Positions 1 through 64,000 of a DNA stretch of 64,000 bases are shown here, in pieces. Source of the stretch: Thecamonas trahens ATCC 50062 (taxonomy: Eukaryota > Protista > Apusomonadida). The position numbers and the translations under genes were made by a program. The stretch lies in the NCBI RefSeq assembly GCF_000142905.1, contig NW_013657661.1, forward strand, positions 62,001 through 126,000, read 5' to 3'. Each line of letters starts with the position of its first letter. The stretch's first letter is position 1. The notes below the pieces were generated by a model. That model saw nothing but the letters and a program-made list of their open reading frames with translations, ran no database searches and was not told the DNA's origin.

Positions 1-322
1 CCCGCGAGCTCTGCAGCCGAGCCGTCGGTTCCAGAGCAGCCGAAGGGACCGTAGTATCCAGCACAAACAGCGCACCACCACTGTGTGACAGAACAAGAGG
101 AGGAGGAGGAGGAGCATGGGAGGTAGGCGACTGGGGCGGTGATCGAGGCCATGGACGACGTCTTGATAACGATGACGATGGTGACGGTGATGATGGCGGT
201 GATGGGGACAAAGGTGCTGCTGGCGACGAAGAAGACGAAGCCGGCGCCGCCGCTCTTCGTCTGCTCTCACCGGCTTCCACCCGCAAAGTCAGTCTCCGAA
301 GGGTGGCTTTGAACTGCTTCAT
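1..322 (-). CDS. Hypothetical Ser/Pro-rich protein, 5' part; runs off the window edge
   Basis: Read by hand: open frame from ATG at 322 (MKQFKATLRRLTLRVEAGESRR...HSGGALFVLDTTVPSAALEP) to position 1 with no stop; no recognisable domain. Confidence 0.35.
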   Translation of the reverse strand, partial: MKQFKATLRRLTLRVEAGESRRRAAAPASSSSSPAAPLSPSPPSSPSPSSSLSRRRPWPRSPPQSPTSHAPPPPPLVLSHSGGALFVLDTTVPSAALEPTARLQSSR

Positions 323-939
323 AAATGGTGTGTACCCGTAGGTGTATGTGGTGGGTGGGGGTGAAGGGGGGGGGAGTGGGGGTGGTGGTGGTGGTGGTGG
401 TGGGTGAGGTGGTGGTGGGCGGCGGGGAGCGTGATCGGGGCGCAAGGGGGAAGGACGGGGGGGGGGGGGAGAGGGTGGGAGGGGGGGGAACAGANNNNNN
501 NNNNNNNNNNNNNNNNNNNNNNNNNNNNNNNNNNNNNNNNNNNNNNNNNNNNNNNNNNNNNNNNNNNNNNNNNNNNNNNNNNNNNNNNNNNNNNNNNNNN
601 NNNNNNNNNNNNNNNNNNNNNNNNNNNNNNNNNNNNNNNNNNNNNNNNNNNNNNNNNNNNNNNNNNNNNNNNNNNNNNNNNNNNNNNNNNNNNNNNNNNN
701 NNNNNNNNNNNNNNNNNNNNNNNNNNNNNNNNNNNNNNNNNNNNNATGGCACTCGTACTGAGCGGGAATGGGAGGTATTCACCCTTACCAGTCATTCGGA
801 TCCAGGTGCGGGCGGGGGCCATTTCGGTCGGTCGTCCTACGGCGGGCGGGCGGGCGGGCGGGCGGGGGGGGGGATACGAGTTGTTGGGTGCGCAGAGTGA
901 TCTGGAGTGTGCTCTACGGTGAGCTGCATATCCTGGTCG

Positions 940-990
940 ACGACATCTCGATCGGCGACATCTGGATCGGCGACATCCGGATCGGCGGCA
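940..990. repeat. 15-bp tandem repeat, about 3 copies (GACATCYSGATCGGC)
   Basis: gacatctcgatcggc gacatctggatcggc gacatccggatcggc read directly. Confidence 0.7.
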
Positions 991-1107
991 GCTTGAGCTG
1001 CAGCAAAGTGATCTGCCTGCAGCCTAATCGATGGCTTCCAACACTATTTTGCACTCAAGGTGACAGTCAGCTACGTGTCTTTGCGCGTCAGCGCATGTGT
1101 GGTGCTC

Positions 1108-1938
1108 TCAGTAGTACGACCGCGGCTTGTACGAGCGAGCAGTGACCGGCGGGAGGATAGTGGCGAGGTACGGGTCAGAGTAGCCATTGATGGGCAAGGT
1201 TCCCAGGACATGCGTTGGCATGTTATCGAAGAACTTGTGTGGCCGCTTCCGCCGCGCGTGTGCTTGTGCTAGAGTGCGGGCCTCGGCACGGCTCCGCGCC
1301 CCGGCCGCCACCTGTGTCTGCGGCCGGAGCTGCGATCTCGGCTGTGGCTCCACAATGACCGCAGTCGGCTGGACACCATGCTTGCCAGCGGCGGACGATG
1401 CCGGGCGAGGAGGAGTCTTTTGCAGGCACTGATGCGGCGGCGGAGCAGGCGCGGCCAGCGAGGCAGCGGCAGCAGCCGATGGAGGCGGCGGGATCCGGCG
1501 CGCTGGGCTTCCTGCCGGACGGACATGGAGCTCTGGCCGGCGTAGCAGCATTTTCTCTCGCCGCAGACCAACAAGCGACGTAGGCTTGACCGGATCCGGA
1601 AGTTTGAGCGGAGCCGGAGTCCGCGGCAGGCCGCGACTCTCGGCATCTTCTGATCTTGGAGTCCCCGGCTTGGGCAAAGGTGGGCGCTTGCGGAGCCTCA
1701 GCGCCATGCTCGGAGGCGCAGCATGTGGAAAACCAAGAGAATGTGCCGGACGTACGCTCTGTCTCGCCATCGGAAGTCGCGAAGCCCGCAGATCGCCTGC
1801 AGGCAGCGGCACAGGCGTGCTGGAAGTCAACCGGCCAGGCAGCGGAGGGAAGCCCCGCGGGGGTGGCTGTCTTGTCCGCGAGTATGTCCGCCCTGCCGGA
1901 GCAGGCGTAGCATACATGCTCACAATACTGTCGTCCAT
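1108..1938 (-). CDS. Hypothetical Pro/Arg-rich, probably disordered protein
   Basis: ORF 1108..2031; first plausible ATG at MDDSIVSMY; no known domain. Confidence 0.5.
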   Translation of the reverse strand: MDDSIVSMYATPAPAGRTYSRTRQPPPRGFPPLPGRLTSSTPVPLPAGDLRASRLPMARQSVRPAHSLGFPHAAPPSMALRLRKRPPLPKPGTPRSEDAESRGLPRTPAPLKLPDPVKPTSLVGLRREKMLLRRPELHVRPAGSPARRIPPPPSAAAAASLAAPAPPPHQCLQKTPPRPASSAAGKHGVQPTAVIVEPQPRSQLRPQTQVAAGARSRAEARTLAQAHARRKRPHKFFDNMPTHVLGTLPINGYSDPYLATILPPVTARSYKPRSYY

Positions 1939-2178
1939 GAACCCTCCCCAACCCGCAGTCTCTCTGCTAGCAGTGCGGTGTGTCCAAGCCGGTGCTGTAC
2001 GCTGTCTGACTGGCTGCTCGCCTGTCGCCAACGACTACCCACACCAACACGCACCCGCCCTCCCCGCCCCCGATCAAGCATCGGAGCACATCTTACTTAA
2101 TTATTGACTAAACTTAGGTTCTCTGGCTGGCCAGCATTGTATCGTTGTCATGGCCATCATGGTGCGCTGTTATGGCGA

Positions 2179-4330
2179 TCAGTCGAGCCGCATCCCGTCC
2201 ATGGCCCACACCCGGACCCGCGACGCAAGCCACAAACCCACCACCAGACACTCGCAAACCATGGCAACAGAGCTGAGCCAAGCCCATGCCCGGGCCTCGC
2301 GGGTCGGATCCATTCGCACCAGCCCGACAACCTTGCCGTCATCAAAACACATCACCCCAGTCTGCAGCGTCTTTCCGCCGATCCGGCCGACCACCCTGTC
2401 GCTATCGAGCACAAGGCGCGGGAGCCATGCGGGGTCGGTGCCAACCGGTGGGGCGGCGACGGCAGTGGTGGCGTTGATGGCGGGGTCTCGTCCGCTGCCG
2501 CGTGCGGGATGCGCTTGTTGACGCCGGTGGCCAAGAGGTCGCGGACGAGGCCGAGAAAGTCACTCTCGGCCACAATCAGGTCTTGCTGTATCCAAAAACC
2601 GAAGAACTCGCCCTGGTTGCGCCCATCAAACGTCTTGGTGTCATATTCTGCCTTGGTGGCCTCGTCAACGTGCGGCGCGAGAAAGTGCCAGTGCAGATGC
2701 GAGGTCTTGCGGTCCGGGTGGACCCACTCGGAGAGCGACGACTGCGACTGGGCAAAGAAGCTGCCAAAGTACCGATCGCCCGTGGGCAGACCATGCGGCC
2801 AGATCTGGACAGCCGCAGCTTCGGTAGCAAGAAACTGAGCGTTCACCAGGCCCGAACCGTGGATGGCAACCAGCGCGGTGATGCTCCGCATCTCTGAAAT
2901 CTGCTCGTACAGCGTCATGTCCTCTAGCCGCAGCAGTGCGACCTCGACTCCGAGCTGGTTCCGAGCCGCCAGCGCAAGCTCGCGGTCGTTGAGGAGGAAC
3001 CGCTTGTTGGTGCGCGTGATAATCCCCAGGCGCGCGCGCTCCGGTTCAACTTTGGACGTCGGCAGCCCGAGCCGCGCAAAGATGTGATCGCGCATCGTGT
3101 CCGCCCCCCGCCGCCACCTTGCACAGTGGGCACGCTCTCAGTGAAGCATGTACCGTCGGCCTCGGCCCAAATCTTGCGGTAGCAATTGTTGGAGAGGAGC
3201 GTCAGCGTGTCGAGAAAGGCGCAATGTGTTTGCGCATCGCCGCCGGTCACGAGCGCCACAAACTCGCCCGACGTCACGCCCTTGCTCACTACGCGTTGAT
3301 AGTACGGCGCGTAGAGCTCGGCCCACCAATGGTAGTACATCGCCCGCTGAGCCGCGTTGGCAATCGAGACCGTAATGACCGGCTCATACACTTGGACCTT
3401 GCACTCGGCGGTTGCATTGCCGACAGCGGCGAGCTTGTTGCCACGGACGATGCTCCACGCTGTGTGGCCAGCCACCCAGGCCGGTGCCGGCTTGACCTCC
3501 AGCACCTCGCCGTCAGGGCAAAGAGGTCCGGGCGCTGCACGGGTGAGGCACACGCTGCTCGACAAGCACCATCCACACCACGAGTTGGCGAGACAGCCCT
3601 CGCGATCGTGCATGAGGCACGGGTCCGAGCTCAGCTCGCACATCAGATACGGCTCCAGCGGACCGTGGTCGGTCCCATCCGGCACACGGATCTGTGGCGG
3701 AAGGCCGGTCGGTGCCATCAGCATCGCGCTCAACCGCTTTTCGGCGTCCACCAGCCGCGTATAGTCATACTCGGGCTCAGCGGACGGCGCGATCTGCGGC
3801 ACCATATCGTGCCAGTCGACCTTGCCGGCGCGGAACGCTCTTACCGCCGCCGGCTCATCGCCGATCGACCGCGAGCCGCGTGCATGAAAGCGCAATCGCT
3901 GCCCTGTAGCCTTATCGCCCGCCTTTGCATCCCCTCTGTCCTCGTGCAGTCTCGCTGCCGCCGCAGGCTCCAGCAGCTGCTCCAGCGCCTCGGCCGATGC
4001 CCGCAGCGCATCGGCGACTTGCTTCATCTTGTCCTCTACCGGCTCATCATCCTCCGGCGCGAGCACCGAGTTGAGGACATGCGATCGGATCGCATGCCCC
4101 GCCCGCGACAGTACAGCCGCTGCCGCCCGCCCGGCCTCCATCGCCACCGACGACGCTGCCATCGTCTTGCACGGGCTGGCCCCGAGCTCAACCTTGACCG
4201 CCGGCGGCGGGAGGCTCGGCAGCGGGTAGAAGGCCCGCGGAACGGCACTCAGCAGCAAACAGACTGCAAACACTAACATGATGATGGACAACCCGTCTTG
4301 TCCACCAGCCATGACTCCCACACGCCACCG
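2179..4330 (-). CDS. Glycosyltransferase family 61 (DUF563; EOGT/POMGNT2-like) with N-terminal membrane anchor and PSI-like Cys domain; two single-base frame breaks (~3104-3109, ~2487)
   Basis: GT61 motifs RLGIITRTNKRFLLN, EDMTLYEQI, VAIHGSGLVNAQFL in ORF 2352..3095; YYHWW, a hydrophobic anchor and CLANSWCGWC in ORF 2924..4321. Branch ACTCAC (4348-4353) and acceptor TAG (4331-4333) imply an upstream exon. Confidence 0.75.
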
Positions 4331-4392
4331 CTACGCGTAGCAGTCAAGTGAGTCTCGTTCCAACTCGGCCCAGCCCAGCCCCTGCCGTGGCT

Positions 4393-4566
4393 ACCATTAA
4401 TCTCTCAACAAACAATGGTCAACCATTAATCTCCCAACAAACAATGGTCAACCATGAATCTCTCAACAAACAATGGTCAACCATTAATCTCCCAACAAAC
4501 AATGGTCAACCATTAATCTCTCAACAAACAATGGTCAACCATCACCGTCCCAACAAACAATGGTTA
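4393..4566. repeat. AT-rich 29-bp minisatellite, 6 copies (ACCATTAATCTCYCAACAAACAATGGTCA)
   Basis: Units start at 4393, 4422, 4451, 4480, 4509, 4538; last unit degenerate; no spacers. Confidence 0.95.
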
Positions 4567-4975
4567 CCACCATGACGCCAACGGCGCCACACCCCACCCT
4601 ACCTCCACCTCACCCCCCCACCCCCCACCCCCACCCCACCCACCTCCCCCCCCCCCCCCAGCCCTANNNNNNNNNNNNNNNNNNNNNNNNNNNNNNNNNN
4701 NNNNNNNNNNNNNNNNNNNNNNNNNNNNNNNNNNNNNNNNNNNNNNNNNNNNNNNNNNNNNNNNNNCCGGACCGCCACCACCCCACCCTACCCTCCCACC
4801 CTCCCACCCCCCCACCCCCCCACCCCCACCCCCACCCCACCTCCCCCCCCCCCCCCCCCACCCCCCCCCCCACCCCCCCCACCCGCCCCCATGTCCACCC
4901 CCTCAGCATCCCACCTCAACAGGTCCACCCTCATCCCGCTCCCTCCTCCCCCTCCACGGACTACACCGCCCACAG

Positions 4976-7854
4976 ACTCATGGCATGGCCGCCGCAAGAC
5001 AGACCTCGCGCCCTCGTCCGTCTCCTCGCTCTTCCATGCATACGCTGACGAGTTTCGCGCCCGGAGGGCAAGGACGGCAGAGCTGGTCGACGCAAATGCA
5101 TCTGCTGATTCAGATGGCCTGCACGCTGACCATGCCGGCCAAGGTCAGCCAGGAGACGCCCGTAACGACTCGTCCATCCCGGACGTGAGGGAGCTCTGGC
5201 TCCACGCCCAGGAGCTCAAGGCTGCTCGTGAGGCTGCCGATGAGAAGACCCAGCTCGCTCTGGTGGCTCGCGATCAATACAAGACAAAGGCGCTGGCGCT
5301 GGCCAAGCAGAACAAGGCGTACAAGGCCGCCCTGACAAAGGCGCGGGCCGAGCTCGCTGCCCGCGGCCCGCAGGCCGAGGCCTCGACCCAGGCGGCCGCT
5401 CGCGCTGCAGAGTCAGAGGCCGCCCGCGCTGACGAGCACGTTGGTGCGCTGCAAGTCCACATTAAGGCCATCAAGCGCCAGCTCGGCGCCAAGCTCAAGG
5501 ACGCGCTCGAGGCCAACGCCGCTCTTCAGGACGAGCTGGCAACCTCGCGCGTCGACGTCTCTGAGGCTCGCGCCCACGTCTCTGAGCTCGAGACCAAGCT
5601 CGAAGTTGTTGTCGAGCGCCATGCCCGCGACCGCGAGCTGCTCAACGAGGCCAAGGCTGTCGACATTGAGGCCGGCGAGAACGCCACCCTCGCAGCCGAA
5701 GCCTCGCTCTCGGCAGTCACCACCCGCCTCAAGGAGTACATCGAGTGGGAGGAGAGCCAGAACTTTGGTCCGGGCGTCGACGCCCTACTTGCGCCCGATG
5801 CCGCCCCTCCCTCGCCGCGCTCCATCGACGCCGCCTACTCGCAGCTCAAGGACGCCTACGTCCGCCTCCAGTACCGCGCCGAGCTCCTCACCGACGAGAA
5901 CGACAAGATGTCTCACCTCGTCGAGCAGCTTCGTGGCTCCAATCTTGTTCTCTACACCCACGCCAAGATTCACGCCGCGAGCGCATCTTCTGCTGCCGGC
6001 AACGACGCTATGGACGGCTCGTCCGGGAACAACCCACTCGCCGGCTCGCCCGCCGACCACCTCGAGTGCCAGGCCACCATCCGCAGCCTCAAGCAACAGC
6101 TCTACGAGCTCGGCGTAGAGGTTGCAGGCATGGACAACGAGGAGAGCGTCGTTCAGCCAGTTGCCGAGGTCGCAGACCTCGAGCGCCGTGCAGAGCACTG
6201 GGAGACCGAAGCCCGCCTCGCCCGCACCCGCATCAACGAGCTGGAGTCTCAGCTCGCGGCTGCCAACGACGCCCGCGCCGCGGAGGCTGCTGCTCGTGCA
6301 GACTCACTCCTGGCCTCCGACGCCAGCCTCATCGAGCTCCAGGGCCAGCTCATGTACCTGCAAGAGCTCGAGGCTTCCCTCCACCAGCCGCGCTGGGACG
6401 CGCTCCTCGCCCTCCCCTCGTCGGTTCTTGATCTAGCCATCGCAGACTTCCACACCTCGGGCCGCGAAGCCGAGTCGCTCGCTCTCCTCGAGTTCAAGCA
6501 CGCCCACGAAGCCCGCGGCAAGCGCATCGAGCTCCTCGAGGCGCAGGCCGACCAGCTCCGAAACCTTGCCGCCGTCTCGGCCCAGCTGTCGGGCGAGTCT
6601 GCGGCCGGTCGCTCGCCGGCCTCGACGACGCCCCCGCCGAGACCTGACGCCGCGCAAGACGTTGCTCACAAGCTCTTTGCCGAACAGGCATCTGAGCGCG
6701 AGGCCCGCAAGACTGCGCTCCTCCGGTCACAACTCGCCAAGCAGACGGCCATCATCGCAGCCCTCGACGATGCCTACCGAAAGACCCGCGAGATTGCTGC
6801 CACCGAGGCTGGCCTTCCGCTCCCATCGATGCCGATCGTCGAGGCCGAACGCGATGCGCGCAAGGTCATTGCCAAACTCGAGGCAGAGCTTCGTAGCCTC
6901 CGCAACGAGCTTGCCGAGGCCGAGGATAGCGTCCGCGACCACGAAGAGGCCCACGCCCACCTTGTGCGCGAGCTCATCTGGCTCCGCACTCGGACCGCCG
7001 ACAGCCTCGCCCTCTACGACGATGGGATCCAGGAGCGCGAGGACGCATTGGTCGCCAAACTCGCCCGCGCCTCGAACAAGGTCACCGATGCCGACACCAC
7101 TGGTGACAATGCTTCTCTCGCCACAGCCCTCGCCAAGGCGTACAAGCGCGCCGACCAGCTCGCCGCCGTCCGGCTTGACCGCATCCATATGCTACGCGCC
7201 AAGTTGGACGGCTGTGTGTGCGGCAAGCCCGGCGAGTCCGGTACCGAAGCTGCTCCTGTTGACTCTCACCCTGCCGGCGACGAGCTCGACTCGCAAACTG
7301 GCGCCGAGCCCCGCCGCGGCATCACCTACGACACATCGCTCGCCACCAAGTCACGCGCAAACCGTTCCATCGCCTGGGGAGACGACGACAACGCCGAAGA
7401 GGTCGCGGCTGTCGACAGCCTCTTTGCTCCGTACAAGCCTATCGGCCCCGCCGCTGCCCGCCACGGCGGCCGCCGGCGCAAGCTCAAGGACGCCTTCAAG
7501 CAACCATCGCCGCTGCGCCTGCTTATTCTCCCGTTCCTCGCCCATGCTATGCCCTCGCTTGCGCTTGGCCTCGACCCGGACGAGACCGAGCTGCAAGACG
7601 TTGCGTCGGGCGTGGCCTCGGACGAGCCGGTCGACCTCCCGCCACTCGGCTTCTTTTCGTTCTCCGGCGACGCCCAGTCTGGTCGCAACCCGGACGATAT
7701 CAAGGCCACCGACTGGCGCTCTGCCGCGCGCAAGCTTCGCCACGAGCGCGAGCTCGCCGCCGCAGGCGTCGGTGGCCCGCCGACGTCGTCTGACGCTGCT
7801 GCTGGCGATGCCGCAAGCTCCTCGGCCGCCCCGCAAGACACTGTGTGGCTGTGA
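4976..7854 (+). CDS. Long coiled-coil protein; 5' exon(s) probably in or before the N gap
   Basis: 987-aa ORF rich in E/A/L/K/R heptads with strong GC3 bias; C-rich intron-like sequence ending CACAG at 4975. Confidence 0.8.
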
Positions 7855-7885
7855 TCGACTCCTTGTTTACGGGTTAAAAAACAGA

Positions 7886-10584
7886 CTACACCGCGTTGTC
7901 GTCGCCCGAGGCAGAGCGGGAACCAGCAGCATCGTCGACGCTGTCGGGAGCTCCCTCCTCAGAGACTGCCGACCCGGACGAGCGGTCCGATGCGACAAAC
8001 TCGGCGTCGTTGTTGATGTTGATGACTTCGCCACCACCCATCCGCGAGACCGGCGCCATCATGCCGCCGATAATGTTCGACTCCTCATTGGCGCACGGCA
8101 GCTTGGCGCACGGCGCCGTCGGGTCTGGCAGCGACGACTCGGGGTGAGCCGAGACGTACATCTTGAGCGCGACGACGCCAAGGCAGCCGACCATGGCGAT
8201 GACGACAATGATAACAAAGACGGTTGTGAACGACGAGGTCGACGAGTGCTTGCTCCCGGCAGTGTACGGCGAGCTTGACGAAGAGCCGCCCGACGAGCCG
8301 GCAAAATCCGAAGCGCACCCGCCGTACTCCTCGTTGGCCCGAACCATGAGCTCGAGAATGCCCGAGGCTGAGACACCGACGAGCGTTGCAACCGGGCGGT
8401 CAGCCGTCGCGTCGCAGTGGACGTGGACAACGGCGCCGCTAGCCGAGGTCACCGCGCCGCTTGCCGGCTCCGGTGCCGAGTACACCACCGTGTAGCCAGA
8501 GTCGTCGGCGTGGGTGAGGAAGGTCGTCGAGTCGATTGTGCCAAGGACTTCGACCTGTGGTGTCGACGGGTTCGACGCGCTCGTGTACGAGTGGCAGAAC
8601 GTTGGCTGCCCGTCACCGAACCGCTGGGCACCAGGGCATGCCAGACTGTCGCAGAACGAGAACGTATACTCGTGGTCCACACCGTCGAACGTGACGTCGA
8701 CCGTGATGGCCGAGTCCTTGTCCATGTTGTGGAAGTTGTACGCCTTGCCAACAGTGTTGGAAAAGAGCACCCGCTGTGCGCACGTCGTCGCCACCCGCGG
8801 ACGGTCCGCGATGGGGCACGCCTTGGCCGACGTCACCTTGATGACCGTCACGCACGGCGCGTAGCTCTCCGACACAAACTCGACCACTGTCGAGTGAGCA
8901 TTCGGGTCGCACACGCCGTGAATGATTGTCCGCCGCCCGCGCTCCATGGCCGGCACGTTGCGCTCTTCATCCGACTCGCACGGGTCACCACCAATGTACT
9001 CGAGCGTAAAGCCCGAGAGGTCCGGCTTGGCCGCAGCACCGTACGACATGTCCATCCGACCAGAGATGATGCCGTGGACCTCACCCGTCGCCGCCTGCCA
9101 CATCACGCACGATGAGGCCCTCGACTCGGGCACCAGCGACGACTCGACCTTGTAGCACTTGTCATCGCCGCAGTCCTGGTACGAGCACTGTGCAGCGCCG
9201 CAGAGGTTGAACCGGTACTGCCGCTCCATCGAAAATCGCGTGTCGGTCACCACGTACGGCTGCTCGACCTCGGCGCGAAGCGGGACCAGGTCGTAGTGGT
9301 GGCCCTTGCCGGTCGAGATGATTTCGGGGCAGCTGTCGTACATCGGCACCGCGCCGCTCCCACCGTCGACAGGCAGCGGGCACGCCAGGTGCGAGTAGAC
9401 GAGAAACTCAAACTTGCACGCGCTGCTCTGGTCGCCAAACACCACCCGCGGCGGGTCCACGTCGCGCATCAGCGAGTCGCACACCGCATACACCTCCAGC
9501 TGGCTCTTGGTTCCCGGGTTGCCCGCGTCGCACGCCTCGCCACCAGTGTACGTGAGCTTGAACCCGTCCATCACGTCGACCGTCTCGCCGGCCACCATCG
9601 TCGAGGCGACAGGGTACGGCTCAACTGCCACAGTCTCGAGCGCACCGAGCGCAAACATTGGGCCGTTACCTGGGTGTGCGCATCCGGCAGGCGCCGCCAG
9701 CCCAGACTCGGGACACGAGACAGTCCCGCACATGTTGATCTCAAAGTCGAAATGGACGCCGAGAATGTCGGTTTGGACCGTGAGCGGCGACGCCAGGCTC
9801 TGCTCCAGCTCCCACACCGGGTAGTAAAAGTCGTCGGCTGCGCCCGGTGCACCCGAGGTGACCACCAGCGGCGAGTCGCTGTGGCACGGCTGCGGCGTCG
9901 TCGGCTCGCCCACCGCAATCGGACACGGGCCCTCGGCAGCAAACAGATTAAAGTCGTACTCACAGTATCCGGTCTCGCCAATGAACTCAAGCCGCGGCGT
10001 GGTGTCACCCGGCGAGCAAATGGCAAAGATACGCATGGAGCGGAGAATGGCGTTGCCAGCCGCGTCCTCGCTGCTGCACGGCGTTCCGTCTGAAAACGAG
10101 ACGGTAAAGCCGGTCCCCTGATCCGGAACGACAGTGGACCAGGTGATGGTGTCCACATCGCCCAGGCCGCGGTAGTGGGTTCTGCTGTCGGTATAGTTCT
10201 GGCAGCCTGAAAAGTGCGAGCCCTTGTCTCCGCACTCGACAGACTCGCAGAGATTGACCCTAAAGTCGTACACGTCGGGATCGTCGAACACGCCGATGAG
10301 AGTGTACGGCTCGTTTCCGGGCGCCTCGAGCTTGCTCACAGGAAAGTAAGCACTTCCATCCGGATAGTACAAGTTCTTGACACACACATGGACGCCGTCA
10401 TCATTCGCCATGTTAAGCTCATTCTGCTCGCTCGTCTGCCTTCCCCCGCAGCCTGCAACTCGTCCTTGCCCACCAGAACACCGCCGTCTCCTTCAAACTC
10501 TCCCTCGTAGGTAGTAGCAGAGGCCACCGCCACCAGACACACTCCGGCCATGAGCCACACGACTGCAGTCGTAGTCCACACCAT
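7886..10584 (-). CDS. Mannose-6-phosphate receptor-like type I membrane protein with four MRH domains; one frame break (~10440) separates the signal peptide
   Basis: Four repeats of YDL/YPV...F-x-NLC...LG...F-x-L-x-Y-x-GG-x-x-C...C...ACP; TM VFVIIVVIAMVGCLGVVAL; signal MVWTTTAVVWLMAGVCLVAVASA in the adjacent frame. Confidence 0.8.
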
Positions 10585-10924
10585 TCTGTTGCAAAGAAGG
10601 ATGTGCTTCTTTGTCAATGAGGAGTTGGGTATGTCACTTTCTCCTCCCCACTGCCCTCACGCCTTGGCCGTCACCAAGTGCCGAGCCGGCCTGGTCTCGA
10701 GTCGGGGGGAAGGGGGGAAGGTGGCTGTCTCTGCTCAGACTTGTTTTTGCAATGATTGGAATCGTCATGGCCACGTGAATGTTTTTTGTTTATTTTCGGC
10801 GGAATTCAACGGACCGCAACTCCCGCACATCCTGCGCACGGCCACAGCACCCACAGCCACACACGCCACACCTACCAAGCAGGGAGGATGTGTATTGCTC
10901 TCGCCAAGCTTGTCTGGCGTGGTG

Positions 10925-13870
10925 TCACACCCTTGCCTCGTACTTGTCGCGGAGCGCCTCGTACTTGGCAACGTCGGCGGCGGTGAGCGAGGGGGTGAGC
11001 GCCGCAAGGGCCGAGGTCAGGTGCGCTTGGCAGACGACGACGCCGCTGGCGTCTGCGAGATCAGCGCCGCTGGAGTTGGCCTCGGCGGCAGCGATTACGT
11101 CCTTCATCGCCGCCAGTAGCGCGTCCGAGGTCAGCGCGTAGAGGTCGGCGCCGGTAAAGGTGTCTGGAATGAGGGCAACGAGCGCGTTCAGATCGACGTC
11201 GTCGCCAAAGGTGAACTTGCGGGTGAGCGCGGAGAGAACCTTGTGCTTGGCTGCTGGATCGCGCGAGAGGCCGAGGTACACCAGCTTGTCGAATCGCCCC
11301 GGCCGCATGAGGCCAGAGTCGATGAGGTCCGGGCGGTTGGTGGCGCCGATGACAAAGATAGACCGGGTTGAGTGGAGCGAGTCGAGCTCGGCCAGCAGCT
11401 GCGAGACGATGCGGTCCATGACCCCGCCCGAGTCGGCACCCTGGCCGCGGTTGGGCGCCAGCGCGTCGAGCTCGTCAAAGAAAATGACACACGGTGACGC
11501 CGCCCGCGCCCGCGCAAACAGCTCCCGCACGTTCTTCTCAGACTCGCCGATGTACATGTTGATCAGCTCGGGACCCTTGACCGAAAGAAAGTTGAGCGCG
11601 CACTCGGTCGCCACAGCCTTGGCAAGCAGCGTCTTGCCCACGCCAGGCGGGCCGTACAGGAGCAGACCCGACCGCTGCCGCATTCCGTCGCCAAACAGCT
11701 CCGGGTGCTGCAGCGGGAGCCAGATGGTGTCCAGGATCTGCGCCTTGGCCTCCTCCAGCCCACCGACATCGTCCCACTTGACATTGGGCACCTTTGGCAC
11801 GCCGAGTGCAGCCCCAGCCGCGGCCACATGCGCCTCCATCGCAGCCACAAGGCTCGCCCGGTCGATGCAGACCGGCGGCGGGCTCTCGCCGACCTCGGTT
11901 GTAGCTAGCATCCGCTCCAGCGCTCCCGCCTTGGCCATCTCCACCACCCCGAGCAGCGCATCCGAGTAGGCACCAGCGCTCTGCGCGGCCAGTGCGGTAG
12001 CCAGGCTCCGGTCGCCAACAAGCACGTCGGGCGCGTCGCTCGCTGCTAGTGCACCTTGCACAAGCGCGATTCGCTCAGCTTTCGACGGCGGCTCGAACCG
12101 AATGGTGTGCACAAAGATCGACCGCAGCCGCGCCGGAAGCGCCGAATACGCTGTCGCGCTGCCGACCACTGCTGCGCCGCTTGCCACCACAGCGTCGAGG
12201 AGCTCGGCGACCGCGAGGCTGACCCGGTCGACAGACGCTGCCGCTGCGGGATCGCCCGTGCTCTCAGAGCCAGCAGCACCCAGCGACGGCTCGCTCGCCC
12301 CAGACGCTTCGCTGCTTGCGTTGAGCATGCCAGTCTCCGACACAGCCTCGGTCCCGTCAACAACTGTAGCGCCTGCCAGCGCTTGCACGTTGCTCAACCA
12401 GACACAGCCTGTCTCTCCCAGTTCGACCGCACCTGTAAGCGCTATCCGCAGATTGGCTTCGGTCTTGGCGTCGCTTGCCCCGAGGACGTCAAAACCGTCG
12501 ACGCTGACAACATGCAGCGATTCGGCCTCGCACGCCGCTGCCACAGCAGCGGCCTTGGCGGCAGCATCTGGGCCGGTCAGGAGCGTCGCTGTCGGCGCTC
12601 CCACCGCGACAGCAACTCTCCCGCACAACTCGGAGCGAGCGCGGGCAATGACAGCAGACGCCGGTGGTGGCAGGCGTGCCAGCCAACGCGGCCAGCTGTG
12701 AGGCACCCGCGCCCGCACCGAACCCTCTTGGACTAGGACCGTCACGCCGACGCTGATCCGACGCAGCGCCGAGACGCTACGACTCTTGGCCGTCACTCCA
12801 TCGAGCGAAGTGACCCGAAACCACGCCGCAGCGTCGGCGTGAGGCGCAAGAGGCAGGGCAAACACGTCGCCGACCGCCACCGTCCGCGGAACGGTAAAGT
12901 GCGCGTGGAGCGCAGCACTATAGTCGGCACTGCCTGACGAGTCCGGCGAGATAACACGCGCAATAACGGCTTCGCTCGCGTACTCAGGCAAAGCCTCGGC
13001 CACAGTGCCGAGCACAGCACGGCCACGAGCCAGGCCCGCATTGAACGCAAGTAGCGGCGCGAGCGCAACCGCGTCGGCACTCACACCAGCACCACCAAAC
13101 ACCCGAGCCAGTCGGGATGCTGCGCCCTTGGAGCTCGATCGGATCCGCACCACGCTTCCGCCCGGCAAGCGGAGCTTGCGGAGCAAGTCGAAAGAGACGA
13201 CCGCGTGGAGCGCGGTGTCCGCCTCGTCGCGGTTATTCGTGATACGCGGTCGCATCGCGCCGTCCATGATGGTGGCAGTAGCAAGCATCGCGCCGCGTGC
13301 AGCTGGCGCCTGGCCACCCAACATCAGCAGCGGCGGTGAATGAGGAGCATCGGCAGCTCTATCAACACTCTCCGCGGACTCGACTCTCCCGCTCGAGTTG
13401 CCGGCCACGACCACAATCTCGGTCTCGGGTCCGATCACGCCATACGCATAAGGCTCTGCATGCTTGACCACCGCAGCGTGTGGCAAGACCGGGGCAAGGC
13501 CTACGCCCACCACACCTTTGCCATTGCGGATGGCATGCAGGGCATCCGCAAGATCTCCACCGACTTGCTCGCCGTCGCCGCCGGGAACCGCCACAACGAC
13601 CTTGTCAAGTGCCCGCGGCACTATCGGAGACATGGTGACCAGTGCACCATGACCACCAAGCCGTGTCGCCATTCCAGCTTCCATCGCCACCATCGGGAGC
13701 AGTCCAGCGCTGCCATCGTCCCCATTGTCACTCGTGCGGAGGCGAACCACGACCTTTGTGTCGTCCGAGGCGACCAGGACGTGGCTGACCGAGGGGCTCT
13801 CCCAGCCGACCTTAGCCTCCCATGCCGCCACGCCACGGCCTGCTATGCCGATGATGGCGTCTCTGTCCAT
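10925..13870 (-). CDS. PEX6: Peroxisomal AAA ATPase, peroxin 6
   Basis: VPNVKWDDVGGL, RSGLLLYGPPGVGKT, SVKGPELINMYIGESE, PCVIFFDELD, GADSGGVMDRIVSQLLAELD, RPGRFDKLVYLG, FTGADLYAL; degenerate first AAA module; start uncertain. Confidence 0.93.
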   Translation of the reverse strand: MDRDAIIGIAGRGVAAWEAKVGWESPSVSHVLVASDDTKVVVRLRTSDNGDDGSAGLLPMVAMEAGMATRLGGHGALVTMSPIVPRALDKVVVAVPGGDGEQVGGDLADALHAIRNGKGVVGVGLAPVLPHAAVVKHAEPYAYGVIGPETEIVVVAGNSSGRVESAESVDRAADAPHSPPLLMLGGQAPAARGAMLATATIMDGAMRPRITNNRDEADTALHAVVSFDLLRKLRLPGGSVVRIRSSSKGAASRLARVFGGAGVSADAVALAPLLAFNAGLARGRAVLGTVAEALPEYASEAVIARVISPDSSGSADYSAALHAHFTVPRTVAVGDVFALPLAPHADAAAWFRVTSLDGVTAKSRSVSALRRISVGVTVLVQEGSVRARVPHSWPRWLARLPPPASAVIARARSELCGRVAVAVGAPTATLLTGPDAAAKAAAVAAACEAESLHVVSVDGFDVLGASDAKTEANLRIALTGAVELGETGCVWLSNVQALAGATVVDGTEAVSETGMLNASSEASGASEPSLGAAGSESTGDPAAAASVDRVSLAVAELLDAVVASGAAVVGSATAYSALPARLRSIFVHTIRFEPPSKAERIALVQGALAASDAPDVLVGDRSLATALAAQSAGAYSDALLGVVEMAKAGALERMLATTEVGESPPPVCIDRASLVAAMEAHVAAAGAALGVPKVPNVKWDDVGGLEEAKAQILDTIWLPLQHPELFGDGMRQRSGLLLYGPPGVGKTLLAKAVATECALNFLSVKGPELINMYIGESEKNVRELFARARAASPCVIFFDELDALAPNRGQGADSGGVMDRIVSQLLAELDSLHSTRSIFVIGATNRPDLIDSGLMRPGRFDKLVYLGLSRDPAAKHKVLSALTRKFTFGDDVDLNALVALIPDTFTGADLYALTSDALLAAMKDVIAAAEANSSGADLADASGVVVCQAHLTSALAALTPSLTAADVAKYEALRDKYEARV

Positions 13871-14069
13871 GTGTGAGTGTGCCTGGCTGAGGGTGTGGGT
13901 AGAGTGAAAGGTCTTGACTGTTGGGTGGAGTGGCTTCTGACGTGGCGCGCTCGACTGGGTTGACCGCCGGGGCTGGGAGCGTGGGGAGGGTAGCGATCTT
14001 GGGCGGGTCAAGTTGGAACGGGCCAGATGGGCTGCATAGGCACAATGTCTTTGCGGTAGTTGGTGGCGT

Positions 14070-14807
14070 TTACAGTCCCCAGGCTGAACAGAGTATGTAG
14101 GCGGTGGCAAAGACGGTGACGTTGTCGACGGCGGGGAGAGGGAGGCTTTCAACGACGCCGGCCAAGAGGCAGACGACAAACCAGTTCCAGCCAAAGACCC
14201 AGTCGTGGACTTTCTGCAGCGGATACCAGCCGAGACCGGCTGATGAGCACCCGTACAAGTACACAATGCCTGCCAGGTATGATCCGACCACAAACGCTGC
14301 CGATCCGGCCCACGACTTGTCGGGCGAGTGCGGGAGCTTGCGCGATCCGAGTCTTCTGCCGACGACGTCAGCCAAGCCGTCGCCGACGCAGAGGAGGACA
14401 AGCTGGCAGACCGAACCAGGCGAGCGGAAGGCGCCCCAGGTGGTGACCACAAAGATGATGCCGTACTGTGTCGGTCCGTACAGCAGCTCTTCCTTGGCGC
14501 CTGATCGCGAGAGCATGGCGAGAGTGGGCGGATCATCGATGATGCCCAGGCCCATGGCAGCAAACTTGGCCACGATACCAGCCGGAATGAGAGCAGCGAC
14601 TCTTGCCGACATGTCCGGCTCGTCGTCGTAGGGGAACAGAGCCCAGCAGGGGATGAAGACCAGTCCGACCAGGATGTGTGTCAGCTTCCTCGCCAGCGCC
14701 GTATCCACCACCCTTTTCCTCGCCAGCACCTTGATCCCTTCCAACAGACCGAGTGCAATGCACGTGCTCACTCCAAAAGCCAGCCACACCTGCTTTCCTG
14801 CCTCCAT
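14070..14807 (-). CDS. Phytol/farnesol kinase-like polyprenol kinase (VTE5/FOLK family)
   Basis: ARKLTHILVG, SRSGAKEELLYGPTQYG, GDGLADVVGRRLGSRKLP, KSWAGS, DNVTV; multiple TM segments. Confidence 0.85.
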   Translation of the reverse strand: MEAGKQVWLAFGVSTCIALGLLEGIKVLARKRVVDTALARKLTHILVGLVFIPCWALFPYDDEPDMSARVAALIPAGIVAKFAAMGLGIIDDPPTLAMLSRSGAKEELLYGPTQYGIIFVVTTWGAFRSPGSVCQLVLLCVGDGLADVVGRRLGSRKLPHSPDKSWAGSAAFVVGSYLAGIVYLYGCSSAGLGWYPLQKVHDWVFGWNWFVVCLLAGVVESLPLPAVDNVTVFATAYILCSAWGL

Positions 14808-15058
14808 GGCCTCGTCGTCCTTGCAAGTCAGGTGGCGATTCGTGGGTGAGTGCCACTGCCTGCCTGTCGACTGCTGTCGCTCGCCCTCCGCCGATGCTGC
14901 GCCGACCTTCGCTCGTACCCCACCATCGGGATGCCCATCATCGGGATGCACATCGGAATGGGTATGTTATGTATGTTATATGTGTATGTGCGGGGTTGGT
15001 GCCACAGTGAGCATGATCATTCCCCATCGATGCGGCTCGACTCGACACGCTTGTCGCC

Positions 15059-16492
15059 ATGGGCGGACGAGTGAGTCGACGTGGACGGACTGGGAGCGGG
15101 AGAGGGAGAGGGAGAGGAGCAGAAGGCAGTGGTGGTGACGGTGATGGTGTTGACCATGCTCTTACGTTGGTTGACTTGCCTGTGGAACTGTTATTTCTGG
15201 TCTGCGAGTTCTTGTCGCCGTACGGTGTCGTCGTCCTCTCGCACGTCTCGTCGCTCTTCCGCCGCCTCCTCGCCGACGATCTCCTCTGGCGCGCCGTCCA
15301 TCGGCGCTGTTTTGGCGAGAATCCGCCCCAGTCGGAGATCGAGGTCCTCGACATTGGTCTCTATGCGCGGATGTGGAGAGTCGAGGTGGCCAACCTCTCG
15401 CCGGCTCGGCTTTTCACGCTCAAGCGCGCCAAGCGCGAGTCACCGCTGATGGTGGCCGCCTGGCGAGCCTGGGGTCTTGCGCTCGACGCCCGCACCGCTG
15501 CCGAAGCTGCTGTGTCGAATGTAGAGAGGCTGCGATGGATGATCGACGCCGCGCTCGTGCTATGGTGGGGTGAGTACTTTGACGAGGCGGCGGCGGCGGC
15601 CGAAGCGGCGGCGATGGAAGCGGCCGCGCTGGTCCCCACGCTTGATACAGACGCTATTCCGCCGTGGGCAGTAGCTGACGACTGCAGCCTGCTCGACAGG
15701 CTGCCAATCGAGACGACAGGCGTGCCGCAGGCGTGTCAAGCACTTGGACTGCGCGCCTCTGCTGACGAGCCGACGAGCGCGCTTGCTATTGCCGCCGCTG
15801 TCCTGGCCGGGTATGTGGCGACGACGCCGATGGCTAGAGTGGCCCACCTGCGGCGCGGCGGTGAGCTGTGGGCCGCCGCGGTGACAGCGCCCGGTGCATC
15901 GCCGCCGCGAACGGCGGTCCAGCGTGCGTTTGAGTTGTTGCAGTGCGCGGCGCGGGTGGCGACCGACGCCGGACAGGCAGAGGATGCGCTCGAGCTTGGT
16001 CAAGCCACGCTAGCAATGGCGAACGCACACACCGAGGTTCTGGGCGAACCGGGGCGGATGTATTACTTTCTAGCTGCAGCAATGCTCGCGCATGGTGCGT
16101 ACGTTGATGCTGCGGATCATTTCGCGCTGTACGCGGCGTCGGGCCACGCCGACCGCATCCAGTACAGTTCGTCGCGGTTTCTCGAGCTCTCGATCCTTTG
16201 TCGTGCGCTCGGTGAAGGTCTCGGTGCGGCGTGCGAAGCTTTAGCCGTTGCTGCCGACGCTGACGCGCGGTTCTTTGACTCGGCGGCGTACTACCGCACC
16301 TCGCACGTCCTCGGCCTGCTCAACACTGCTGACATGGACGGCATGCAGAGCTATCTCGCCCACGCAAGGCTTCCGCCCGACTCGCCAAGGTGCCAAGCAC
16401 TTCGCGAACTTGTGCGCCGACACATGCCTGGCCACGGGCTTGGTGCCCTTCTTGGGGATGATGAGTACGAGTACTACTCGGACGAGGTCTGA
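15059..16492 (+). CDS. F-box protein with C-terminal alpha-SNAP-like TPR helices
   Basis: F-box LVDLPVELLFLVCEFLSP...VSSLFRRLLADDLLWR; C-terminus YSSSRFLELSILC...DARFFDS resembles alpha-SNAP. Confidence 0.75.
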   Translation: MGGRVSRRGRTGSGRGRGRGAEGSGGDGDGVDHALTLVDLPVELLFLVCEFLSPYGVVVLSHVSSLFRRLLADDLLWRAVHRRCFGENPPQSEIEVLDIGLYARMWRVEVANLSPARLFTLKRAKRESPLMVAAWRAWGLALDARTAAEAAVSNVERLRWMIDAALVLWWGEYFDEAAAAAEAAAMEAAALVPTLDTDAIPPWAVADDCSLLDRLPIETTGVPQACQALGLRASADEPTSALAIAAAVLAGYVATTPMARVAHLRRGGELWAAAVTAPGASPPRTAVQRAFELLQCAARVATDAGQAEDALELGQATLAMANAHTEVLGEPGRMYYFLAAAMLAHGAYVDAADHFALYAASGHADRIQYSSSRFLELSILCRALGEGLGAACEALAVAADADARFFDSAAYYRTSHVLGLLNTADMDGMQSYLAHARLPPDSPRCQALRELVRRHMPGHGLGALLGDDEYEYYSDEV

Positions 16493-16574
16493 TACCTGGC
16501 GACGACTGTATGCGTGACGGCGAGTGCTGACATGACGTCGGCGCGGATGGCACCGCAGATGCGCAGGCGAACGC

Positions 16575-16868
16575 TCACCACAGTCTTCCGGGCGGTTGGG
16601 CTTCGGACGGGAGGGCTTCGGGCGGGAGGGCTTCGGGTGGGTAGTGCTCGGCGAGGACGGTGTGGCGTTGGCGCCGGCGCAGAAGACAATCTTGGATTTT
16701 GTGCGATGATCCATGGGCGATGAGGCAATTGTCCAGAAAGCCTTGAAGATCTAGGGCGCGTTGAGAACAAAGGCCATGTGCAGGCGCTCGAGATAGTAGT
16801 TCTGCAAACCCATAAAGGCCTTGGGGGCCAGAGTGTCGATGTTTGAGTAGCCAAAGCCCGAGCAGGAG
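16575..16868 (-). pseudogene. CRAL-TRIO/Sec14 lipid-binding domain fragment with in-frame stop
   Basis: Hand translation CSGFGYSNIDTLAPKAFMGLQNYYLERLHMAFVLNAP*IFKAFWTIASSPMDHRTKSKIVF; TAG at 16751-16753; after a frameshift LAEHYPPEALP. Confidence 0.8.
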
Positions 16869-17015
16869 CCACCGCGCCAAGCTCACCACCGCCACCACCA
16901 CCCCACCCACACCCGCACCCATACCCCCTTCCCTCACACACGCACACACACACACACACACACACTTACACACACACACACATACACCTCCCATCCACCC
17001 ACATACATCGAAAGT

Positions 17016-17635
17016 ATGAACAGGGGGCGGGACAAGAAGCCCAAGAAGAAGCGGCGCAAGAAGGCTGGTACGCCAGCCCCCCCCCCCCCCCCCCCCCCCC
17101 GCCCTTTCCCTCCCTCCCATACTCATCACTCACATGTTGCAACCACTTGACAGATCCGTTTGATCCGGCGAGCTGGGCTGATCGGCCGGCATCGGCACAT
17201 CTGCTGCAAAAGGCCAAGTTTCCCGAGACTGCGCCGGTGGTCGAGCAGCTGGCTCTTGGTGCCGATGTCAACGCCATCGATGGCGAGGGCAAGTCGGCGC
17301 TGCACTGGACAGCTGTGCTGGGCAACACAGAGGTGGCAGAGACATTGCTTGCGGTCGATGGGGTCAATGCTGACATTCCGGATGAGTATGGATGGACACC
17401 GCTGCATCTGGCTGTTGCCAACAATCATCCGCGCATCATCGACTCTCTGCTCAACGCCGGTGCTGCCGTCAACGCCACCACCCCGTCCAACGAAACCGCC
17501 CTGGACATGGCCGTTGCCAATGATGTCCAAGCTGTCATCGACCGTCTGGTAGAAGCCGGCGCTATGACCCACGACAAGGTTGTCGCAGCCGAAGAGGCCG
17601 CCGCCGCCAAATCGCGAGGCCGTCGTCGTCGTTGA
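17016..17635 (+). CDS. Small ankyrin-repeat protein with basic NLS-like N-terminus; exons 17016-17067 and 17154-17635
   Basis: GKSALHWTA, GWTPLHLAV, NETALDMAV; GTACGC...ACTCAC...CAG intron joins in phase (MNRGRDKKPKKKRRKKA-DPFD). Confidence 0.85.
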
Positions 17636-18012
17636 CCCCCTCCCTCCCATCACGACGGACACTGCTGTCCTCTGGTGGCACAGCAGCTACCCTCCGCCCC
17701 CCTCGTCCCCCTTCCCCCGATAACACCGTCATCACTCACTCCTATCCCATCTCCCACCGCCCGACTCAACCGCCCTCCCTTCCCCCTCCCGTCCCCGCAC
17801 CCAACACCCAACTCTCACAGTACGCAACCCCCTCCCTCCCCCCTGCAGTCAGCACTGTCCCCGTCCCCGGGATGGATCCTCCCCCATCCATCTTGTGTGA
17901 GAGACGGGCACAGGCTTGGTCTCTGGCCAGCCATGGGCATGATGGTCAAGAAGAGCCAGTCACTCACATCACTGGTGCGCGTGTGGGTGTGCAGGAGGCG
18001 GGAGGGAACGAG

Positions 18013-19602
18013 ATGGCCAAGAAGAAGACTGGGAGGAAGAACAAGCGGAAGAGGGCCAACTCGGGCAAGCATGCCGATGTCTCGGACGTGATTGAGGCGG
18101 TCCATGCTGCCTCGGAGATGGCGGCCCAGGGTGGACCCATCGAGGCTCAGGATGATGATGATCTGTTCTTTACTGATACGAAGCCGACGGCAAAGCTGAT
18201 GACCCGTGCCGAACGGAAGGCTGCTGCTCGTGCCAAGGTCCTCCACATCGATGCCAAGCTTAGCTCCAAGGCGGTGGCCATTGGCGCCTCGTCGCTCTAC
18301 ACCGGGCGGGTGAGCGAGAACCAGAGGAAGAAGGCCGCAGCTGCTGCCAAGGCGCGGCTCCGCGATTCAGAGGCAATTGCCCAGCGGCGTGCAGCGAAGA
18401 ACGCTGAGGCTCGCCGCCAGCGCGCGATGGACCTCCTCCGGAAAGGCGAGAAGCCGCGGTCGCTGGCTGAGCTTGCCAATGCCAAGAAGCTCGAGCGGCA
18501 GAAGCGGCGGGCTGTGATCGTCGACCTGAACGAGGACGCCAGTTCGCAGCAGGTCGAAATTGTCGACGCGTGGGCCGAGCCGGTCGGCCGGGAGAAGATT
18601 CTCGCCGAGGAGAACGTCGACGACTACGTGGCCGACACCATCATGCCTGTCAAGCGGCGCAAGCTGCTGAGTGGGCACAAGATGGTGGCCAACGTCCGGG
18701 TGGCGGCGCCGGGCCAGTCGTACAACCCGGTCACCTCCGAGCACACCAAACACCTCGTTGACGCTGCCGCCGGACAGATCAAGCGGAACAAGGCCAAGGC
18801 CAAGCTCGACTCTGAGCTGCCTGCCAAATCCGTCAGGGCGGTGACCGACGTCGTGTCCTCGCTCCTCCCTCTGGACATGATGATGGACTCGGACGACGAC
18901 GGCGCGTCCGACTCGGAGAGCCTCGACGAGGAGGCCAAGGCCGAGATTGCCATTGCGCGGAAGATGCGCGAGATGCAGGCTAACCGCAAGCCGCGGACCG
19001 CGCGTCAGCGGCGGAACATTACTATCAGCAAGGTGAAGAACGAGGAAGCCCGCCGCAGGAAGCTGGAGCGCCGCAAGAGGAACGAGCTCTACCTGCTCAA
19101 GAGGCTGAATAAGGAAGTTCTCGCAGAGATCGAGATCCGTCGGGCCAAGGCCAGCGCCCGTGCCGCCGCCGCCGCCGCCGCGCCGGCCGCTCCGATCACC
19201 AAGCTCGGCAAGGGTTCCATCACCATTGAGCCCGAGTTCCTGCTCCCCAGCGAGATTCCGAGCTCGCTCCGCCGTCTCCCTATCCAGGGCTCGGTCCTTG
19301 CCGACCGCATGACCTCCATCTACGAGCGCGGTAAGGCCGAGCTGCCCAAGGCCAAGCGCGGAAAGCCGAGCAGGCCGTGGCTCAAGACAAAGGTCCGCAT
19401 CCACAAGCGTGACGAGTGGGCCGAGCACCCGCTCAACAACGACGACGATCTCGAGGACTCATCGTCTGGCGATGAAGATCTCGGCCGCGACGATCCCAAC
19501 GCCAACCACAACGCGACCCGCATCCCCGGCTACGGCCCAAACCAGCGGTCGTCGTCGTCGCGCGGCAGTCGCAACAACCACAACCGCAACAAGAAGCGGT
19601 AG
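18013..19602 (+). CDS. NOP53: 60S ribosome biogenesis factor Nop53/GLTSCR2
   Basis: Basic N-terminus, arch-interacting motif LFFTD, PGQSYNP, LPSEIPSSLRRL...VLADRMTSIYERG. Confidence 0.88.
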   Translation: MAKKKTGRKNKRKRANSGKHADVSDVIEAVHAASEMAAQGGPIEAQDDDDLFFTDTKPTAKLMTRAERKAAARAKVLHIDAKLSSKAVAIGASSLYTGRVSENQRKKAAAAAKARLRDSEAIAQRRAAKNAEARRQRAMDLLRKGEKPRSLAELANAKKLERQKRRAVIVDLNEDASSQQVEIVDAWAEPVGREKILAEENVDDYVADTIMPVKRRKLLSGHKMVANVRVAAPGQSYNPVTSEHTKHLVDAAAGQIKRNKAKAKLDSELPAKSVRAVTDVVSSLLPLDMMMDSDDDGASDSESLDEEAKAEIAIARKMREMQANRKPRTARQRRNITISKVKNEEARRRKLERRKRNELYLLKRLNKEVLAEIEIRRAKASARAAAAAAAPAAPITKLGKGSITIEPEFLLPSEIPSSLRRLPIQGSVLADRMTSIYERGKAELPKAKRGKPSRPWLKTKVRIHKRDEWAEHPLNNDDDLEDSSSGDEDLGRDDPNANHNATRIPGYGPNQRSSSSRGSRNNHNRNKKR

Positions 19603-19656
19603 AGGCGTCGCTGAGGCCGCCCCCTGCAGTAACACACGCAACCCGCGGAGAGTATG

Positions 19657-21207
19657 TTATGATGTGCTCTCGGTCGTCTCTACCGCCGTGTACTCGACGT
19701 ACTCAATCTTGTACTCGGACGCAGCCGAGCCAGAGCTCGAGCCCGAGCCGACGCCATCAGAGGACGATAGCGAGCCGCGCCGCCGCCGCCGCTGGCGCCG
19801 CCGCCTGCTCGGCCCGCTGGCGCCGTTGCGGACTTCAAAAACGGCGTAGTCGTTGACGTAGCGGCCGGACGAGCCGCCGGAGGCATATCCGTCGTACTCG
19901 TACTCATCGTCGTCGTCGTTGTCGTCGTACTCGTACTCGTTGTATTCGTACTCGTACTCGTCGTCCGAATCCGAGTCACGGCGTGACGTCGAGGTCTCCA
20001 GCTCGGACGGCGCTGCGTCCCAGTCCGAGATGCCGGCTGCGGTGTCAGCGGCGCGCGAGAGCGCGGCGATGAGTGCGGTGCCGGCCTCGTTGTCGGTGGG
20101 CCGGACCGGGGGAAGGATAAAGAATGAGCCGGCGTAGTCGCCAAGCGAAGCAAGGTAGTTAACGACTCGCGCCAGGAGAATCCCGCCCGAGCCCTCGGTA
20201 TATGCAGCCTCGAGAACGAGCTTGTCGTGGACTCGAGTGTAGTGATGGACCATGGACCGGACCGGCATGGCGGCCGAGCCCTCGCGGTAAAAGTGCGAGA
20301 AAGGCGTGTAGAGCGCGATGCGCTCGCTCGAGGTGTCGACCCTAAAGTACCCGTAGTACGCGATCATGGTTGTCCGAGTCCGTCGCGAGGCGTCTTCGCC
20401 TTCGCCGACCTTGACCGCGGTGAAAGAGCCGTCTGGCCGGAGCTGCAGCGAGTTGGACGCGATGACACCAGAGCTAAACGGCGGCGGAATCAAGGCGCGC
20501 TTCCGCCGCTTGCGGCTGCCCTTGCCTGACGCCTTCATGCGGACCTGGATCCGGAGCTGCCGCACCAGCGGATGTGCCGCGCTGGCTGCCGGCGTGTGCC
20601 GCGACGAGTTGATCCCTGCCGAGTTGAGCGCACACAGCGTGTCGCCGGGCGGCAGTCCTGACGCCTCGCTCTCAGTCACTGCTCTCGGCGGCTCGACAAG
20701 CGGTGCGCGGCTCGACGACGACGATCGCCGCGAGGAGACAACCCGCCACCCCGACGACTCGTCCTGAGACAGCGAGTCCGAGCCCGAGCCCAAGCCCGAG
20801 CCCGAACCACAACCAGTCCGAATTTTGACATAGCTCGGCGACGAGACAAACTCGCCATCACAGAAGAGGCAGAACCAGGCGAGCTTCTTTGACGACGACG
20901 AGGAGCGAGAGGCCTTTCCGGGCGATCCAACATGGTGGCTGTGCTTGGACGGCGAGCCAGCGTGATGCTTGGACGGCGAGCCAGCATGGTGATGCCGTGT
21001 CGATGACGACGAGATCTTCCTTGCCCGGCCTGTGCTCCTTGCCGACGTCGGCGGAGAGTATCCCGAGAGCAGAGCCACTCGATGCGCCGCCGATTCCGAC
21101 CGCAGCGACGAGGACGGAGCGCCGAGGCGCATGGCGGCGTGGTCGGTCGACACGTCGCGTGACGACCGTAGCCGCGACGACCGAGAATGAGACCCGTTCT
21201 TGGCCAT
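19657..21207 (-). CDS. Hypothetical Ser-rich protein with a central globular region and acidic E/D/Y tract
   Basis: 516-aa ORF filling the intergenic space; HHAGSPSK duplication; no domain recognised. Confidence 0.65.
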   Translation of the reverse strand: MAKNGSHSRSSRLRSSRDVSTDHAAMRLGAPSSSLRSESAAHRVALLSGYSPPTSARSTGRARKISSSSTRHHHAGSPSKHHAGSPSKHSHHVGSPGKASRSSSSSKKLAWFCLFCDGEFVSSPSYVKIRTGCGSGSGLGSGSDSLSQDESSGWRVVSSRRSSSSSRAPLVEPPRAVTESEASGLPPGDTLCALNSAGINSSRHTPAASAAHPLVRQLRIQVRMKASGKGSRKRRKRALIPPPFSSGVIASNSLQLRPDGSFTAVKVGEGEDASRRTRTTMIAYYGYFRVDTSSERIALYTPFSHFYREGSAAMPVRSMVHHYTRVHDKLVLEAAYTEGSGGILLARVVNYLASLGDYAGSFFILPPVRPTDNEAGTALIAALSRAADTAAGISDWDAAPSELETSTSRRDSDSDDEYEYEYNEYEYDDNDDDDEYEYDGYASGGSSGRYVNDYAVFEVRNGASGPSRRRRQRRRRRGSLSSSDGVGSGSSSGSAASEYKIEYVEYTAVETTESTS

Positions 21208-21514
21208 ATCGCGAGAAAGAAGGCCACGGGTAGGGGTGAAAGTATCGGGGTGGGTCGAGCCAAGTGTGCCGACGTTCAGTGTTCTTTAGCAGACCGACGA
21301 CCGCCGGGCCATGGACCGACTCGGCCGACTCGTCGACAGGCTTCACCATAGGGTGTGGGGATTGGTTATTGCTGGGGGATGGTGGGGATGGTGGGGATGG
21401 TTGGAGTGGCTGTGCATGTCGGGCTGTGGGTGCTGGGGCTGGGGCTAGGGCTGGGGCTAGGGGGAGGGGGAGGGGGAGGGGGGGGGGGGGGGCTCGCCTG
21501 TTGCCTGTCGCCTG

Positions 21515-21616
21515 TCGTCGGTCGGTCGGTTGTCGGTCGGTCGCCGGTCGGTCGGTCGGTCGGTCGCCGGTCGGTCGGTCGGTCGCCGGTCGCCGGTCGG
21601 TCGGTCGGTCGCCGGT
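21515..21616. repeat. (GTCG)n / GTCGCCG microsatellite between divergent genes
   Basis: gtcggtcggtcg...cgccggtcggtcgg runs read directly. Confidence 0.85.
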
Positions 21617-21703
21617 TGGTGGCCGGTGTGCGGGCGGGTGAGAGACACTCGACGCCGGTGTAGGCGACCAGTAGCTTCCGCGCTTTGTGCTTGGCTGTTA
21701 GTT

Positions 21704-23054
21704 ATGGAGTTCGAGACGGCCATGGTAGCTGCGCAAGCCGCACACCGAACCCAGGTGGCAAGTCTTGAGGCCCAACTTGCCGACATGGCCCGGGCCTGTG
21801 AGTCTGCCCAGTCCGAGGCTGACCATGCCCGCACCGACCTTGCCGCACTGCAGTCCTCGCACATGGTACGCAGCACGAGAGGGATGACGTAGGGGTATGG
21901 GAGGGGGGAGGGGGGGGGGAGGGGGGGGGGGGATATGGGAGGATGGGAGCGGAGGTGAGTATGAGGCGCCTTCGGCGGTCGACGGGCAGGTGGTGACAGA
22001 CTCACGCCAATGGACAACACATGGTATCGGGCGGACGATGCGCGGGTGGCGGGGAGGGCAGCGTGTGGCCAAGGAACGCGAGGCGCTGGTGGCGGACAAC
22101 ACGGCGCTGGCGCAGCAAGTCCAGGCGCTGTCGGCAGAACTGCAGCGACTGCGCATGTTCAAGCGAGCGATCCTGTGCACGCTGAAGGAAGACGAGAGGG
22201 CCGATCCAGGGGTGGTCAGCCACGCCGCGGAGCTTTCGTCGCCACTGCCGTCGATTGCGGTGGCCGACAGCTACCTCCGGCCGTCGTCGCCACACCGCTC
22301 ACCACGCCGCTCGCCGCACCGCTCGCCGCACCGCTCGCCGCACCGCTCACCGCGCCGCTCGCCGTCGCCGCAGGTGCTTGACTCGCCCGCGCGCGGGATC
22401 GAGGCCGACGACGACGTCCGGCGTGACCTCTCGCCGCTGATGGACCGGCTGGCGGCCGAGGCCGAGGCACTCGACACGTCACTGGCCATGGGCAGCAGCA
22501 CGCGACCGGCGCCGCGGACTGGCGCACTCGACGCGCACCACTTGCTCATTGCGGAGATCGAGCAGTCGATCACCGACTCGCAGATCTCGTCGTCGCAGCT
22601 GCGGCGGTCGATCCGAGCCTCACGTGAGGCGCGTGACCCGACGGCCACATCGTGGATGCAGGCCGATGCTGACCCAGATCCGGCGGCGTCGGCTGCCGGT
22701 GCGGCACGCGCAGTCGAGCGCGCGCGATCGCGCTCGCGCTCGCTGACCCCTGCCCGTCACAACCAGTCGCCAGCTCTCTCGCGGTCGGCGCTCGACACCA
22801 CCACGGCGTCAGCAGCATCCGAGGTGGCCAGCGGCGTGCCCAAGCCGGGCTTTATGGCATCGGACGCCGGCAAGCTCTTTTTCCGCGAGGCCCGGCTCCG
22901 CCTCGACTACGAAGCCTTCAACTCGCTCCTCGAGGCCATCCGCGAGCTGACCAACCGCACCAAGACCCGGAATGAGACCCTAGTCTTTGCCTGGAACCTC
23001 TTTGGTCCCGACAGCGAGGATCTGTATGCCACCTTCAAGGCGCTCCTCGGGTAA
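21704..23054 (+). CDS. At4g15545-like coiled-coil protein; exons 21704-21865 and 22062-23054
   Basis: LQRLRMFKRAILCTL and C-terminal GKLFFREARLRLDYEAFNSLLEAIREL...LFGPDSEDLYATFKALL resemble the plant At4g15545 family; phase-0 GTACGC...ACTCAC...CAG intron; RSPH 12-bp repeats. Confidence 0.8.
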
Positions 23055-23150
23055 AACGGTGACCGTCACTGACCGCCACCCTCACTGAGTCATGCCCCTC
23101 CCCATCCCCCCATCACGCCTCGGTCACCACTTGTCGCCAATTTCGCGCCA

Positions 23151-24388
23151 ATGGCGACGGCAAGCAAGGCCAACGACGACAGGCAGATGGAGCTTGCAGA
23201 AGCAGCGTACCATGCAGCAGAGGACAACAATCACTCACGACGGGCAGAGACGGCCAAGGCTGCATACAAGGCCCACCGTGAGGCTCAGGACCTCTGTGCA
23301 GCCGACAAGTGGCTCTGTCGGGCGCTCTCGGCCATGGAATTTGCCGACGGCGTGGAGAGCGATGCCGAGTACGAGCAACTGCTCCGCGAGGCATGCGAGA
23401 TCAAGTGCCAGCTGCAGCAGCCCAACATGGCCCGCATCCTTCTAGAGCAACTGCTGCGAGTCGAGGACATCCGCGGCTCGTGCCCGCATGCCTCGTACCT
23501 TCCGCTCGCTCGCATTCGCGCAAACATCGGCCGCCACGCTGACGCCGTCGACCTGCTCGACCGCGCTCTGGCAGAGCTCGAGCCGCTCGTTGCCGCAGGC
23601 TCGTCCCCGCCGCAGGCTCTAGTGGAGCTCCTCTGCACCCGCGCCGTTGTCAACGGCAAACTCGGCGATGTTGATGCCGGCCTCGCCGACATCTCCCGTG
23701 CCAAAGCCCTTGTCCCGTCCGGGCCGCCCATGTTTAACGTCCTTGACGCCGCTGGGCGCATGTACGCCGCCGCCGGGCTCATAGACGAAGCGGTCGCCCA
23801 GATGGATGTTCTTATTGCTGGTCTCAACCAGGCTCGCTCTATGGGCGTCCTAGCCGCTCTCGCTACATCGGCCAGCTTCCTCGCCGAGGTCGGCCGCGCC
23901 TCGGCCCTCATCCTTCGCCAGCTCGTGTATATGGAGCATATGGAGCAACTGCTCGGCCCAACACATCCGGTCCTCGAAGATCTGCGCAGCATGGAGCGGG
24001 TTCCGCCTCGCGGTCGCGCCGCAAGCCCGACGCCTCGGACGCCTCGGACGCCTCGGACACCTCGGACGTCTCGGACGCCTCGGACACCTCGTGCACCTCG
24101 TCCGGCACGGGCTCCGGCTCAGACTCGGACGATGCCCATGGCAACAGCAGCAGTAGTAGATGTGCCCCGTCGACCCTGCCGCCCGGCGATGACGCTTCGC
24201 TCGAGCCGTCCGCCGATCACGCCAACATCCTGGCCCGCATCCACGCCGCCGCCGCCGCCGCCGACGCGCTCGTCCGCGCTGCAGAGGCTACATCGCCTGG
24301 CTCGCCCAGTTCGCCGCGTGCCGACCAACTCGGCACCCGCATCTACGGCCGTCCGATGCAATTTAAGCCCAGCGTCACGAGCCCGTGA
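23151..24388 (+). CDS. TPR-like helical repeat protein; frame break at ~23996; true stop probably TGA 24386-24388
   Basis: TPR-like LARIRANIGRHADAVDLL, RAVVNGKLGDVDAGLADI, AGRMYAAAGLIDEAV; the -1 frame (RKPDASDASD...KPSVTSP*) has normal codon use and ends just before the convergent gene. Confidence 0.7.
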
Positions 24389-24407
24389 ACGCGGTCGCGA
24401 GCGCTCG

Positions 24408-26994
24408 CTAGAGCGCGTCGTCGCTGGCATAGCGGCGAATGTCAAAGCCACCGTTCTTTTCGAACCGTGCGTACGCCTCGGCGGCGCCGTCGCAGTGCTC
24501 GAGCTGCCCGACAATGCCATTGAGGACAGAGACTGTAAACTTGGACCAGAACTTGGACCGCCGCTTTCGGGTGAGGACAGACGAGACCATGGCCTTGTGG
24601 ACAGCGTGGTGGGGATTGGAGGCAGCGGCCGGCGCGGTCGCAGCTGTCCCGCTTGCCGTGCTGGGAGCAGTTCCGCCCACGCCCGGCGCCGCGTTCCCGT
24701 TCAGCAGCCGCGCCCGTTTCGATGCTGCCGCCGACGCGGCCTCCAAGCGGTCTTCGCGCTCGCGTTCGCGCTTGCGGCGGGAGCGCTCGGCCTGCTCGTC
24801 GGCATAGTCGAGGTGGTAGCGCGAGTTCCACGTCGACCGCAGCTCGGCCTTGAGTGCATACACTTGCCGTGCCAGATCGAGGACCGCCCCGCCGAGCGAC
24901 TTGTAGTACTCGGTGTGCGACGCGAGGTCGTCGCGTAGCATGTTCTTGAGCTGGGTAGAGAACTTGGTCATGTGCGTCGTCACTTCTTCTGACGACAGGA
25001 AGTTACGGGTGTAGGCGACGGCCTCAAAGGCTGGCGGCGCCGATCGTTTCTTGCGGCGGGCCGCCACCTCCCTTTGCCGCAGCGAGAAAGGGTACGGCAC
25101 CGTGTCAGTCGGCCGCTCCGACGGCCGCAGCACCTGGAGCAGCGCCTCGGTCTCGCCGCCATACGGCAGCTTGGCCGAGAGCACCGAGTCGCCGGCCTTG
25201 ATCAGCCGCACGTCGCGGGTGTAGTCTTGCTCGTCTTTGAGTGCTCGCCGCTTGAGCTCGGCAGCGGCGGCGCGTGGCCGCTTCGACGGCGCGTGCTGTG
25301 GCAGCGGGAGGCCGCCAATGTGCGGCTGGCTGAACCCTACGCCAGCAGCGGGCTTGGCCAGCACCGGCGGCGTGTTGTCGTTCGACGACCGCGTCGTCAT
25401 CACTGTCGGCGACGGGAGGAACTGCGGGAGTGTCACCTGCTCCACCTCCCACGCCTGCCCGTACACCGCGTCCGCCGACCACACTCCCGACTGTAGCAGG
25501 AAGAGGCACGCCGCACACCCGATCCCAGTCGAGTGCACGTGCTCCTTGTGCGCCGCCGCCGACCTCGCGTGGTTCGCCATGGCGTCGTCATACAGAGGCG
25601 ACGACGAGAGAATGAGTGGCCGCCAGGTGCACCCCTCGTGTGGGCACTCGTTGAGCCGCCGCGTCGTTGACACCCGCTTGGTTGTGCTGTCGACCTGAAG
25701 CCCGGCAGCCTCCGGCCGCGGCACCGCGTTGCCCATCCGCCGCAGATGCTCCTTGAGCAGGTTCGACGTCGGAATCGCCGGGCCGTTCGGGCCCGAGCTC
25801 GACGGTGGCGTGACCGGCGCCGAAAACGCGGTCAGGTCGCCGCTCGATCCACGCTCGGGGCTGCCGGTCATCGCCTGTGGCGGAACAATGGAGACACGAG
25901 AACGGGCCGCGCTCGCGCCGTTGCGCCCGCGCCCGCTGCCGCGCGACGCGCTTCGTGATGCGCTCCGCGACGCCGATCCGCGCCTTGGTGCCGAACGCGC
26001 CCGCGCAATGTCGGACGCGCCCCACTCGCCTGACGCTGTCAGCTTGGCGCAGAACGAGCACTCGCCCGACTCGCCCGAGTCGATGTGCTCGAGATGGACC
26101 GCCACGCAATGTCGGTGTTTGCGCGCCGACTTGCGCCGGTCCCGCGGCGTCGCCGCCGTCGACCGCCACTCGCACCCCGTGTGCGAGCAGAGCCCAGCCC
26201 GCCCCGCCGAGTCGGTCGAGCTGTCTCCTGCTGGCGCGCCCGTGCCATTGCTCTGCGACCTGGCAGTCTTTCCACTCGACGCCGCCGCCTCATCATCATC
26301 GGCATCGGCGCTCCCGCTCGCATGCTCGCGCGCCTCGTGCGCTCTAAGTGCCGCTATCCGCTCCTCGTACGTGCCCTCAATCTGATCGGCCGCCGTGTAT
26401 GAGCAGCGGCTCTGCTGGCACGCGTACTCGCTTCTGCACCCGCACCGCCAGTCGCCGCACCGCGCATGTGAGTGAGGGAAGTGAGCCGGGCTCTGCCGTG
26501 ACATCCTAAAAGTTTCTCAATTCCGCCGAGGCAATTCCCGCTCCTCGTAACGCCACGCGCGACCGGGACGCGCCACACCAGCATGCTACCCACCCGCTTG
26601 CGAGCGGTACAGCTCAGTGCGAGCGTTGCAGACTGCGGGCATGGGTACACCACTCGCAGGACTGGGCATAACCGTAGTCGGTATGGTGCTGCCCCTGCCA
26701 ACACCCCCAACCAGACCCCCCTTCCCTCCGCCACAACCCCCCCCTCCCTCCCCTGCCCCCCCTCACCCGCCCCGCTCGGCTCTACCGGACGTACTGGGAG
26801 ACAGAGCGTAGCAGACGACGACCAGTAGAGTCGTCGAGTCGACGAGTACCTGCGGCAAGTGCAGCGGTACAGGCAGGGCATTTGGGATTGAACGGCTCGT
26901 TGAGGTGGCTGGTACACTGCCCACCCCGTCGTCCTCCCCGGCTGTGCTTCACCTCGCAACCAAGGTGACGGCACGATGCTGCTGTCTTTGACAT
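24408..26994 (-). CDS. Hypothetical nuclear protein with repeated C-x4-C...H...CxxC modules; exons 26994-26795 and 26433-24408
   Basis: GTACGT...ACTCAC...CAG intron joins in phase (VSQ-SEYAC); modules CRHLGC, CQQSRC, CSHTGC, CPHEGC; basic NLS-like stretches. Confidence 0.7.
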
Positions 26995-27435
26995 TTTGTC
27001 GAAGGACGACGACAGAGCGACGAGTGTATCACCGCGAAAGGAACACCACTTTTTTTTGTCGCTATCACTGATTGCTGCCGACACCGGGGGAAAAAAATAT
27101 AGAATGAAATGGACCGAGAGACAATATTGGTATTGCCGTGAGCAATGCTCGAGCAATGGATACCTGTACCGTGCACACTGGCTCCCCAACTCTTCCTTGC
27201 AATCCCCAATATACCCCCCTCCCTCCTTCATAGGTTATACTCGTGTGTTTAGCTGGTATGTGCTACACCTGCTCCCATCCATCCTCCACCACACGAACTG
27301 TGGTGGTCGACCAATCGCCGGCGTGGCCATGGCGTCGCGCTCAACAGAGCTGCTCACCCTGCGACCAGACGGCACACCACCTCACGCGCCGCCGCAGAGC
27401 TCGACTGGCGACGGCGAGCTGGCGCAAAGGTGTCC

Positions 27436-27984
27436 ATGGAGCCAGTAGGGGCGACAGAGTCGCGGGCGGATGACGAATGGCTGCCGTTCGAGAGCAAGCC
27501 GGCGTACACGGTCGACGCGGCGGTGCTGTGGCTGGCGCCGGTGGTGCTCCCGCTGCTTGCGCTGGCATTCGTTCCGGTCGGTGGCTTTCATACACGTTGG
27601 ATCTGCTGCGCTGCGGCCATGGCCGGTGCTGCGTATGCTCTGGCAACCACTCCGACCCGCATCTGCGTCGATCACAAGGCTGTGGTCATTGTCTGCCCGC
27701 TCTTCCGCTACCGCATCTCCATCGCCCGCATCACCTACCTCCGTCCCGCAGGCGTCCTCGACGCCCTTCTCCTCCCCGGGCCACGTTTCTCCACCTCGTT
27801 CTCTCGCCGCTTGATCGAGATCTGCTGCCGCGCCGCCAGCCACAACGTTCTTGTCGCACCCCGCGATGCCTATGGCTTCTACTGCGCTGTCGCCGAGGCC
27901 CAGCGGCTTGCCCATCCCACTACCTCGCCCCATCCTGGCCACGGCATCGCCTCAACACTACCCCACTCGCTCGCCTGCGCATAG
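27436..27984 (+). CDS. Small membrane protein with two TM segments and a bacterial-PH (bPH)-like C-terminal domain
   Basis: Two hydrophobic helices, then RICVDHKAVVI...FRYRISIARI...VLVAPRDAYGF, resembling bPH domains. Confidence 0.55.
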   Translation: MEPVGATESRADDEWLPFESKPAYTVDAAVLWLAPVVLPLLALAFVPVGGFHTRWICCAAAMAGAAYALATTPTRICVDHKAVVIVCPLFRYRISIARITYLRPAGVLDALLLPGPRFSTSFSRRLIEICCRAASHNVLVAPRDAYGFYCAVAEAQRLAHPTTSPHPGHGIASTLPHSLACA

Positions 27985-28133
27985 CCTCTACGCACATCGA
28001 TCCTGCACCACATCGATCTCCCGTCTGCAACTTCCGTAAACCCACACATGCACATGCACATGCCACTCTCCCCCGCCCCCGCCCCCGCCCCGCCCACCCC
28101 CGCATACCACCCCACCCCTCCCCCACCCTCGCC

Positions 28134-30622
28134 ATGGTCACCTACGTCTCGACCCGCGGTCAGGCCCCGGCTGTGGACTTTGCTACGGCGGTACTGGCTG
28201 GTCAAGCGCCCGACGGTGGCCTCTACGTTCCGTCGAGCCTTCCGCACCTCTCGCTCCCGCGCCTGGCATCGCTCATCGATGCCGACTATGCGGCACTCGC
28301 CGCAGCAGTCATGGCGCCCTTTGTGGGCGACTCGCTGACGACCGAAGAGCTCGACGCTGTCCTTCGTTCTGCCTTTGCTGCACCTGATCGGTTCGATACG
28401 TCCGATGTGGCTCCGCTGGCCTCACTTGCTTCGCATCCCGACACCTCCATCCTCGAGCTCTGGCACGGGCCCTCGCTCGCCTTCAAGGACATGGCCATCG
28501 GCGTCCTTGCTCGCCTCCTCGCCATCTTTGCCGCTCGTGCCCCGGGGCCCAAGCCTACCAACATTGTTGTCGCCACTTCGGGTGATACCGGGCCGGCTGC
28601 TGTCGCCGCAGCCGCAGGCATCGATCCTGCTCTCCTCCACCTCTGGGTCCTCTTCCCGCACAACCGCGTCTCGCGCGAGCAGGCCGCACAGATGCAGTGC
28701 GAGCTCCCACCCAACGTCACCGTTCTCGAAGTCGCCAACTCGGACTCGGACTCGCTCGACACTATTCTCGACGATGTCTTCAACGACAAGGCTCTCGCCA
28801 AGGACGTCTCGCTCGGCTCGCTCAACTCCATCAACGTCGCCCGCGTCCTCCTCCAGTCTGTCCACTACATCTACGCCTTCCTCGCCCACATCCGCGCCCG
28901 CGCTGGGCCCGGACCGCACTCGTCCTCCGCCCTCTGCAGCCTCATGCTTGCCCACCCGATCCGGTTTGCTGTTCCCACTGGCGCTTGTGGTGACATGGTC
29001 GGCGGCCTCTACGCCGCCGCCATGGGCCTCCCAGTCTCCGAGTTTGTCATCGCCACCAACGCCAACGCCATTGTCGCCGACACCCTCACTCACGCACGCC
29101 TCGTCCCGCCGCCGCCAGTCGTCCCTACTCTCTCCAACGCCATCGACATCCTCGTTCCCTACAACCTCTGGCGCTTCCTCTACCACACCGCAGCCGCAGA
29201 GTGCCCGACCACACTCTCGGCGTGGATCGATGCCTTTCGCAGCGGCGCCACCGTCACCCTTCCTCCGCTCGCCGCATGGGGCACTCCCGCGCCGTTCCGT
29301 GCCACCTCGATCTCCGACGCCACCACCCTCGCCACCATTGCTGCCACCTACGCTGCCGACAGCTATCTCCTCGACCCGCACTCGGCGGTCGCGCTCGCCG
29401 GCTCTGTCGCCATCCCACCGCCGTCCGCCGGCCAGCTCCACACCATCTGTCTCGCCACTGCCCATCCCGCCAAATTTGTCGACGTCGTCCACGCTGCCCT
29501 CCCGCTTGTCGACGCGCCTGCCGGCATCGCTCATCCTTCCATGGACGCCGCTCTTGCCGCCACTGCCAACCACGCCGTCCAGCTCCCATCCGTCGCCGCT
29601 GCCAATGCCTACCTCCGCCGCGCCATGCTCGAGCTTACATCCTCACACGCTCCACCTGCCCGCGACGTCCACATCGCCTCGCCTGATGACATTGCCGCCG
29701 CCGTCTCGTGGGCCGACGCCCTCGCCGCTGCCCGCCTCGCCTTCTCCGCCTCGCCGGACGACATTGTCGGGCCCATGCCCATGGCCTTTGACTTTGCCGA
29801 TGCCTGCGGTGAGAGCCATGTCAAAGGTGCCCATATCGGCGGCTCGTCCATCTTTGCACTCAAAGTCGCCTCGTCCTTCTACAAGGCCTCGCCGTCTGGA
29901 TCCGGCCTTGTCCTCGTCTTCTCTGCCACAAACGGCGCTCCGCTCGCTGTCCTCCTCGACAACGCCCGCCTCACAGACATGCGCACCGCCGCAGCGGGCA
30001 CACTCGCCATCACCACGCTCCGTCCAGGGCCTATCACCAAGCTCGCCATCCTCGGCGCAGGCATCCAGGCCAGCAAGCAGCTCGCCTCGCTTGCCGCAGC
30101 AGTCGAAATCCGCTCTGTCACACTTTGGGCCCGTCGCCCGCCGCCGCCGCCGCCGCCGTCGATCACATGTCCTCGCACCATCCGCACCTTGCAATCTCTG
30201 CCGCGCCGTCCATCAAGGACGCGCTCGCTGCCGCAGACGTCGTCATCACTGCCACGCCGGCCTCGAACCCGCTAATTGCTTCACCCGATTGGCTCGCGCC
30301 GTCCGCGCTTGTTGTTGCTGTCGGCTCAGACTCGCCGCACAAGCAAGAACTTGACGCCTCGGTCCTCCACGCCGCCCTCAGTGCGGGTGGCGCCGTCATC
30401 GTCGACTCGATCGAGCAGACAGCCGCGTTCGGTGAGCTCCGCTCTATCGCTCACGTTCTTCCTCACCCTGGCGTCTTTACCCTCGGCGACATTGTCCGCG
30501 GCACGGCCCTTCCACCGCCGGCTTCTGCACTCACCATCGTTGACCTCACCGGCATGGGTGTCCAGGACGCTGCTCTTGCCGAAATTGTCTACAATCGCCT
30601 CGCCTCGCCGTCGCGCCTCTAG
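28134..30622 (+). CDS. Threonine synthase-like (THNSL2-type) PLP enzyme fused to an ornithine cyclodeaminase/mu-crystallin domain; frame break at 30137-30139
   Basis: YVSTRG, APDGGLYVP, ELWHGPSLAFKD, ATSGDTG, NSINVAR, LATAHPAKF, then in the same frame LTDMRTAAAG and ILGAGIQA; after the break DVVITATP, AVGSD, DLTGMGVQD. Confidence 0.9.
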
Positions 30623-30637
30623 ATGCCATCGCCAACG

Positions 30638-33600
30638 CTACCGTCGCCGCCTCCGCCGCGCAGGTGGCTTGACCGGCGGCAGCGGACGGACGGCAGCCTT
30701 GGGCTCCGCCTCCGCCTCCGAGTCCGAGTCCGAGTCCGACACCGAGACTTGCGTCAACGAGATCTCGTCGTCATCAACATGCCGCCGTGCGACCTTCCGC
30801 TGACTCGCGCTTGGTCGCGCCGAGCCTGTCGAACTTGTTGTTGACGTCCGCCGATGCTGGCCCCGCCGCGCCGTTACAACAGGCGCCAGCGGCTTGACAG
30901 GAAACGCTCGTGAGAGGCCCCAGTGGAACGGTTCGGGCGTTGTGATCACATTGACCGCGTGCAACAGGCCGCGCGGACGCCGCTCGCGCCGCTTTGTCGT
31001 CATCCGCTCCACTACCATCGCCTTTTGCTGTAGGAGTTGCGTGTGCAGCCGCGCCGTCCGTCGCTCGGCCTTGAGCAGCGCCGCCTTCTCTTTGCGAATC
31101 CGATGAAAGTCGTCCAGCGCCCGCCGCCGCGCCTGTGCCTCCCACGATCCCCCGCGCGCCGCAGCCTCGCGCAGCCTTGCCCCCCACTTGGCCTCCACCT
31201 CTGTCAGCGCCGCTTCCGTCGCTCGCACGTTGTCGCGGACGGCGCCGGTGGCAAACGCCGGCAGCTTGCCCTCATCGCCCACGTCAAACGCGCTTGACAG
31301 TGACGACCGCGAGACCACAGACTGCTGGTCCATTGGTGCCCGCGATGGAAACGACTCGCGGATGTACGCCGAGAAAGGGGCACTTTGCAACGGGCCACGC
31401 CTGCGCCCGCGTCCGCCTCCGCGTCCGCCTCCGCGCCCACCTCCGCGCCCGCGTCCGCGCCCACCTCCGCGCCCGTTTGCTATCGCCGGCCAGGCGACCC
31501 CCGCGAAACCGGTGACATCGGAACGTTGGTCGTCCTCGGCGACTCGGTCACGACTTGCTCGGGCTCAGCCAGCGCGGGTGGCTCCGGATCGACCTCCAGT
31601 TGGATAACCGTCCGTCCGCGCGTGGAACGCCGCGGAGCCACTGGCGCTCCGCGCGTGGAACGCCGCGGAGCCACTGGCGCTGGTTTTTCTGGCTCTACTG
31701 GTGCCGTACTACCACTGGGCTCGTCGACTAGCTCGTCGAGCTTGGGCCCTGACTTGGAGAGCGACGACGATCGCTTGCGCGCGTGGTGGACACCTCGGTC
31801 GCAATGGTGATGTTGGCAAACGCCCGCGAGGTCGGCGGCCCACCCAGATCCGGTGATGACGCTCCGCCACCTCTTGGACTCGCCAGTTCTTGCAAGCTCT
31901 CACTTGGTGATACAAGATCAAATGATGAGCCCGTCCGCGACAGCAGCGGTGGTCCGGCCGCTCCCTCGCCGCTCATGTCGTCCGCCAAGTTTCCAGAACC
32001 GAGACTCTGCTCAAACATCGACGACATAGAGCTAGTCAGATCCGCTTCGCATGTCGTTCGCACATCTGTCAGCGGCAGCTCCAGCTCCTCGCCGTCAACA
32101 TCGAGCTTGATCTTGACCTGGATGGTCTTGCTCACTGCCGTCACCTCGTCCCGAGCCGCGCCTGCAAGTGCCGCCTGCGCCGACCGCGGCACCGCGAGCA
32201 CCTCAGCCCCGGTCCACGAGCCATCTGTAAAGACTATGACATGGTCACCAACGCCAGGCAAGCCAAGCTTGGCCCGGAGCTCGGCCTGTGCCGCCTCAGC
32301 CGCCGCCACCGCGTCATCGGCCCGGTTCATCCTCCGAATCTCGTCGAGACCCATCGTTTCGTCGTCAGCATACCCGTCAAAGATGACCACTACCACACGG
32401 TTCCCGCTCGCTGCCATCTTGACCTGCTGCACCGTCGCGGGTACCAGTCGCCGTTAAAGTAGCACTCAACCCGTCCGCCAGGCGCCGGCCATACGTTCAT
32501 CGGCACGCGCACGTCGTCCATGCCAAACACGCCCTCGCCGCTCCCATCCTCGAACTTCACCCACACCCGTGCCCCGCCCTCAGCGTCTTTCCGTTGCTCC
32601 ACGGCCGCAGACACCCACTGTCCTGGCTCGGTCTGCACCTCGGCCACGTCGCCCGGCTGCGGCCAAGCCAGGCGGCTCTTGCGCGGCCGCCGCAAAGCGT
32701 CTCGCTCGACCTTGACCGCCCTGTCCTCGTCCTCGCCCTCGCCATCGCCGACCGAAACAAGCACTCGCCCATCATCGCGGTCCGACTCGACCACCACTCC
32801 GCCCACCCACTTGCCATCAATCTGGACGTCTACGGCATCGGCAACAGCTGGCCACTCGACCTCGGCATCAATAGTGGCGTCGAATCCGCTCTCGGTCTCG
32901 TCCTCGTCCTCGTCCTCGCCCTTGCCCTCTCCCTCGGCTTCAACCTCGGCCTCGAACCCAATAAGACCCCCGGCCTCGGCCTTCTGCCAGCCATCTGCTC
33001 CCTCTCCAGTTGGACAATCAGCGGATCCAGCTTCGCTCCGTGGCGACGCCATGCGGCTGAACACGTCTTCAGTGTGCTCATTGCTGGCCTCGTCTGAGCT
33101 CCTCTCTGCGAGCTTGTCGTCCAGTGCCAGACCAAGAGCCGCAACCAGTGCCTCTGCGCTCTCAACCTCGCCTGTCTCAATCTCGGCCTCGGCCATGCCG
33201 CCATCCTTGTCCTCGCCATCAACGTCGACGTCAACGTCGGCATCGACTTGGGCATCGATCATTGCCTCGGTCCTGGTCCCAACCTCACAATCGTCCTCGG
33301 CCTGACCGACACCAATCACGTCAGCAACATCATCTTCTGCAATCGACGACATCGATCCTGGCTCCTTCCTGTCCTTGCCCTTGCCCTTACCCTTGCCCTT
33401 GGCACTTGGCTCCGGCCTCCGTAACTCCTCAACCGAGTACACGTGGTCCTCGTCTGGATAGCCGTCGAAAATGACTGCAACGCGGCGGGCGTCGACAAAG
33501 CCAAAGACCCGTGCTGGCCACCATGCATCGTCCATGTACGCCTCGACCGACGAGTGGAGCTTGGGCCAGGCCTTGGCCAGCGCGTCGGAGAGCGGGCGGA

Positions 33601-34689
33601 CATCGATGAGCTCACACTCGATCTCAAAAGGCTTGCCATCGTTAAAGTTGGGCACGGACTCGATAGCCACCACCAGTCCGGGTTCGTCGCCGTCACGCTC
33701 AAGAACTGTCACCACGGTTCCGGGATACCATCGCGCGGTGGCGACAAGAAAACTCTCCACAGACTCGCCCTCCCGCGGAAGCCACGGCGCCATCGGTAGG
33801 TACTGCGCCGGGCGCAGCTCGGTAAGGCTCGCGGCCACCGTCCGTGACTTTCCCACCAGCGCCACCCGGCAATCCTCGGTCTCGTCGTCGATGGCTACCA
33901 GCGTCCCAAGATACCACTCGCCGGTCTTGGGTCCGTCACATCGAGTAAGTCTCCCTCAATCGGCAGCCACTCTTCGAGGCTCTCAGCATCGGCACCAATC
34001 CGCCCACGGACATGCCACCGAGGAAGGACCACCTCGGTGTCGCTCTTGTCGACCGCCACCACCACCGAGTGGGTGGCCGGTGAGACCCGAACAATGCGCC
34101 CGGCCACCCACTCGTCCTTACCGACCCGCGCATCGACCTTGGTGTTGAGCAGCTCGTTCCACTGCGCCGCGCCGCTGGAGCCCGCCACCGCCACTGATGC
34201 CACCGCCTCTGCATCCAGGCCAGCATCGAGCCCGGCCCGACTGCCCTCGCTCTGCGCCGCCGTCGAATCGGTCTCAGCCAACGTCCCTGATGATGCCAAC
34301 GACACCAAAGACGTCGAAGACGCCGATCTTGCTCCTCGCTTGCTCGGCCCTGCTGCCGACACCGACCCGACCAGCGCTTTGGGGGCCTCTGTTGGCGAGC
34401 ACGGTTCGTCGTCGCGCTCGCCACCGCCGGCGCCACTGTCCGCGCCCGAGCTCACGCCCGCACGTGCTGCTGCGTCCGTAGCGAGAGGCTCAAGAGCAGA
34501 GTTGCTCTCCAGAGTGCCTGCAGCCACCGGGCGGAGCTCGTCGAGGAACAACATCTCCTCATCATCGTAGCCGTCAAAGGCGACCATGAATCCGCCCGAC
34601 TCATCGTCGGTGGCGGTCACCTCCCCAGGGTACCAACCAAAGTCTATAAAGCCCTCGACCCGCTCGCCCACACGCGGCTCCCACTCCAT
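30638..34689 (-). CDS. Multi-Tudor-like domain protein (about 9 repeats) with RGG box and coiled coil; four single-base frame breaks (~33930, ~32440, ~31782, ~31543)
   Basis: Repeats W-x-P-x-x-G-x-x-V-[ED]...WY-P-[GA]-x-V...V-x-FDGY; breaks at 33930 and 32440 cut through a repeat (DPKTGEWYLGTLV, GDWYPATVQQV); the two 3' joins rest on codon usage only. Confidence 0.75.
31615..31680. repeat. Perfect 33-bp tandem duplication within coding sequence (APVAPRRSTRG x2)
   Basis: tccgcgcgtggaacgccgcggagccactggcgc twice. Confidence 0.9.
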
Positions 34690-34868
34690 GCTCCCTCACT
34701 CGTGCCCTTTGGTGCCTTGCTACCTCCTCGCCACTTGTCGTGCTCCTGCCTACCGCTTGCTCCTGCCTGCCTGCCTCCGCACCTCGCCGCCCGCTCGGCC
34801 AAAGAGTCGAGTGCAGCACACCACACCTGCCGAGCCATGGTGCCGCATTTACCTTTCGCCACGCCGCA

Positions 34869-37800
34869 CTACGTCGACGACCCGTCGGACGAACCGCTGC
34901 CGACGCCGCCCTCGCCTCCGCCGGCAGTGGTTGAGCTCTCGTCGAGCGTGGTCTTGCGCGGAGTATACGGGCGGTCAAAGATGCCGGCCGACGAGTTCAT
35001 GTCGGACGCCATGAGAAAGTCGTCAAACGCGCCTGTGTTTGCAAACGCTGGGTTGTCAGCGACCACGTCCTCGTTGGAGGGCATGTCGATCTCGCCACCG
35101 GTCTCCATCGTGTCGCCGAGCGAGTCGTTCATCGGAATGTCGTCGCGTTTTCAGCAGCTGGCGGCCGGTGCCGCGCCTGTGTCATGTACAGCACCTCCAG
35201 CGCCGCCTCCAGCGCCACGGCAGCTTCGGGATCAATGTCCGGTACCTCCTTGGCGAGATGCGCCGCGAGACGCGCTGCACGGTCTGACGTCGACGAGTAC
35301 TTGAGGCTTCGCGACTGCCGGATGTGAACCACGTCACGGTAGATCGAGTAGACCACAATGCCAAAGAGAGCGGCGAGCGCGAGCATGACGCCGACAAAGA
35401 ACAGATCCCCGGTACCGCTCTGTGCCTCGCGCTCGGCGTACGAGCCGACGCCGAGAAGAAGAAAAACGACAAGCATGAGTGTGAGCTGAAAGTCGACCTC
35501 GTTGTAAAGCGGGTAAAAGTAAGGCTTGTACCGGAGAACAAAGAACGCATACGAGAGAAGGACCACCACCATCAGGCCCGACTGGACGAGCTGTCGACCC
35601 GAGAAAAAGACCGCAGCAACGACCAGTGCCAGTCGCTTGCCAAGATCCGCCACGCCGACCCAGTAGTACGGGATGCGGAAGAGCCGGTAGAGCGCACCGT
35701 ACCGTGCGTACGTCAGCGGTGTGAAGAGCTCATGCCGCCGCCCGATCACGCACGCAATCGAGTACACTGGCACGCCGACGACAAATGAGATGAGCGCCGC
35801 CAGACCCAGCGGGAACGCTGTCCACCACCGCGAGTCAAAGCACGCCACGCCCGGGTCGGCGTCAAGCACAAAGTCGACCGAGCCTGGTAGCCTCGTGCAG
35901 TCAAACAGCGCCACCACAGCCCGCGCCATCGGAATGTACGTTACAGGCGCTACCGAGAAGATGACAGAGTCCATGATGGTGGCCAGAGGCACAAACTCGA
36001 GCGGCGCAAAGACCGTCCAGCGCCCGCCAAAGTACTTGAGCATGATGACTCCGGCCACAATGAGAACAAGAAGGAGGAACGGGATCGTGACCGAGAGCAC
36101 GTAAAGCCCGTAGAATCCGACAGAACACTCGGACGCCGTCAGTGAGAGATCCACGTTGGCCGCGTTGAACAGCGAGAGCGCAGACTTGGCCCGCGAGTCC
36201 CACCCAAAGTCAGAGTCCGACACAATGCCCACGACCTGGAACGCCACCACCGCCATCGACACCGTCGCCGGCACGTTGATCCGCCGAATCGCTGCCATGG
36301 TACCCGTCCCGGAAATCGTGGTTGTCTGCGCCGTCCGATACGCAATCGTCAACGCTGCTCCGATGGCAATCACCATGATCGCCACAAACACCCCGATGAC
36401 GCCAACAGACGCTACCAGCGGGCACTTGGCGCAGTTGTCCGTCGGGTCGGTGTAGTAGCCCGAAGAGCACTCGTTGCACATGTAGTCCTCGTACCCGACG
36501 TTGCACACTCCTGCGCCCGCGCATCCACCCGACCGCCGACACCGCACAAACTCGGTGATCGGGTTGGTCTTGGAGGGATAGAAGCCCTTGGCCGCCTCCG
36601 GCAGCGCCACTCCTCCCGGGCATCGCCCGCCCTCGGGGCACGCCACGCAGGCCACGTCCGTCCGCCCCGTCAGCGTGTAGAAGTTCTCCTTGCAAACACA
36701 CGGCGTGGTCGAGACAATCACAACCGCCCCATCAACCCCAGTCGTCGTGTTCGTCCTAGCCAGCCGAATCGTGTTCGCTGGGCAAAGCGGAATCGCCTCG
36801 CACGTGCCGCCCGACGTATCGTCTGAGAACGAGCCTGCCGAGCAGAACGCACACCGGAGCTCATCGCCAAACGGCGAGACCCGACCCTTGCCCGGCGGGC
36901 AGAGCGTGACATTGACATACACGCTTGTTTCGGGGAGCTCGGCCCCGCTCACCCCGCGGACGCTGACGTCCAGTCGGAACAACCGCCCGGTCACGCTCGG
37001 CACGCTCGGCACGCTCACCGCAATCACCAGCGGGCTAAGCGATGCCTGCCCGGTCGCAGCATCAAACGCCGCTCCGGTCTGGAGGTTCTCCAGCACGCTC
37101 TCGGGCTCGGTCGTCGTCACCAGCGCCACCATCCCAGCCTCGGTCGCCACCGCCCCGTACGCATCGCGCACTTCGAGCAGCCCGCTTCCGAGCGCTTCAC
37201 CAGACACGACCGCTGCTGGCAACGTTCCGTCCACGGGCGCCAGTGTCACAGGCGGTGTGCGAAGCACAACCTCACCTCCGCTCGCACCCGTGCGGTCCAC
37301 AAACCACGCGGCAGGTGGCGCGTCGCTTGCGCCCGAAGGCACGCAGTGCATGACGCTGCCGGTCACAAGCCCGCTCGTGTCTGCCGCGGATACCACAGCG
37401 TCGCACACAAAGCCAAGACTGCCAAACGGAGCAACACAATCGGTCACTGAAGCCGAATCATTGAGCACAAACGCGCCCGCGCTCGGTACCAGCGGTACGC
37501 TCTGTCCGCGGATCACAGCTGTCGACTCGACCGTAGATGGCCAGCTGTAGCCCTTGGCCACGCTTGCCAGTCCGCCGCCAAACCCAGCAGTGCAACTCGT
37601 GATCGCTGTGCTCCCAGAGAGCACAATCGATGTGCTGCCCTCGGCCCCACGCACCGCCAGCCCACCGCCGGCCACGCCGGCCGAGTTGCCGACAATCGTC
37701 GCGTCGACAAGCGAGATGTCGGCGCTCTCGGCTGCCGACGTCACAAGAAGTGCACCGCCGACACCGCTCGGTGCCACGTTTTGCTCCAGCCGCGAGCTCC

Positions 37801-40654
37801 CGGTCACCGCAAGCTGACTGTTGGGCCCCATGACAGCCACCGCGCCGCCACCACCGCCGACCGCGCCGAGCCCGTGTGCTGTGTTGCGCAGAAACACAGT
37901 ATCGCGTGCCTCAAACCGTGGACCGAGGCCAACGAGGCCGACTGCGCCCCCGGCTAGCCGCGCCGTGTTGTCGGCAAAGACGCAGCTGCGCGCGAGGAGG
38001 TACGCGCCCTCGGCCACAATCACGCCAGCGCCGATGCCGCTGAATGCCTGTGAAGGGCCCGAGTTGGCATTCGACGCACCTTGCACCGTCACATTGGTCA
38101 GCCGCAACACGCCCGAGCTCCCGCTCACCTGCAGAAACGAGCCGTCGGTCACTCCGGCGCCAAAGGTACCACGCGAGAAGACTACGTTATTCGCAGCGAG
38201 CACACCCTGGGTCGAGAGCAACGAGCCGCCTGTGGGGCCACAGTCAAACTGCGCAGGCTGACCTGCGTCGCCGGCAAGCATCACCACCGACGACGCAGGC
38301 AGGCTGATGCCAAATCGCTTGGAGCACGACCGAAGTTGCGCTCCCGGTGCAAACTCAACTCGGCGCGAGAAGCAGAGCGAAAACATGGCGCTCGAGAGCT
38401 CATGGGTGGAAAAGTTGCCCGAGACTTGGGTCACTCGCTGGCCCACATCCGAGAGCATCGCATTGCGGGTCCAAACCCTGAACGGTGCGTTTGCAAACGA
38501 GCTGAACATGACATCCATGAACAAATCGCCGTTGAGGTCGGCAAGTGCCACCGAGTAAAAGCCAGCCGACGGCAGCGACGCCACCGTGAGCGCGTTGGCC
38601 AAGAAGCCGCCAGTGCCGTCGTTGAACACGATAGCGACGCTCGTGCCGCCGGCAAGAACCAAATCAGGCGCGAGGTCGTCGTCGATCCGGCCGGCGGCCA
38701 GCGCAAACGGTGCAAAGGCCACAGGAGCCGAAGGGGCCGGAGAAAACGTCGTTCCACCCTGTGCAAACAGCGCGGTCACTACGTTTGGCCCGCTGCTACC
38801 AACCGCAATGTCCAGCCGGCCGTCCAAGTTAAAGTCGGCGAGCGCGAGGCCGGTCGGTGCCGTAGCCGTCACCGAGACTGCGCCGGATGTGGTGAGCCCG
38901 CCGGGAGCTCCGGGCACAATGGCAACAAAAAGCGGGCTGTTGCCGGCGACGACAAGATCGTCCAGCCCGTCGCCAGTCACGTCACCCATTCGCGCATGGC
39001 GCGTAAAGGCAGACGAGAGGCCAAGATCGACCGGTGGAGCAAACGTTCCGCCCAGGTTGAGGTAAAAGCTCGGCGAGTTGTTGATCAGACGGCCGTGAAC
39101 AATGTCGACAAGACCATCATGGTTGATGTCGGCCACTACGATCGGGCCAAAGACGTTGCTGGCAATGGCCACCGGTTCGTCAAACTGGCCGCGGCCGAGG
39201 TTACGGGCCCAGTACAGGCCAGAGGTTGCGCCGGTCCATACCAGGTCAACGTCGCCGTTGTTGTCGATGTCGCCAGGCGCAATGCTGTAGATGGTCGTTG
39301 CCGAGGCACCCGACGCCACAACCTGCGGCACCGAGGAAAATGTGCCCGACCCGTCGTTGGCAATCCACACAACCTCGGCCTCGTCATTGTCGGCAAAAAT
39401 AATGTCAGGCGCGGCGTCGCCGTTGAGGTCGGCAGCAAGGACGATGTAGGTCTTAAGGTTGTCGTAAATGGTCGGACTGGCTGCAAACTGCATGTCGTCG
39501 GCCTCCGTCACATTGTTGGAGTACCAAATCACGCCGTCGCCGTAGCCGATGACAACATCGACGAGGCCATCGCCGTTGATCTCACCCAGCACGACGCCCG
39601 GAATGGTGGCGCTGGTGACGGGAATCTCCAGCTGAGCGCCAAAAGTAGTGGCGCCCGAATTGAGAGAAACAGTAGCAGTATCCGCGCGCGATGTGACCAG
39701 GTCCAGAGCGCCGTCGCCGTTGGCATCGCCGACCACGAGAGACGCCGTGTCGATGCTGATGTCAAGCACTTTCCGGTTGACCGTCGACATGGCGCCGCCG
39801 CCAAGACCCTCAATGAGCCACGCTCCACCGGACAGACGCGTCGTGATAATGTCTACGACACCGTCATTGGTGAGGTCTGCCACAACCAGGCCTTCGACAT
39901 CGGCTGGCGGTGCCACAACAGACTTCAAGTTGGCAGGAAAGCCTCCTGTCCCGTCGTTGCGCCACAGCAGCGTGTCCAGGCCCAACCCAGTCAACACCAG
40001 GTCGTCGAGACCGCTCCCGTCCACGTCGGCCACGGCCACAAACTTGCCACTGCAGGCCAGGCTCAAGCCGAGAGAAAAGCCACCACTGCCGGTGTTGGTG
40101 TAGATGCGGACTTCTCCACTGCTGAAAACGACAACAATGTCGTCGTACGCATCGGCGTTGATCTTGCCCGCGCCGAGGTCCTCCATAACCAACGCGGTAG
40201 AGATTTCCACGCCGGGGGCAAACAATCCCGAGCCGTTGTTGAACACTGCGGTGGCCTCCGTAATGTGAAAGATAGCAAGATCGTTGGCCAAGCCCTCTCC
40301 ATCAAAGTCAGCCACCACCGGTGATCGATGCTTGCCAGCAGTCTTACTCACGAGTACGAGCTCTGGAGCGCCGGTAAAGTCACCTGGCGTCACTGGCGGA
40401 CAATAAAGTCTGAGCCCAGCAGGACTCGTACCGGTGCCAACCACTGCCACACACGCCATGCTTCCCACTCTAACAACGGCCGGAATAGAAGCATACCCAT
40501 TCCCGTAACCAGAGACCACAGTCGTTGCGGTAAGTGGCTCGAAGGAGAGCTTGCACTTTTGCCCGGACACGGAGAGCAAGACCGACGACAAGGTAGCAAC
40601 GAGGACGACCACAACCACCGCCAGGGTCTCTCCCACAGGGCGCATAGGGACCAT
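34869..40654 (-). CDS. Large cell-surface protein: FG-GAP/VCBS repeats, Pmp-like GGA beta-helix, Cys-rich repeats, multi-pass TM domain; frame break at ~35150 before the cytoplasmic tail
   Basis: Signal peptide; many D-x-[ND]-x-DG-x-x-D motifs; F-x-x-N-x-A...GGA repeats; CPPG/CSAGSF/CPEGGRCPG; hydrophobic C-terminal helices with DPGVACF and YGALYRLF. Confidence 0.85.
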
Positions 40655-41041
40655 GAACAGAGGGGGAGAGGGGGGACAAGTAATGGCTGTGGAGAGAGAG
40701 GAGAAGAGGGCGACGGGAGGGGAGGGGAGGGGAAGAGGGGGAGGGGGAGGGGGAGGGGGAGTGGCTGGTGAGAAGGAGGACGAGCTGGGAATGACTACAC
40801 GCGTGCATTGGCAACGACTGCGCATGCCCGGGTGGGGGGGGGGGGGGGGGGGGGAGATAAAATTTTGTACTGGCGGAAGATGGCTCGGTCTACCGGGTCG
40901 CTGACCTTCTTCTGCCCGTTCGGCGCCAAGTTGGTGTCGAACCCAACCGACACGGGCCAAGGCGTAGGTAGTGCTGGGCACCTCGCAGGCAGATGGTGGT
41001 CAACACCTGGCGCGGAAAGAGCATTTGCTGGGTTGGTGGAT

Positions 41042-43900
41042 ATGGACGGGTTTGAGCTGTCGTCATCGTCGGCGTCAGCCATGGGCCTTCCCTACGCCTC
41101 GCCACCTCCGCCACGGTCGTCGTCAGAGGTGGTGGGCCGAGGACGGGGCTCGGCACGGGGTTCAGGACGCGGCCATACAACGGCTGGCGGATACGGTACT
41201 GGGGCAGCGGCTGGAGTAGCGGCTGGCTTGGACATGGTGCTCACTTCGTCGGATGATGACGGCCTGCTCGCGGCGCCTGGTGGGGGCACCGATCCTTTTG
41301 CTGTCTCGCACTCGCCGCCGCCGTCACCGTCACCCACGCCAGCGCCGGCCGGCGACTATGCTGCGGTTGATGCGCTCAACGACCGCGAGTTGGCGAGTGT
41401 GGCCGGAGCCGGCGAGGACGAGATACTGGGTCAAGTGGCGTGGGATGATGTCGATGCGCAGATCACGGCACTGACCGACGGAGTGTTTGAGGCCGAGGTG
41501 ACGGTCTCGTCTGGGGCTGGGCCGATTGAGGCGCGGCTTCGGGTGACAGCGTCAGGGCTGGTTCTGACGCGGAGTGGAGCGGGCCCTGCCGCGGGCGACG
41601 TGCTGCTCAAGGCGCGATTTCCGCTGACCGGGCCGATTGACGGCCCGCGGGTGGTCCGTGTGACTCCGATGGCCGAGTCGGAGACGGCAGTTGTAATGCG
41701 CGTGCCGCCTGCGCGCGGGACTGGTCCGCCGACATCATTTTCGCTGTATACGCTCGACGCCGCGACGCGGACAACCCTCTGCACAGCGATTGACTCGTTT
41801 CAGGTGCAGGTCCTGGCGGCACACGCCAACGAGCTTGCCGCCGAGTCGCGGTTTCTCGATGACCCATACGAGATCGCAGAGCAGGAGGCGGCAGCGGCGG
41901 CGGCAGCGCGCGCGGCGGCGTCGCGGTCGATCATCTGGTCGCAGGACGCGCCCGGCTCACCAGGCTCATCAGGCCGGGTCCTGGCCGTCGATGAGGGCGA
42001 CCGCGAGGTGGATCCGTTTGACCTGGGTACGCGGCGCGAGGCACTTGTGGTCGAACCCGACGCGGTCGACGAGACACTGCTCACTACGCTTCCGGGCCCG
42101 CACATGGCGGCCGTGGTTGATCAGGCGCTGGCACAGTACAAGGAGCAAGTGCGGGCGGACGTGCAGCAGCTCAAGCGTGAGCTTGCCAAAAAGTACCGCA
42201 AGTCCAACGCCGAGCTCATTGCCAAGCTCAAGGACAAGGTGATCAAGGATGCCAAGAAGACGGGAGCACTGCAGCTCTCGCTGGCAGGCTTTGGGCTGAC
42301 GGCGTGGCCTGAGGCCATCACCTCGTGGTCACTGCGGCACTCGTCGTGGAAGACGAACCTACTGGTCCTCGACATTTCAAACAACTGCCTGACGGTGCTT
42401 CCGTCGGCGATCGGGCGGCTCACTTCGCTGCGAGTCCTCGACGTCGGCTACAACGCGCTGACGGCGCTTCCGTCCTCCATTTCGTCGCTGACTTCGCTTA
42501 CGGTTCTTCAAGCGCAGCACAACAAGCTACTCTCACTCACCAACGGCATCGGTGGCGTGCGGGCGCTCAAGCGGCTCTCGCTGGCAGGCAACGCCATCCG
42601 GATGTTTCCGCCCGAGCTGCAGTTTCTTTCACGGCTGGAGGAGCTCGACTTGAGCTCGATGGATTTGTTCCGGGCACCCGAGTGGATTGCGCTCTTTCCG
42701 CTCCTCCGCTCGCTCAACCTCGAGTCGAACCACTTGCAGACCCTGCCCGGCGTGCTCATGCGGCTGGGCTCGCTCGACACTGTTGGGCTTGCGCACAACA
42801 ACTTGACGACGTTCCCGCCGGTCCTCACTGCGTGTCGCAGCCTCACCGGCGTCGACCTCTCCTTCAACGGCTTGGAGGACTTGCCCGACACGGTGGTCAA
42901 GCTCTCAGCGGCCGAAGTCTTGCTGGAGGGCAATCCGCTGTCGCGGCTACCGGAGCGACTCCGCGACGGCCCGTGGGCCGCGGTCGTCTCGTACGTCCGC
43001 GACCCAATGGCATGGCTTGCGACCGAACAAGGTCGGACGCCGACGGCGCGCTCGCCAATCGCGGTTCCGGGTTCGCCGGCGGCACTTTGCGCCACATCGC
43101 CATCGCGAGCAGTGGCCGAAGTCGCGACCGAGCTCTCGCTGCTCCAATCGCGGCTAGCCATGCTTCCGGACCTTGACGAGCTCGGAGTGACAAACGAGGC
43201 CGATCGAGACGGCGTGGAAATGACCTCACTGTCGCCGCCGAGCTCGTCCAAGTTTGATCGGGTCATTCGGGTTGTCTCACGCGAGCCCACAGTTGTGGAG
43301 GAGGTTCTGGAGCCAGAGCTCGAGCCAGAACCTGTACATAAGGCCAAGGCCGATGCGGCGCCGCCGATGACAGCTGACAAGCGAGTGAGGATGGGGAGGA
43401 GGAGCAGTCGGGCTGCATCGCCGGTGCCGATAGTGCAGGCGGCGCAGCCGCCGCCACCGACGCTCCAGATTCCACGCGGAGCAGAGAACATGCCGCCGCA
43501 GAGAGACGGAAGCACGCGCTTGCCCGAGAGAGGACGGTCGATGTCGAAGACGGTGACGTTTTCGCCGCATCCAGGCGCGAGGCACAGGACAGGGCAGCGG
43601 TCACCATCGGCACCAGATGCGTGGCCGTCGTCGCTGGCGCTCTCGGGCGTGGCGCACGCCGACGCCGACTCGTCAGTGGAGACGGCAGATCTGTTGTACT
43701 CGTCGTACTCGGACGACGACGTCGGCGCGATGAGAAGCCGAGTCGAGTACGGGCTGGCAGATGCGGTGCCGCGGGCGGTGCCAGCCGATGTTTCTGTAGT
43801 GGTTGCGGAAGAGCGGGCGCTGTACGCGTCGATCCGTGCGTCGCTCGTCAACACGATGCACTCGCTGGAAGCAGCTGCCGGCGAGCGGTGGGGTGAATAG
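41042..43900 (+). CDS. Leucine-rich repeat protein with disordered termini
   Basis: About 10 LxxLxLxxNxLxxLP repeats (LDISNNCLTVLP, LDVGYNALTALP, LNLESNHLQTLP), capped by LEGNPL. Confidence 0.85.
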   Translation: MDGFELSSSSASAMGLPYASPPPPRSSSEVVGRGRGSARGSGRGHTTAGGYGTGAAAGVAAGLDMVLTSSDDDGLLAAPGGGTDPFAVSHSPPPSPSPTPAPAGDYAAVDALNDRELASVAGAGEDEILGQVAWDDVDAQITALTDGVFEAEVTVSSGAGPIEARLRVTASGLVLTRSGAGPAAGDVLLKARFPLTGPIDGPRVVRVTPMAESETAVVMRVPPARGTGPPTSFSLYTLDAATRTTLCTAIDSFQVQVLAAHANELAAESRFLDDPYEIAEQEAAAAAAARAAASRSIIWSQDAPGSPGSSGRVLAVDEGDREVDPFDLGTRREALVVEPDAVDETLLTTLPGPHMAAVVDQALAQYKEQVRADVQQLKRELAKKYRKSNAELIAKLKDKVIKDAKKTGALQLSLAGFGLTAWPEAITSWSLRHSSWKTNLLVLDISNNCLTVLPSAIGRLTSLRVLDVGYNALTALPSSISSLTSLTVLQAQHNKLLSLTNGIGGVRALKRLSLAGNAIRMFPPELQFLSRLEELDLSSMDLFRAPEWIALFPLLRSLNLESNHLQTLPGVLMRLGSLDTVGLAHNNLTTFPPVLTACRSLTGVDLSFNGLEDLPDTVVKLSAAEVLLEGNPLSRLPERLRDGPWAAVVSYVRDPMAWLATEQGRTPTARSPIAVPGSPAALCATSPSRAVAEVATELSLLQSRLAMLPDLDELGVTNEADRDGVEMTSLSPPSSSKFDRVIRVVSREPTVVEEVLEPELEPEPVHKAKADAAPPMTADKRVRMGRRSSRAASPVPIVQAAQPPPPTLQIPRGAENMPPQRDGSTRLPERGRSMSKTVTFSPHPGARHRTGQRSPSAPDAWPSSLALSGVAHADADSSVETADLLYSSYSDDDVGAMRSRVEYGLADAVPRAVPADVSVVVAEERALYASIRASLVNTMHSLEAAAGERWGE

Positions 43901-44447
43901 CGCGGCAAAGTTGGTTGGCTGGTGCCGTTAAACCTTAACGGTACGGTCGTTCGGACGCGTTGTCGCCCGTCTTAAAGTGAACAACTCGATAATGCTTGAC
44001 TTCCAGGTCACCGGCCGGCGCTACGCGACGCTCGCTTGGCCTGCGGCTGGAGATGGGAGGCGCGCCCGCACGTGATGGCGGTGACGGACGCCTGGGAGCA
44101 TGCGTGAGGCGCGCGAGGTGCGCGAGGTGCCGGACGGCGCCGATCCGGGGGAGCGGCGGGCGCGGACGGTGCGGAGCTTGTCGTTGACGACCCCGACGAC
44201 CGCGAAGGAGATCATGGCATAGTTGAATACTGCAGCCGGACGGGAGAGCGCGAAGACGTTGTGGATCTTCTTGCGACGGACGAGCTTGCCGGTCGGTGTG
44301 GCCGCGCAATTGTGGCACGCCATTCTTGTACTGGATACTCTTTTACATCATTTCATAGACGTTGCGACGTCTGTGGAGCATCGCGAGCGCGGCTTGCGCG
44401 ATGGACAGCTTTGTCCATTCCGTACCGTAAAGGGTCAAAGAGTTACT

Positions 44448-47025
44448 TTACGCGAGATACTCGTAGGTCCGGCGGTTGGAGCGGGAGCGGGCAAGGTAGT
44501 CGCGCTCGATGAGCGACTCGATGCGCTTCTTGACCTGCTGCGGCTCGGCCTTGAAGCGCTTCGCGAGGCGCTTGATGACTTCGGCGATGAGGGCGTTGTG
44601 CTCCATGGTGTTGCGGGCCTTCATGACGCGGACGATGGCGGCCTCGGTGGCGTGCTTGCGGCCCTCGTTGACGGAGCGCTGCGTGGCGGCGACCTGGGGA
44701 GCGGTGTCGCGCTTGGGAGCGACCTGAAGGACCTTGATGCGGAAGAGCTTGGAGGTAAAGTCTGCGTTAAAAGTGAAGACGTCGTCGTCGTGGAAGGTCT
44801 TGGACTTTGGGCTCTTGATGAGGACGCGTTGCTTGCCGGTCGAGAGCGAGAGCAGGCCCTTCATGAGGTAGTCGTCGTGGGAGGGTTGGATGAGGTTCCG
44901 GAGCTCTGCGTACGAGTAGGCGTCAGCCGAGTTGAACAGCTCAAGGATGCACATCTGGATGGTGGAGACGACGAGCTCGTGCGAGGAGTTGGCAAAGGTG
45001 CCCTTGACGGTGGCGGTGCCCATGGCGGCTTGCCAGGTGAGGACGCGCGACGAGTGCTTGGAGAGGTAAAAGTCGTCAAAGACAGCGGTGGCCGACGTGA
45101 TGAGCGGTGGGAGGACGAGGGTGAGCTCGTCGCGGGCGGGCCAAAAGGTCTTGGTGAGGACGTGGACCGAGAGCTCAATGCCGCCCATGGCCTCGCGCTT
45201 CTTGGGCCGCGAGTCGAGGAAGAGCTTGAACTTTTCCATAGTTTCCTTCGAAACAGACATGTCGGTGAACATGCCTTCGAGCTTGGAGGTGAACTGGAAG
45301 CCGCACTCGGCCTTGAGCTTTGAGATCATGTTCTGCTCAAAGTCGTTGGAGACGGAGCGACCAAAGATGAGGCGACGGGCAAGGTGCTGCTTGTAGTACG
45401 ACTCGAACACGTCCTTGTCCTCGAGGAAACGGAAGAGGGTCATGGCGCGGTCGAGGACAGCATCGACCTCGTCTTCGGTCACACCCTTGAGGCCCTTCTT
45501 CAGTTGACCGTCAATAAAGAGCGAGAGGTACTCGGGCGAGCGCGGGTTGAGGTTGATAAACGTCTCAAAGGCCTTGTAGATGGCGGTCTTGTACTTGCGG
45601 TTGGCATGAAAGGCGTCGCGGAGAATGACGTCGTACTTTTCCTTGGACTCGAGGAGGCCGGCAACCCACGCCTTGGGATCGCGCTTCTTGGCCCGTTCTT
45701 GGCCTCCATCATCTTGTCGGCGACAAGGAGCTTTCCCTTGCTCACAATGTACTCGGTGAGTGCATCCAGCAGAAGCTCGCGCCCGCCAGCGACCCGCTCC
45801 AGTAGCGTGTACGTCAGCTCGAGCTCGTCAACGCGCTGGCCGTCGAGCATGGCCGAGAGCCCGAACCGGTCCATGTTGACGATGGTCTTCATGTGGTTGG
45901 CGATAAACTCGGTGTCAACCACAGCGAGGATAGCAGCCTCGGTCGAGGCGTCGAGGCAGTGCGCCACCCGTGAGCGCTCCTCGTCCAGCCGCGCCGCCGC
46001 CCGTCGCAGGTGAGCTGCCGCAGAGTTGTCAGCAATGTACGCCAGCGCCTCGTTCTGGTAGTACTCGCGCGACTGGAGGAGGAACGGCGTCTCAAAGTAC
46101 TGTTTGTACACGCTCAGCGAGTCCTCGCCGAGCGCCACGTACATCTCGGTCATGCGCTTGACCAGCTCGCGGTCAACAATCTGGCCTTCGCGCTCGGCGG
46201 TGATGATGTCGAGGAGCGCTGCAGAGAGCCGCGCTTCCACCCGCGGGTGCTGGATGACGGTGGTGCAAAAGAGCTGGAGCCCGAGCTGGTACACCGGTTT
46301 GATGCCCTTGTTCTCCACGTACGCCCTGTCCATGTACAGCAGGATGTCGCGGATCATGATCATGGAGAGCGAGTGGTCGGCCCACGCCTTGTCTACGCCA
46401 AGCACAAAGTCTGAGCCATCGGTGAGACTGGCCACCTCCTCGGCCACCTTGCGGAGATGGGCGCCAACGACGTCACGGAGCCCGTTGTACAACATGCTCC
46501 CGTACTTGTGCAAGACAAGGTTGTACGCGTTCCGATACAGCTCCTCGAACGACAGGCCCGATGCATTCTGCGAGTGAATCTGCCGGATGGCGTTCTTCAG
46601 CAGCTCCCATGTCGCCTCTGCATGCGATGGCTCCATCTGCACCTTGCGAAACTCCCGCATCGACATCCGAAGCTGTGGGTGACAAGGGTGAGTGGGAGGG
46701 AAGAGGGGGAGGGGGGGGTAGCCATAGAAAGGAAAGTGGGAGGGAGGGAGGGGGGGGGGGGCTAATAGNNNNNNNNNNNNNNNNNNNNNNNNNNNNNNNN
46801 NNNNNNNNNNNNNNNNNNNNNNNNNNNNNNNNNNNNNNNNNNNNNNNNNNNNNNNNNNNNNNNNNNNNNNNNNNNNNNNNNNNNNNNNNNNNNNNNNNNN
46901 NNNNNNNNNNNNNNNNNNNNNNNNNNNNNNNNNNNNNNNNNNNNNNNNNNNNNNNNNNNNNNNNNNNNNNNNNNNNNNNNNNNNNNNNNNNNNNNNNTGT
47001 TGAGAACGCATACTTTTCCGGGCAT
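44448..47025 (-). CDS. CUL3: Cullin-3; micro-exon MPGK 47025-47014, intron 47013-46673, frame break at 45692-45694
   Basis: NASGLSFEELYRNAY, MIRDILLYMDR, SPEYLSLFID, LFRFLEDKDVFESYYKQHLARRL, ECGFQFTSKLEGMF, neddylation region AAIVRVMKAR, KKRIESLIERDYL. Confidence 0.95.
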
Positions 47026-47741
47026 GGTTAGGGGTGCTGTATCCTCCTCAGAGGTAGGGGGGGAGGGGTGGAGAGCGGTGGTGGTGGTAGGAAGGTGAGG
47101 GAGGTGGGGTGGGTAGAGTGGGGGTGGGGGGTGGGGTGGGAGCGGTGGCGGGGTGGGGAGGGAACCGACCGAAGGTTCCGGCGCGCGCCCAGGCGGGGAA
47201 AGGGAGCTGGGAAAGAGGAAGGAGGGGGGGGGGGGGGGGGTTGTAGGGACGATCATGGCACCCATAGGAGGTGATGAGCATGATGGTACAAGGATGGCAG
47301 ATGGCGTACCAGGGTATGATCTGATCTCGCCTATACCCATGCCAACCACCGATCCGTGGGCCTCCATCATTCGTGAAGCCCGGCATGGCGGTGACGTCGG
47401 TGCAGCACTCGCACTCGCACGACGACCACCCCCGCCACGACCACCACCGACGGAAGGGAGGAAGGCCACACTACGTCTCATAGTGACCCAACTCGCTTCT
47501 CTCCCTCTCCCCACCCACTCACCCACCACCACCACCACCACCCCACACACACACACACACACCACATTCCTTACGCTCATCCGCTCACCTCATACGGCTG
47601 CTTGCAGAGGGGAGAGACCGAGTACACGTACCTGCTTTCGTCCACGCACCCACCGCCTCCCCCATCGCACCACCCCTCGAGTGCGACCAACCGGTTCGAG
47701 CGCAGGCAGCAGTGACAGGGCCCTGACGGCATACTGAAGAG

Positions 47742-49820
47742 ATGAACGACAGCGAAGAGATGATGGAGGAGAGCATCGGCGGTGGCATCCGCAATGGTGG
47801 AGGCGTACATGTGCTGGAGAGTGACGAGATCGCGATGATGGACAACGACAGCGAGGCTAGTGGTGGTCTCGGGCAGATGGTCATGGCCACGCCAGCTGGT
47901 GGAGATGAGGCAAGGAATCACCGTGCGAGTGGTGAGATCCAACTCATGATCCCGAGGAACCGAGCCAGGGCTGGGAGTGGTAGGCTAGGCCGCCAGGGAG
48001 GCACTGGCTCGGATGTGGGCCAGTCACCCGTGGCCGGAGACATGCTCGCGCCGCTAGGCACGGGCACCACACCACAACTGGAGTCGTTCCCGCTCATGCC
48101 GATCCCGTCGCCGCAGCTGCGGCAAGATCTCAGCGGATGCTGCCCGATGTGTGGCCAGCAGGCCGGCGGGAGCGTAGGCGGGCTGGCGGGCGCATGCGGT
48201 GCCGACTTTCGCGTCGAGCACATGGACAACGACAGCGATGCAGAGACAGTGAGCGAGGCTGCAGACAACGACGCCGATGTCGTGCTGGCGTGGATGGCGT
48301 CGGCAGAAAGTCTGCAGATGCTGCAGCCGCCGCGGCTGGCCGAGTCGCACTTTCGGATCCTCGCCGGTGCGCACTCGGTGTCGGACGGCGACGAATCGGG
48401 TGAGGACGACGAGGCTGCCGAGGAGGTGGAGACTGCCGGCTCACGGCGGCGGCGGCAGAGCGTGCGGCTGGCCGATCAGGCCTTTGCCACGGGCTACTAC
48501 CGGCGGTTCTTCCAGGAGCTGGGGAAAATCGGCTCGGGCTTTGCCGGCGGAGTGTACCTCTGCCAGCACCACCTCGACGCATGCGACCTCGGGCTGTACG
48601 CGCTCAAGAAGATCCCGGTCGGGACGGCGACGGCGCTGTTGGAGGCGACGCTGGAGGAGGTGCGGATTCTGCGGCGGCTGCAGCACCCCAACGTCATCCA
48701 CTTTAAGCATGTGTGGCTCGAGATGGCCGAGAACCCGGCCGACTTTGGCCCGCCGCTGCCGTGTCTCTTTGTGCTGATGCAGTTTGCCAACGCCGGCAAC
48801 CTCGCCGAGCTGCTGGGGCTCAATGCGGCGCCGCCGACGCCGGCGGAGCAGGCCGCCGCGAGACGGGCCGCCGCCCGTGGCATGAGTGCGCCCGACGCCG
48901 GGATGGAGCTTCCGCTGAGCGTGGTCTGGGCCATGCTCCGTGACGTGCTCTCAGGCCTGGCGTACCTCCATGACAACGGCATTGTTCACTGCGACATCAA
49001 GCCGGAGAACATCCTCGTGCACGAGTACCTCGCCGACGATCTCGAGGCGTCGCGGCGGAGCCGGTTCCAGCGCGACACGGCGCATCTGCGGCTGTTGCTG
49101 ACCGACTTTGGCCAGTCGCGGATGCTCTCGGACGCGCACGTCCGGTCGGGCAACACCGGAACGCTGCGGTACACTGCCCCCGAGCTACTGGCCCACGCTG
49201 AGGCCGGCTCGCGGTTCGCGCACCTGCAGACGTATGCGTCGGACGTGTGGGCCCTCGGCATCACCTTTTACCAAATGGTCACCCGCCAGTCGCCGTACGA
49301 CGAGCGCCGCGAGCTCGGCGACCAGATCCAGGCGCTCCCCAGCGCACCGCGTGGTGCTTGGCCGCCTACCACCGGGCAGGCTGACGTCGACGCCGTCCTT
49401 GCCAAGATGCTCGCCCTCCACCCGCGCGAACGCTCATCGTCTGCCGCGCTCCTCGCCGCCATCACCGCCCGGCTCGGCTCGGACGCGCCGCAGATCTCGC
49501 GTGCCATCATCCCGTACGCTGTACGCCGCCGGCAGGTTGTCATTGCCCAGCGCCGGGCACGGGTCGGTCGCGATGTGGCCCTCGCCTCGGCCCTGCCTGC
49601 GCTCACCTTTCCTCGGCTGGCGCTGCCGCCGGCAGGCAACGCCGACGCCGACGGCGTCGAGGACGAGGGTGCGTCTGCACGGCACGGCTCGCCGGTTCTA
49701 GGCCCGCACGAGAGTGCGCCTGACGCCAGGCATGGCGATGGCGTGTCGTGGACGACGATGGGCTCGGTGGCCGTGGTGGCGTTTGCGGTCGGATGGTCGG
49801 TCGGACAAACAATGAGCTGA
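47742..49820 (+). CDS. IKS1-like Ser/Thr protein kinase with C-terminal hydrophobic segment
   Basis: CPMC, GYYRRFFQE, IGSGFAGGVY, YALKKIPVG, HVWLE...FGPPLPCLF, HCDIKPEN, DFG, YTAPE, SDVWALG; 5' end uncertain. Confidence 0.85.
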   Translation: MNDSEEMMEESIGGGIRNGGGVHVLESDEIAMMDNDSEASGGLGQMVMATPAGGDEARNHRASGEIQLMIPRNRARAGSGRLGRQGGTGSDVGQSPVAGDMLAPLGTGTTPQLESFPLMPIPSPQLRQDLSGCCPMCGQQAGGSVGGLAGACGADFRVEHMDNDSDAETVSEAADNDADVVLAWMASAESLQMLQPPRLAESHFRILAGAHSVSDGDESGEDDEAAEEVETAGSRRRRQSVRLADQAFATGYYRRFFQELGKIGSGFAGGVYLCQHHLDACDLGLYALKKIPVGTATALLEATLEEVRILRRLQHPNVIHFKHVWLEMAENPADFGPPLPCLFVLMQFANAGNLAELLGLNAAPPTPAEQAAARRAAARGMSAPDAGMELPLSVVWAMLRDVLSGLAYLHDNGIVHCDIKPENILVHEYLADDLEASRRSRFQRDTAHLRLLLTDFGQSRMLSDAHVRSGNTGTLRYTAPELLAHAEAGSRFAHLQTYASDVWALGITFYQMVTRQSPYDERRELGDQIQALPSAPRGAWPPTTGQADVDAVLAKMLALHPRERSSSAALLAAITARLGSDAPQISRAIIPYAVRRRQVVIAQRRARVGRDVALASALPALTFPRLALPPAGNADADGVEDEGASARHGSPVLGPHESAPDARHGDGVSWTTMGSVAVVAFAVGWSVGQTMS

Positions 49821-49888
49821 CCGCACACGCCCGCCTCATCTGCTGCTCATACCTTTACCGCAGCTAGGCGATCGCCGCTGTTAGGTGG

Positions 49889-51367
49889 TCACTGCTCGGG
49901 CACCGGCTCAAAGTCCTGGGCCATGACAACGCGGTAGCGAACGGCGTTGTCGCGGAGCTTGTCGAGGGCGGCGTTGACGGCCGACATGGACGAGTGCTCG
50001 ATGACCGGGGCAATGCCATGCTTGCGGAAAAGGCCAGCATCTCGGCCTGCTCCTTGGGCGAGCCGATGAGCGAGCCGCAGAGGGTGATGCGGTTGGCAAT
50101 GAGCTTGCGGGCGTCAAAGGTCATGGGCTCGGGGGGAGGCCGAGCATGCAGAAGACGCCGTCGGGCGCGCAAAGGCCAAGGAAGAGCTCCCATGGCAACG
50201 AGGCCGAGACCGTGCAGAGGATAAAGTCAAAGGTGCCCTGGGCGGCGGCCATGGCGTCGGCGTCCGACGAGAGCAGGAAGCTCGTAGCGCCAAAGGTCTG
50301 CGCCTCGGCCTCCTTGGACGGCGTCCGCGAAATGGCGGTGACCGAGTATCCAAGCGCGGCCGCGTACTGCACGCCCATGTGGCCGAGGCCGCCGATGCCG
50401 ACGACGCCAACCCGAGCGCCGGGCTTAAGCCCCTTGCCAAAGTGGACCAGCGGCGAGTACGTGGTGATGCCGGCGCAGAGGAGCGGTGCGGCCACCGCCG
50501 AGTCCATGCCGTCGGGAATGGGAATGGCAAAGGCCTCGTGGGTGATGTGCGCCTCGGCATAGCCGCCGTATGTCACGCCCGGCGGATTCGGGATGGGCGA
50601 GTTGTAGGTAAACACACGCTTGGGGCAAAAGTTATTGGCCTCACGCCCGCACTCGCGGCACGCCTCGCCATCCATGCACGCCCCACCCTGCGGACCAACA
50701 CCGACGCGATCGCCTACCGCCACCAACGAGACAGCCGGGCCCACGGCGGTGACCGTACCCACGATCTCATGACCCGGGACCATGGGATAGTTGTTGCCGG
50801 CCATCTCGTTGTCAACACGATGCAGGTCCGAGTGACAGACACCGCAGTGGGTGATGGAGATCTGGATGAAGGGGGGTGAGGGGTGAGAGGGGAGGGGGGG
50901 GCAGGGGGGGGAGGGGGGAGGGGGGCAGGGGGGGAGAGGAGGTATGTAGGCACCATCAAATACACAACATGGCACATGGTAGCCGTGTCATGCGAGTGAA
51001 GGAGACCGAGTACAGGGCAGGTGTCCCTGTGCTCTTGCTATAGCACAGTCTGGCAAGGGAGGGGCGAATGCCCATGCCCCCCTCTCTCCCCCCCCTCCCC
51101 CACAGTCCCTTGCTCGACCCCCCTCATACCCCCCCCCCCAGTCCCCGTGAGGGAGAGGGAGAGAGAAAGAGGGAGGGAGGTGGGGGAATGGGGAGGGGGA
51201 GGGGGGAGGGGGAGGGGGGATGGCATACCCCTCTCTGCCACCACACACTGCGCCAAGTGGTTGGGCAGGGTGGCGACAGACACTGTGCGGGGATAAGGGA
51301 AGGGGAGGGGAGGGGGAGGGGAGGGGGGGGGCTTGTAGCTTACCAGCACGTCGTGGTCGCCGCTAAG
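49889..51367 (-). CDS. Zn-dependent NADP alcohol dehydrogenase (CAD/YahK family); intron 51343-50862, 5' end in N gap, two frame breaks (50131-50136, ~50023)
   Basis: DVL|ISITHCGVCHSDLH, PGHEIVG, GDRVGVG, APLLCAGITTYSPL, VGIGGLGHM, GSLIGS, VRYRVVM. Confidence 0.92.
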
Positions 51368-51828
51368 NNNNNNNNNNNNNNNNNNNNNNNNNNNNNNNNN
51401 NNNNNNNNNNNNNNNNNNNNNNNNNNNNNNNNNNNNNNNNNNNNNNNNNNNNNNNNNNNNNNNNNNNNNNNNNNNNNNNNNNNNNNNNNNNNNNNNNNNN
51501 NNNNNNNNNNNNNNNNNNNNNNNNNNNNNNNNNNNNNNNNNNNNNNNNNNNNNNNNNNNNNNNNNNNNNNNNNNNNNNNNNNNNNNNNNNNNNNNNNNNN
51601 NNNNNNNNNNNNNNNNNNNNNNNNNNNNNNNNNNNNNNNNNNNNNNNNNNNNNNNNNNNNNNNNNNNNNNNNNNNNNNNNNNNTAGGGGGGGGGGAGGGG
51701 AGGGGGGTCCGGACAAGGCAGAGTCAAGAGGTGGCGGAGACAGTGACAGTGACTGAGGCAGAGGTAGTGGCGCAACCGGGGCGCGACTGTTATGTTAGGC
51801 TCAATCAGCATTGGTCCTCGTTTGGTGC

Positions 51829-52919
51829 TTACTCGAGATCCGACGACTCCTCGCCGGGCTCCGAGTCATCATCGTTGGACGAGCCGGCTTCGGCATCCGA
51901 CTTGGGCGACGGGGCGATGGTCTCGCCGGCGCCAAACGAGCCGATGAAGAGGAAGACGAGGACTGTGGCGAGAAGGGCAAGGAACGAACTCGCCACGCAG
52001 AGGTAGAACGACCACGACGGCGCCATCTTCTTGGTGTTGCCACCGCTGTACGGCGATGGCGACTTCTCGTACTCGGCCGTATCAAAGAGGAGCGCGGCGT
52101 AGAGAATCCAGCCCAGGAGCATGCCAATGGCGTGGAGGAGAACCAGCGAGAATCCGGCGCCAGCCATCGACTTGGGCGGCAGCGGGCCGGCTTCCACAAA
52201 CGCCAGATGCGCCAGCGCAAGCACGCCCACACCGAGCGATGCCACCAGCGTGTAGTATGTCACCTCGCCTGCGCGGAACTTGCGCTTGTCGGTCTGCGAG
52301 TTCTTCAGCAGCGCGTTGCTAAGCAAGTTTGTTTGCGTGGGCGAGTGTGAGTGTCACGGCGTTTCTCTCAACTTGCCCGGCAAAATTTTGCGCCGTCCCC
52401 TACACCCGCCATGCCAGCACACGGCCTCCTCAAAACAGCCGTTGGCCGCCCTCCCCGCCGCGACCGAGGCCATCATCACCCACACCATCCGCATGCACAT
52501 GCTCACGAGCGCCCGACTACGCGGATGTTTCTCAACACCGACTATCCCCCTCCCCCCTCCCCCCCCCTGAACCCTCCCCCACCTGCTCTCGCTCGCGCCC
52601 GTCTGTGCTCGTACCACTGGCGAGCCGAGACGCCCGCATCGTCCTCCTGGCGGAAGCACTTGTAGGCAAGGCCTGCGCGGCCGTAAAACTTGTTCGAGCC
52701 CGAAGAAAAGTCAACGGTGACCCAGTAGGTGGTAAGGAGCGCAATGAGGCCGCAGAGGAGGCTCAGGCCCATCAAGAACGTGGCGCATCCGTGCTTCGAT
52801 CGCCCAGCCATGCCGTGTAATTGGTCGAGTTGGGTCTTGAGGAACAGTGCATAAACAGACATCAACGAACAGACGACCAAACAAACCCAGACAATGATCG
52901 ACACCACCATCATGATCAT
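51829..52919 (-). CDS. Claudin/PMP22-like tetraspan membrane protein; intron 52614-52319; start at 52919 or 52811
   Basis: TM1 then TTYWV...AGLAYKC...QC (second Cys made by the splice), three more TMs, SWSFYLCVAS before the last TM. Confidence 0.7.
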
Positions 52920-53319
52920 CGCTTCATACCCACCGATACGTGGGGGGGGGGGGGGGGGGCAGCGACTACGCCTGACTGGGTGAGGTAGACGGGGACAGGC
53001 GAGGGAAGGGATAGGTCCCTTGTTGAGTGTGTGTGTGTGTGTGAGGTATGTGGTGATAGGCGAAGCATGAGCAGGTGTGTTTAAAAAAGAAGGCAAAATG
53101 TGTGATCACCAACTGTTCGATGGCTGGCTTCACCCCATGCACCCATCACGACTCTCTTTCTCTGGCGATATCTGCAGAGAAAGAAAGAGAGAAAGAGAGA
53201 TTGCGTACATGTGCATGTATGTGCATGTATGCGCTTTAGGCATCGTGCCGTAGACAGGCTCTTGCATGCATCGGATGCGAATTGTCGGTGATCTACGTAC
53301 AGCTGACTCGAGTGCGGAA

Positions 53320-54429
53320 ATGGACCTGTCAGGACTGAGCGCGGCCAAGGCGCAGCTGAGCGAGACGACGACGGTGGACAAGTCCAAGCCGGTACTGACT
53401 GAGACATGGACGCCCGAGTACCTCCGCTCGTACCAGCATGCCGTACTCGATGTCAACCTGGAGGCCTGGCTCCCGGCCGTGGTCGACTCGACCTTTGCCA
53501 CCTGGCTCGCCCCGCTCACCCTTGACGACGCCGCCGCCCTTGTGGCCAACTACGAGGCCGATCATCCGGAAGAGGCTGCCGCCGGATCGGGCTCTCTGCC
53601 AGACGATGCTGCGGCGGCGGTGGCGGCAGTGGCGCGTGTCGGCGATGGCGACTGGCAGGAGGCGCTGCGGGCTCGCCTCGAGGCCGCCATCGCCGAGGGT
53701 ATGGCTGCCCTGGGCGCATCGTTTGTCTTTGTCAAGACCTCATCGCGCTCGCCCAAGGACGCCGCGGCGGCTGACGGGGCCATGGCAGCAGCGTACACCG
53801 AGGCGTTGCAAGCCGAGCCGGACGCCGAGACTTTCAACGGAAAGCTCAACGCCTTGCTCCGTGCCGGCCTTGCCGTTCTCCGCGTCGACTCGCCGCCCCA
53901 GGGCGCGACGCTGCTGCTCACCTCGGAACGTATTTACCAGGACATGCTCATGGCGCTCAAGTACCCGGATCGCTTCCACGAGAACGTTGTCGTCCGCCAG
54001 TGGGTCGATCTCGACGTCGGCTTTGAGTTTCGTGGCTTTGTTGCTCGCGGCGTGCTCACCGCGCTCTCGCAGTACAACCACCTCTCGTACTTTGCCGAGC
54101 TCGCTGCCGCCGGGCCGGACATAGCCGATGTCATCCGCACGGCATTTGACAGTCCCGCCATGGCCGGTGCGCTCTCGGCTGCCGGCTTTGACGACTACGT
54201 CATCGACTTTGGCCTCGTCGCCAACCCGGCCCGGGACGATGGCTACGACGTGTGGATCATCGAGATCAACCCGTTTCTCGAGACAACCGACCCTGCCCTC
54301 ATGCACTGGTCCCGTGATGCCGCTCTCCTTGCTGGCGAGCTCCCGTTTGAGTATCGCTACAACACGTCGGCGCCGGCAGGCGCCAAGGCCAATGTCTCTG
54401 CCGAGTGGTGCGCCATCATGGGCGTGTGA
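53320..54429 (+). CDS. Cdc123/D123-like (R2K) ATP-grasp protein
   Basis: FVKTSSRSPKD, SERIYQD, VRQW...EFRGFV, LTALSQY, YVIDF, IIEINPF, PALMHW. Confidence 0.85.
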   Translation: MDLSGLSAAKAQLSETTTVDKSKPVLTETWTPEYLRSYQHAVLDVNLEAWLPAVVDSTFATWLAPLTLDDAAALVANYEADHPEEAAAGSGSLPDDAAAAVAAVARVGDGDWQEALRARLEAAIAEGMAALGASFVFVKTSSRSPKDAAAADGAMAAAYTEALQAEPDAETFNGKLNALLRAGLAVLRVDSPPQGATLLLTSERIYQDMLMALKYPDRFHENVVVRQWVDLDVGFEFRGFVARGVLTALSQYNHLSYFAELAAAGPDIADVIRTAFDSPAMAGALSAAGFDDYVIDFGLVANPARDDGYDVWIIEINPFLETTDPALMHWSRDAALLAGELPFEYRYNTSAPAGAKANVSAEWCAIMGV

Positions 54430-54933
54430 GTCAGCGCGAAGCCTCGCTGACGGTGACGACGACGACACCTTGGCAGGAGAGTACGGGTCGATGCTCGGGC
54501 CTGGCGCGGCGATGGGCGGTGGCTGGCAAAGCCAGCCACACGTTGGTCACCTCTCCTTCGGGCATCGCAACGAGCGCCACATCGATGCACTCTTCCACAC
54601 AGAGCGGACTATGCCAGCGGCGCCTCGCACGGTCCCGCATCAAACAAGACCTTACAGCTTCCCACGGCTGGCGTGGTGGGCCGGCTTTTGTGGCCACCGT
54701 TTGCCCACGCGACCGAGATCCATTGCCCACACATGCGGCATCGGCATCCTTCCCTCCCTCAACCACCGCACCTGCGACCAGTCGAGTTGAACAGCTCCAA
54801 ACCCCCCACTCGACCAGACTCCCCCCCCCCCACCCCCCACCCCCCCCTCCCCCCCACTCTCCCTCTCCCTCACCCAACGCGCGCGCGCGCGTGTGTGTGT
54901 GTGTGTGTGTGTTGCCCGTGTGTGTAGGCAGAT

Positions 54934-57900
54934 ATGCTCGCACCACTACGGAGCATACTGCGCTACCTGTGCTTCCTCTACATCCGACTCTTCCTCACCA
55001 CCTACGTGGAGGAGACGGTGGAGCTGACCGACGCACGACGATGGCAGGCACCGCCTGGATCATCCCCTCCACCCGATGGCCCTCAGCCGGACACAGACAC
55101 AGAGCCAGACACAACAGAACCATACAAGGATCAAGATGCAGATACTCTGCTGTCACCGCCATCAACAGCGCCGCAACCCTCCACCCGCCTCTCCCTCCCG
55201 ACTTGGCCATCGTCCGTCTCACCCGACGACCATGCCGCCGACGACGACGACGCCATCATCCACCCTTCAGCCTCCCGGCTCACGCCGTCATCGCTCTCAG
55301 GATACTTGCTCAACGCACTGCCGGCCTCCATACACACCCCGAATCGGACTCCAACCCGGACGCCGTCCATCGTCCGCAGACTTCCGGCCGCCCCGCTCGC
55401 CGCGCCCGTCGTCACCCCGACAAGTTCGGGCTGCCTCTATCTCGTTTGGTCCGCCTCACCCGAGGCTGACGAGGCCAACGAGCCGGACGAGCTGCATGCT
55501 GTCGATCCGCTCGTTGTCCTCACCCACCTCCCGCGTGTTGTCCACACCTCGGTCTTCCTTGCCCCAACTTTTGCCGCCACCGCCACCCCGTTCATCCGCT
55601 GGGTCCTCGCCGGCGCATCGGTCGTCACAGCCGATCCGACGACATCGCCGCTTCGCCACATCGCCTCGGCCATTGTCGCCCGCCTCGCCGCCGGCGACGA
55701 CGTCGTCCTCGGCTCGCTCGGCCTCGAGCAAGCCACACACCGCGAGCTTCTCACCCACGTCCTAACCCTCACTGCCAACGAGTCCCTCACGCCTGCCATC
55801 GTCCCGGTCACCTGCCTCCATGTCCGCACCTCGGCCACTCGCCGCCGCATATTCTTGGTCTTTGCCGAGCTCATTGCGCCCGAGCCCGAACTTGCTGCGT
55901 CTGACCTCGCCGCTGCGCTCTGCGCCATGTACATCCCGTCCACTTCCGGTGCCTCCTCGTCGGTCCTCGGCCTCACCCGCGATCACCTCTCGCTCTGCCA
56001 AGCCACGCTCAAGCTCTTGCCCGACCTCGCCCGCGGCGCCGGGTCCGGCGGCACCGCGCCCTGGTGCTACACCCTCCGTCGCTTCACGCACGGCCAGCGC
56101 GCCGCCATCATTCGCAAGGTCGGCGCCCTCCTCGTCTCTCGCTCTTCGACACCCCACGTCACTGCCTTTGAGTCGTCCACCCTCACCTACCTTGCCGAGC
56201 TCGACGGCATGGGTGTCCGCGACGCCGAGGTCTCGCGCCAGCTCACCGGCCCGGCTCTTGTCGTCCGCCTCGTCAAGGCCCTGGCCGTCTCGCTCGTCCT
56301 CGCTCCGCTCTCCATCGCCGGCGTCGCCTCGCTCCTCCCGGTCTCCGCCGCCGTCTCGCTCGCCGCTCGCCTCACCTCGCACGACGCCGCCGCACCTCGC
56401 CTCCGCCACTCCATTCACGTCTTTTCGCTCTGGCACCTCCTCTACTCGCTCGCCACATGGTACCTTCTCGGCTGGTCTGCCCTCGCCGCCTCGCTCCTCG
56501 TCCTCCCGTTTGTCGGCTACCTCTTCACCCTCTCCACCCACGCCGTTCTCCAGCTCGCCGCCGCTGTCTCGTCCGTCGGTCTCATGCTCCGATCCGGCTC
56601 GGCTTCCGCCGGCATTGTCAAGCTCCGCACCCTCCGCGCGGCCGCTCTCGCCGCGCTCACAGACATGCTTGTTGCCGCTCCGTCGAGGCTCCCGGCCCTC
56701 GTCCGTGCTCCCGCCGCCGCCTCGGGCTACCGCATCAACCCCATGCACATGCTCGCCCACACCGTCCCGCCGCTCGCCCCACTCCCGCCGCTCGCCAACC
56801 GCTTCTACTCGCACGGATCCTTCATGGGCGCCGCACCCGCCCTCCTCGCCTCGCCGCCCTGGGCCGCCGTTCTCGAGGCCCTCATGCCCGATGTTTTTGC
56901 CGACGTCGTTGCCGCTGTCTCATCCCGCGGCGCCACTCGCTCTGCCTCTGTTTCTGGAGTCGTTATGGCTATGCTCGAGAACAACCCGGTCCTCGCCGCC
57001 TTTGGCGCTTCCGCCGACCCAGAGTGGGTCGCCCCGGTCTTTGAGTGGGACGTCTTCATCGACCCGGCCCTCTTTGCGCCCGACTCGCCGCCGCTCCCGC
57101 CGCAACGCATCCTCCACTCGCTTGTCATCGCCCACGGCGCCGCCTCACACCTTGTTGCCGAGCACTTTGGCTTCACCTCGTACGCCTCGGTCGCCTCCAC
57201 ACGCAAGACCGCCGCCGGAGGCGTTGCCGCAGCTGACTGGCTTGATCTCATGCGCCGCGCCCTTGACCTCGCTCCGCTCGCTGCTGCTGCTGCCACCGCC
57301 CCGGGCGATCTCGCCGCCGCAGACCTCGCCGCCGCCCTCGCCACCGTTGCCGCAGAGCCTCGCGTCCCTGGCGACGCCACTTTTCTCAAAGTCACCCCTC
57401 CGCGGCTCGTCGTCCCTGCCATTCGCGCCGCCCTTGGCGACGCCCCGCTTGCCCTTGTCCTCGACGTCAAGTCCTTCACTGCCCCGCCAGATGTCCTCCA
57501 GCTGGTCGTCGACGCCTGCATCGACGTCGGCATTGACATTGCCGGCGTCGGCTCATTCCGCGCTCCGCAGATCTCTTCCCTCACCTCGACCACGCCGCTC
57601 TACTTTTTCCACTTTGCCGGTGATCTGCAGGCCGCCGCCGCTTCGCTCCCTCGCTCCGCCTCGGTCCTCTTCAACGTCGGCTCGCTCATCGAATACTCGC
57701 GCCTCCCATCCTCCTCCTCGTCCAAGCTGGCCTCGTACTCGCTCAACGACAAGGCGCTCGACCAGCTTGCAGACCTCAAGCAGGCCTACGCCCTCCACAT
57801 TGGCCTCTACACTCAAGAATCCGATCTCGACTTTGCCGCCGCCCGCATCATCTTTGAGCTGGCAGACGCCCGTCCGGACCTCTTCGACCTCGGCCTTGCA

Positions 57901-58149
57901 TGGGGCGGCCTCGCCGCCGCCGCCGCTGCTGACATCCTTCCCTCCTTTGTCAAGGGCACCATTGGAACCATGACCCAGGGCGTTGTCGGCAAGGGCTGGT
58001 CCACAAACACCCCAGACGCCCAGATCGTCGCTCTCCAAGCCCAGCACGCCGCCCTCGCCGATCGCGTGTCCAAGCTCGAAGCCGACCTCGCTGCCGTCCT
58101 CGCCACCACCCGCTCCTGCCCCACATGCTGCCCCACGGCTGCGTCCTGA
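54934..58149 (+). CDS. Membrane protein: degenerate glycerol-3-phosphate acyltransferase-like region, TM helices, C-terminal alpha/beta domain of unknown function
   Basis: 1071-aa ORF with strong GC3 bias; AVDPLVV and AIVPVTCLH resemble eroded acyltransferase blocks; C-terminal LVLDVKS, GVGSF, FFHFAGDLQ, VLFNVGSLI, IGLYTQE. Confidence 0.6.
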   Translation: MLAPLRSILRYLCFLYIRLFLTTYVEETVELTDARRWQAPPGSSPPPDGPQPDTDTEPDTTEPYKDQDADTLLSPPSTAPQPSTRLSLPTWPSSVSPDDHAADDDDAIIHPSASRLTPSSLSGYLLNALPASIHTPNRTPTRTPSIVRRLPAAPLAAPVVTPTSSGCLYLVWSASPEADEANEPDELHAVDPLVVLTHLPRVVHTSVFLAPTFAATATPFIRWVLAGASVVTADPTTSPLRHIASAIVARLAAGDDVVLGSLGLEQATHRELLTHVLTLTANESLTPAIVPVTCLHVRTSATRRRIFLVFAELIAPEPELAASDLAAALCAMYIPSTSGASSSVLGLTRDHLSLCQATLKLLPDLARGAGSGGTAPWCYTLRRFTHGQRAAIIRKVGALLVSRSSTPHVTAFESSTLTYLAELDGMGVRDAEVSRQLTGPALVVRLVKALAVSLVLAPLSIAGVASLLPVSAAVSLAARLTSHDAAAPRLRHSIHVFSLWHLLYSLATWYLLGWSALAASLLVLPFVGYLFTLSTHAVLQLAAAVSSVGLMLRSGSASAGIVKLRTLRAAALAALTDMLVAAPSRLPALVRAPAAASGYRINPMHMLAHTVPPLAPLPPLANRFYSHGSFMGAAPALLASPPWAAVLEALMPDVFADVVAAVSSRGATRSASVSGVVMAMLENNPVLAAFGASADPEWVAPVFEWDVFIDPALFAPDSPPLPPQRILHSLVIAHGAASHLVAEHFGFTSYASVASTRKTAAGGVAAADWLDLMRRALDLAPLAAAAATAPGDLAAADLAAALATVAAEPRVPGDATFLKVTPPRLVVPAIRAALGDAPLALVLDVKSFTAPPDVLQLVVDACIDVGIDIAGVGSFRAPQISSLTSTTPLYFFHFAGDLQAAAASLPRSASVLFNVGSLIEYSRLPSSSSSKLASYSLNDKALDQLADLKQAYALHIGLYTQESDLDFAAARIIFELADARPDLFDLGLAWGGLAAAAAADILPSFVKGTIGTMTQGVVGKGWSTNTPDAQIVALQAQHAALADRVSKLEADLAAVLATTRSCPTCCPTAAS

Positions 58150-58164
58150 CCACTGCGCCCTGCT

Positions 58165-61100
58165 TTACCGTTCCAGCGACAGCGCCGTGTGAGGAAAGAA
58201 CGAAGGGTCTCGCCGCTCGAGCTTGGCCAGAACGTACCCTTCACGTCCGGTCAGTTCCAGAAAGTCCTTGCCGCGCAAGTGCTCAAACAGCGCCACGTAC
58301 GCCCACATCGAGTGCTCGCGCTTGACATGGTACACAAATCCGGGCCCATCGCGCGTCAGGTCGTCGCGCGAGAGTCCGCACACAAAGCACTTGTTCTGGA
58401 TGTCGTGCTCCACTGCATGCTTCCGCGTCCGCAGCGCTGCAAACGTGTCCACAATGATGGCGAGGAGGAGGTTGAGGAAGAGGACCACAAACACAAAGTA
58501 GTACGAGAGATCATACGCCACTCGCCCATACGAGTGCATGCGGTCCGGCGTGTACGGATGCAGCACCATCTGGTCGCCGATGCCTCCCGACGAACGAAGC
58601 CCGAGATTCGTCACCGTCACAATGCACTCAAGCAGCGAGGTGCAGTACGAGCTCCCGGCAATGTCAAAGTCGCTACGGAAGAGCACAAAGCCGGCAAGCG
58701 CGTACATGTACATCCACACAAGGCCGAGCACCACAGTCAGTCCGATCGCTTTGGCGTTCACCATGATTGCCAGCGTCACAGACCGCAGCGTCTCGCTCCG
58801 CGTCACAATGTCCAACAAGTGGTACGAGAAGAACGCAGGATGGATCACGTTGCCAAACACCGCAAACGCCACATACAGCAAGTGGAAGCAAAAGAACGGC
58901 TGCCGACACAGATACACCGCAGAACGCACACCCTTCACCGCCGCAGACGCAGGCATCGCCCGCGACCGCCAATATCGTCGCAGCACAAGCGGCGCTTGGG
59001 AGACAAGATAGATGAGAACCACGAGCCCAGACGTAGCCGTCTGCACCCCGCCAAACATCGTGACGCAGATTCGGATAGACTCGCTTCGCCACGTATTGTC
59101 GCGCGATCTCGACTGGAGCCCAACAAGCAGCAGCGCGTTGATCACCACGGCAAGGAGGAGCGACGTGTTCCGCAGCGCCTGCTCGTGCCGCCCCACATAC
59201 CGCCAGAACACAAACGGCTCCAGCCGCGACCGATGGTGCATCTCGTCGAGCAAGTCCTCGGCGCGGTCTAGAAAGTCGCGCAGCCGCGTGTCGTCGCGCG
59301 CCACGTCCCACACAAGCCGCCGCCGCGACCGCTTGTTCAGCAACCGCGCCGCCGAAGGAACCTTGAAGTACATCCGCTCCACGCCCGCATCCCCATGGGC
59401 GATCTCCACAGATGACACCTGCCGCTCAAAGAACGCTCCCACGCCGTCATCAAGCTCCGCAAACAGCGCCTGTAGCTCTGGCGCGTCAGGTGCCTTGTCG
59501 TGGAGGCTGCGGAGGAGGATGTAGCATGCTACTGCCTCTTCAAACTGCGCGTCCGCCGTCGCCGCCGCCGCCGCCGCCGCTGCTGCGGCTGCGCTGCTGG
59601 TCACACTCTGCGAGGTATCGCTCTCCGCCTCGCACCGCCCGCCACCTCCAATCCCGCCCCGGCGGAATGCCGCGCGCGCCTCCTGCTGCCGCGCCTCCCA
59701 TGGCACCGCCTCGCCCGTCACGTCGCGCTCCGTTCGACCTCGCTCGCGCACGCCGTCGCGCTTTCCCTGCTCACCGGCGGCTGCCTCCAGAATCTGCTGC
59801 AGTACATTGACGTTGAGCTTGGAGAGCACGACGCCGTGAACTGGAGGCTCGTCGCAACCAGGCTCAAACCGCCTGGCCCGGCTTGTCGATGATCCCTCCA
59901 CAATCGCTGCCACAGCCGTCAGCGCTGTCTTGCGCAACCGATACACATCGGCCTTGGCGCAGCCGTCCAGCTTGGAGCTCAGCAGCGAGTTGACTACCTC
60001 GATCACCGACGAGTCGGCAAGCACTCGCTGGTTCGCTGGGTTCGGCCCCTGGCAGAGCTCGGCAAGGGTGGCAAACGCTTGGGTTGCCACGTGGATTGTC
60101 GCCGCGCTCACTGATGAAGCCAGCAGCGAGACATACCGCGCGAGTGCCGCAACAACGTTGAACGACCGCACCACGTCGACCTGCTCTCGCAAGTACTCTT
60201 GGAACTCGTGGTGATGGTTTTCACACAGTGCCTGGAGAAGGAGCAGGACCGTAAAGACATGGCCCTCCTCGCCATGCACGTCCTGCCGCTTGTCGCGCGA
60301 CATGATGACTCGCCCACCTTGCCCCGGTTGCTCCTCCAACAAGGACAGCCCACGCCGAAAGTTGAACCGCTGCAGCACCTCGGCCTGCAACAGCCGCGGG
60401 TTCTGCACAAGAAGCGCAGCCTTGTCCTCGATCTCGAACCCGGCCTTGACCAGAAGCTGCTCTAGCCGCCGGAGCAGTGGCACTTGGAACCGGTACACCG
60501 CATTGAGGGGGTGCACCTCGCGCGCGCGGGTGTTCCCGCGCCGCACAAGCCGCTCAAACATCAACTGCTTGTCATGGAGCATCTCGTTGCGCTGCTTGAG
60601 AAACGCCTGCTCCGACGCCAGCCCAGATTCAACGCTCATCGTATCCGACTCGCTCTCGTTCCAACCGTCGCTTCCGTCGCTCCTCGCCTCGCTCCCGGCG
60701 TACAGCTCGTTGGCGAGGTCAGCGCCGGTGTCGAGCAAATCAATCGAAGCCGCCGAGAGCCCGTCCGACTCGCACGACCCGCGACGGCCGCGCTGGAACT
60801 TAACTTCAGCCTCAAGATCGAGCACCGACGTAGCCCCCAGATGGCCGAGAAGATTGGCCGGCCGAGTCACCGCCGCGTACAACGTCGCTTGCACGTCCAT
60901 GTTTCCACCGGCGAGCAGCGCGTGAAGTACCGCGAGGCCGGGGAGGACCAGCGAGCCTTGGCTCGAGACCACAAACTGCACCACCTTGCTTGTCAGCCCC
61001 AGCGAGTCGAGTCGCGCCTGCTCGGCTCGCAGCCGCTCTCGCGACAGCAAATGACTCTCAGTTGGCGATCGCAGCGCAGGGTCGTCGCCGCCCGACGCAA

Positions 61101-64000
61101 CTGTCATCGTCAGCGCCAGCGTCGGTGCAAGTCCGGCAACCAGCGAGTCTGCCACTTTGGTCGAGGCGGACCCGCGATCCTCGCGCGCAGCCCATGTGAG
61201 GATATCGAGACAGAGCTGCGCAAAGTGGACCCCGTGCACACTGTTCCCGGCCTCCGCAAACAGCTCCGTGTGCGAAATGAGGTTCGACAGCGCTCCGTCG
61301 CGCTCACGCGCTCGCATCTCAAACACCAGCTTGGTCCACCCTTGACTCGACCCAGTGTACTCGTCTTTGTAGCTCCGCACAAACCGCCGCAACCCATGTG
61401 CCACCATCTTGGTGATCGCCTTCCACGGCGCGAGCGCATCGCCGCCTCCGCCCAGATCGCCCATCAGCGCCTCAAGCTCCATTCCCTGCGACGCCTCCGA
61501 GTGCTCGATCGACTCCGAGTCGGTCGAAAAGGTGAGGATCGAGTGCGCGTCAAATGATGAGGCCGACGACGACGATGATGACGACGAGACCGCTGACGAC
61601 GACGAGAGCAGACCCTCAAAGTCGCCGTCGCGCCCGCGTACCCGCGCGGACTGAGGGCTCACCATGCCCATCATCTTCACGTCAGCCGCCACTCGCATCG
61701 GCTTTGGGCCGCCGTGATGCGATGGCGTCGACCCGGCCGCCGTCCACGCCAGAACCTGCGCAGCCACTCCCCGTGGCATGACCTGCGCGTAGTGCTGCCG
61801 CATGGCAAAGAGTGTCGACGCCACCGCGTGCACACGCCCCAGCAGCGTCAGATGCGGCCGCGACGCCGTCACGGCTGAGCGGATCATACCCGCAGGCAGC
61901 TCGCCGCTCCGGAGCGCCGGATAAAATGCCTTAGCCTTTTCCAACCAGAAGATAAACAATTTGACAAGCGCGAGTGCTGCGCTGTTGCCCAATCGTGCGC
62001 TCTCGGCGTGCGAGACCAGCACCGGGGCCTGATCCGAGTCGTGAAAGACGACGCGCAGAAAGGCGAGCACGTCCTGGAACACTAACTGGGAGACAACGTC
62101 TTCCACCACCGATGGCGCGTGCGGTCCGTGAGTGTGAACGTGGACATGCGACGAGACAGAGCCTACGTCGCGCGCCCGTGCCCCGTCGGCCTCAAAAAAC
62201 CGCGTCAGCAAACTCGACGCGGTCCCGTGCGCGTCCAGCATCCCGATAGCCTCGCCCACCACCCGTGTCAGTTCGCTTGGAAAGCGCAGAGCCACGTGGC
62301 TCATGTCGTTGTCGACGTAAACCTCACGGAGAAAGTGGAGGTAGGCGCCGCGGACGCGGGCTTGCAACTCTAGTGATCCATACGCGGCCAGCACCCGCGA
62401 GACCACAGTCTCGAGTGGGATCATCATCTGGCATTTGACCTCGGCCAGCCGGTTGGTGTTGGCGCACGAGCCGAGGAGTCGCATCAGCTCGAGGTGGTAC
62501 AGCAGTCTGTCGCCTGACTTGCGGCTTGTCCGAGAAGCGTGTTCCTCAAGAGCGGCAGGCCAGGCATTGTCATCAAGCAAGAGGACAAGAACGGTGGCGT
62601 TCGACGGGTGCTGCAGGAGCGCGAGAACTCGATTCTGCGTCCGCGTAATGGTGTGGTTCATCGCGCAGAGCACACACGCCAGGAACCGCAGGTAGTGCCT
62701 GTGCAGACCGGTGGTTTTGATTTGGTCCAGCGCGTGCTGGAGGACCCGTGTGGGAATGCGGGCACATAGTCCATAGTTGCCCGAATACAGCGCCGCGAGC
62801 GTGAGAGTCGCACCCACCTCCCATCGCGAAGCCGTGACAAGCGCGTCCACGTACGGTACCACCGCAGCTTGGTGGTCCGGCGACCGGCGCACAAACGCCT
62901 CGAGGAACCGAAAGATGAGCCGGAGCACATGGCGAACCGCCCCGTTGTGCTCACTCTTCCTGCTCGCTGTCGCCATCCACGCCTCTCCCACCCGCTGTGT
63001 AAACGTGATCAGCGCAGTGTGGCAGCCGAGGTCAAGCAGGATGTCGCGGTGGCCAGTCTCGCAGAACGCGAGTGCGTCGCGGAGCATGGGAATGACTTCG
63101 GTTTCGAGTCGATCCACCGCCTCAGGGAGTACGACTGGGACCGTCTCCAATGCTGCCAGTCCTACCGCGAGCCGCTGATACTGCGCAATGGCCAGTGGGT
63201 TGACAAGGACCTTGACCGACGCAAGGAGCTCCAACAGCTGTTCGGCCTTGGTAAAATGGGCACATATGAGGCCAAAGGTGGCAACCAGCGGCTCTCCTGA
63301 CGCCCGCGCCGCAAGCTGGAGCAGGCCGCCGGCAAGATCGTCGTCAATGAGGACAGCCGCAAGTGATGATGGCGCCACCGCAGCCGAAGCCCGCAGGTGC
63401 GGCTTCCATCCCGGTGGCCGCAACTTTTGCGGCAGCAGCTCCTCCACTAGCTCGTGGACCGCTGTGGCTTTCAGCGACTGCTCCCGAATGAGATGCATGG
63501 CAGCCCGGACCTGTGCGGTGGTCATCGGCGACGTCTGGTGCGCAACCGCAAGTCCATGGCTCAGCGATGTTGCCGACGTAGCCAGCAAGTCGCTCACGCT
63601 TTGACGCGAGAGGAGCGTGGGCAATGGCGACGGCGCTGGCGACAGATCCCGACTAGCGCCTGCGTTGCTCGCCACAGCCGCGCATGCAGCGTCATTGTCG
63701 AGCACAGTCTGCATGCGAGTGTAGAATAGCTCCAGCAGCGACGTGGCCAAGTCGTTGAGCTGGATCGCCTCCAGCTGCTCGATGGCCTGCACTACCATGA
63801 GCTTGCAGGCCTCGAGCTGCCGCCGGAGCGCGTGGCCAAGAATGCTGGGCAGGACAGCGCTCGATGGGCGGTCGGCAAAGAGCGAAACACGGAGTGAGAG
63901 CTGGTGCATGAGCCCGAGGAATGGGTGCAGCGCGTCGATCGAAGCGGGCGAGAACGGCGTGTACATGCCGAGCTCAATGAGCCGCGTCACCGCCCGAAGG
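58165..64000 (-). CDS. Inositol 1,4,5-trisphosphate/ryanodine receptor family Ca2+ release channel, 5'-truncated by the window
   Basis: LAGGNMDVQ, LQALCENHHHEFQEYLREQ, LAELCQGPNPANQ, pore GLRSSGGIGD, IIVDTFAALR, CFVCGL...HVKREHSMWAY. Confidence 0.93.
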   Translation of the reverse strand, partial: LRAVTRLIELGMYTPFSPASIDALHPFLGLMHQLSLRVSLFADRPSSAVLPSILGHALRRQLEACKLMVVQAIEQLEAIQLNDLATSLLELFYTRMQTVLDNDAACAAVASNAGASRDLSPAPSPLPTLLSRQSVSDLLATSATSLSHGLAVAHQTSPMTTAQVRAAMHLIREQSLKATAVHELVEELLPQKLRPPGWKPHLRASAAVAPSSLAAVLIDDDLAGGLLQLAARASGEPLVATFGLICAHFTKAEQLLELLASVKVLVNPLAIAQYQRLAVGLAALETVPVVLPEAVDRLETEVIPMLRDALAFCETGHRDILLDLGCHTALITFTQRVGEAWMATASRKSEHNGAVRHVLRLIFRFLEAFVRRSPDHQAAVVPYVDALVTASRWEVGATLTLAALYSGNYGLCARIPTRVLQHALDQIKTTGLHRHYLRFLACVLCAMNHTITRTQNRVLALLQHPSNATVLVLLLDDNAWPAALEEHASRTSRKSGDRLLYHLELMRLLGSCANTNRLAEVKCQMMIPLETVVSRVLAAYGSLELQARVRGAYLHFLREVYVDNDMSHVALRFPSELTRVVGEAIGMLDAHGTASSLLTRFFEADGARARDVGSVSSHVHVHTHGPHAPSVVEDVVSQLVFQDVLAFLRVVFHDSDQAPVLVSHAESARLGNSAALALVKLFIFWLEKAKAFYPALRSGELPAGMIRSAVTASRPHLTLLGRVHAVASTLFAMRQHYAQVMPRGVAAQVLAWTAAGSTPSHHGGPKPMRVAADVKMMGMVSPQSARVRGRDGDFEGLLSSSSAVSSSSSSSSASSFDAHSILTFSTDSESIEHSEASQGMELEALMGDLGGGGDALAPWKAITKMVAHGLRRFVRSYKDEYTGSSQGWTKLVFEMRARERDGALSNLISHTELFAEAGNSVHGVHFAQLCLDILTWAAREDRGSASTKVADSLVAGLAPTLALTMTVASGGDDPALRSPTESHLLSRERLRAEQARLDSLGLTSKVVQFVVSSQGSLVLPGLAVLHALLAGGNMDVQATLYAAVTRPANLLGHLGATSVLDLEAEVKFQRGRRGSCESDGLSAASIDLLDTGADLANELYAGSEARSDGSDGWNESESDTMSVESGLASEQAFLKQRNEMLHDKQLMFERLVRRGNTRAREVHPLNAVYRFQVPLLRRLEQLLVKAGFEIEDKAALLVQNPRLLQAEVLQRFNFRRGLSLLEEQPGQGGRVIMSRDKRQDVHGEEGHVFTVLLLLQALCENHHHEFQEYLREQVDVVRSFNVVAALARYVSLLASSVSAATIHVATQAFATLAELCQGPNPANQRVLADSSVIEVVNSLLSSKLDGCAKADVYRLRKTALTAVAAIVEGSSTSRARRFEPGCDEPPVHGVVLSKLNVNVLQQILEAAAGEQGKRDGVRERGRTERDVTGEAVPWEARQQEARAAFRRGGIGGGGRCEAESDTSQSVTSSAAAAAAAAAAATADAQFEEAVACYILLRSLHDKAPDAPELQALFAELDDGVGAFFERQVSSVEIAHGDAGVERMYFKVPSAARLLNKRSRRRLVWDVARDDTRLRDFLDRAEDLLDEMHHRSRLEPFVFWRYVGRHEQALRNTSLLLAVVINALLLVGLQSRSRDNTWRSESIRICVTMFGGVQTATSGLVVLIYLVSQAPLVLRRYWRSRAMPASAAVKGVRSAVYLCRQPFFCFHLLYVAFAVFGNVIHPAFFSYHLLDIVTRSETLRSVTLAIMVNAKAIGLTVVLGLVWMYMYALAGFVLFRSDFDIAGSSYCTSLLECIVTVTNLGLRSSGGIGDQMVLHPYTPDRMHSYGRVAYDLSYYFVFVVLFLNLLLAIIVDTFAALRTRKHAVEHDIQNKCFVCGLSRDDLTRDGPGFVYHVKREHSMWAYVALFEHLRGKDFLELTGREGYVLAKLERRDPSFFPHTALSLER

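What the first reader, a model, noticed from the sequence alone, without database searches (positions are those of the whole stretch)
28134..30622. THNSL2-type PLP lyase fused to an EutC-like cyclodeaminase: a candidate two-step amino-acid pathway in one polypeptide
Seen: a complete threonine-synthase fold with the PLP lysine (AFKD) runs without a stop into an OCD/mu-crystallin domain. The junction (~29640) lies upstream of the frame break, so the fusion does not depend on the repair. Knowledge: VPTGACGD and AIDILVPYN resemble animal THNSL2 (VPTGAAGN, AMDIQVPYN), a catabolic phospho-lyase of unclear physiological role, more than biosynthetic ThrC (VPTGNFGD, MDILVSSN). The second domain (HVKGAHI..FALKVASSFY, LLDNARLTDMRTAAAG, GSD, DLTGMGVQD) resembles the bacterial EutC subgroup. 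Fold-II PLP enzymes pair with OCD-like proteins in EutB/EutC (ectoine catabolism) and SbnA/SbnB (diaminopropionate synthesis). Inference: the lyase makes a reactive enamine/imine that is passed to the NAD(P)-dependent domain. The fusion would be a Rosetta-stone clue to THNSL2 function, possibly with a horizontally acquired half.
Basis: partly seen in the sequence, partly recalled or inferred. Interest (0 to 1): 0.8.

Follow-up and report, generated by a model that had tools for sequence, protein, structure and literature searches.

The report
Threonine-synthase-like enzyme fused to imine reductase
A marine protist (Thecamonas trahens) carries one gene that joins a THNSL2-like vitamin-B6 enzyme to an NAD-dependent OCD/mu-crystallin enzyme, and the same two enzymes sit side by side with a kinase in many marine bacteria, pointing to an undescribed two- or three-step amino-acid pathway.

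Summary
Window 28134-30622(+) encodes Thr_synth_N/PALP/THR4_C with the PLP lysine, running in frame into an OCD/mu-crystallin domain. One frame change lies in a (CCG)7 tract at 30134-30160. The organism is Thecamonas trahens. NCBI lists the gene as 'threonine synthase' (795 aa) and hides the break with a 101-nt 'intron' (30117-30217) that deletes conserved OCD residues. An intact 871-aa homologue from a Tara Oceans contig keeps those residues.

The N-half is neither canonical ThrC nor an orthologue of animal THNSL2 (AU p=0.011). It belongs to the same large GAxG/PYN superclade as THNSL2. It sits in a small eukaryote clade next to a bacterial clade.

New here: that bacterial clade lies in a conserved cassette, OCD then ThrC-like then homoserine-kinase-like kinase. 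OCD is immediately upstream in 35 of 57 loci. The cassette copy coexists with a normal thrC in 5 of 5 genomes tested. A third, divergent ThrC-like/OCD fusion (P0133) also exists.

Best reading (about 0.4): a phospho-lyase whose enamine/imine product is reduced by the OCD domain, as in BhcB/BhcD. Substrate and product are untested. Thecamonas has no recognisable homoserine kinase. I found no paper describing this.

The parts
28134..29642 (+). THNSL2-superfamily threonine-synthase-like PLP domain (Thr_synth_N, PALP, THR4_C), 503 aa. Start Met at 28134.
   Evidence: Pfam hits. TIGR00260 scores 152.4 bits, below the 167.1 cut-off. Best PDB match is Brucella ThrC 4f4f at 1.2e-67. Trees.
28485..28487 (+). 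Codon of the PLP-binding lysine K118 (SLAFKD)
   Evidence: Invariant column K118 in A1. Aligned to the FKD lysine of solved ThrC structures.
29643..29675 (+). Short linker (about 11 aa, SHAPPARDVHI) between the two domains, in frame
   Evidence: Alignment with the Tara fusion and with bacterial stand-alone OCDs
29676..30134 (+). First half of the OCD/mu-crystallin domain: substrate-binding K and R motifs, Rossmann ILGAGIQA, beta-2 VTLWAR
   Evidence: PF02423 positions 82-164. NCBIfam PRK08291 and EutC partial hits. 35% identity to the Aquimarina cassette OCD.
30134..30160 (+). Zone of the single frame change, inside the c(gcc)7 / (ccg)7 tract
   Evidence: Frame 1 is homologous up to WAR(RP). 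Frame 2 is homologous from (SP)AAAAAAVDHM onward.
30117..30217 (+). 101-nt GT..AG 'intron' of the public gene model (795-aa protein). It is a patch over the frame break.
   Evidence: The P0001 sequence joins ...VEIRS to DALAAAD.... The skipped residues align with the conserved V-x-W-x-R and the following helix in every homologue. The model loses invariant W and R.
30134..30622 (+). Second half of the OCD/mu-crystallin domain (GSDSPHKQELD, VDLTGMGVQD) plus the stop codon
   Evidence: PF02423 positions 164-312, E 1.3e-20. 31% identity to the Aquimarina cassette OCD. 47 of 65 cassette-invariant residues are kept over the whole domain.

Best explanation
The locus is one gene for a bifunctional enzyme of about 829 aa. 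Its N-terminal fold-type-II PLP domain belongs to the THNSL2-like (GAxG/PYN) branch of the threonine-synthase family. I infer that it acts as a phospho-lyase on an O-phospho-amino acid. O-phospho-L-homoserine is the likeliest substrate, and phosphothreonine is also possible. The reaction would eliminate phosphate and give an aminocrotonate/2-imino-acid intermediate. The fused OCD/mu-crystallin domain would then use NAD(P)H to reduce that imine to an amino acid (2-aminobutanoate if the substrate is O-phosphohomoserine) instead of letting it hydrolyse to the 2-oxo acid and ammonia. This is the same logic as BhcB/BhcD and as proposed for EutB/EutC. In marine bacteria the same two activities are separate, adjacent genes together with a homoserine-kinase-like kinase that makes the phospho-substrate. 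Shown: the architecture, clade membership, conserved gene linkage and recurrent fusion. Inferred: substrate, product and direction. The frame change at 30134-30160 is most likely an assembly error in a triplet repeat.
For: The fusion is in frame. An intact 871-aa homologue, P0002, is 51% identical over the full length on a GC-rich Tara contig. A third colinear fusion, P0133, has its ThrC-like half in a different clade.

Bacterial linkage: among close-clade loci, OCD is immediately upstream on the same strand in 35 of 57. Of 35 loci with at least 5 kb on both sides, 26 have OCD, 26 have the kinase and 21 have both.

The cassette ThrC-like is a paralogue beside a higher-scoring canonical thrC in 5 of 5 genomes tested.

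Trees: the canonical GNFG clade and the GAxG/PYN superclade each have 98 support. Animal THNSL2 lies in the latter. The fusion lies next to the cassette clade. By my own knowledge, not checked here, the only characterised GAxG/PYN member is mouse THNSL2, an O-phosphohomoserine/phosphothreonine phospho-lyase (Donini et al. 2006, cited in PMC2748086).

The OCD domain's nearest solved relatives are AlaDH 1omo, CRYM 2i99 and iminosuccinate reductase 6rqa. True OCD is much weaker.

The kinase scores best on homoserine-kinase models PRK05231 and thrB_alt but below their cut-offs. ThrC-like/APH-kinase fusions P0095 and P0204 exist. In 7 flavobacterial loci a Thr/Ser-dehydratase-like gene (EutB/BhcB-like) lies next to the OCD, and such an enzyme would make the same kind of imine.
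Against: No enzyme of this clade or cassette has been assayed, so substrate and product are guesses. 2-Aminobutanoate has no obvious use. Thecamonas shows no recognisable homoserine kinase: no GHMP thrB, no HomK, and only a 23.5-bit thrB_alt hit. The source of a phospho-substrate there is therefore unclear. The fused OCD domain does not fall inside the cassette-OCD clade in the best trees, although uniting them is not rejected (AU p=0.33). Some gammaproteobacterial clusters lack the kinase and instead carry an ABC importer, a HisN-like phosphatase and a GntC/VioD-like PLP enzyme, which hints at a different, perhaps basic, substrate. The gene is the only ThrC-family gene in the genome, so a threonine-synthase role cannot be excluded. 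The frame break could be a real inactivating mutation.
Confidence: 0.4

Rival explanations
1. SbnA/SbnB-type chemistry. The ThrC-like domain replaces the phosphate of O-phosphohomoserine (or phosphoserine) with an amine nucleophile such as glutamate. The OCD domain then cleaves the adduct oxidatively with NAD+, releasing a diamino acid (for example 2,4-diaminobutanoate) and 2-oxoglutarate.
For: SbnB is an OCD-family enzyme and gives weak NCBIfam hits (TIGR03944) on both halves and on cassette OCDs. A ThrC homologue, MetM, that does gamma-replacement on O-phosphohomoserine is described in 10.1101/2024.10.14.618325. The Aquimarina cluster adds homoserine dehydrogenase, a GNAT and a small cupin, which loosely recalls ectoine-type chemistry.
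Against: SbnB-type scores are far lower than the AlaDH, BhcD or cyclodeaminase-type scores. SbnA is a cysteine-synthase-type enzyme, not a ThrC-type enzyme. The extra Aquimarina genes are not conserved in the other loci.
Confidence: 0.12
2. The N-half is simply Thecamonas's housekeeping threonine synthase. The OCD domain is an unrelated passenger, for example a ketimine reductase or cyclodeaminase acting on another substrate.
For: It is the only ThrC-family locus in the 28.7-Mb assembly. A homoserine dehydrogenase is present. The public annotation calls it threonine synthase.
Against: It scores below the TIGR00260 cut-off (152.4 against 167.1). It lies outside the canonical clade with 98 support. 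It lacks the GNFG/xSN motifs of all solved threonine synthases. No homoserine kinase of three known types was found. Its bacterial sister clade coexists with a true thrC. The OCD link recurs as an operon and as independent fusions, which argues against a passenger.
Confidence: 0.13
3. The gene is a pseudogene in this strain. The frame change in the (CCG)7 tract is real and truncates the OCD domain after its Rossmann beta-2 strand, leaving at most a ThrC-like protein with a crippled tail.
For: The assembly as given has the break. Triplet-repeat tracts are mutation-prone.
Against: Both sides of the break are otherwise intact. They keep 47 of 65 residues that are invariant in bacterial homologues, with no other stop or shift. 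An earlier first-stage note on the same assembly reports another gene hidden by two frameshifts (s1-743398, unchecked), which suggests assembly-level indels.
Confidence: 0.15
4. The public model is right: 30117-30217 is a genuine 101-nt spliceosomal intron and the protein has 795 aa.
For: The GT..AG ends exist and splicing restores the frame.
Against: The 'intron' translates, in two frames, into residues homologous to the conserved V-x-W-x-R strand and the following helix of every OCD homologue, including the intron-less Tara fusion. Splicing would remove invariant W and R of the NAD(P)-binding fold.
Confidence: 0.03

Closest known systems
Animal THNSL2 (threonine synthase-like 2; O-phosphohomoserine/phosphothreonine phospho-lyase)
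   Same: Same three-domain architecture (Thr_synth_N, PALP, THR4_C). Same PLP-phosphate-loop and PYN motifs (GAxG[ND], D-I-x-x-P-Y-N). Same major clade, separate from canonical ThrC. Like animals, Thecamonas shows no homoserine kinase.
   Different: It is not an orthologue (AU p=0.011), with about 35-40% identity at most. It is fused to an OCD domain, which no listed THNSL2 carries.
Biosynthetic class-II threonine synthase (E. coli ThrC, yeast THR4, Brucella ThrC 4f4f)
   Same: Same fold and domain order, same PLP lysine, 1e-46 to 1e-67 to solved structures.
   Different: A different deep clade with GNFG/xSN motifs. The Thecamonas protein is below the TIGR00260 cut-off. The bacterial sister clade is a second copy beside true thrC.
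BhcB/BhcD of the beta-hydroxyaspartate cycle (fold-II PLP dehydratase plus OCD-family iminosuccinate reductase)
   Same: The pairing of a fold-type-II PLP eliminase with an OCD/mu-crystallin NADH-dependent imine reductase that saves the amino group. BhcD (6rqa) is among the nearest solved structures, and BhcD/BhcB models hit cassette proteins.
   Different: The eliminase here is ThrC-type acting, presumably, on a phosphate ester made by a kinase. The proteins are fused in the protist. BhcD equivalog scores are far below cut-off.
EutB/EutC (hydroxyectoine utilisation) and SbnA/SbnB (diaminopropionate synthesis)
   Same: A PLP fold-II enzyme paired with an OCD-family enzyme. EutC and the PRK08291 'cyclodeaminase' model are the best NCBIfam models for the fused OCD halves.
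   Different: Scores are roughly a third to a half of the equivalog cut-offs. The PLP partner belongs to another subfamily. No ectoine or siderophore genes are nearby.
Bacterial hom-thrC-thrB operon
   Same: The cassette order dehydrogenase, ThrC-like, kinase mirrors hom-thrC-thrB. The kinase is homoserine-kinase-like.
   Different: The first gene is OCD-family, not homoserine dehydrogenase. The genomes keep a separate canonical thrC. Acidimicrobiales loci with true hom-thrC fall in the canonical clade.

Membership tests
Threonine synthase, EC 4.2.3.1 (TIGR00260 equivalog) | Score above the curated cut-off | tested here: not met
   152.4 bits against a cut-off of 167.1. The own-genome search gives 152.5, 'over cut-off: no'.
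Threonine synthase, EC 4.2.3.1 (TIGR00260 equivalog) | Groups with characterised or operon-linked ThrC (GNFG / xSN motifs) | tested here: not met
   It has GACGD and PYN. It lies in the other deep clade, with both sides at 98 support.
Threonine synthase, EC 4.2.3.1 (TIGR00260 equivalog) | PLP lysine and fold-II core | tested here: met
   K118 in SLAFKD, with PALP and Thr_synth_N hits.
Threonine synthase, EC 4.2.3.1 (TIGR00260 equivalog) | Pathway context: a homoserine kinase in the genome | tested here: not met
   TIGR00191: none. TIGR02535: none. TIGR00938: 23.5 bits only. Aquimarina kinase query: none. The assembly may be incomplete.
Threonine synthase, EC 4.2.3.1 (TIGR00260 equivalog) | Makes threonine from O-phosphohomoserine | not testable with these tools
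   Needs an enzyme assay or thrC complementation.
THNSL2 orthologous group | Architecture and GAxG[ND] / D-I-x-x-P-Y-N motifs | tested here: met
THNSL2 orthologous group | Forms one clade with animal and Capsaspora THNSL2 | tested here: not met
   The THNSL2 group has 96 support without it. The constrained tree is 44.2 lnL worse, AU p=0.011.
THNSL2 orthologous group | Phospho-lyase activity giving 2-oxobutanoate | not testable with these tools
   Needs an assay.
OCD/mu-crystallin family (PF02423) | Pfam score above gathering threshold over the whole domain | tested here: met
   45.6 and 74.1 bits (cut-off 24) on the two pieces, covering profile positions 82-312.
OCD/mu-crystallin family (PF02423) | Rossmann GxGxxA and conserved substrate-binding and catalytic residues | tested here: met
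   ILGAGIQA, K in HVKG and LKVAS, RTAAAG, GSDxxxKQE, DLTGxxxQD. 47 of 65 cassette-invariant columns are kept.
OCD/mu-crystallin family (PF02423) | Uninterrupted reading frame | tested here: not met
   One frame change at 30134-30160 in this assembly. The Tara homologue is intact.
EutC (TIGR02992 equivalog) | Score above cut-off (471.65) | tested here: not met
   88.8 plus 91.9 bits on the two halves.
Bacterial OCD / ThrC-like / kinase cassette (defined here) | ThrC-like half groups with the cassette ThrC-like clade | tested here: met
   A 28-row clade of cassette sequences plus the small eukaryote group with the fusion, SH-aLRT 92. FastTree gives 98.
Bacterial OCD / ThrC-like / kinase cassette (defined here) | OCD half groups with the cassette OCD clade | tested here: inconclusive
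   It is outside the clade in the best trees. Uniting them is not rejected, AU p=0.33. Placement shifts when P0133 is added.
Bacterial OCD / ThrC-like / kinase cassette (defined here) | Partner APH-fold kinase | tested here: not met
   Not found in Thecamonas.

The most novel reading that the evidence does not exclude
The THNSL2-like branch of the threonine-synthase family, including the enigmatic animal THNSL2, is the PLP half of a widespread, undescribed 'kinase, phospho-lyase, imine reductase' pathway. The pathway would remove a gamma- (or beta-) hydroxyl from an amino acid while keeping its amino group. Apusomonads and at least one other lineage have fused the last two steps into a channelling enzyme. 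If so, the physiological product of THNSL2-type enzymes would be an imine handed to a reductase, not 2-oxobutanoate.
Probability: 0.3. Interest if true: 0.8.

Novelty: new variant of a known kind. Interest (0 to 1): 0.66.

Why it matters
THNSL2 has had a demonstrated in-vitro activity since 2006 but no known physiological role, and animals lack the kinase that makes its best substrate. Three lines of evidence tie its superfamily to an OCD-family NAD(P) enzyme and to a homoserine-kinase-like kinase:

- a conserved operon in many marine Bacteroidota, Desulfobacterota and Gammaproteobacteria;
- the apusomonad fusion;
- a second, divergent fusion.

This gives a concrete, cheap biochemical test and identifies culturable bacteria (Maribacter, Zobellia, Aquimarina, Desulfopila) in which to run genetics. 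It also shows that hundreds of bacterial 'threonine synthase' annotations are second copies with another function. Finally, the public Thecamonas gene model carries a false intron.

Tried and rejected
**Complex prediction.** I submitted the Maribacter ThrC-like (A2) and OCD (A3) pair. The tool did not fold it, under its rule on pairing chains that look eukaryotic with microbial ones. There is no verdict and it is no evidence either way.

**Neighbourhoods of the nearest stand-alone OCDs.** P0437, P0517 and P0499 show no ThrC-like gene. That clade gives no functional clue.

**Kinase search in Thecamonas.** A search with the Aquimarina kinase found nothing. The family models also gave nothing usable.

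**Literature.** Searches for THNSL2 with threonine synthase, threonine synthase with OCD and homoserine kinase, Thecamonas with threonine synthase, and O-phosphohomoserine with 2-aminobutyrate and OCD found no description of the fusion or the cassette. Subscription journals are not covered.

**The search of earlier findings.** A word search for frameshifts returned nothing.

**OCD gene as a substitute homoserine dehydrogenase.** I considered this because the operon order mimics hom-thrC-thrB. I rejected it because the Aquimarina cluster also has a true homoserine dehydrogenase, the genomes keep canonical thrC, and OCD-family chemistry acts at C-alpha.

**Not attempted.**
- Structure prediction of the fusion, because the tool returns no inter-domain geometry.
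- Any use of the human THNSL2 entry (P0377), which was left out of scripts and trees.

**Correction to my notes.** The correct span is 30117-30217 (entry 4).
Full report
**What is there.** The window comes from Thecamonas trahens ATCC 50062, an apusomonad. The assembly is 28.7 Mb, the window is about 64% GC, and it maps to contig C19:62001-126000. The identification rests on a 100%-identical public protein, P0001.

From the Met at 28134 one frame stays open to 30275. It encodes Thr_synth_N (E 1.9e-22), PALP, THR4_C and then OCD_Mu_crystall profile positions 82-164. A second frame, 30125-30622, carries OCD positions 164-312 (E 1.3e-20). The PLP lysine is K118 (SLAFKD). The linker between the domains is only about 11 residues. 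Flanking genes are ordinary eukaryotic ones: F-box, Nop53, Agenet, FG-GAP, LRR and cullin. The fusion as described is therefore real and does not depend on repairing the break.

**The frame break.** Homology follows frame 1 up to VTLWAR(RP) and frame 2 from (SP)AAAAAAVDHM onward. A single frame change therefore lies in the c(gcc)7 tract, 30134-30160. The public 795-aa model (P0001) bridges it with a 101-nt GT..AG 'intron', 30117-30217.

That stretch translates into residues that align with the conserved V-x-W-x-R strand and following helix of every homologue. One of those homologues is the intact 871-aa fusion P0002 from a Tara Oceans contig, which reads SVTVWTRRPESAATYVE. The spliced model loses an invariant W and R. 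The intron is a gene-model patch.

Apart from this one shift, the OCD domain keeps 47 of 65 positions that are invariant in 30 bacterial homologues. I therefore favour an assembly indel in a repeat over a dead gene, but only reads can settle it. An earlier, unchecked first-stage note (s1-743398) reports another gene in this assembly hidden by frameshifts.

**What the N-half is.** It is the only ThrC-family locus in the genome. It scores 152 bits on TIGR00260, below the 167 cut-off.

I built trees from 238 rows (FastTree) and 89 rows (IQ-TREE, C20 PMSF). They split the family into two deep clades, each with 98 support.

- The first clade carries GNFG...xSN motifs. It holds the canonical thrC of five bacterial genomes and the hom-linked thrC of Acidimicrobiales. 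The solved threonine synthases of Brucella and yeast carry the same GNFG...xSN motifs (alignments; they were not rows in the trees).
- The second clade carries GAxG...PYN motifs. It contains animal THNSL2 together with Capsaspora (P0207) and Chromosphaera.

Thecamonas plus the Tara sequence (100 support) sit in a five-row eukaryote group with Creolimax P0122 (96 support). Two further relatives, P0165 and P0210, are stand-alone genes on intron-bearing eukaryote contigs. That group joins a large bacterial clade (92 support). Forcing the fusion into the THNSL2 group costs 44 lnL, AU p=0.011.

The verdict on the N-half is THNSL2-superfamily, not a THNSL2 orthologue, and not canonical ThrC.

**The bacterial cassette (new here).** The bacterial sister clade consists of proteins of about 484 aa annotated 'threonine synthase'. 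They are 36-40% identical to the Thecamonas domain.

In Aquimarina the gene is preceded, 5 nt away, by an OCD-family gene. It is followed by an APH-fold kinase, a homoserine dehydrogenase and a GNAT.

I fetched 80 loci from species genomes; 63 close-clade loci (60 of these plus three fetched) were scanned with seed proteins, which gave the following.

| Set of close-clade loci | Result |
|---|---|
| 57 loci with at least 1 kb upstream | OCD immediately upstream on the same strand in 35 (gap -16 to +88 nt) |
| 56 loci with at least 1 kb downstream | kinase immediately downstream in 37 |
| 35 loci with at least 5 kb on both sides | OCD in 26, kinase in 26, both in 21, either in 31 |

The hosts are marine Bacteroidota (Maribacter, Zobellia, Tenacibaculum, Dokdonia, Saprospiraceae, Lewinella), Desulfobacterota, and Gammaproteobacteria (Granulosicoccaceae, Oceanospirillaceae, Alteromonas).

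All five genomes tested also carry a canonical thrC that scores 285-303 bits on TIGR00260, against 210-224 for the cassette copy. The cassette copy is thus an accessory paralogue. The kinase scores best on homoserine-kinase models but below their cut-offs.

Two variants stand out.
- Seven flavobacterial loci add a Thr/Ser-dehydratase-like gene (EutB/BhcB-like) next to the OCD gene.
- Several gammaproteobacterial loci replace the kinase with a YheO-type regulator, a polar-amino-acid ABC importer (its binding protein is Lys/Arg/Orn-like), a HisN-like phosphatase and a GntC/VioD-like PLP enzyme.

**Other fusions.** A HMMER scan of 1.84 billion cluster representatives listed its best 150 hits. Among them, P0001 and P0002 match across both domains in one stretch. 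P0133 (808 aa, a cluster of seven) matches in two stretches.

Pfam shows P0133 has the same four-domain architecture, and it is colinear with P0002 at 28% identity. Its ThrC-like half sits in a different GAxG clade. Its OCD half joins the cassette OCDs with 100 support.

The OCD link is therefore seen three ways across the superclade. In the fusions the order is ThrC-like then OCD, whereas the operon order is OCD then ThrC-like. The fusions are not simple read-throughs of the operon.

Kinase fusions also occur: ThrC-like with APH in P0095, and APH with a THNSL2-group protein in P0204.

**The OCD half.** The best NCBIfam models are PRK08291 'cyclodeaminase' and EutC, at a fraction of their cut-offs. 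The nearest solved structures are listed below.

| Structure | E-value |
|---|---|
| Archaeal alanine dehydrogenase, 1omo | 2.6e-15 |
| Mu-crystallin / ketimine reductase, 2i99 | 4.6e-15 |
| Iminosuccinate reductase BhcD, 6rqa | 5.2e-13 |
| True ornithine cyclodeaminase, 1u7h | 1.7e-7 |

The closest stand-alone relatives (36-45% identity) are bacterial where named, for example Gemmatimonadota. Three of them have no ThrC-like neighbour.

In the best trees the fused OCD pair lies outside the cassette-OCD clade. However, a tree uniting them is not rejected (AU p=0.33), and the placement moves when P0133 is added. The origin of this half is unresolved. Thecamonas's other OCD gene (C64) is very distant.

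**Mechanism.** What is shown is that two enzyme families are repeatedly linked, with a kinase, apart from the threonine pathway. The rest is inference by analogy with two systems.
- BhcB/BhcD: a fold-II dehydratase makes iminosuccinate and an OCD-family reductase turns it into aspartate.
- EutB/EutC: a proposed dehydratase plus reductase pair.

On this analogy the kinase makes an O-phospho-amino acid, most simply O-phosphohomoserine. The THNSL2-like enzyme eliminates phosphate to an enamine/imine. From my own knowledge, mouse THNSL2 converts O-phosphohomoserine and phosphothreonine to 2-oxobutanoate (Donini 2006, listed in PMC2748086). The OCD enzyme then reduces the imine with NAD(P)H. Fusion would channel a reactive intermediate.

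I put this at about 0.4. The rivals are:
- SbnA/SbnB-like replacement followed by oxidative cleavage (0.12);
- a plain threonine synthase with a passenger domain (0.13);
- a real pseudogene (0.15);
- a real intron (0.03).

Thecamonas has homoserine dehydrogenase but no recognisable homoserine kinase. That is the same puzzle as in animals, and a phagotroph may obtain phospho-amino acids from its prey.

**Novelty and limits.** The gene is already in public databases under a misleading name and with a faulty model. I found no paper on the fusion or on the cassette.

The kind of system, a fold-II PLP eliminase paired with an OCD-family reductase, is known. The ThrC-type partner, the kinase-activated substrate and the fusion make this a new variant.

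No activity was tested. Most metagenomic relatives are unnamed. The trees used quick searches on compositionally biased sequences.

Noticed in passing
P0133 (808 aa; members P0282-P0287), metagenome contigs up to 14.9 kb: A second, divergent ThrC-like/OCD fusion lineage, 28% identical to the Tara fusion. Its OCD half groups with the bacterial cassette OCDs. The host organism is unknown, and the contig has wide gene spacing plus a 1988-aa neighbour.
   Followed up: partly
L017:3140-9980 (Aquimarina sp. AU58): An eight-gene same-strand cluster: threonine-aldolase-like PLP enzyme, NIPSNAP, small cupin, OCD, ThrC-like, APH kinase, homoserine dehydrogenase, GNAT. It looks like a small-molecule pathway starting from aspartate semialdehyde.
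   Followed up: partly
L036, L055, L058, L073, L045, L027, L060 (Gammaproteobacteria, Desulfobacterota): A variant cluster with a YheO-type regulator, a polar-amino-acid ABC importer (binding protein Lys/Arg/Orn-like), a HisN-like phosphatase and a GntC/VioD-like PLP enzyme around OCD and ThrC-like. It mostly lacks the kinase (L060 has it). This hints at an imported, perhaps basic or already phosphorylated, substrate.
   Followed up: partly
P0095, P0204, P0198, P0150, P0172, P0230: Other threonine-synthase-family fusions: ThrC-like with APH kinase (both orders), GHMP kinase with canonical ThrC, ThrC with methyltransferase, SURF1 with ThrC, and OHCU decarboxylase with ThrC-like (776 aa, a cluster of 12).
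   Followed up: no
L013:278-2113(-) beside the Tara fusion gene (2451-5066): The only neighbour on the Tara contig is a divergently oriented TPP enzyme (acetolactate-synthase-like, 611 aa). Such enzymes use 2-oxobutanoate. This may be chance. Thecamonas has no such neighbour.
   Followed up: no
window 30117-30217: The public Thecamonas gene model places a false 101-nt intron over a frame break. Other models in this assembly may hide indels the same way.
   Followed up: yes
window 35129-40981(-): A 1950-aa ORF with eight FG-GAP-like repeats (integrin-alpha-like) and a DUF7630. Next to it is a 1030-aa LRR protein at 40808-43900(+).
   Followed up: no
G000:C64:183537-184319(-): A second, very divergent OCD/mu-crystallin gene in Thecamonas (182 bits on PF02423), unrelated to the fused domain.
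   Followed up: no
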